A DNA stretch of 32,220 bases from NCBI GenBank assembly GCA_028700345.1, contig JAQVSW010000002.1:1-32220 (forward strand), written 5' to 3'. Positions within the stretch are counted from its first letter, which is position 1. Each line of letters opens with the position of its first letter. This DNA is from Candidatus Shapirobacteria bacterium (GTDB lineage: Bacteria > Patescibacteriota > Microgenomatia > UBA12405). The translations under genes were made by a program, and so were the position numbers. This document shows positions 1-32,220 of this stretch, piece by piece. The notes under the pieces are model-generated. The model had not been told where the DNA came from, searched no databases, and worked only from the letters and a program-made list of their open reading frames with translations.

Positions 1-1
1 T

Positions 2-625
2 ATTAGGGGCAGTAGTTTTGGTGGTCCTAGTGTCGACGAATATATTTATGTTCCTTTTGCTATTGCCAGTGATATTGCTGGCGACGAAAACATTCAACAA
101 ATTATTATCAAAGCCGCCGATAAAAACCAAATCGAATCAACTAAAGAAAAAACCAAAGACATTCTTTTAAAAGATTACGAAGAAGACGCTTTTTCCGTCT
201 TCGACTCCGCCCAACTTCTAAATTCTATCAACGCCATTATTAGTACTCTGACCATCGCTCTCACTGGCATTGCCGCCATATCTCTGGTTGTCGGTGGCAT
301 TGGTATTATGAATATCATGCTCGTCACTGTCTCTGAGCGAACTCGGGAAATAGGTCTGCGCAAAGCTATTGGTGCCTATCCTCGGGCTATTTTAATTCAA
401 TTTTTATTTGAAGCCATTATTCTTTCTGGTCTTGGGGGACTCATCGGCATTATTCTTGGTTCTCTTGGTACTTTTGCTATCAACAACTTTTTTCCAGCCA
501 GAGTCACTCCTGGTTCCGTCATCCTTGCTTTTGGGGTCTCATTTCTGGTTGGCATTATCTTTGGTGTTACTCCCGCGCGCAAAGCCAGCAAACTATCTCC
601 CATCGAAGCTTTAAGATATGAGTAA
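2..625 (+). CDS. ABC transporter permease, FtsX/MacB family (5'-partial, runs off window start)
   Basis: Frame 2 is open from nt 2. The C-terminal part reads VSERTREIGLRKAIGA...GVTPARKASKLSPIEALRYE, typical of FtsX-domain permeases. TAA stop at 623-625. Confidence 0.85.
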   Translation: MRGSSFGGPSVDEYIYVPFAIASDIAGDENIQQIIIKAADKNQIESTKEKTKDILLKDYEEDAFSVFDSAQLLNSINAIISTLTIALTGIAAISLVVGGIGIMNIMLVTVSERTREIGLRKAIGAYPRAILIQFLFEAIILSGLGGLIGIILGSLGTFAINNFFPARVTPGSVILAFGVSFLVGIIFGVTPARKASKLSPIEALRYE

Positions 626-647
626 AATTTTCTGCTAATATTAGTTA

Positions 648-1208
648 GTGAAACAAGAATTAAAAAATCATTTATTGCCACTTCTCGCCATCTTTATTCT
701 CACCTCTCTCCTTTGGATATTTCAAAAAGCTGTCTGGTACAATTTTATTTTTCTCTTTTTCGGTCTACTTTGGGGTTCTTTTTTTCTTGACATTGATCAT
801 TTAATTTATTGGTTTTATCTTGAGCCAAATCTTGAAGAAAGTCGACTAGCTCAAATAGCCTGGAAAAGGGGAGATTTTAAATCTCTTTTAAGGCTTCTTG
901 AATCCACACACCTCCTTCACACCAATCTCATTTTTCACCACTATTTTTTCCAAATCATAATTACCCTCATTTCTTTTTTTGTCTTTACTTCCAGCAGTGC
1001 TATCTTTCCCAAAGCCTTTCTCCTGGCTATCAATATTCATCTCCTCACTGATGAAATTATAGATTTTCAAAAAGACCCCGAGCATCTCAAGCTTTGGCTC
1101 TTTGCCAGGGAAAAGAAACAGCTCCCCACCCATGCTTTAAAATATTACCTTTTAACTCTAGTTATTATTAACCTCCTCTTCACCACCTTTTTAATCAGCT
1201 CTCAATGA
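648..1208 (+). CDS. hypothetical polytopic membrane protein
   Basis: 186-aa ORF with a GTG start and several hydrophobic segments. Its stop overlaps the next start (ATGA at 1205-1208). I recognise no family. Confidence 0.5.
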   Translation: MKQELKNHLLPLLAIFILTSLLWIFQKAVWYNFIFLFFGLLWGSFFLDIDHLIYWFYLEPNLEESRLAQIAWKRGDFKSLLRLLESTHLLHTNLIFHHYFFQIIITLISFFVFTSSSAIFPKAFLLAINIHLLTDEIIDFQKDPEHLKLWLFAREKKQLPTHALKYYLLTLVIINLLFTTFLISSQ

Positions 1209-1705
1209 TCCAGATTTCTCCCGATCTTTTTTCCACTGCCAAAAAATACCTCTCCCCCCAGCAGGATGCTTTGATTAACGATGTCCTAATTGTTTTAAAA
1301 TGTCTCGAACACAACCATATTAATGATTATTCTTTTATCGTTGCTCCGATTTCCAAGGCCTACGAAGGTTATCTCAAAGATTTTTTTCTAAAAACTAATA
1401 TTATTGACAAATACAATTATGAAAGTGATCGCTTTCGAGTCGGCAAAACTCTCAATCCTTCACTCCGTTATAAAAGATTTTCCATTTATCAAAAACTAGC
1501 TAATTTAAGCGAGGAAGGGGAGCAGTTGGCCGAAAAATTATGGACCGCCTGGAAATATGGTCGTAATGAAATTTTTCACTATTTTCCCAATAATATTAAA
1601 AATTTAACCAGAGCTGAAGCTGAAGAGAGAATTGCTATGCTTCTGGATGCCATTGTTAGCTCAGGCCTTTTTTACAAAAAATATCTCGAAGGTAATTTGT
1701 TATAA
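1205..1705 (+). CDS. hypothetical alpha-helical protein with an R-x4-H (HEPN-like) motif
   Basis: 166-aa ORF translationally coupled on both sides (ATGA upstream, TAATG downstream). The motif RNEIFH lies at aa 120-125. Family assignment is speculative. Confidence 0.5.
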   Translation: MIQISPDLFSTAKKYLSPQQDALINDVLIVLKCLEHNHINDYSFIVAPISKAYEGYLKDFFLKTNIIDKYNYESDRFRVGKTLNPSLRYKRFSIYQKLANLSEEGEQLAEKLWTAWKYGRNEIFHYFPNNIKNLTRAEAEERIAMLLDAIVSSGLFYKKYLEGNLL

Positions 1706-1920
1706 TGTCTGATATGTCAAAATTTAAAATCGTTTTAGACCAAGAAAAATGCATCGGCTGCAACACTTGTCCCTTAATTGACCCTGATACTTTTGAAATA
1801 GATACCACCATTTACAAAGCCAAAGTCAAGGCTCAGCCCCAGGAAATAAGTGAAAAAACCAAAACCGCTGTCTCTTCCTGTCCGGTGGGAGCAATTAGTA
1901 TTATTGAAGAAAATAATTAA
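1705..1920 (+). CDS. small ferredoxin (single Fe-S cluster type)
   Basis: 71 aa carrying CIGCNTCP ... SSCPVGAI, a Cys pattern typical of small bacterial ferredoxins. Confidence 0.7.
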   Translation: MSDMSKFKIVLDQEKCIGCNTCPLIDPDTFEIDTTIYKAKVKAQPQEISEKTKTAVSSCPVGAISIIEENN

Positions 1921-1938
1921 TTATTTATTTCTCTTTTT

Positions 1939-2940
1939 ATGAAAAAAGTTAAAAAAATCGAAAATCAGTACATAAAAATTCCCAAAGTTATTAATATCCC
2001 CACACCTACAGCTCTCGCCTTGGGACTACTTCTTTTAGCCACCTCTTTTTATTCTGGCTATGCCTGGAATAAATCAAGAAGTGGCCCTTCATCTACAAGT
2101 GCCGACTCTAATACCATAACTTTTGCGGCTCAAAAAAGCCAAAAACCAGAATTAAAATTTTTCGTTATGAGTTTTTGTCCCTACGGCAATCAAATGGAAG
2201 ATGTCCTGCGTCCTGTCTTTGATTTAATCAAAGACAAGGCCGATATTACGCCTCATTATATTTTTGATAAAATCGAAAATCTTGACACCTACTGTAAAAG
2301 TCGTAGTGGTGATCCTTCTCAATGTCCTCTTTATGTCGAAAATAAATATTTTACCACCGAAGCTGAATGTCAAAAAACTATAGCGCAAAGTTTAGCTGAT
2401 TGTAAAAATGAAAGCGCTTATATTAAATCAGACAAAGGCGTTATGTATGGCTCTCTTCACGGTCGCCAAGAAGCTAATCAGGATGTTCGTGAAATTTGTG
2501 CCTGGAATTTAGCCAGCGACAAAACGATGTGGTGGAATTTCGTTGGCAACGTCAACAAAAATTGTACCGACAAAAATGCTGATACTTGCTGGGAAGATCA
2601 AGCCAAAAGTGCCGGCTTTGATACCGCCAAAATTACTGAGTGTTTCAATAAAGAAGGCATTGATTTAATTGAAAAAGAAATTGCCTTAACTACCCAGTAT
2701 GATGTCTCTGGTTCTCCCACTGTTTTAATTAATGAGGTAGCCTTTCCCCCAGAAAGTGCCTATACCCAAGATGGTAAAGGCTCTCTCAAAATTGGGAGTA
2801 AAGTTGCCACCCAAGATCGCTTCCGCACCCCCAATGTGGTCAAGGAAGCTCTCTGCGCCTCTTTCCAAAAAAGTCCTAGCGAATGTAAAAGCGAAATCCC
2901 AGATCTAACAGGTGAATCTGTTCCTGCTGGTGGCTGCTAA
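1939..2940 (+). CDS. membrane-anchored, Cys-rich thioredoxin-fold (DsbA-like) protein
   Basis: N-terminal TM anchor. FVMSFCPYGNQ sits at the CxxC position (here CPYG) and SGSPTVLINE resembles the cis-Pro loop of DsbA/Trx folds. Many additional Cys suggest extracytoplasmic disulfides. Confidence 0.55.
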   Translation: MKKVKKIENQYIKIPKVINIPTPTALALGLLLLATSFYSGYAWNKSRSGPSSTSADSNTITFAAQKSQKPELKFFVMSFCPYGNQMEDVLRPVFDLIKDKADITPHYIFDKIENLDTYCKSRSGDPSQCPLYVENKYFTTEAECQKTIAQSLADCKNESAYIKSDKGVMYGSLHGRQEANQDVREICAWNLASDKTMWWNFVGNVNKNCTDKNADTCWEDQAKSAGFDTAKITECFNKEGIDLIEKEIALTTQYDVSGSPTVLINEVAFPPESAYTQDGKGSLKIGSKVATQDRFRTPNVVKEALCASFQKSPSECKSEIPDLTGESVPAGGC

Positions 2941-2957
2941 TCAATAAGATTAAAATT

Positions 2958-2986
2958 AAAAATCCCCCTGCAATGGGGGATTTTTT
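2958..2986 (+). terminator. intrinsic terminator after the DsbA-like gene
   Basis: AATCCCCC (2961-2968), loop tgcaat, GGGGGATT (2975-2982), followed by a T-run to 2986. Confidence 0.7.
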
Positions 2987-3000
2987 GATATAATATCTAC

Positions 3001-3630
3001 ATGAAAGCATCAGAATATTGGAAAATACAACACCAGAAATATTCCAACCAAGATTGGATTTTAAAACCTAGTATTTTTGCAAAACAAATAATTAATTTGC
3101 TATCAAAAAAGGGAAATCTAATTGATCTTGGAGCAGGACAAGGCCAAGATAGTCGTTTTTTTGCGGATCATAATTTTCAAGTTACCAGCACTGATTTCAC
3201 TGTCGATGCTCTGGATATTTCTAAAAGTAAATCAAAAAATCAAAATATTAATTTCCAAATTGTAGATTTAAGTAAAAAACTACCTTTTGACGATTCTTCA
3301 TTTGATATTGTTTATTCCCACCTAGCTCTTCACTATTTTGACAATAAAACTACTCAAAAATTGTTTAGTGAAATATATCGTATTTTAAAAAAAGATGGAA
3401 TTTTTGCGACTTTAGTAAATACCATAAATGATTCTGAAGTTACTGAATCAGAAAAAATTGAAAAAGAATATTTTTTCAGTCCAGTTGGAATTAAAAAAAG
3501 ATTTTTCTCATTATCGTCTTTTCATCAATTAATAGAAAATAGGTATAAAATAATAATTCTTGATGAAAATGGCAAAACATATAAAGATGATATTGAAAAT
3601 CTAATTAGATTTATAGGTAAAAAATTATGA
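3001..3630 (+). CDS. class I SAM-dependent methyltransferase
   Basis: Motif I LIDLGAGQGQDSRFF, plus acidic post-I and motif II-like segments (DIVYSHLALHYF). Confidence 0.75.
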   Translation: MKASEYWKIQHQKYSNQDWILKPSIFAKQIINLLSKKGNLIDLGAGQGQDSRFFADHNFQVTSTDFTVDALDISKSKSKNQNINFQIVDLSKKLPFDDSSFDIVYSHLALHYFDNKTTQKLFSEIYRILKKDGIFATLVNTINDSEVTESEKIEKEYFFSPVGIKKRFFSLSSFHQLIENRYKIIILDENGKTYKDDIENLIRFIGKKL

Positions 3631-4181
3631 AACTAAATTCTCACCAGCTTCGCCAAAGTAGAGTAGGGGAGTCGCAAAAAAAACAAAAACTCTTAAAACG
3701 CCAACCCCTAGTTTTAGTGCTCGACAATGTCCTTGATACCTACAACATTGGCTCTTTTTTTCGTTTGGCAGACGCTCTCGGAGTCGAAAAAATCTATCTT
3801 TGTGGCTCTGTCGTCACTCCTCCTAATATCAAAATTCACCGTGCCTCCATTGGGACCTGGAAATGGGTTCCCTGGCAGCAAATAAATTCCACGCGGGACT
3901 GTCTCTTAAAACTTAAAAAAGACGGTTACCATCTAGTTGCCTGTGAACAAGGCGAGGGGAGTGTTCTCTATCAAAAAGCCAAATATAAATATCCCCTGGC
4001 TATTGTCGCTGGTAGTGAAAATAATGGCATCTCTAAAGATATTTTAAAAATTTGTGATCAAATCATCGAAATCCCTCTTTATGGGGTCAATATTTCCTTA
4101 AATGTGCTCGTGGCCACCGCCATTATTGCTTTCGACTGTCTAAAAAAACTGAATAATTTACCCGAAACTTCGGCCAAATAA
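3627..4181 (+). CDS. SpoU/TrmH-family RNA 2'-O-methyltransferase
   Basis: LVLDNVLDTYNIGSFFRLADALG, AIVAGSENNGIS and IPLYGVNISLNVLVATAI match the three SPOUT/TrmH motifs. Confidence 0.8.
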   Translation: MKLNSHQLRQSRVGESQKKQKLLKRQPLVLVLDNVLDTYNIGSFFRLADALGVEKIYLCGSVVTPPNIKIHRASIGTWKWVPWQQINSTRDCLLKLKKDGYHLVACEQGEGSVLYQKAKYKYPLAIVAGSENNGISKDILKICDQIIEIPLYGVNISLNVLVATAIIAFDCLKKLNNLPETSAK

Positions 4182-4254
4182 TAGTAAAAATTCTGACCTA
4201 TTTTGATACGGTTTTATCATTTTTTTTAGCCTATCTTTCCGTTAAATTTGCTTA

Positions 4255-4282
4255 TTGTCAAGCTATTTTTATCTGTTACAAT
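4255..4282 (+). promoter_or_regulatory. sigma70-type promoter for gyrBA
   Basis: TTGTCA (4255-4260), 16-nt spacer, extended -10 TGtTACAAT (4274-4282), about 65 nt upstream of the gyrB ATG. Confidence 0.5.
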
Positions 4283-4298
4283 TAATTTATCCCTAAAT

Positions 4299-4317
4299 AT
4301 TCTAAATATTTTAGAAT
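4299..4317. promoter_or_regulatory. 8-3-8 perfect palindrome in the gyrB leader (candidate operator)
   Basis: ATTCTAAA tat TTTAGAAT. It is embedded in direct repeats of CTAAATAT (4293-4300, 4302-4309) and TTTAGA (4310-4315, 4318-4323). Confidence 0.3.
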
Positions 4318-4345
4318 TTAGACTTTAGGCTTTTTTTATTTTTAT

Positions 4346-6286
4346 ATGCCAGAAACTACAGATTATACTTCAAAACAAATTGTTGTTCTCGAGGGTCTTG
4401 AACCGGTCAGAAAGCGTCCTGCCATGTACATAGGTTCAACTGATACCACCGGGCTCCATCACTGTCTCAATGAAATAATTGATAATTCTATCGACGAGGC
4501 TCTAGCCGGCTTTGCCAAAAATATTTGGATTATCATTCATCCTGATAATTCTGCTACCGTCGCTGATGATGGCCGAGGTATTCCCATCGACATCATGCCC
4601 AAATACAAAAAACCCGCCATCGAAGTCATCATGACTACTCTTCATTCGGGTGGTAAATTTGAAGGTACCGCCTACAAAGTCTCCGGTGGACTTCACGGAG
4701 TCGGCGCCGCCTGTGTTAATGCTCTTTCTACTCTTTTTCAGGTTGAAGTTCGTCGAGAAAGTGAAACTCATTTAATCGAATTTTCCAAAGGTAAGATTAA
4801 AACAAAATTAACTACCATCCCTAAGACTAAAATTGAAAGATTGGAAACTATCCTTCCTGGTGGCGTTACCGGCACCACCACCACTTTTTATCCTGATCCG
4901 GAAATCTTTAAAGAAACCACTGAGTTTGACAATAAAACCATTATCAAATCACTCAAAGATAGAGCCTATTTAACCAGTAAAATTTATTTTCATCTTTTTG
5001 ATGATCGTCACCAGACTGAGCATCATTACTATTTTGAAGGAGGAATTCTCTCTTTACTTCGAGAACTAAATAAAAACAAAAGCGCTATTCACGATCCAAT
5101 TTATATTCATGGCGAAAGCGATGGCGTTGATGTTGAAGTTGCCATTCAGTACAATGATTCTTTTCAAGAAAATATTTCTTCTTACGTCAATATTATCAAT
5201 ACTCATGAGGGTGGTACCCACTTGACAGGATTTAAAATAGCCCTAACTAAAGCCATTAAAGACTACGCCGAGCGTAAAGAGATGGTTAAAAACAAAGATG
5301 ATACGATTACTGGTGATGACGTTCGTGAGGGCCTGACTGCCGCTCTATCCATCAAAATGGGGAGTAAAGATCTCCAGTTTGAAGGTCAAACCAAGGGCAA
5401 GCTGGGCAATTCTGAAGTTCAACCCATTGTCAACAAAATAGTCAGAGAACAACTTGATACTTATTTTGAAGAACATCCCGATACTGCCAAAATTATTGTT
5501 AGTAAAGCCCTACTTACCATCCAAATTCGTAAAGCGGCTAAAGCCGCTAAAGACGCCATTATGCGCAAAGGTGCTTTTGATTCTATGGGTCTTCCCGGAA
5601 AACTAGCTGATTGTCAAAGTAAAAAACCTGAGGAATGTGAAATTTATATCGTCGAAGGAGATTCAGCTGGTGGTAGCGCCAAACAGGGGCGAGACCGTAA
5701 ATTTCAAGCGATTTTACCACTCTGGGGAAAAGCTCTAAACACTGAAGGCATGAGACTGGATAAAGTGGTTGGTTCTGATAAATTAAAAGATTTTATTATT
5801 GCCCTAGGTATGGGCATAGGTGATACATTTAATTTAGAAAGGCTTCGCTATCATCGGATTATTTTAATGTCCGATGCTGATGTTGATGGAGCTCATATTG
5901 CTACTCTTTTACTGACATTTATTTACCGTCACCTTCCAGGTTTAATTGAAAATGGTTATGTTTACATTGCCATGCCTCCTCTTTACAAAATCAAGCAAGG
6001 TAAGGAAGTTAAATATGTCTATACCGACGAAGAAAAAGAGGTCCATTTAAAAACTCTTGATCTTTCAAAAAATTATGATATGCAGCGTTACAAGGGTCTC
6101 GGAGAAATGAATCCCCAGCAGCTATGGGATACTACCATGAATCCTGAAAGCAGACAGTTAAAAAGAATTTCTGTTGCCGATGTCGAAAAAGCCGATGAAA
6201 TATTTAGAATTTTAATGGGTAATGAAGTTCCACCCCGTAAAAAATTTATTGTTACTCATGCTCATTTAGCTAATTTGGATATTTAA
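4346..6286 (+). CDS. gyrB: DNA gyrase subunit B
   Basis: [58 protein letters not shown]. 646 aa, followed directly by gyrA. Confidence 0.97.
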
Positions 6287-6290
6287 ATTT

Positions 6291-8960
6291 ATGCCCATAG
6301 ATAAACAAAAAAACACTATTGTTAATGACACTCCAGCTTTTGTCAATAATATTGGCAAAATCATCGAAATGGATATTGTCCCCGAAATGGAGAAATCATA
6401 TTTGGATTATGCTATGTCAGTTATCGTGGCTCGGGCTCTGCCCGATGTTCGTGATGGACTAAAACCCGTTCATCGCCGAATTATTTATGCCATGGATCAA
6501 ATGGGACTAACTCCAGGCGGTCGTTTTACTAAATCAGCTAAGGTTGTCGGTGAAGTACTGGGTAAATATCATCCCCATGGTGATATGGCAGTTTACGGCT
6601 CCATGGTCCGGATGGCTCAAAGTTTTTCCCTACGCTACCCACTTATTAATGGTCAAGGAAACTTTGGCTCTATTGATGGCGACCCTCCAGCTGCCATGCG
6701 TTACACCGAAGCCAAACTAAGTAAAATTGCCCCAGAAATGATTCTCGATATCGACAAAGATACTGTCTCCTTGGTTGACAATTTTGATGCTACTTTAAAA
6801 GAACCCGAAGTTCTACCCACTCGTATTCCAGGCCTTCTTCTAAACGGCGCTGATGGTATTGCTGTCGGTATGGCCACCAAAATTCCTCCCCACAATTTAA
6901 AAGAACTTTGTGCCGGTATTGATCACATTTTAGATACCGCCACACTCGAAAAACAAGAAAGTGCTCTCGAAATCAACTCCATTTTAAACAAGGGTCTGAG
7001 CACTCAAGAAATTGTTTTAAAACCAGTGCGTCAGCTTGAAAAATTATCTTTTAATTTTGAAACTACCGCCACCATCGAAGATTTAACCAAATTTATAACT
7101 GGACCTGATTTTCCCACCGCTGGCGAAATTTACGGTAAAACCGGCATTTTAGAAATGTATAATACCGGTCGAGGCAAATTCACTCTCCGTGGCAAAACCA
7201 ATATTGAAGAGACTAAGTCCGGCAAAATTAGAATCATCATCACTGAAATTCCTTATCAGGTAAACAAGTCTGAGATGATTAAAAAGATTGCTCAGCTCGT
7301 CACCGACAAAAAAATTATTGGTATTTCTGATCTTCGCGATGAATCCGATCGCCATGGTATTCGCGTCGTTATTGAAATTAAAAAGAACGGTAAACCCAAG
7401 GCAATTCTTAACAAACTTTTTAAATATACTGCCTTGCAATCTTCATATTCTGCCAATCTTTTAGCCTTAGTAAACAACATTCCTCAAACCCTAAACCTTC
7501 GTCAAATTTTACTTCTATTTTTGAGACACAGGGAAACTGTTATTCGTCGCCGCTCAATTTTTGAATTAAAGTCCGCCTATATGCGGGCTCATATTCTTGA
7601 AGGACTTAAAAAAGCTCTTGATGTGATTGATGAGGTCATAAAAACTATTAGGGCTTCAAAATCTACTGATGATGCCAGGGACAATTTAATGTCTAAATTT
7701 GGATTTACTGATCTTCAAGCCAACGCCATTTTGGAAATGCAACTCAGGCGTCTAGCCGCTCTCGAACGCCAAAAAATTGATGATGAATACAGTGAAGTTG
7801 AAAAATATATTGCCCATCTTACCTCTATAATTACTGTTCCCGATAAAATGGTTGAAGTGTTAAAAGCTGAAAATAAAGAAATTTCTGAAAAGTATTCCGA
7901 CCCTCGTTTAACTAAAATCTATGCCAAGGGTCTTGAAGATTTTAGTGATGAAGATCTAATTCCCAATGAGGCGACTCTGGTAACTCTAACTCGAGGTGGT
8001 TATATCAAAAGAGTCCCCATGGAAACTTATCGGACTCAGCAGCGTGGTGGCGTTGGGGTTATGGGCATGGCCACCAAAAGTGAAGACGAGGTTGATAGTC
8101 TTCTTTTTGTCGATACTCACGACGATCTTCTTATTTTCACCAATAAAGGTCGCTGTTTCAAAATTAAAGTATGGGACATCAACGAAAGTAGCCGTCAATC
8201 AAAAGGTCAGGCGGTTATTAACTTAATCAACATTATTCAGGGCGAAATCGTTCAGGCAGTTCTACCCATCAGTAAAAATAATCCCGCAAAATACATTCTT
8301 TTAGCCACTAAAAAAGGGACCATCAAAAAAACCGCCATTGAAAAATTTAAAAATATTCGTCAATCAGGGCTAGCCGCCATTAAACTTGATCCCAAAGATG
8401 AATTAATCTGGGCCAAGCTCACCTCAGGCAATGATCAAATCTTTATGGCTACTCACATTGGCAAATGCATCCGTTTTAACGAAACTGATTGCCGTCCCAT
8501 GGGTCGACATACGAGGGGAGTTCGTGGTATCTCTCTCAAAGAAAATGATTATCTAGTTGGTATCGATGTTTTACCTCAAAGTGTAGCCGCCATCAAAGAA
8601 GAAAAGAAGGGAAAATTTTTCCGTCATCTTTTAATTATTACTGAAAACGGAGTCGGTAAACGTAGTGACGCCTATCTCTACCCCCTCCAAAAAAGAGGCG
8701 GTTTTGGTGTAAAAGTTGCGAATCTTACCAGTAAAACTGGCAATCTAGCCGCTGCGGTTGTCGTCACTGAAAAAGACGATCAGGTCCTTTTTGTCAGTAA
8801 AAAAGCGGTCACTATAAAACTACCGTTAAAAAATATACCCACCCTTTCTCGAAATACTCGGGGTGTCATTTTAATGAGATTAAAGAATGATGACAAGGTC
8901 AGCGCCATGACTATTCTTCAAAGAAACGATGGAGAAGGGGAGCCACCTAAAAAAATATAG
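6291..8960 (+). CDS. gyrA: DNA gyrase subunit A
   Basis: [34 protein letters not shown] (active-site Tyr), GPDFPT, and a C-terminal beta-pinwheel repeat region. 889 aa. Confidence 0.97.
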
Positions 8961-9170
8961 GATATAACTATATAATAATTATAGGATATCTACTTTAAAT
9001 TTAGCTTTAATAGCAGTCAAAACCCCTCCTTGCTAACTAGGCTCGAAAAATTATTAAAGTCTAAAAATAGGCAAAAACACAATTTCAATAGGCTAGGGGA
9101 GTGATCAACACAAAAAATTCCCTATCTTTCTAGTAAATACCCAAACTATAGGACACACCTGTTACATATA

Positions 9171-10103
9171 TTATTTATTTCCTGAATGAAATTTTTCATG
9201 AATTTCGCGAAGCCGAGCATCAGTGACATGAGTATAAATTTGAGTCGTGGCAATATTTTTATGACCGAGCATTTCTTGAACCGATCTAATGTCAGCCCCA
9301 CCTCGAAGCAAATCCGTCGCCATCGAATGTCTTAAGGTGTGAGGAGTAGCATCAACTGGCAATTTAGCCAGACGAACATAATGCTTGACCATTCTTTCAA
9401 TCGAGCGGGGACTAAGTCTCATCTTTTCCTCTTCACTAATAATTTCCCTTTTCCCCCCATAGCGAATAAACAGGGGTCTATCTTTATCACTTCTCGTCTT
9501 TAAATATTTATCAATATAGATAGCCGCTCTTTTACTAATATAGACCACTCTCGCCTTCCCCCCCTTGCCAATTACGCCGAATTCGCGGGTATTTAGGTTA
9601 ATTTGATCACGATTAAGCCGTGTCAGCTCAGAAACCCGAAGACCAGTTGAAAATAAAAGTTCAAGTATTGCTCTATCTCTAACACCTACTTTTGTCGAAA
9701 GAATAGGCTGATTTAATAGTCTTTCTATTTGTTCACCATTTAAAAATTTTAAAGAATGATCCTTATTTTTGGGCACATCAATTTTTTCTGGCTGCATTAC
9801 TTCATAGTCATTTTTAATCAGCCATTTTAAAAAAGACCGTAAAGCTATGACATAATAACCTTGAGTAACGATTTTCATTTCACCATCAATTCCCGGTTGT
9901 CTTGACAAATATAATCTAAAATTTCTAATTGTTTCTTGATTTATATCAGAGACCTGTGGCGACGGCTCACCCTGACTCTCTAGATAAGTCAAAAGAACTT
10001 CTAAATAATGCTGGTAATTTCTAACAGTCAGTTTAGAGCAATTTCTTTCCACCTCTAAATGTTCGAGAAATCTTCTGATTCCTGTCGCTAAATCTAAATT
10101 CAT
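9171..10103 (-). CDS. tyrosine site-specific recombinase, XerC/XerD-like
   Basis: N-terminal SAM-like core-binding domain. Catalytic region ELLFSTGLRVSEL ... HTLRHSMATDLL ... LGHKNIATTQIYTHV carries the R-H-R-Y signature. Confidence 0.9.
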   Translation of the reverse strand: MNLDLATGIRRFLEHLEVERNCSKLTVRNYQHYLEVLLTYLESQGEPSPQVSDINQETIRNFRLYLSRQPGIDGEMKIVTQGYYVIALRSFLKWLIKNDYEVMQPEKIDVPKNKDHSLKFLNGEQIERLLNQPILSTKVGVRDRAILELLFSTGLRVSELTRLNRDQINLNTREFGVIGKGGKARVVYISKRAAIYIDKYLKTRSDKDRPLFIRYGGKREIISEEEKMRLSPRSIERMVKHYVRLAKLPVDATPHTLRHSMATDLLRGGADIRSVQEMLGHKNIATTQIYTHVTDARLREIHEKFHSGNK

Positions 10104-10636
10104 ATCTTATTCTAACATCCAAAAATAAAAAACGTGCGTTTACGGGCCTCTAGTGAAGTCACATATATATTATACGGTATTTTAGGCATAATCATAAATT
10201 ACCCTCTTTAAAAGAGGTGGGGGAAGTAGTCAAGAGGGAATTTTAAGCTAAAGACAGATTTTGGGTGGTCAAGGGCACAAGAGAGGAATTAAGCCTTTTA
10301 TTTAAAAGTCCAAAAACAATAATTGGATTTTAAGTTTTAGAATTTAGGTTTTTGTATTAATTTGTATTTTTGCCTCTCCCCTCCACTTCCCACTTAAGTA
10401 TAGTCGTAAAAGATACATTGTGCGACATAATAAAATCAACTACCCCTCTGGTGGGGAGCAACTATCTTTTCCTTTTAGTCTTTAGGTTTTATGCTTTTAA
10501 CTTTTTTTTATATTTCTGCTCTTTCTCTCCCTACCTCTCTCCTGAGGGTCACTCTCGTCTTGAGAAGTGATATAGTCGATTGCTAAATAGTTTTCCACAC
10601 AGACTATATCATACTATATCAATTATATGTCCTATA

Positions 10637-10670
10637 ATATCCTATAATTATTGTGAAAATTATAGGATAT
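10637..10670. repeat. perfect 13-8-13 inverted repeat (lox/FRT-like candidate recombination core site)
   Basis: ATATCCTATAATT (10637-10649), spacer attgtgaa, AATTATAGGATAT (10658-10670). The arms are exact reverse complements. The arm sequence recurs on the other side of the recombinase gene (8977-8989). Confidence 0.5.
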
Positions 10671-10770
10671 GTCGTGAAAACCCTCTCTCCACTTCCCCAC
10701 TCCCCGGCCCTATATCATATTTTTTGCCTATTATTCAATAACTATTTATCTATTAAACTATTTATCTAAT

Positions 10771-11577
10771 CTATCCCCATCTCGTTACCAGAATAATAGC
10801 CAAAATCACCGCCACCCCTATATAGCTATAATTTAAGACCACTCCCCTAAAGAGTCTATCTCTAATTTCTGCCTGTAATAAGCCAGTAATTGCATATATA
10901 GCTGACACCAAATAAATTGATCCTTTAAAAATTCCCACTGGCCAAAAGGACAATATTCCCGCAAGTTCCATTAATATTAAAGATGGTACCAAAATATATG
11001 GCCATTTTCCCTTTTCTTTACCATCATCCGCCAGTTCAATCGCCACTGCCCAGTACTGATAGGAGAAAATTAATAGGGCCAAAAAAAGTGTTCCTAGCAT
11101 ATTTCCCCAAAAGGGAAACTTAAAAGAAAATAGAGAATCAAAAACAAAGAAGGAAATTAGCAGCACTAAAATTAAACTGACCGTATAGGCAGCTCGGTAA
11201 AGTGGCACGGTTCGGTACCCAATCGCTACTAAAAAAACATTTTCGGCCAAAAAAATTACATATAGAATCACTCCAAAGGACCCCGTAATGATTAATAGAT
11301 TTAACCAGTTTAGTGGTAATAACACCGAAAATAAGCCAAAACCTATCGTCCACAACAGTGGTAGTAGGACTGACATTATTCGAGTCTCAAAACTAGCTTC
11401 AAATATAATTCCCAGGCCAAACCAAAAACAAAAAACTACAATTACCAGCATTAGCATTAAACCATAATATTTTGATTCTACGGGAAGTCCCAAATATAAA
11501 TAAAAAGCTAGAGCCCCTATTAAAGAAGAAATAAAATATTTAATTCTTTTCGACATAATCAAAACCGGCAAAAACAT
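10771..11577 (-). CDS. hypothetical polytopic membrane protein
   Basis: 268-aa ORF, almost entirely hydrophobic helices. The true start may be the ATG at 11556 (MSKRIKY...), which shortens the overlap with the upstream gene. Confidence 0.5.
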   Translation of the reverse strand: MFLPVLIMSKRIKYFISSLIGALAFYLYLGLPVESKYYGLMLMLVIVVFCFWFGLGIIFEASFETRIMSVLLPLLWTIGFGLFSVLLPLNWLNLLIITGSFGVILYVIFLAENVFLVAIGYRTVPLYRAAYTVSLILVLLISFFVFDSLFSFKFPFWGNMLGTLFLALLIFSYQYWAVAIELADDGKEKGKWPYILVPSLILMELAGILSFWPVGIFKGSIYLVSAIYAITGLLQAEIRDRLFRGVVLNYSYIGVAVILAIILVTRWG

Positions 11578-12256
11578 TAATTACATCATCATTTTCTTCA
11601 AGTTCATCTATCATATCCAATATTTTTCCTACTTTTGTTTCATCATCGAGAAGCACTGGGTTTAAACATTGATAAACAAGCTCCAAATGCTTGATCTCTC
11701 CTCCCATTAACTTTATTTTCTCCCCTATTCTTTTACAGTCGGCCATTTCCGTCACTACCAAATTATCTTTAATATCCTTTACTCCTTCATCAATTAGCTT
11801 CAGCTCTGTTTCTTCATCGAGTTTAGTTTCTAGCTCAATCTCCCCTACTCTTCTAAACATAAAGGCCACACTGCCACTTTCCCCGAGAGATCCTTCATAA
11901 TTTCTAAAAATTAACTTAATTTCCCCCAAAATTCTATTTTTATTATCCGTCTCGACTTCAATTATTACCGGTACGCCATAGGGACCAAAACCTTCAAAAA
12001 CTCCCCCGACCAAATTATTTTTTCTTTCTTCAAATCTTAAAAGCAATCTTTCAATATTTTCCTTGGGCATATTGACCTCCCGAGCTTTTTCAATCGCCTC
12101 TCGAAGACCAATATTTGACTCAGGATTAGAGTTTCCCCCACTTTCTCGAATTGCTGTCATTATGTTTTTTGAGGCTCTGGTAAAAGCTTCACTTCTTTTT
12201 TTATCCTGAGCTCCCTTTCGATTTTTAATATTTGCCCACTTAGAATGTCCTGACAT
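11540..12256 (-). CDS. YebC/PmpR-family DNA-binding transcriptional regulator
   Basis: The N-terminus MSGHSKWANIKNRKGAQDKKRSEAF is the family hallmark. 238 aa. Confidence 0.9.
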   Translation of the reverse strand: MSGHSKWANIKNRKGAQDKKRSEAFTRASKNIMTAIRESGGNSNPESNIGLREAIEKAREVNMPKENIERLLLRFEERKNNLVGGVFEGFGPYGVPVIIEVETDNKNRILGEIKLIFRNYEGSLGESGSVAFMFRRVGEIELETKLDEETELKLIDEGVKDIKDNLVVTEMADCKRIGEKIKLMGGEIKHLELVYQCLNPVLLDDETKVGKILDMIDELEENDDVINVFAGFDYVEKN

Positions 12257-13052
12257 AGCTATTGTATTTTATCATCGAGGCATAGCTTTCACCTAAATAT
12301 AAAACGATCTCATTTTCCAGTAAACTTCCACTACTTACCAGAGAACAGCCAAATTCTTTTGCCAGTATTTCCGTATATTTTTTAGTTATCCCCTCACTTC
12401 CAACTCGAAGCAATATTTCGCATTCCTTTTTTGGTTGCTCACTTCTGACTTCCATAACACTAAAACCCATCCAATTTAATCTATCAGCTACAAAGGAGCC
12501 AAGTCCATTTTCCCGAGTATCATTTATCACTATTATTTTTAATTCCTTCGTGAGCAACTCACTGTCAGCAAAATCCCGTGGTAACAGCTCATCCAGTTTC
12601 TCCTTTTCCATCTCCATTGATCTAGTTAAGGTATCGGTTTTATATAGCCAGCTCTCCTGCTCTAAAATATATCGTAACCAGTTCAAAGGACCTAAATGCT
12701 TAACCAAATCCCAGCTTCGCCATTCTTTTACCTCATTCAAAATAACAATGTCCTTGGGAATAAAACCAAAATTATAATAAAAAGTCTTTTTTATTAAATC
12801 AACATCTTTGTTACTTTCATAAATCTTTAACAGTTTATCGCTGGCATACCAGCCCATCCCTCCTGGAAACCACAACTCAACCTCTCCCTCAACACTGAGC
12901 AAATTTATCATATCTCTCTCGGGTGAAATCGATAGTAAAGCCACTCCCTCAGGGGTAATTATTCCCAGTTTAAAATCATTATTTTGCCATGATTTTTTTA
13001 ATAAATATCCGACTGTTATGGCAATTATTATAAAAAAAATTAATTTTTTCAT
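12240..13052 (-). CDS. membrane-anchored hypothetical protein, possible LytR_C-type C-terminal domain
   Basis: N-terminal TM helix. The C-terminal segment (IIVINDTRENGLGSFVADRLNWMGFSVMEV) resembles LytR C-terminal domains. Weak call. Confidence 0.4.
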   Translation of the reverse strand: MKKLIFFIIIAITVGYLLKKSWQNNDFKLGIITPEGVALLSISPERDMINLLSVEGEVELWFPGGMGWYASDKLLKIYESNKDVDLIKKTFYYNFGFIPKDIVILNEVKEWRSWDLVKHLGPLNWLRYILEQESWLYKTDTLTRSMEMEKEKLDELLPRDFADSELLTKELKIIVINDTRENGLGSFVADRLNWMGFSVMEVRSEQPKKECEILLRVGSEGITKKYTEILAKEFGCSLVSSGSLLENEIVLYLGESYASMIKYNSYVRTF

Positions 13053-13720
13053 AATTTTGACAAAAGCTCTTTTAAATCGGTCGCCATTTCCCCTTCAAAA
13101 CTTAATTCAGCTTCTGTCAGGGGATGTTTAAATTCAATTTTTATTGACTCAAGAAATGGTCTTGATAAACCCAAAAGCGCTTTACCACCATATATTAAAT
13201 CCCCTACTAGTGGCCATCTTAGATAACTAAAATGAACTCTAATCTGATGAGTTCTTCCTGTTTTTAAATTTATTTCAATTAAAGAATATATCTTGTTATC
13301 AAAATTATATTTTTTTAAAAGCCTAAAACTGGTTTCCGCCATTTTACCCTCTTCACTGACGGCAAATTTACCAAAGGTATATTTTGATCTAGCTATGGGG
13401 ACTTTTATTTCCCCATCTCTTGATAAATCTCCCTCAATTAAGGCTAAATAGGTTTTTTTTATTTCTCTTTTTTTAAACATCTCCAGAATCTTGTTTCTTG
13501 TTTCTGTGTTTTTAACTACTACCATCAAACCGGAGGTGCCTTTATCCAGACGATGAACAATTCCCTGTCTTGGTAAATCATTTTTTCCAAATTTATTAAT
13601 CAGCCAATCTTCAAGTGTCTCTTTATCATTTCTCCCCTCTTTGGTGCAAACTACTCCACTTTTTTTATTTAATATCAAAATATCCTTATCTTGATATATT
13701 ATTTTTGCCTTTTCTTCCAT
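13049..13720 (-). CDS. RluA-family pseudouridine synthase
   Basis: HRLDKGTSGLMVV (catalytic Asp motif) and GRTHQIRVHF. No S4 domain. Confidence 0.85.
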   Translation of the reverse strand: MEEKAKIIYQDKDILILNKKSGVVCTKEGRNDKETLEDWLINKFGKNDLPRQGIVHRLDKGTSGLMVVVKNTETRNKILEMFKKREIKKTYLALIEGDLSRDGEIKVPIARSKYTFGKFAVSEEGKMAETSFRLLKKYNFDNKIYSLIEINLKTGRTHQIRVHFSYLRWPLVGDLIYGGKALLGLSRPFLESIKIEFKHPLTEAELSFEGEMATDLKELLSKL

Positions 13721-13995
13721 ATATAATAGATAATTAACTGAACTACGCCAAAAGCAATTAAATAATCATTTAAATTATTATAAATTGAAGTTAGCGGTAT
13801 TGACCAGTAGTCTCTAACACCACCCCAGCGCCATCTTTCAATTAAATTTAAACTTCCACCCATAATCATTAAAAGCCACCCGAAGGCTTTTTTGTCTCTC
13901 CACCAGGCAGCTCCCAAAATTATCAATATAAATAGCTGAATCCATTCTAAAAAAGGCAAATTTAAACCCAGACTGGCTCCTCTATTGATGATCAT
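13699..13995 (-). CDS. short signal peptidase II (LspA)-like protein
   Basis: NRGASLG, GGSLNLIERW and NNLNDYLIAFG align with the LspA N.G.aFG, GGa.GN..DR and FN.AD motifs. It is only 98 aa, so the N-terminal TM region is absent. Confidence 0.55.
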   Translation of the reverse strand: MIINRGASLGLNLPFLEWIQLFILIILGAAWWRDKKAFGWLLMIMGGSLNLIERWRWGGVRDYWSIPLTSIYNNLNDYLIAFGVVQLIIYYIWKKRQK

Positions 13996-14357
13996 TAGCT
14001 TTCTCTATCTTTAGCACACTTGACACAAAGGGTAGTATCAGGTTTTACGGCCAAACGGTCGGTGTCAATCATGCTCTGACATTTTTCACAAATCCCATAT
14101 TTTCCAATCTTTAGTCTGGTTAAAGCTTTTCTCACTTGAACTATTTGTTTTCTTATAAAACTTATTTTTACTTCGGTTTCAAAACGACCTATTTGTTCAT
14201 CAACATCTTCTTCAAGAGAATTATTTCCAGTTCTCTGTTGATCAGAAAATGGATCATTTTCCTTTAATAACTTTTCTTTCTTTTTTAAATCAAGTAATTT
14301 ATGGTGCAAAAAAACCTCGATTCCTTTGGTTAATCTACTTGGAAAACTTATCATCAC
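13995..14357 (-). CDS. DksA/TraR-family C4 zinc-finger protein
   Basis: C-terminal CEKCQSMIDTDRLAVKPDTTLCVKCAKD (CxxC-x17-CxxC) preceded by a coiled-coil segment. Confidence 0.7.
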   Translation of the reverse strand: MMISFPSRLTKGIEVFLHHKLLDLKKKEKLLKENDPFSDQQRTGNNSLEEDVDEQIGRFETEVKISFIRKQIVQVRKALTRLKIGKYGICEKCQSMIDTDRLAVKPDTTLCVKCAKDRES

Positions 14358-14934
14358 CTAGAATAAACAATCCCAATCCAAAAAGCAAGCTGAGTCCTAA
14401 AAACCACCAAGTTTTTGAAAGTATCGCCAATATTAGCCAAAAACAAAATAAAAACCAAAAAAAGAGAAAACCCTTTTTTCCACTTTTATACCAAGTTAAA
14501 GAGCGGTATCTTTTTTTTAAAACAAAGTTCAATCCCAGCGCTCCCAAAAGAGCCATTACTAATTTCCAGTCTTTGGTAATTATCCCAAACATGCTCAGTA
14601 AAAACCAAAAACTAACTAAAGCATTTTCTAAAAAAGCCCAAACCTTCCACTCTTTATCTTTTGAGATCAAAAGTGCAAAACAGAGCCAAAGAACACTTCC
14701 CCCTAAAATATTTGTTTCTCCAATTTTCCAAAATTCAAGCCAGGTAATCCCCTTCCCCAACCAGTCACCCCAGTGCCAAAATCCATAGCTTAGCCTACCT
14801 CCTACCATAAACAGCAAAAGAGCTACCCAGGAAAAAGCAATAATATCCTCTTCTTGATAATTATCCCGCAAAGTCCGCCAACTTATATATAAATAACCTA
14901 TTATTGTCGCCATTCCTAAACTTAAATTAATCAT
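14335..14934 (-). CDS. polytopic membrane protein, possibly prolipoprotein diacylglyceryl transferase (Lgt)-like
   Basis: GGRLSYGFWHW...EFWKIGETNILGGSV loosely resembles the Lgt GARL..V / W.GGL..HGG region. Start placed at ATG 14934, because the 14964 start in the track would overlap tRNA-Leu. Confidence 0.4.
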   Translation of the reverse strand: MINLSLGMATIIGYLYISWRTLRDNYQEEDIIAFSWVALLLFMVGGRLSYGFWHWGDWLGKGITWLEFWKIGETNILGGSVLWLCFALLISKDKEWKVWAFLENALVSFWFLLSMFGIITKDWKLVMALLGALGLNFVLKKRYRSLTWYKSGKKGFLFFWFLFCFWLILAILSKTWWFLGLSLLFGLGLFILGDDKFSK

Positions 14935-14939
14935 TTTAG

Positions 14940-15023
14940 TGCCGAGGGTGGGAATCGAACCCACACGATGTTACCATCACACGATTTTGAGTCGTGCGCG
15001 TCTACCAATTCCGCCACGTCGGC
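14940..15023 (-). tRNA. tRNA-Leu (anticodon CAA)
   Basis: The reverse complement folds as a type II cloverleaf: GCCGACG/TG/D-arm GCGGAATTGGTAGACGC/anticodon stem CACGA-CTCAAAA-TCGTG/long variable arm/T-arm GTGGG-TTCGATT-CCCAC/CCTCGGC-A. One C6:C67 mismatch in the acceptor stem. CCA is not encoded. Confidence 0.9.
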
Positions 15024-15048
15024 CAGTTGAATTATTATCTCACGAAGC

Positions 15049-16359
15049 TTACCCTTTTTTCTCAACATTAAAGAAGCTAACTTGTTTGCCATTGAAGTAC
15101 AAATCAAATTGCCCCGTCGGTCCATTTCGATGTTTCTCGATACTACAAGTCACCACTTCTTTTATTTCATCATCTTCTCTTGATAAAAACATGACCACAT
15201 CTGAATCTTGTTCAATGCTTCCCGATTCTCTGAGGTCAGACAATCTCGGTTTACCGCCTCGAGTCTCCATTTGTCTATTTAACTGAGCTGCCGCCAAAAT
15301 CGGAATCTTTAATTCCCTAGCTAGATTTTTTAAACCTTGAGATATTTCTGATACTTCTTGAACTCTATTTTCTCTGGATTGGCCCCGCATTAACTGCAAA
15401 TAATCAACAATAATAAATTTTATTCCCTTGTCTGACTGTAATCTTCTCGCTTTAGTTCTCAGCTCTGTTACTGACAGACCCGGAGTATCATCAATATAAA
15501 GTGGAGCTTCAGCCAATACTCCCATAGCTTCTGATAAAGAAGTAAAGTCATCATCTGAAAGTTGTCCTGTTTTAAGTTTCCAAGCGTCAATTAAACCTTG
15601 TCGAACTAATAAACGATCGACCAGCTCTTCTTTACTCATTTCCAAAGAAAAAATACAGGTTGGTAATTTTTCTTCAACTGACACATGCCGGGCAATATTC
15701 AAACAAAAAGCGGTTTTCCCGAGTCCTGGTCTCGCGGCTAAAATCAATAAGTTGCTGTCCTGCATTCCTGCCAGCATTGAATCAAGTTGGCGAAACCCAG
15801 TCGGTAGGCCCCTAAGACCGCTTCCTCGCTTCTGAAGCTCATCAAGGCGATCAAAGCTCGCCGTCAGCACTTCTTTTAAAGAAGAAGGTACTGACTTCAT
15901 ATGACGCTGTGACAGGGCATAGACTTCCTGCTCGGCCATATCGAGTAGTTGCTCAACCGGCATTGACTCATCGAAAGCTTTTTGAGAAATTCTCCCCGCT
16001 GCTGATATCAATTCTCTTTTGGCCGATAGTCCCTTTATCATTCGGCCATAACTTTCAACATTGGCCGAAGTAGGCACTTCATTGGCCAATTTTGATAAAA
16101 AGGCCTTACCTCCAATATTTTTTAAAAGCTTTTCTTCTTTTAATTTTCCGGCCACCGTCACTATATCAATCGGGTTCCTTTCTTCATAAAGATCCATCAT
16201 TGTCTTATAAATCAAGGCAAAATTGTGATTATAAAAATGCTCTGGTCTTAAAAATTCCGAAACCGATAAAATTGCATCATTATCAATTAAAATTGAACCT
16301 AAAACACAAATTTCTGCTTCCTCAAAAGAGGGTGGTATTTTAACTAGTTCGTCTTTAAT
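15049..16359 (-). CDS. dnaB: replicative DNA helicase DnaB (start proposed at ATT 16359)
   Basis: Walker A GLGKTAF, IVDYLQLM, RESGSIEQDSDVV. The conserved N-terminus IPPSFEEAEICVLGSILID lies in frame upstream of the first canonical start (TTG 16215). GGAGGTG sits 5 nt before ATT. Confidence 0.9.
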   Translation of the reverse strand: MKDELVKIPPSFEEAEICVLGSILIDNDAILSVSEFLRPEHFYNHNFALIYKTMMDLYEERNPIDIVTVAGKLKEEKLLKNIGGKAFLSKLANEVPTSANVESYGRMIKGLSAKRELISAAGRISQKAFDESMPVEQLLDMAEQEVYALSQRHMKSVPSSLKEVLTASFDRLDELQKRGSGLRGLPTGFRQLDSMLAGMQDSNLLILAARPGLGKTAFCLNIARHVSVEEKLPTCIFSLEMSKEELVDRLLVRQGLIDAWKLKTGQLSDDDFTSLSEAMGVLAEAPLYIDDTPGLSVTELRTKARRLQSDKGIKFIIVDYLQLMRGQSRENRVQEVSEISQGLKNLARELKIPILAAAQLNRQMETRGGKPRLSDLRESGSIEQDSDVVMFLSREDDEIKEVVTCSIEKHRNGPTGQFDLYFNGKQVSFFNVEKKG

Positions 16360-16892
16360 AAGACCACCTCCATGGCTTCAGGTAAATTTTCTTTCTCTAC
16401 CCTCAGACTTTCAATACTTTCTAAATTTTCCCTGTCAAAGCTATCTAAAAAATCTTTCAATTCTTCTTTTTTATCTTCATAGTCGATAGGTATTACATAA
16501 TTAGCTGCTGATTTTTTGGCAAGTTCTCCACTTTTAGCCTCAAGACTAATCATCAATACATCCGCCTCCTCTAGTTTTTCTTTTTTCTTCTCACTAATTT
16601 CTCCTTCATTTTTACCCATAATTACCACCTTAATTCCATCGATATTTAAAACATACATTGAATTAATACCACTAATCTCTATTCCTCCAATCTCATATTC
16701 TCCAGGCCCAGCAATTACAACTCGGTTTTCTTCGGTACCTAATTTGACAAAATTTCTCGTCTTTTCACTAAAAATAATAATCCTAGCTTCATAATTCTTA
16801 TTATCAAGATTATCTTTATCTGGATTTATCCACACACTCTCCTTCTTACCTTTTAAATATATCTTGCCTTGATTAAAATATTTTATTTCCAT
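16344..16892 (-). CDS. hypothetical protein
   Basis: 182-aa ORF, well packed between neighbours, with an E/K-rich C-terminal half. No confident family; possibly a degenerate MBL-fold-like protein. Confidence 0.45.
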   Translation of the reverse strand: MEIKYFNQGKIYLKGKKESVWINPDKDNLDNKNYEARIIIFSEKTRNFVKLGTEENRVVIAGPGEYEIGGIEISGINSMYVLNIDGIKVVIMGKNEGEISEKKKEKLEEADVLMISLEAKSGELAKKSAANYVIPIDYEDKKEELKDFLDSFDRENLESIESLRVEKENLPEAMEVVLLKTN

Positions 16893-16919
16893 AGCCTTAT
16901 GATAACATTAAACCATTCT

Positions 16920-17384
16920 ATGATTAAGGAATTATCTTTAGCAATCGTTCTCGGTCTCCTCATTGGCTTTGGCTTAACAGGAACCTATTTTTATGTTAGA
17001 CAAACCAAAAATAATCAAAAAAATCCACCAAATATTGTTGTTCCCACCACTGCTCCCGAAAATAATTCTTCAGATCAAAATTCAGTTTCCCCTCCCCCCA
17101 ATTTCTCTTCTCTTCCCGAATTAAAGATAAATTCACCCCAAAATAACGACATTGTTTCAACCAGTAAAACCACCATTAAAGGTCAGTCAAGCCCAAATAG
17201 CCTAATCATCATTACCACCCCTTTAAAAAACTATCATCTGTCGGCTGATGTTCAAGGTCTTTTTTCTCAGGAAATTACTCTAGAAGCCGGCTTTAATAGC
17301 CTCAACATAACTACCATTGACCAAAACGACAAGGAAAATCACCTTGAATTATTTATTACCTATTCTACCACCAAACTCGAATGA
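16920..17384 (+). CDS. hypothetical membrane-anchored secreted protein
   Basis: Start chosen at ATG 16920 (MIKELSLAIVLGLLIGFG..., TM anchor) to avoid overlap with the minus-strand gene. Low-complexity S/P/N linker. Stop overlaps the next ATG. Confidence 0.5.
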   Translation: MIKELSLAIVLGLLIGFGLTGTYFYVRQTKNNQKNPPNIVVPTTAPENNSSDQNSVSPPPNFSSLPELKINSPQNNDIVSTSKTTIKGQSSPNSLIIITTPLKNYHLSADVQGLFSQEITLEAGFNSLNITTIDQNDKENHLELFITYSTTKLE

Positions 17385-18043
17385 AAAAAATCTCTATCTT
17401 TTTAATTATTCTCATCTCTAGTTTCTCATTTCTAGTTTCTGTTGTTAACGCTCAAAGTCCAACTTCGCAAGATGAAATTCAAAAAATACGTGAAGTAATC
17501 CAGCAAAAGGTCCAGGAAAAGCTCGATGAAATAGGCGGAGAAGAAACTCTAAACCCCAAAAAGGCTTATTTAGGCACAATTACAAAAATTGAAAATCATA
17601 ACTTAAGTTTTGATTCAAAAGGGCAAAAATATGAATCAGTCATTAGTGATGATGCTACCTTTATCAACGAAAAACAAAATAAAATCAAAATTACTGATTT
17701 AAAAGAAGGTCAAGATGTTTTAGTTTTAACTCTAGTTAAAGACGAGATTATTTTCGCCAAAAGAATTCTTATAGTTGATCCCAGCAAGCTCGAGAATAAG
17801 AAAAATATTGCTTTAGGAAAAATTGCCGATATTTCAACGACTACTTCTGTTTTTGTTCTCATTCCTGTTGACAACAACAATCACGATCTTCAAATGAAAA
17901 TTGATACTAAGACAGAAATAGTGACCAAGGATAATAAAATTCTAAAGTTTTCCGATCTCAAAAAAGGGCAAAAAATAGTCTGTATCTACACTAATGGAGA
18001 AAATTCCACTTATCCTGCTCTCAAAATCATCACCCTCGATTAG
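17381..18043 (+). CDS. hypothetical secreted protein with signal peptide
   Basis: MKKISIFLIILISSFSFLVSVVNA/QS looks like a Sec signal peptide. Two similar segments (ITDLKEGQDVLV / FSDLKKGQKIVC) suggest an internal duplication. Confidence 0.55.
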   Translation: MKKISIFLIILISSFSFLVSVVNAQSPTSQDEIQKIREVIQQKVQEKLDEIGGEETLNPKKAYLGTITKIENHNLSFDSKGQKYESVISDDATFINEKQNKIKITDLKEGQDVLVLTLVKDEIIFAKRILIVDPSKLENKKNIALGKIADISTTTSVFVLIPVDNNNHDLQMKIDTKTEIVTKDNKILKFSDLKKGQKIVCIYTNGENSTYPALKIITLD

Positions 18044-18653
18044 TTTTTTTAAGTCTTTTCCTCATCAAGATATTTAACCCAATATGCTTTTTGTAATTGA
18101 CATTCTCTTCTATTTTTGCATTCCAATTAACCTCTCTCACTTTAATAATTTTAAAATCTCGACCGAATTGTTTTTCAATATCACTTAAATCCCTAAACAT
18201 TGGACATTTTGGCTTATACTTGTAAGCTGGATGTTTTTTAGAAAAACCAAAATAGATTAAATACCCCCCTGGCTTTAATGTCCTTGCCACCTCCTTTTCT
18301 GCTTGTTGTTGAGCGTTATTATCTGGCAACAAATGACTACAACCAGCATCAATAGCCGCATCAAAATAATTGTTTTTAAGAGGTAAACGGGTCGCATTGG
18401 CATGAAAATAATTTACATAAACACCCAGTTTAACCGCCTTCTCCATTGCCTCATCTATTTCTTTATTATCTATGTTTACTGCCGTGACTACCACTCCTTT
18501 ACTTGCCAGCCAATTTGAATTTCTACCAAATCCACAGCCTACGTCCAAGACTCTTTCTCTTTCTTTAATAATTCCCTCGCTAAAACATCTGACTATTTCT
18601 CCTGTTGGCTCATCACCCTGCCATCCAATATTGTTCCATTTTGTTTGACCCAC
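18030..18653 (-). CDS. class I SAM-dependent methyltransferase
   Basis: VLDVGCGFGRNSNWLA (motif I) and FDAAIDAGCSHLL. GTG start. Confidence 0.75.
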   Translation of the reverse strand: MGQTKWNNIGWQGDEPTGEIVRCFSEGIIKERERVLDVGCGFGRNSNWLASKGVVVTAVNIDNKEIDEAMEKAVKLGVYVNYFHANATRLPLKNNYFDAAIDAGCSHLLPDNNAQQQAEKEVARTLKPGGYLIYFGFSKKHPAYKYKPKCPMFRDLSDIEKQFGRDFKIIKVREVNWNAKIEENVNYKKHIGLNILMRKRLKKTNRG

Positions 18654-18685
18654 AAGCTATTTTATAACAATTCGACAATATTAAT

Positions 18686-18714
18686 TTGCACTAATTAATC
18701 TTTATTGTTACAAT
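18686..18714 (+). promoter_or_regulatory. sigma70-type promoter driving the His leader / tRNA-His unit
   Basis: TTGCAC (18686-18691), 17-nt spacer, extended -10 TGtTACAAT (18706-18714). This is the same 9-mer as in the gyrB promoter. Confidence 0.45.
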
Positions 18715-18721
18715 ACTTTCA

Positions 18722-18769
18722 ATGATATCTGCAATTGTGATTTCAAAACATCACCATACCACCAATTAA
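18722..18769 (+). CDS. candidate leader peptide MISAIVISKHHHTTN (three consecutive His codons)
   Basis: ATG lies 7 nt after the -10 element, so the mRNA may be leaderless; there is no SD. CAT CAC CAT at 18749-18757, TAA at 18767-18769, followed by mutually exclusive hairpins and a terminator. Confidence 0.35.
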   Translation: MISAIVISKHHHTTN

Positions 18770-18800
18770 TTTGGCGGTAATTGCTATATCATCCACAAGC

Positions 18801-18825
18801 ACCCGCCAAGAGCGGGTCTTTTTTT
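18801..18825 (+). terminator. intrinsic terminator located between the promoter and tRNA-His
   Basis: ACCCGC (18801-18806), loop caaga, GCGGGT (18812-18817), then C + T7 (18819-18825). It ends 5 nt before the tRNA. Confidence 0.65.
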
Positions 18826-18829
18826 ACAT

Positions 18830-18907
18830 GGTGGGATTAGCTCAATTGGTTAGAGCGTCTGCCTGTGGAGCAGAAGGTTGCCGGTTCAAGTCCGGTATCT
18901 CACCCCA
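18830..18907 (+). tRNA. tRNA-His (anticodon GTG) with encoded G-1 and CCA
   Basis: G-1/GTGGGAT/TA/GCTC-AATTGGTTA-GAGC/G/TCTGC-CTGTGGA-GCAGA/AGGTT/GCCGG-TTCAAGT-CCGGT/ATCTCAC/C73/CCA. The G-1:C73 pair is the HisRS identity element. Confidence 0.95.
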
Positions 18908-19005
18908 TGATCTATTTAAAACTTAATTTAATACACCATAGCCACACCGTGGTCACCAACCGGCGGGGTGTTGTCTTGGCCTAATAATACTTTTTGAAAA
19001 AATAT

Positions 19006-19035
19006 AAAATCCCCGTAAATTCGGGGATTTTTTTA
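19006..19035 (+). terminator. intrinsic terminator downstream of tRNA-His, upstream of the M20/hisS genes
   Basis: AAAATCCCCG (19006-19015), loop taaatt, CGGGGATTTT (19022-19031), T-run to 19034. Confidence 0.75.
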
Positions 19036-19063
19036 TCCCTATTTATAATTTACTAATAAAAAC

Positions 19064-20143
19064 ATGACCAAAATATTAGAATTAACCAAAAAACTAGTCT
19101 CCATCCCCTCCTGGGTTGATGAGCAAACTAACGAGTCAAAAATTGGTGAATATATTTTTAAATATCTAAAAAATAACACTAATCTTAGAATAGAAAAAGA
19201 AATGGTAACCAATGGCCGTTTTAATGTTTTAGCCATAAAAGGCAAGAATATTAAAACATTAGTTATGGGTCACATTGACACTGTCGGTATCAACAATAAT
19301 TGGGAAACAGATCCCACAACTTGTACCATCAAAAACGGTAAATTATTTGGTCGTGGCACCACCGATATGAAAAGCGGTATAGCCGCCATGATGCTTGTCG
19401 CTACCAACAAAAATCTACCAAATAATATTGGCTTTCTCTTCTATGTTGATGAAGAATATAATTTTAGTGGTATCAAAAAATTTATTGCCGATTTTGGCAC
19501 TAAAATCAAACCAAAGTCAATTATTTCTTTAGATGGTTCTAAGCTTGAAATAGCTAACGGCTGCCGCGGTCTAATAGAAATTTCAGCTACAGTTAAAGGC
19601 ATTAGTTGTCATGCTGCTACACCTGAAAATGGCATCAATGCCATTGAAGTTACTACTAGATCTGTGAGTAAATTAAAAAGATATCTGTCTCGATTTGTCG
19701 ATCCAGAGCTTGGCACCACCTCTGTCAACTTAGCTTCGATTGAGGGTCGTGGCAGTGCATCCAATGTCGTTCCCGACAACTGCTGTTTTGTTTTGGACAT
19801 TCGTCCCTCATCGTCACAAATTAACGCCAATTTAATTCTCAACAAGTTGAATAAATATGTCATTAAAATGGGTGGTAAATTGATTAATTCAAAAATTAAA
19901 TTCGATTTTAGTTCTTGGCTTACTCCCAAATCAAAACTTAAAAAACTTAGTCTAAATTTTAAAAATATCAGCACCTCAGGCTATATGGACACTCAGATGC
20001 TTTGGCAGATTTTTGACTATCCAAGCTGTTTAACCATTGGAGCTGGAGAACAAAAAACAGCGCACGCTTCGAATGAATATGTTGAAATAAAGAAATTGGA
20101 AAAATTACCAAAAATTCTTTTTGACATAATTCAAAAAATTTAA
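19064..20143 (+). CDS. M20-family metallopeptidase (ArgE/DapE/dipeptidase-like)
   Basis: LVSIPSW..., GHIDTVG, GRGTTDMKSGIAAM, YVDEEY: metal-binding and catalytic motifs of peptidase family M20. Substrate cannot be assigned. Confidence 0.8.
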   Translation: MTKILELTKKLVSIPSWVDEQTNESKIGEYIFKYLKNNTNLRIEKEMVTNGRFNVLAIKGKNIKTLVMGHIDTVGINNNWETDPTTCTIKNGKLFGRGTTDMKSGIAAMMLVATNKNLPNNIGFLFYVDEEYNFSGIKKFIADFGTKIKPKSIISLDGSKLEIANGCRGLIEISATVKGISCHAATPENGINAIEVTTRSVSKLKRYLSRFVDPELGTTSVNLASIEGRGSASNVVPDNCCFVLDIRPSSSQINANLILNKLNKYVIKMGGKLINSKIKFDFSSWLTPKSKLKKLSLNFKNISTSGYMDTQMLWQIFDYPSCLTIGAGEQKTAHASNEYVEIKKLEKLPKILFDIIQKI

Positions 20144-20170
20144 TTATTCTTACAATGTTAAAATCAATCT

Positions 20171-21418
20171 ATGAATAACAATAAAACACAAACATTAAAA
20201 GGTTTTCGGGATTTTTTGCCCGAGACCATGGCCGTTCGCAATTATGTCAAAAATCTCTTTATTGAGACTTTTGAAACTTTCGGTTTCGAACCTCTCGAAA
20301 CCCCAGCTCTTGAATACTCATCAGTTTTAAAAGGTAAATACAACAACGAAACAGATGAAAAATTAGGCTATTTCTTTAAAGATAATGGTGATCGTGAAAT
20401 TGGCCTACGTTACGACTTAACCGTCCCCACAGCTAAAGTTTTAGCAATCTATGGTCCTCAAATTCCGCTACCCTTCAAACGCTATCAAATTCAACCAGTT
20501 TGGCGTGCCGATAATACTCAAAAGGGTCGCTATCGCGAATTTATTCAATGTGACATTGACACTTTTGGTACCAATTCTCCAACTACCGACGCTGAAATAA
20601 TTTCTATTATTTACACTGCAACACAAAAATTAAATTTTAAAGAATTTACTATTCGAATTAACAGTCGTTCTGTATTATTAGATCTTCTAGCCCAAAGTGG
20701 TATTATCGAAAATCAAAATTCGGCTCTCCAAAGTCTCGATAAATTCCAAAAGATAGGTGAAGAAGGAGTTAAAAAAGAACTCATTAATAAAGATTTCACT
20801 CAGGCTCAAATTGATTCGCTATTTAAATACATCAAAGAGGCTAAAGCAGACGAAAGACTAAAAGCTGTATTTACCGCTATTAAAACTTTTGGTGTGCCAG
20901 AAGAATTCTATGTTTTCGATCCTACTCTTGTCCGAGGTTGTGATTATTATACTGGCACTATTTTTGAAACAACCGTTAAAGAACCAAAAATAGGATCTAT
21001 CGGCGGTGGTGGACGTTACGACAAATTAATAGAAACGCTTGGTGGCCCGGATATCCCTGCCGTTGGCTATAGTTTTGGCCTAGAACCAATTATTGATTGC
21101 ATTAATGAACTCAACTTATTACCTAATTTACCCAAAACTAAGACCAAAATTATGGTTGCTAATTTTGGTGAAAAAACCTTAAATAAATCATTAGAGCTCA
21201 CTTCTCTTCTCCGTCAAAACAATGTTCCGACTATTTTTTATCCAGATAGTGACAAAATTGGCAAACAGTTTAAGTATGCTTCCTCCAAAAATATTCCCTT
21301 TGTCGCTCTTATCGGCGAGGATGAGTTAATCAAAAACATCGTCACCATCAAAAATATGTCTACGAGTGAGCAAAAAACTATTTCCCAAAACGAAATCGTA
21401 GATTTTATGTTAAAATAA
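20171..21418 (+). CDS. hisS: histidine--tRNA ligase
   Basis: [57 protein letters not shown]: class II HisRS motifs. 415 aa. Confidence 0.93.
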
Positions 21419-21423
21419 ACCCT

Positions 21424-21690
21424 ATGAAACAAGGAATTCATCCCACTTACCACTCTGATTGTCAGGTTACCTGTGCCTGTGGCAACAAATTTACTACCGG
21501 CTCTACTCTTCCTAAAATCGAGGTCGAAGTTTGTAGCAAATGTCATCCCTTCTTTACCGGTCAACACAAATTTGTTGATATCAAGGGTAGAATTGATAAA
21601 TTTAAAGAAAAACAAGCTCAGGGAGTCGCCTACAAAGCCAAAAAAGACGCTAAAACCGCTAAAAAGACCAAAGATAAAAAAAATAATTAG
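21424..21690 (+). CDS. rpmE: 50S ribosomal protein L31 with Lys-rich C-terminal extension
   Basis: [10 protein letters not shown]...CACGNKF...[12 protein letters not shown]. Confidence 0.9.
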
Positions 21691-21697
21691 CTATTTC

Positions 21698-21737
21698 AAA
21701 CCGTCTGACTATAATTAAATTATATTTAGGCGGTTTT
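21698..21737 (+). terminator. probable terminator after rpmE
   Basis: AACCGTCT (21699-21706) pairs with AGGCGGTT (21728-21735), including one G.U. The loop holds an AT-rich internal palindrome. Only a short T-run follows. Confidence 0.4.
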
Positions 21738-21782
21738 ATATTTACCAATTACTATTAAACTAATAAACTATTTATCTAAATA

Positions 21783-22520
21783 ATGCCAACTATTAATCCC
21801 AATATTGCCATTCTCGAGTTTAGGCCAGGTCCAGGTGGTCAGGAATCAGCCCTCTGGATGGGTGATTTAATGCGCATGTACATTCGCTACTCAGAAAAAA
21901 TTAGCTGGAAGGTCAACTACCTCGACAATGATATTTTAAAGATAAGTGGCCTTGACGCCTTTAATCAGCTTAAATGGGAAACCGGCACTCATCGAGTTCA
22001 ACGTATTCCCATTACTGAAAAACACGGTCGTATCCAAACTTCAACAGCTGCTGTCGCAGTTTATCCTCAAATAACCACCAGTGATATCATCATTAATCCT
22101 GATGATATCGAAATGACCGCCTCTCGTGCCGGCGGCAATGGTGGTCAAAATGTCAACAAAGTCTCGACCGCCGTTCGAATTCTCCACAAACCCACCGGCC
22201 TCACTTTTTCCGTCCGTCAAGAACGCTCTCAAGAGCAAAATCGGGCTATTGCCATGGATTTACTCAAAGCCAAATTATGGCAGCTTGAAGAAGATAGAAA
22301 AACAGAAAAACTCGGAACCACCAGAGAAAAAGTTGGGCTCGCTATGCGGGCTGATAAAATTCGGACCTACAACTACGCTCGAAATCAAATCAAGGACCAT
22401 CGTCTTGAAAAAGATTTTAATTTAACTAAATGTCTAAACGGTGATCTTTACGATCTTCTTCTTGAATTAACTATCTTAGACGAACCTATCTCTAATTCTT
22501 CTTCTCCAAAACAACCTTAA
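21783..22520 (+). CDS. prfA: peptide chain release factor 1-like protein lacking the N-terminal domain 1
   Basis: [18 protein letters not shown] (a PxT-type tripeptide, here PIT, as in RF1) and [25 protein letters not shown] (GGQ). Only 245 aa. Confidence 0.8.
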
Positions 22521-23622
22521 CTTCCATTTCTTTTTTATCTCTCCAGATTTTTAAATCGATACTCTCCCCTATTTTCTTTTTATTAACATAAGTAGCCAGA
22601 ACTATATTTTCTTTAATAATATTTTTTCCATCAACCTCAAAAATAATATCTCCAATTTTAATATCCGCTTTCTCAGCTGGACTTCCGCTAACAATTCCCT
22701 GAACATAAACTCCAGCCGGCACTTCATTTAATAGTGCAGACTCCTTGGTTATCATGGCATAGGTTACTCCGAGGTACGGTCTCTCAAATTGTCCCGTGCT
22801 ATTAAATATCTCGATTGATTCTTTAACAATATTTATCGGTAGAGCAAAACCAATACTCTGAGCCGCCTGTGATACTGCCACATTGACTCCAATCACTTCA
22901 CCAATTGAATTTAAAAGTGGACCCCCTGAATTACCTGGATTAATCGCCGCATCAGTCTGAATTACATTATCCAGTTTTTCTGAGCCAAGAAGTCCACTCG
23001 AAGCCACAATCCCTCTCCCTAGACCAGAAATCACTCCCTTAGTCACTGTAGAACGAAATTCACCCAGAGCTGTTCCAATAGCAATTACCGTTTGCCCCAC
23101 CTTTAATTTATCTGAATCTCCCAGCTTTACCGGAGTTAAGTCACTTTTATTAATCTTTAGAATAGCCAGATCATTAATTGGATCACGGTAAATATTAACC
23201 ACTTCAATTTCTTCATCTTTGCCAATAATTATTTTGTATTTTGCCTCACTGTCAGATACTACATGCTTATTAGTAACTACAAGACCATCTTTACTAATAA
23301 TAAATCCAGTGCCAATATCTTGTTCAATTTGCTTTGTTTCTGAATTTTGCCGAGGAATATTAAAAAAATCACCAAAAATATCAAAACTAAAGGGAAAAGC
23401 ATTTATCACCTGAGTTTTACTAATCGATACCGTTACTACACTCGGAGTTGCCTCTTCTACTACCTTTGTTACCACTGATTCTTCGTCAAGAATCGTCTGA
23501 CTATTTTTTATTTGAACATTTCCTTCTTTTAAAATCGACCATCTCCCAACGCTAAAAGCTCCCATCAGGATTATCCCTATTCCAATTCCCATCAGCAAAA
23601 TTCTAAAGTTACTATTTTTCAT
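22492..23622 (-). CDS. HtrA/DegP-family serine protease with PDZ domain
   Basis: TM anchor, [25 protein letters not shown] and GNSGGPLLN (catalytic triad contexts), plus a C-terminal PDZ ([15 protein letters not shown]). Confidence 0.9.
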
Positions 23623-23644
23623 ATAATAATTATTATCTAAAAAT

Positions 23645-24865
23645 TTATTTTAATAATTCCATTACTGCCCTGTCAAGCTGATTATCTTCCTTATCTTTGT
23701 TTTCAATATTCCACTTCTCCTCGACATCAGGCAACACTCCATCACCGTGAATATTTTTTCCGTCAGGCAATAACCACTTAGCAATTGTTACATGTAAACC
23801 CGATCCATCAGCAAAATCAATCGGCGATTGAACTGTTCCTTTACCAAAACTTTTCATTCCCACTAGTTTTCCTCGACCATATCCCTTAATTGCCCCAGCC
23901 AAAATTTCTGCCGCCGATGCCGATCCCTCATTTATCAAAACCATTAGCTTATCATTTAATAAATTTCCCCGGCTCTTATCAACCATATATTTCTCTTCTT
24001 TGCCGTCTGACGACTTTTGAGTCACCACTACCCCTTCTTTTATAAAATCAGAGGCGACAAGGACACTGGCCTGTAGATAACCACCAGGATTATTTCTTAA
24101 ATCAAGAATTATTCCTCCGAAATTACTTCCTTGCGACTTTTTTTTACTTATTATATCTTCCACAGCCTTGGGCCAATCACTATATATCTGTTCACTAAAT
24201 TTATACAATTTTATCCAAATTATACTTTTACCTTCTTTTTTTATCCATTCTGTCTCCATACTGGCCACCACAATATTATCTCTAATCAGTTTTACCTCAA
24301 AAGTATCCTTCTCCCCCTCACGGTACAATTTCAGAGTTACCTCACTTCCCACTTTTCCTCTTATCAGCTCTACCGCCTCCTCCAAAGTAATCCCGGCGGT
24401 ATCTTTATCAACATTATTTTCTTTATCAATAATTTTCAAAATCAAATCTCCCGCTCTTACCCCTGCCCTGTCAGCCGGAGTCTTTGCCAGCGGCGCCATC
24501 ACCGCTAAACTTTTTTCTTTATATCCTAGTTGTATGCCCACTCCCCCAAATTCGCCGGCCAAATCAGCGTTAGAACTTTTATTTTCTTTTGGTGGCAAAA
24601 AGACCGTATATGGATCTCCGAGAGCTGATACCATCCCCGAAATTGCCCCATAAGTCATCTCTTCATCTTTTATCTTTTCTTTTTCTAAAAACTCTTCTTC
24701 AAGCTTATCTTTTACCTTCCACATCAAGGATAAATCTAAAGCTTCGGTCTTATAATTACTCCCCAAGGTCTCAAGACCCACTGTTTTCCCAACTTTAAAA
24801 CTAACAAGAGATACTACGGAAAATAAGGCTAAAAATAAAAAAATGTTTCTTATCTGTCTTTGCAT
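23645..24865 (-). CDS. S41-family carboxy-terminal processing protease (Ctp/Prc)
   Basis: FGGVGIQL, PDZ segment PADRAGVRAGDLILKI, ILDLRNNPGG, INEGSASAAEI, FGKGTVQ. Confidence 0.9.
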   Translation of the reverse strand: MQRQIRNIFLFLALFSVVSLVSFKVGKTVGLETLGSNYKTEALDLSLMWKVKDKLEEEFLEKEKIKDEEMTYGAISGMVSALGDPYTVFLPPKENKSSNADLAGEFGGVGIQLGYKEKSLAVMAPLAKTPADRAGVRAGDLILKIIDKENNVDKDTAGITLEEAVELIRGKVGSEVTLKLYREGEKDTFEVKLIRDNIVVASMETEWIKKEGKSIIWIKLYKFSEQIYSDWPKAVEDIISKKKSQGSNFGGIILDLRNNPGGYLQASVLVASDFIKEGVVVTQKSSDGKEEKYMVDKSRGNLLNDKLMVLINEGSASAAEILAGAIKGYGRGKLVGMKSFGKGTVQSPIDFADGSGLHVTIAKWLLPDGKNIHGDGVLPDVEEKWNIENKDKEDNQLDRAVMELLK

Positions 24866-24874
24866 TAATCTATT

Positions 24875-25102
24875 TTACCTCAACTTATCCCACTCGTCCT
24901 TGTTTACTTTTTTTACCGGAACCTCACTTTCATGACAAAGATCACTAATTTCTAAACATATTATTCCTTTAACCTCAATTACTTCCGCTTTAGTTAAAAT
25001 ACTCTCGTCAAGCTTACTTACTTTTATAAGCTTATCTTTTGCCTCATGAGTTAAATCAGACAATTTTTCAACTTTCTGTCGCCACAATTTTCCTTTTATC
25101 AT
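24875..25102 (-). CDS. hypothetical small protein
   Basis: 75-aa ORF filling the gap between rpsR and ctp. No family recognised. Confidence 0.4.
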   Translation of the reverse strand: MIKGKLWRQKVEKLSDLTHEAKDKLIKVSKLDESILTKAEVIEVKGIICLEISDLCHESEVPVKKVNKDEWDKLR

Positions 25103-25111
25103 GCTTCTATC

Positions 25112-25369
25112 TTACTCTTCAGTGGCACTGTATGGCAACAGACCCAGTTCTCTTGCCTCTTTAATGACCACAGATAGCTTTCTTTGGTGCTTCATACAGA
25201 CTCCGCTTGCCTGAGCCGACATAATTCGACATCGAGGCGTCAAATACTCTCTAAGCTTTTCAAAATCACGCCAGTTAGGATCTTTTTTACTTTTGCAAAA
25301 AAAACAATCTTTACCCCTGCCCTTAAGTCTGGTTAAACGATTTCGATCTTTTCTTTGTGTTTTTTTCAT
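25112..25369 (-). CDS. rpsR: 30S ribosomal protein S18
   Basis: CFFCKSK...DFEKLREYLTPRCRIMS...GVCMKHQRKLSVVIKEARELGLLPY. Lies in the rpsF-ssb-rpsR context. Confidence 0.9.
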   Translation of the reverse strand: MKKTQRKDRNRLTRLKGRGKDCFFCKSKKDPNWRDFEKLREYLTPRCRIMSAQASGVCMKHQRKLSVVIKEARELGLLPYSATEE

Positions 25370-25863
25370 TTTGTTTCTTCAACTGGTACTTCTGGAGTCT
25401 CCTCGCTCATTCCAATGTCATCAGGAATAACAATATCTTCTATAGCTCCATTATTTAAATCCATGGATTCTTCGGCAATATTAGCTTCACTAGGATTAGG
25501 GTGGGTGGCTGATTGCATCCCTACTCCCCTATTGTCGAGAATAATCATATCTTCAATTACTATTTCTGAAACTTGTTTTCTAACATTAGCCGCATCAGTA
25601 ATTTCCCGGTATTGAATTCTACCTTCAACATAAATTCTTCTCCCTTTGGCAAGCAGCTGAGAACAGAGCTCAGCCAGTTTATTCCAAGCAACAATTCGGT
25701 GAAATTGAGCATCTTCTTTTTTCTCACCTTGTTTTGTAATCCAAACCCGATTAGTAGCCAGACCAAAAGATACCACCGCCATTCCGGCAGGTGTATATCT
25801 AAGCTCTGGATCACGAGTTAAATTACCAATTAACATTACCTTATTTAGACATCGACTAGGCAT
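25366..25863 (-). CDS. ssb: single-stranded DNA-binding protein
   Basis: LNKVMLIGNLTRDPELRYTPAGMAVVSFGLATNR (OB fold). The acidic tail ends ...PEVPVEETK, not the canonical D-D-D-I/L-P-F tip. Confidence 0.9.
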   Translation of the reverse strand: MPSRCLNKVMLIGNLTRDPELRYTPAGMAVVSFGLATNRVWITKQGEKKEDAQFHRIVAWNKLAELCSQLLAKGRRIYVEGRIQYREITDAANVRKQVSEIVIEDMIILDNRGVGMQSATHPNPSEANIAEESMDLNNGAIEDIVIPDDIGMSEETPEVPVEETK

Positions 25864-25882
25864 TTTTTATCCCTCTTCTTCT

Positions 25883-26179
25883 TTAAATTTTTAATATTAA
25901 ATAACGAATAATATTCGTTTCCCGGTTTAAAAACAATTTAAATTCTTTGGATTTTATTGGCTTATTTCCTCCAATCGTAAAAACCCAAAAATCACCTTTT
26001 TCCTGATCCTTTATTTTATAGCTCAAAACTTTACTGCCCATATCTTCGCGATTTTCCACTTTAAAATCCAATCCTAAAATTTTGTCTTCAATTTGCTTGA
26101 TGCTTTTTTCTTTTTCTTTTGACTCGGCTTTAGGGTTTAAAACCACAATCACCTCGTACTTATAATTGCTCTCTTTCAT
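25883..26179 (-). CDS. rpsF: 30S ribosomal protein S6
   Basis: YEVIVVLNP start, LSYKIKDQEKGDFWVF, and operon context upstream of ssb-rpsR. Confidence 0.8.
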   Translation of the reverse strand: MKESNYKYEVIVVLNPKAESKEKEKSIKQIEDKILGLDFKVENREDMGSKVLSYKIKDQEKGDFWVFTIGGNKPIKSKEFKLFLNRETNIIRYLILKI

Positions 26180-26185
26180 CGAAGT

Positions 26186-27565
26186 TTAGCTTAACATGAT
26201 TCTTTTAATTTTACAATCATCTTTTGTATCTTCCACTAAATATCCTTTTTCTTTGATTAAATCTCTCAATCTATCCGCCTCAACCCAGTTTTTATTAATC
26301 TTGGCTTCCGTCCTCTTTTGGACCAAATCCTTAATCTCCTCAGGAATTTCCTCTTCAAGAATATCTTTATCAAAACTTAATCCAAGTACTTTATCAAAAT
26401 CAAGTAAAGTCGCTTTTTTATCCGCCAAATCTAAATCTGATTTAACCATTTTCCAGACCACAGCCAAAGCCTCTGGCATAGCTAAATCATCACTTATTTT
26501 TTCTATAAATTTACTTTTCCATTTCTCACTTACTTTTCCCTTTTTTTGATCTTCATTTATTATCTCTCTTAATTTATTTAAAGCTGTCTCAGCTGCTCGA
26601 AGTGATTCTAAGGAAAAAACTAAACCATTTCTATAATGAGAGCTTAATACTAAATATCGATAAGATAACGGATCATAACCCATTTCTTCTAGTTGTTTCA
26701 ATGTATATACATTTCCCAAACTCTTACTCATTTTTCCTTTTTTTAAAGTCAACCAAGCATTATGCATCCAATAGTTGGCCGTCTGATGACCAAAAGCAGC
26801 ATATCCCTGGGCAATTTCGTTTGTATGATGTACCCCTATGTGCTCAATTCCACCCGTATGAATATCAAATTTTTCTCCTAAATATTTTGTCGACATCGCC
26901 GTACACTCAGCGTGCCAGCCCGGAAAACCTTCACCCCATGGACTGGGCCATTTCATAATATGATTCGGTTGATTAGTCACCCAAAGTAAAAAATCCCAAG
27001 GCTGCTTTTTTTCCTGGTCCACCTCTACTCTAGATCCACTATTCATTTCCTCTAATTTTAAATTTGCAAATTTAGCGTAATCTTTATATTTTGCCGTATC
27101 ATAAACTAAACCAGTTTTTGTCTGATAAGCAAATCCATTTTTTTCTATTTTTTTAGCCAGTTCAATTTGCTCCGGAATATGTTCAGTCGCTTTTGGAGAT
27201 ATGTCTGGTCTTATGTTAAGTAATTTCAGACTATCTCGATACTGCTCCTCATATTTTCGAGCAATTTCCCAGACTGTTAAATCTTCTCTCTTCGCCCCCT
27301 TTTCCATTTTATCTTCACCTTCATCTGCATCTGAAGTATTATGTCCAACATCCGTTATATTTACCACCCAAGTAACTTGGTAACCTAAATATCTCAAAGT
27401 TCTAACTAAGATATCCCAAATCGTAAAAGCATACATATTACCTATGTGTTGATTCCAATACACCGTTGGACCGCAAGAATATATTCCCACTTTTCCAGGA
27501 ATAATCGGTTTAAATTCTTCTTTTTTTCTCTTTACTGTATTATAAAAATAAACTTTTTTATCCAT
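26186..27565 (-). CDS. cysS: cysteine--tRNA ligase
   Basis: YSCGPTVYWNQHIGN (HIGH region), HAECTAM, KMSKSLGN. 459 aa. Confidence 0.95.
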   Translation of the reverse strand: MDKKVYFYNTVKRKKEEFKPIIPGKVGIYSCGPTVYWNQHIGNMYAFTIWDILVRTLRYLGYQVTWVVNITDVGHNTSDADEGEDKMEKGAKREDLTVWEIARKYEEQYRDSLKLLNIRPDISPKATEHIPEQIELAKKIEKNGFAYQTKTGLVYDTAKYKDYAKFANLKLEEMNSGSRVEVDQEKKQPWDFLLWVTNQPNHIMKWPSPWGEGFPGWHAECTAMSTKYLGEKFDIHTGGIEHIGVHHTNEIAQGYAAFGHQTANYWMHNAWLTLKKGKMSKSLGNVYTLKQLEEMGYDPLSYRYLVLSSHYRNGLVFSLESLRAAETALNKLREIINEDQKKGKVSEKWKSKFIEKISDDLAMPEALAVVWKMVKSDLDLADKKATLLDFDKVLGLSFDKDILEEEIPEEIKDLVQKRTEAKINKNWVEADRLRDLIKEKGYLVEDTKDDCKIKRIMLS

Positions 27566-27567
27566 CT

Positions 27568-28059
27568 TTAGTCAATTTTACCACCCTTAAACTCACTTGT
27601 TTGCGACATTTGGCTGGCATCAGGTTGCTGTTTCTTTCTTTTTCCTGGAGTAAATTGAGTCTTTGCCGCTTCTCTTTTTACGTTTCCCGGCATATCAACC
27701 AAATTTTCTCTCTCTCTTTCCTCTATTTCTCTTTGTACTCTAATTTTTTCTAAAAATTCCTTCTCTTTATCTTCTTCACTATTTTCCTTTTCAACTACTA
27801 TCTCTTTAATCTCCGCCTCCACATTTCTTCCCGGAATATTTTTTATTTTTTCTAATTCTTCTTGTTTTTTTCTTTCATCTTCAGCCCTAGCTTTGGCCAT
27901 TTCTTCTTCACTCATCGGCCTGGCATTACCCACCAGTTCTTGTCCCGTAATAATAGTATTAAGCACCTCAGTTGCTTGCTTTGTTCCCTCTTTAATTGTT
28001 TCTACTCCGATCTCCCCCACTCCCTTCAATACTTTTTTAGGAATATTATTATCATCCAT
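27568..28059 (-). CDS. hypothetical E/K-rich (coiled-coil) protein
   Basis: 163-aa ORF, highly charged and low-complexity in the middle, tightly abutting cysS. Confidence 0.45.
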   Translation of the reverse strand: MDDNNIPKKVLKGVGEIGVETIKEGTKQATEVLNTIITGQELVGNARPMSEEEMAKARAEDERKKQEELEKIKNIPGRNVEAEIKEIVVEKENSEEDKEKEFLEKIRVQREIEERERENLVDMPGNVKREAAKTQFTPGKRKKQQPDASQMSQTSEFKGGKID

Positions 28060-28071
28060 ATATACAATTAT

Positions 28072-28099
28072 CTAAAATCTAGTCTCTAAAATCTAGTCT
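28072..28099. repeat. perfect tandem duplication of a 14-bp unit CTAAAATCTAGTCT
   Basis: 28072-28085 and 28086-28099 are identical. They fill the gap between the recR stop (28100) and the next gene start (28059). Confidence 0.85.
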
Positions 28100-28705
28100 C
28101 TATATCTCTCTCCTTCCTTCAAAAGCCCTCGATAAAGTCACCTGATCTGCAAAACCTAGCTCTGCCCCCATTGGCAGTCCACTCCCAATTCTAGTTACCT
28201 TTCCTTTAAAATTAATCCCTTCTAATTTTTTCTTAATATATAAAGCTGTTCCCTCACCCTCAATAGTTGGATTGGTAGCCAAAATAATTTCTTCGATTCC
28301 ATCATTCTCCACCCGAGAAAGTAGCTCATTAATTTTAAGATCATCAGGTCCAACATGGTCAAGAGGGTTAATAACTCCCCCCAGTACATGGTAAAGACCC
28401 TTATAGCCTCCTATCGACTCTATAGCCATTACCTCATCGGCTCTTTCAATCACACAAATTTGTTTTTGGTTACGCTGCTTATCTTGGCAAATTTCACAAA
28501 CATCATCCTCTCCTACTCCAAAACAAATCCGGCAAATTTTGATTTTTTTCTTTAAATTAGTAATTGAATCAGCCAATTTTTCCGAAAAATTATCAGGGAC
28601 TGCCAGTAAATAAAATCCGAGTCTGGCCGCGCTTTTTGGACCAATTCCCGGAAGTCTCGATAAATTTTCAATTACCTCGTTCAAGGCTTTAGGTAACTTT
28701 CTCAT
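28100..28705 (-). CDS. recR: recombination protein RecR
   Basis: LPGIGPKSAARL (HhH), CRICFGVGEDDVCEIC (zinc finger), and a Toprim region ICVIERADEVMAIE. Confidence 0.93.
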   Translation of the reverse strand: MRKLPKALNEVIENLSRLPGIGPKSAARLGFYLLAVPDNFSEKLADSITNLKKKIKICRICFGVGEDDVCEICQDKQRNQKQICVIERADEVMAIESIGGYKGLYHVLGGVINPLDHVGPDDLKINELLSRVENDGIEEIILATNPTIEGEGTALYIKKKLEGINFKGKVTRIGSGLPMGAELGFADQVTLSRAFEGRREI

Positions 28706-28710
28706 TTATT

Positions 28711-28959
28711 TTAAAAAAGACCCTCAAGACCACCCATATCTTGCATTTTTTTGGCTGCACTTTCCTGAGATTTTTTCATCGCTTTATTAATGACTTCAAC
28801 CAGAACTTTATTTTCCGCTCCATTTATAGACAAAAATTTTACCTTTTGATCACCACTAACTTTTATCAGCACTCCATTTTCTTCAAATTCAGTCAATTCA
28901 GACTCCAAAGCCTTTTTTAATTTAAAAGCCTTGGCCATTAATTTTGCTTTATCAAACAT
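28711..28959 (-). CDS. YbaB/EbfC-family nucleoid-associated protein (short)
   Basis: 82 aa. LIKVSGDQKVKFLSINGAEN...VEVINKAMKKSQE fits the YbaB core. Canonical position upstream of recR. Confidence 0.75.
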   Translation of the reverse strand: MFDKAKLMAKAFKLKKALESELTEFEENGVLIKVSGDQKVKFLSINGAENKVLVEVINKAMKKSQESAAKKMQDMGGLEGLF

Positions 28960-29009
28960 ATTTTTTTATTAAAAATTAAATAACTCCTAATTCTATCACT
29001 TCTTAATAA

Positions 29010-29360
29010 CTAATAAAATCTAACTCTTATCCCAACTTTCTCCTCTACTAATTGATAAAAAATATTTTTTTCTTCTTCAGTTAATTGATTTAATCTACCC
29101 ATTACAGTATCAAATTCTCTCAATCTCTCTTCTTCGGATAATTTTTTATCTCTAAATTTTATAAAATGAATTGCTAAATGTTCATAAATCGGCAATAATT
29201 GCAAATTTATTAAAGAATTTTCTCCTCCGTTAACACGCTCTTTAACATGATGAATTTCAAATCTTTGATTTATTCTATCTAAAGGTAAACCAGAAAATGG
29301 TGATTTACCTTCCTGTAAACAAAATAATTTTTGTTGTGTTTCTGAACTGTGTGCTGTCAT
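29010..29360 (-). CDS. HNH (His-Me finger) endonuclease-like protein
   Basis: EIHHVKERVNGGENSLINLQLLPIYEHLAIH has the H-N-H spacing without the zinc Cys pairs. Its ATG overlaps the dnaX stop (TAATG). Confidence 0.6.
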   Translation of the reverse strand: MTAHSSETQQKLFCLQEGKSPFSGLPLDRINQRFEIHHVKERVNGGENSLINLQLLPIYEHLAIHFIKFRDKKLSEEERLREFDTVMGRLNQLTEEEKNIFYQLVEEKVGIRVRFY

Positions 29361-30865
29361 TATCCAAATATATTTTTAGCCACATCATAAATTTCTGATT
29401 CTGAAACCACTTTTTCATCTCCCTTATTTACAATTGCCATTGGCATTGTTCTTTTAGAATCGGCCTCAGCCAGTACACAATCAAATCTAACTGCTCCGCC
29501 GAAAACTTTTAAAAGACCCATTTCTACAATCTTTCTATTTTTCTCTTCTTCTAATTTCTCTTTATGAAATTTATAAAAAACCTCAATTAAAAGCTTACCG
29601 TCTTTTATTTTTTTTGGTCTAGCCGCTCTTAAAAAGGCCTCTACTGAATGATTGTAAGGCTTGACTGCTCCCAGTATATTTCCCCATTTTTCTTCAACCT
29701 CAGACAGTTCTACCTTGATTTCTTTTACATCTACCTTTGGCATTTCCACTTCTATCGGGTTGGTGTCCCGATTATCTGATCGGGACATAATAACCCGGCT
29801 TTCTTCATCAACCTTTTCTACCGGGTTGGTGTCCCGATTATCTGATCGGGACATAATAACCCGGTCCCCTACCATCTCAATCACTGCCAGTTCCAAAGGC
29901 AACTGTTCAATAATGGCTATTTTTTCCATCTCACCACTTTTTATTAATATCTCTATCCATCTTTTAATCTCTCCATCATCCAAATTAAGTAGCATTTTTT
30001 GATGAAAATAAGAAAGCCATTTTAATCTAAGTTCTCCAAAATCAATTCCTTTCTCTGCCATTTTTTCCAACTTTTTAATTATTTCTTCAATATCTCTCTG
30101 GCGCAAATCGTTTTCCAGTTCCTCCCCACCATATTCACCCCGACTAGCTTCAAAATATTTTTCTACTTCTTCTTTACCTATCTTATTACCAAACTCAAGG
30201 ATTATTTCATTAAAAGTTTTTTGCAAATTTCTAAAACTACCATCAGAATTAACAATAATTTCATTTTTAGCTTCCTCACTGATTTCAATCTTTTCACCTT
30301 TGATTACCTTTTGGAGAGATCTTTCAAGATCCTCTTCTTTCCCTTTTCTAAAATTTACTTTTAAAAGTCGTGACAAAACCGTCTCCGGAATCTTTTGGGC
30401 ATCAGTCGTACATAAAATAAACAAAGTATTTTTTGGTGGTTCTTCGATTATCTTTAAAAGAGCATTAAAAGCTTCTTTAGTGAGCATATGAACCTCATCA
30501 ATAATAAAAATCTTCTTTTTAAGTCTAATCGGCGACAGATAAGCATTTTCCTTAAGGCCTCTGACATCATCAATTCCCCGATTAGAAGCGGCATCAATTT
30601 CAATAATATCCAAACTATTCCCCTTTTCAATTTCGAGGCAGTTTTCACACTTTCGACAGGCTTCTCCATTTTTTGGCTTTAAGCAATTTACCGCCTTGGC
30701 AATAATTCTAGCGGCTGAGGTTTTTCCACTACCCTTTGGTCCGGCAAAAAGGAGAGATTGGAAATCAGTTTCACTAGAAATAATACTATTAATTTTATCA
30801 GATACTTCGGGCAAATCTAAATCCGTTACTTTTTGGGGACGGTATTTCAAATGAAAAACTGGCAT
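29360..30865 (-). CDS. dnaX: DNA polymerase III subunit gamma/tau
   Basis: YRPQKVTDL, GPKGSGKTSAARIIAKAVNC, CRKCENC, IIDEVHMLT, and a sensor-2 region. 501 aa. Confidence 0.93.
   Translation of the reverse strand: MPVFHLKYRPQKVTDLDLPEVSDKINSIISSETDFQSLLFAGPKGSGKTSAARIIAKAVNCLKPKNGEACRKCENCLEIEKGNSLDIIEIDAASNRGIDDVRGLKENAYLSPIRLKKKIFIIDEVHMLTKEAFNALLKIIEEPPKNTLFILCTTDAQKIPETVLSRLLKVNFRKGKEEDLERSLQKVIKGEKIEISEEAKNEIIVNSDGSFRNLQKTFNEIILEFGNKIGKEEVEKYFEASRGEYGGEELENDLRQRDIEEIIKKLEKMAEKGIDFGELRLKWLSYFHQKMLLNLDDGEIKRWIEILIKSGEMEKIAIIEQLPLELAVIEMVGDRVIMSRSDNRDTNPVEKVDEESRVIMSRSDNRDTNPIEVEMPKVDVKEIKVELSEVEEKWGNILGAVKPYNHSVEAFLRAARPKKIKDGKLLIEVFYKFHKEKLEEEKNRKIVEMGLLKVFGGAVRFDCVLAEADSKRTMPMAIVNKGDEKVVSESEIYDVAKNIFG
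29750..29864. repeat. two copies of a 49-nt nested-hairpin element, in frame inside dnaX (66-bp period)
   Basis: 29750-29798 and 29816-29864 differ at one base (T29755 vs C29821). Each holds outer stem CCGGGTT/AACCCGG (CGGGTT/AACCCG in the 29750-29798 copy, because of the T29755 difference) and inner stem GTCCCGAT/ATCGGGAC. The 17-nt segment after each copy (29799-29815 vs 29865-29881) is diverged. Confidence 0.9.
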
Positions 30866-30915
30866 CTGGCTAATTTAAGCAAATATAGCTTTATTTAACA
30901 ACACCACAAACTACA

Positions 30916-31278
30916 TCACTTTAATAAATTTTCGACTCCGTGAACCAGCCACATGGCTAATATTTCCTCCAAACTTTTATTTAAAAATTTTACTTCATAT
31001 TTTAATTTCTCTGTACAAATTACAATGTCTCCCAATCGAATATAAGCATCTGCATCTTTTTCTTTATTCATAGGAAAACCGAGTACTTGTGGAATATAAC
31101 TTTGTTGCCGATAATCGATATTTAACTTTTTGGCTTTATCTCTACCCACAAAATATAAACTTATTTCAGTATCTTTTCTGTATCCCTTGCTTACTAAGAT
31201 TCTATTGACTAATTTTCTAATTATCTCTTCTTCCAGTCCCCAATTCTTTGGATGTTTTATCAAAATAACATTTTTCAT
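30916..31278 (-). CDS. YbeY-like protein lacking the C-terminal catalytic His motif
   Basis: ISLYFVGRDKAKKLN..YR......VLGFP....LGDIVIC matches the YbeY core. The protein ends ...VHGVENLLK where YbeY has HGxLHLxGYDH. Confidence 0.6.
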   Translation of the reverse strand: MKNVILIKHPKNWGLEEEIIRKLVNRILVSKGYRKDTEISLYFVGRDKAKKLNIDYRQQSYIPQVLGFPMNKEKDADAYIRLGDIVICTEKLKYEVKFLNKSLEEILAMWLVHGVENLLK

Positions 31279-31709
31279 TGATCCATCTCTTCTTTAACTA
31301 TCTTTGAAACTACATCTCCGCTCGCTTTTCCAGCCACATTTTTCATCGTTTCCCCCATTATTACACCAAAATTACTTCCTTTTTCACCAATAATCTTTTT
31401 AACTATTTCTCTAATTTCCCCTTCTCCCATTTCTTTTGGCAAATATGATTTTACTATTTCAATTTCGTAGTCCTGATCTTTTACCAGATCGTCTCTACTA
31501 GCCTTTAAAAACATCTCTCTCGCCTCTTCCTTATTTCGTAGCTCTTTACGGAGAACATTGATTTCCTCAGCCTCTGTTAAAGCCTCAGAGGGTAATTGTA
31601 ACTCTCTTTTGTCAATCAGTGATATCAAAAAACGTAATACTTCTACTTTTTTGTGGTCGCCTGATTTTAAAGCCACAACTACCTCTTTTTTAATTTGATC
31701 ACGCCACAT
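31275..31709 (-). CDS. GatB/YqeY-domain protein
   Basis: From M66 of the 209-aa track ORF: MWRDQIKKEVVVALKSGDHKKVEVLRFLISLI...SYLPKEM..GEIREIV...GKASGDVVSKIVKEEM. The upstream 65 codons overlap rpsU and are probably not translated. Confidence 0.75.
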   Translation of the reverse strand: MWRDQIKKEVVVALKSGDHKKVEVLRFLISLIDKRELQLPSEALTEAEEINVLRKELRNKEEAREMFLKASRDDLVKDQDYEIEIVKSYLPKEMGEGEIREIVKKIIGEKGSNFGVIMGETMKNVAGKASGDVVSKIVKEEMDQ

Positions 31710-31914
31710 ATCTTCTTGATTTTTTGGATCTCTTGCGACATTTCTCTCGCCATAAAATAATTTTCTTTTTTGCGTAGCGACCAATCGAAGGCTTGGCATA
31801 AGCCGCTCTTTTTCGAACTTCTTCGGTAATGTCTTCCTCCAGACACAGTCTGCGGAATTTACCAATGATATCGTCTTTAGATTCTCCTTTTTTGCGTTTG
31901 ACAACTATTGCCAT
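31699..31914 (-). CDS. rpsU: 30S ribosomal protein S21
   Basis: MAIVVKRKKGESKDDIIGKFRR...RKRAAYAKPS...KKK. Strong SD AAGGAGGTGA 6 nt upstream (reverse complement of 31921-31930). Confidence 0.85.
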   Translation of the reverse strand: MAIVVKRKKGESKDDIIGKFRRLCLEEDITEEVRKRAAYAKPSIGRYAKKKIILWREKCRKRSKKSRRYVA

Positions 31915-31950
31915 CAGCTCACCTCCTTAATACAAGCCCTATTTTACCCG

Positions 31951-32220
31951 TTATTTATTATCCTGTAAACACTTAACATAATCGAGACTATTAATAGTCC
32001 CATCCTTATTGTAATCAACTGTCCTAACACATTTACTCACTGTCGGAGTAGCTGTAGTTTTAGTTGTTGTTGTCGGCTTACTCTTTAAGCAACTTACATA
32101 ATCCAAACTATTTACCACCCCATCTTTATTATAATCTGTTGTTTTATTACATTCTACTGTCCCACTTTCACTCGCCACTTTAACTGTCGGTATCACCGCT
32201 ATAGTTGGTATTTGAGTTGG
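31951..32220 (-). CDS. C-terminal end of a secreted protein with two dockerin/EF-hand-like repeats (5'-partial, open to window end)
   Basis: TTDYNKDGVVNSLDYVSCL and TVDYNKDGTINSLDYVKCL are separated by a Thr-rich linker. The frame stays open through 32220. Confidence 0.5.
   Translation of the reverse strand, partial: PTQIPTIAVIPTVKVASESGTVECNKTTDYNKDGVVNSLDYVSCLKSKPTTTTKTTATPTVSKCVRTVDYNKDGTINSLDYVKCLQDNK

Follow-up and report, generated by a model that had tools for sequence, protein, structure and literature searches.

Organization of the tRNA-His locus

The window, meaning the whole 32,220-nt stretch of Candidatus Shapirobacteria DNA that was analysed, contains a tRNA-His gene that lies between two short open reading frames (ORFs) with clustered His codons. 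Each ORF is followed by an intrinsic terminator, and protein genes for an M20-family metallohydrolase and histidyl-tRNA synthetase (hisS) lie downstream on the same strand. The features are, in order:

18686–18714, plus strand: near-consensus promoter with a −35 element TTGCAC, a 17-nt spacer and an extended −10 element TGtTACAAT (sequence and scan)
18722–18769, plus strand: leader ORF 1, MISAIVISKHHHTTN followed by a stop codon, 15 codons, without a Shine-Dalgarno (SD) motif (sequence and orthologues)
18749–18757, plus strand: putative regulatory His codons CAT CAC CAT, codons 10–12 of leader ORF 1
18757–18765, plus strand: region 1, UACCACCAA (pairing stretch ACCACCAA), starting at the last His codon (folding)
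18771–18779, plus strand: region 2, UUGGCGGUA (pairing stretch TTGGCGGT), beginning 1 nt past the stop codon (folding)
18780–18792, plus strand: 3′ strand of the outer helix, AUUGC.AUAUCAU, whose partner is 18722–18735 including the AUG (folding)
18801–18825, plus strand: intrinsic terminator 1, comprising region 3 ACCCGC(CAA), a loop, region 4 GCGGGU, and C plus U7 (pattern scan and folding)
18830–18907, plus strand: tRNA-His with anticodon GTG, an encoded G−1 and an encoded CCA (ARAGORN; Rfam tRNA, 68.2 bits)
18907–18984, plus strand: leader ORF 2, MIYLKLNLIHHSHTVVTNRRGVVLA followed by a stop codon (conserved ORF and folding)
19006–19034, plus strand: intrinsic terminator 2, AAAAUCCCCG-uaaauu-CGGGGAUUUU plus a U-tract (scan and folding)
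19064–20143, plus strand: M20-family metallohydrolase gene (ArgE/DapE-like), the first protein gene past attenuator 2 (matches below equivalog cut-offs)
20156–21418, plus strand: hisS (20171–21418) with its own extended −10 element TGTTAAAAT (20156–20164), 6 nt before the ATG (tRNA-synt_His, 4.9e-40)

The −35 element occupies 18686–18691 and the extended −10 element 18706–18714. Because the −10 element ends 7 nt upstream of the ATG at 18722 (18715–18721), a leaderless transcript starting at or adjoining A18722 is predicted. SD-like motifs precede only 3 of the 32 ORFs in the window. Leader ORF 1 terminates at 18767–18769. The stem-loop of terminator 1 (ACCCGC-caaga-GCGGGT) spans 18801–18817, and the C and seven T residues that follow reach 18825. 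ARAGORN and Rfam agree on the tRNA-His body (18831–18907), and G−1 is encoded at 18830; this tRNA is the first product 3′ of attenuator 1. The positions that a first-pass annotation had given for the promoter, ORF, His codons, terminator and tRNA proved exact when checked against the sequence.

The His run of leader ORF 1 stands out from the coding background. His constitutes 1.4% of the 9018 residues encoded by the window ORFs, and HHH does not occur there. When both strands of the 32 kb were scanned for a short ORF carrying three identical residues within four and followed by a terminator, only leader ORF 1 and the second His ORF at 18907–18984 matched. The clustered codons expected of a leader-peptide attenuator are present in leader ORF 1, as is the placement of a terminator between ORF and gene. 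A scan found no separate tRNA promoter between leader 1 and tRNA-His in the window, where the U-tract ends just 4 nt short of G−1. Terminator 1 was also considered as the 3′ end of an upstream gene. This was rejected, since the neighbouring methyltransferase gene (18030–18653) lies on the other strand and diverges from leader 1.

Alternative structures of leader 1

The leader 1 RNA is predicted to be highly structured. RNAfold gives 18722–18830 a free energy of −31.7 kcal/mol, compared with −16.4 ± 3.0 kcal/mol for 200 dinucleotide shuffles (z = −5.1), none of which was as stable. Folded without constraints, the entire leader adopts a three-way junction closed by the outer helix, which includes the AUG; this structure does not figure in the first-pass annotation.

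The first-pass annotation had described three mutually exclusive pairings, and all were recovered where it had placed them. Region 1 (ACCACCAA) pairs with region 2 (TTGGCGGT), which is the default partnership of region 2. Alternatively, region 2 (TTGGCGG, 18771–18777) forms an antiterminator of 7 perfect base pairs with CCGCCAA (18803–18809). Regions 3 and 4 form the terminator. The 1:2, 2:3 and 3:4 pairings are thus all present in leader 1.

The effect of a ribosome was modelled by masking the RNA to about 13 nt 3′ of the A site, a footprint assumed from E. coli ribosomes. The terminator 1 hairpin has a folding energy of −9.4 to −11.0 kcal/mol. When the masked ribosome sits on the final His codon, the nascent RNA has the antiterminator as its minimum-energy structure (−12.6 to −12.8 kcal/mol, against −11.0 for the terminator), in line with the switch that had been proposed. 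The two exclusive structures are of comparable stability, as an attenuator requires. The masked folding also reproduces the expected ribosome geometry, in which region 1 lies under a ribosome stalled at the His codons and region 2 under one that has reached the stop codon.

Conservation of leader 1 in related Patescibacteria

Close relatives were gathered by exact-protein look-ups, with few of them among the matches listed from a metagenome scan with the HisS alignment. L161 (Ga0245669_000001) is a near-identical contig, with 99.25% identity over 7.3 kb. The leader 1 design, comprising the short ORF, His run, region 2 and terminator, recurs in 19 distinct related Patescibacteria loci whose HisS identity ranges from ~43 to 99%. 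In 18 of them tRNA-His comes next; the exception is L006, where the leader directly precedes hisS. The orthologous leaders have 13–15 codons, with 2–4 His codons followed by 2–3 sense codons and the stop, and a terminator is found in all. The His codons vary synonymously between CAT and CAC. His accounts for 19.4% of leader residues, against the 1.4% of window proteins. Outside the His run the peptides are dissimilar (for example, MKSTNRFSHPHANL, MMSLSLFHHHHDRE and MINLGKINHHHVN); what is retained is limited to the His run, the position of the stop and regions 1–4, while the remaining peptide varies. In the leaders read, 2–5 nt separate the stop codon from the GGCGG core of region 2.

The promoter geometry is conserved as well. 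A TAnAAT motif ends 6–8 nt upstream of the ATG in all 19 leaders, compared with 1.5% of all window ATGs, lending weight to the earlier suggestion of a leaderless start. A −35 element, TTGACA or TTGACT, lies 16–17 nt upstream in 16 of the 19.

Constrained folding reproduced the three states in every one of the 17 leaders folded. In the free RNA, region 2 is sequestered and the terminator is formed. Placing a ribosome on the final His codon makes the antiterminator the structure of minimum energy (−10.6 to −22.1 kcal/mol, with terminator hairpins at −8.3 to −15.1 kcal/mol). With a ribosome at the stop codon, the antiterminator is lost.

The pairings themselves are supported by an alignment of 11 close relatives. 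The default structure is 87% paired, compared with 31–47% when the partners are slid by 1–3 columns. Compensatory changes occur at six default-structure pairs, and none of 500 shuffles equalled the observed score. The region 1:2 helix is 98.9% paired. The outer helix shows compensatory changes at three pairs, such as U-A to C-G in L169 and L165. The terminator 1 stem is 100% paired and contains one covarying pair.

The evidence for the antiterminator is of a different kind. Its 2:3 pairs are kept in 96% of cells over 16 sequences, and UUGGCGG/CCGCCAA is almost invariant. As a consequence, covariation is thin and rests on one extra position, which varies between U-A, A-U and G-C, and on L009, which has different region 2–4 sequences and the same three states. 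In the 16-sequence alignment, the three-way-junction helices of distant leaders are out of register and 68–78% paired. Column-wise covariation is accordingly modest over the 16 leaders, because the distant ones use different registers, and constrained folding of each sequence is more informative for this set.

The first-pass annotation had named computational outcomes that would refute attenuation, namely a lack of conservation of the ORF, His run or stems in relatives, and energies at which the antiterminator could not compete. All of these tests were run and none refuted the attenuator reading, which is supported by them.

The second leader and the downstream genes

Leader ORF 2 is physically fused to the tRNA. 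Its ATG is composed of A76 of the tRNA CCA and the following "tg". Its His codons lie at 18934–18939 and 18943–18945, with region 1′ at about 18944–18954 and region 2′ at about 18962–18971. The 5′ arm of terminator 2, CCCCG(U), is able to pair with GCGGGG of region 2′. Leader ORF 2 is conserved with the motif H-x-x-H-T-V in 14 loci, and the three-state folding logic was found in all 13 tested. The second His leader and attenuator together span 18907–19034 and precede the M20 hydrolase gene and hisS.

The M20 hydrolase was considered as a His-releasing dipeptidase. There is no basis for this assignment, as the protein matches only the ArgE/DapE subfamily and does so under the curated cut-offs. 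The gene is missing from the equivalent position in L163, L171, L172 and L173, and is therefore not a fixed part of the system.

The hisS −10 motif is conserved irrespective of the upstream gene. With a conserved −10 element of its own, hisS is at most partly dependent on upstream read-through. The first-pass annotation had extended the control by leader 1 to tRNA-His and possibly to hisS. Conservation and folding support the former part; the latter is weakened by the separate −10 element and by the second attenuator that intervenes.

The arrangement downstream of the tRNA varies among loci. The tRNA of L172 has a terminator-like hairpin of its own downstream, ahead of the hisS promoter, and in L064 and L175 a new promoter follows the tRNA. 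In these lineages, no product other than the tRNA is evident under attenuator 1. In L043, the hisS AUG itself lies at the tRNA CCA|UG junction. L003 and L007 contain a second copy of tRNA-His, without a leader. Were the attenuated gene the sole copy in a genome, all of its tRNA-His would have to come from basal read-through.

Comparison with known regulatory systems

The element resembles the classical amino acid attenuators, including hisL (Rfam His_leader, RF00514) and the trp, phe, leu and thr leaders. All have a short ORF in which codons for the sensed amino acid are clustered, exclusive 1:2, 2:3 and 3:4 pairings, and an intrinsic terminator before the regulated genes. The logic is also the same, as region 2 is released by ribosome stalling and masked by a ribosome that has reached the stop codon. 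Unlike in the enterobacterial his leader, the product here is a tRNA gene, followed by hisS, rather than biosynthetic enzymes. The leaders described here also differ in their Patescibacterium host, in the predicted leaderless mRNA without an SD motif, and in having 2–4 His codons; hisL carries seven.

Rfam searches recovered this resemblance only in part. At gathering thresholds, only the two tRNAs were matched in the whole window. A search of 18500–19150 at E ≤ 10 returned nothing credible for leader 1, which counts against the attenuation reading. Leader 2 with terminator 2 (18944–19036) drew a weak His_leader RF00514 match (29.9 bits, E = 0.0075, gathering threshold 49), along with weak, terminator-driven matches to the Leu, Phe and Trp leaders at E ≤ 10; all of these serve merely as a hint. 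Membership of RF00514 is not met, and the element would work like the family without belonging to it by sequence.

Two other systems share some of these features. A hisS leader peptide predicted in Bacillus (Firmicutes) likewise applies attenuation to an aminoacyl-tRNA synthetase gene, and the same work documented that hisS has switched between sensing by T-box and by leader peptide. There, the leaders are found solely before protein genes and are not described as leaderless. In the present locus, by contrast, the cognate tRNA gene directly follows attenuator 1, and the serial attenuator 2 precedes protein genes. Leaderless polycysteine short ORFs in mycobacteria are also located at the 5′ end of operons and sense the amino acid in which they are enriched (bioRxiv 10.1101/834739). 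They differ in phylum and in sensing Cys instead of His; the elements described here have canonical terminator and antiterminator hairpins and adjoin a tRNA gene.

T-box elements (RF00230) also read tRNA charging, typically control synthetase genes and choose between terminator and antiterminator. However, they bind uncharged tRNA directly and without translation, unlike the model for leader 1. A T-box was rejected for the window, as no RF00230 match (threshold 93 bits) was found anywhere in it.

Proposed mechanism and alternative explanations

These features are best explained by a His-specific, ribosome-mediated (leader-peptide) transcription attenuator whose immediate product is tRNA-His. 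We consider this assignment likely, in the absence of transcript or reporter data. It draws on observed sequence anatomy, conservation and alternative pairings with their energies; the transcription start, translation of the ORF, transcription–translation coupling and the regulatory outcome, including a response of read-through to charged tRNA-His, are inferred.

In the proposed mechanism, transcription would start at or adjoining the A of the leader AUG, and a ribosome would load on the 5′-terminal AUG of the leaderless mRNA while the leader is being transcribed. When His-tRNA(His) is plentiful, the ribosome would reach the stop codon (18767–18769) and cover region 2, so that the 3:4 terminator forms and transcription ends at about 18825. 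When charged tRNA-His is scarce, the ribosome would stall on CAU CAC CAU and cover region 1, leaving region 2 to pair with the emerging CCGCCAA. With the 5′ arm of the terminator engaged in this way, the polymerase would read into tRNA-His. If no ribosome is loaded, the three-way junction would hide both the AUG and region 2, resulting in termination as a default off state.

Transcripts that read through would then meet the second His leader and attenuator (18907–19034), which would gate the M20 hydrolase gene and add an inducible component to hisS beside the promoter of its own. The predicted net effect is homeostasis of the charged tRNA-His supply. Biosynthesis of His is probably absent in the host, as generally reported for Patescibacteria. 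A more specific proposal is that attenuator 1 is dedicated to autoregulation of tRNA-His and that the 5′-terminal AUG of leader 2 is generated or removed when the tRNA 3′ end is processed at the CCA|UG junction. Taken jointly, we regard these two propositions as evenly balanced between true and false.

Two further points weigh against attenuation. To our knowledge, transcription–translation coupling has not been shown in Patescibacteria. In addition, raising tRNA-His under histidine limitation has no obvious benefit; the loop would be most sensible if the tRNA level or the charging capacity is the variable.

The stability of the free leader (z = −5.1), the compensatory changes in its outer helix and the stabilising hairpin that a terminated leader RNA would bear could also indicate a stand-alone gene. 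Such a gene would encode a structured RNA of ~105 nt, a small protein or both, acting in trans, and tRNA-His would arise from constitutive leakage without regulation by histidine. Attenuator RNAs that act in trans after their release have been documented, including the rnTrpL RNA and peptide of Sinorhizobium (PMC6614838, PMC7298713). A stand-alone gene nevertheless fails to explain why the His codons, the distance from stop to region 2 and the complementarity between region 2 and the terminator arm are conserved amid divergent peptides and junctions, and it leaves the strict linkage to tRNA-His or hisS unaccounted for. We judge it unlikely, and a dual role as attenuator and trans-acting RNA is not excluded. 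The same conserved reading frame bears on a translation-independent switch, in which the three-way junction would act as an aptamer that binds histidine, uncharged tRNA-His or some other ligand. The ligand would stabilise the 1:2 helix and turn the terminator on, and without it region 2 would form the antiterminator. The layout is indeed that of an OFF riboswitch, with the 3′ strand of a junction hairpin doubling as the antiterminator strand immediately before a terminator, and other Patescibacteria have a different structured element with an AGUCACG loop upstream of tRNA-His. An aptamer, however, would give no reason for an ATG at the predicted start site, in-frame synonymous His codons and a stop 2–5 nt before region 2. 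Moreover, no Rfam family matches the element, and the junction and loop sequences are not conserved outside close relatives, making this explanation very improbable.

Finally, the ORF might sense His decoding with an output other than termination, such as an effect on how the tRNA precursor is processed, stabilised or matured, or on translation of downstream leaderless ORFs. The tRNA is embedded between two leaders, and the AUG of leader 2 shares A76 with it, so that maturation of the tRNA 3′ end and formation of the mRNA 5′ end are physically linked. Every leader nonetheless contains a canonical G+C-rich hairpin with a U-tract, and it is the 5′ arm of this hairpin to which region 2 is specifically complementary. 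This complementarity is the signature of control at termination, and an output at any other step is considered extremely doubtful.

Implications

With the attenuator remaining the preferred interpretation, the loci analysed probably represent ribosome-mediated attenuation of the trp/his type that, on sequence evidence, is leaderless, arranged in tandem, present in CPR bacteria and directed at a tRNA gene. The targets of leader-peptide attenuation known to us so far are protein-coding genes, in biosynthetic operons and a few aminoacyl-tRNA synthetases. Literature searches found no leader-peptide attenuation of a tRNA gene, in agreement with the first-pass annotation, which knew of none. If attenuator 1 is dedicated to autoregulation of tRNA-His, it would be the first leader-peptide attenuator with an RNA of the translation apparatus as its regulated product, and charged tRNA-His read at the leader His codons would set the transcription of its own gene. 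The apparent feedback loop from His-codon decoding to tRNA-His supply would extend attenuation to a stable RNA, and, were the CCA|UG proposal also true, would tie expression of the synthetase operon to maturation of the tRNA.

We know of no experimentally characterised regulatory mechanism in Patescibacteria (CPR), for which this locus would offer a concrete example of gene regulation. It suggests that transcription and translation are coupled in these bacteria and that their ribosomes initiate on leaderless mRNAs; the dedicated tRNA-His circuit with its CCA|UG processing, if correct, would further imply that the coupling is tight and that 70S ribosomes initiate on 5′-terminal AUGs.

In some lineages, another sensing element probably replaces the His leader at the same position. 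The AGUCACG-loop hairpin found before tRNA-His in some other Patescibacteria may be an atypical T-box, which is unconfirmed. No T-box was detected at the gathering threshold or at E ≤ 0.05 in the elements upstream of tRNA-His in L008, L013, L018, L085 and L096, and a narrow search of L096 gave a weak T-box match (15.6 bits, E = 0.26). The probable switch of elements, together with the recurrence of leaders before hisS, makes the locus a good case for studying the gain, duplication and exchange of attenuators. A crude scan of 175 loci (2.59 Mb, both strands) for a His-run short ORF followed by a terminator indicated that similar His leaders of the leaderless type precede hisS in many other Patescibacteria. 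It yielded 75 matches, of which 74 shared the strand of hisS and one did not.

Organization of the tRNA-His locus

In the window, a His-codon ORF with a terminator/antiterminator stands before tRNA-His. The first-pass annotation proposed this arrangement from the sequence alone, and the observation is confirmed; its coordinates for the promoter, ORF and terminator are exact on a sequence check. The features of the locus are as follows.

18030-18653, minus strand: SAM-dependent methyltransferase gene, upstream neighbour of leader 1
18686-18691 and 18706-18714, plus strand: promoter, TTGCAC, 17-nt spacer and TGtTACAAT
18722-18769, plus strand: leader ORF 1, MISAIVISKHHHTTN and stop, with its ATG 7 nt past the -10 box
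18801-18825, plus strand: terminator 1, G+C-rich hairpin ACCCGC-caaga-GCGGGT (18801-18817), then C and U7 to 18825 (sequence and terminator scan)
18831-18907, plus strand: tRNA-His (GTG), encoded G-1 at 18830, 4 nt beyond the terminator 1 end
18907-18984, plus strand: leader ORF 2, MIYLKLNLIHHSHTVVTNRRGVVLA and stop, directly 3' of tRNA-His
19006-19034, plus strand: terminator 2, 3' of leader ORF 2
19064-20143, plus strand: M20 hydrolase gene, downstream of tRNA-His
20171-21418, plus strand: hisS, downstream of the M20 hydrolase gene
plus strand: rpmE and a release-factor gene, downstream, listed after hisS

Four segments of the leader 1 RNA, regions 1-4, have alternative pairings: 1:2 is the default hairpin, 2:3 the antiterminator and 3:4 the terminator. 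Terminator 1 cannot be the 3' end of the methyltransferase gene, because that gene lies on the minus strand.

Conservation of leader 1

By its HisS protein the window belongs to Patescibacteria, with Candidatus Shapirobacteria or Woesebacteria as source names. Neighbourhoods of hisS (loci L001-L175) were taken from species-representative genomes (L001-L080), from metagenomes among the matches listed (L081-L160), and from exact-protein look-ups of close HisS homologues (L161-L175). Shapirobacteria-like loci have tRNA-His on the hisS strand, 5' of that gene. The short ORF, His run and stems, proposed as features to seek in relatives, are found in 19 distinct loci, each with the arrangement of His-run ORF, region 2 and terminator. 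Their HisS proteins are about 43% to 99% identical to that of the window, and tRNA-His comes next in 18 of the 19.

By sequence comparison, it is the layout of leader 1 that is conserved, and not its peptide. Examples are MIFACVLSKHHHTTN, MKSVVVIINHHHTTK, MNTAMEKSIHHTSN, MINLGKINHHHVN, MKSTNRFSHPHANL, MILANNIHHNHARV, MSNKTLCLNHHHANL, MFTKTLRSSHHHTNF and MMSLSLFHHHHDRE. The leaders share a length of 13-15 codons, with 2-4 His codons, CAT and CAC interchanging, followed by 2-3 more codons. In the leaders read, the stop codon stands 2-5 nt ahead of region 2's GGCGG core. Also constant is a terminator 5' arm complementary to region 2. Histidine makes up 19.4% of leader residues. DNA conservation of the leader region is at least equal to that of the flanking genes; between the window and L165, for example, identity is 87% in the leader region and 77-79% in those genes. 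A covariance model of the close group finds distant leaders at the expected places (E = 2e-5 to 0.05), including leaders directly upstream of hisS (L005, L006, L070, L004, L054, L078 and L043).

Several loci carry additional elements. In one lineage, L165 (1562-2053) and L166 (1555-2046), leader 1 and tRNA-His are separated by an inserted ORF of 163 aa that has HNH-like motifs and stops at the tRNA 5' end; the leader on its 5' side retains 87% identity to that of the window. Two near-identical tRNA-His genes lie about 1 kb apart in L003 (9-85 and 1045-1119) and L007 (696-772 and 1736-1812). Only the second follows a His leader and attenuator, the first being leader-less, and the pair looks like a constitutive and a regulated copy. 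A repeated element of about 90 nt with two hairpins (TTTAGGTRAAATTTTAAAC...AAAATTTTCCTAAAGACAAGACTCC...) is present in L172 (3286-3380), L174 (1443-1540), L163 (3385-3470) and L171 (3400-3470), 3' of attenuator 1 in some loci and of attenuator 2 in others. It is possibly a small mobile element, or one involved in processing.

Predicted leaderless initiation

A TAnAAT box ends 6-8 nt before the ATG in 19/19 leaders, compared with 1.5% of all window ATGs. A -35 element, TTGACA or TTGACT, lies 16-17 nt upstream in 16 of the 19. The spacing supports the earlier suggestion of a leaderless transcript. The window as a whole agrees with it: an SD-like motif precedes only 3 of its 32 ORFs, and TAnAAT boxes lie 5-8 nt ahead of many start codons. 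Initiation in this genome seems to be mostly leaderless or independent of SD motifs.

RNA folding and predicted switching

Leader 1 stands out from chance. Histidine accounts for 1.4% of the 9018 residues encoded there, and HHH is absent from them. When both strands of the window are scanned for short ORFs that carry the same residue three times in a stretch of four and have a terminator after them, only two match, leader 1 and the His ORF at 18907-18984.

The RNA of 18722-18830 folds at -31.7 kcal/mol, against -16.4 +/- 3.0 in dinucleotide shuffles (z = -5.1). The unconstrained fold is a three-way junction with the terminator on its 3' side. In the outer helix, the leader 5' end including the AUG pairs with 18780-18792; one hairpin holds the His codons and the other is region 1:2 (-8.5 kcal/mol). 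The antiterminator state, UUGGCGG:CCGCCAA with a small inner helix, is predicted at -12.6 to -12.8 kcal/mol and the terminator 1 hairpin at -9.4 to -11.0 kcal/mol, an energy comparison that favours the proposed switch.

A ribosome was mimicked by masking everything between the mRNA 5' end and a point 13 nt beyond the A-site codon, a footprint taken from E. coli. Constrained folding yields three states in all 17 leaders folded. In the free RNA, the terminator is formed and region 2 is sequestered. Placing the ribosome on the last His codon makes the antiterminator the lowest-energy fold of the nascent RNA (-10.6 to -22.1 kcal/mol, versus -8.3 to -15.1 for the terminator hairpins); with the ribosome on the stop codon, no antiterminator is formed. 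Regions 2, 3 and 4 of L009 differ in sequence (UUGGUUGGUUUUGU... paired with ...ACAAAACCAGC), yet give the same three states.

In 11 close relatives, pairing of the default structure is 87%, versus 31-47% with partners slid. Compensatory changes occur in six pairs, of which the outer helix holds three; the observed score is reached by 0 of 500 shuffles. The 2:3 antiterminator pairs are intact in 96% of cells (16 sequences). Covariation there is weak because the sequence is nearly invariant; one flanking position varies as U-A, A-U and G-C.

A second putative attenuator and the tRNA junction

In the window, tRNA-His stands between two putative His attenuators arranged in series. The ORF of leader 2 is conserved in 14 loci, and the three-state test works in 13 of 13 tested. 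With the ribosome at the last His codon, GCGGGG is freed and pairs with CCCCG(U) of the terminator arm; with the ribosome reading on, it is covered.

The leader 2 ATG in the window consists of A76 of the tRNA CCA plus "tg" (18905-18909). The CCAtg junction is also present in L167, L171, L173 and L174; elsewhere the ORF opens with an ordinary ATG, 2-90 nt past the tRNA. In L043 (3969-3973) the hisS ATG itself overlaps the tRNA CCA, and tRNA and synthetase are therefore co-transcribed behind attenuator 1. Such overlaps physically link tRNA 3' maturation to the 5' end of the downstream mRNA; the route to both products is unexplained.

Proposed regulated products

The annotation named tRNA-His, and possibly hisS, as targets. 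TGTTAAAAT and a 6-nt spacer (20156-20170) precede the hisS ATG and are kept in all relatives examined, whichever gene is upstream, which makes a separate leaderless promoter for hisS probable. Read-through would then account for hisS expression only in part: the promoter probably gives basal expression, to which read-through may add an inducible component. In L172 a terminator-like hairpin separates the tRNA from the hisS promoter. L064 and L175 have a new promoter after the tRNA, with leader 2 further downstream; that of L064 has its own extended -10. These three lineages indicate that attenuator 1 would serve the tRNA specifically.

Comparison with known systems

Leader 1 meets all sequence-testable defining features of the trp/his/pheM class, as the annotation had reasoned; translation and His-responsiveness are inferred. 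A T-box is ruled out for the window element by the lack of an Rfam match. The Rfam His_leader family does not match leader 1 and matches the leader 2/terminator 2 region only weakly (29.9 versus 49 bits), so neither is a member. The attenuator interpretation is supported by strong comparative evidence, although all function is inferred from sequence and coupling in these organisms is unknown.

Upstream His leader peptides are predicted for Bacillus hisS paralogs, and at hisS the T-box and the leader peptide can replace one another (PMC2965389); leaderless Cys-rich short-ORF attenuators are described in mycobacteria (10.1101/834739). Trans-acting attenuator RNAs are likewise on record. No leader-peptide attenuator before a tRNA gene and no attenuator in Patescibacteria was found in the literature covered; this is not proof of novelty, because coverage is incomplete. 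On this reading the element is a variant of a known mechanism; its regulated product, a tRNA, is unusual, and its phylum is poorly understood.

Occurrence in other Patescibacteria

The 175 loci (2.59 Mb over the two strands) were scanned crudely for ATG ORFs, 8-40 codons long, that contain a His run and have a terminator no more than 130 nt away. Of the 75 matches, 74 share the strand of hisS and one is on the opposite strand. Apart from the tRNA-linked leaders, many matches in other Patescibacteria lie 60-360 nt upstream of hisS in L006, L021, L032, L037, L049, L054, L056, L070, L078, L092, L093 and L107. In most of these hisS-proximal His leaders a -10 box stands a few nt 5' of the ATG, and putative leaderless His attenuation of hisS thus appears widespread in the phylum. 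The tRNA-linked leader is a lineage-specific elaboration.

No His ORF is present upstream of tRNA-His in L096 (2345-2545), L018 (3640-3830), L085 (1-130), L008 (2390-2560) and L013 (2470-2610). All except L085, which is cut off upstream, have there a hairpin with the loop AGUCACG, containing the His codon CAC. In L096 and L085 a T-box-like GGAUGGGACCGCGG lies ahead of the terminator. The AGUCACG-loop element could be an atypical short-stem His T-box before a tRNA gene; the Rfam T-box model gives it only 15.6 bits (E = 0.26).

The release-factor gene of the window (21783-22520) encodes only 245 aa, and relatives are equally short (236-245 aa). Its Pfam PCRF match is confined to positions 101-194 of a 194-position profile, the N-terminal part being missing. 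A simple frameshift split does not account for this, because only 93 nt separate the gene from rpmE.
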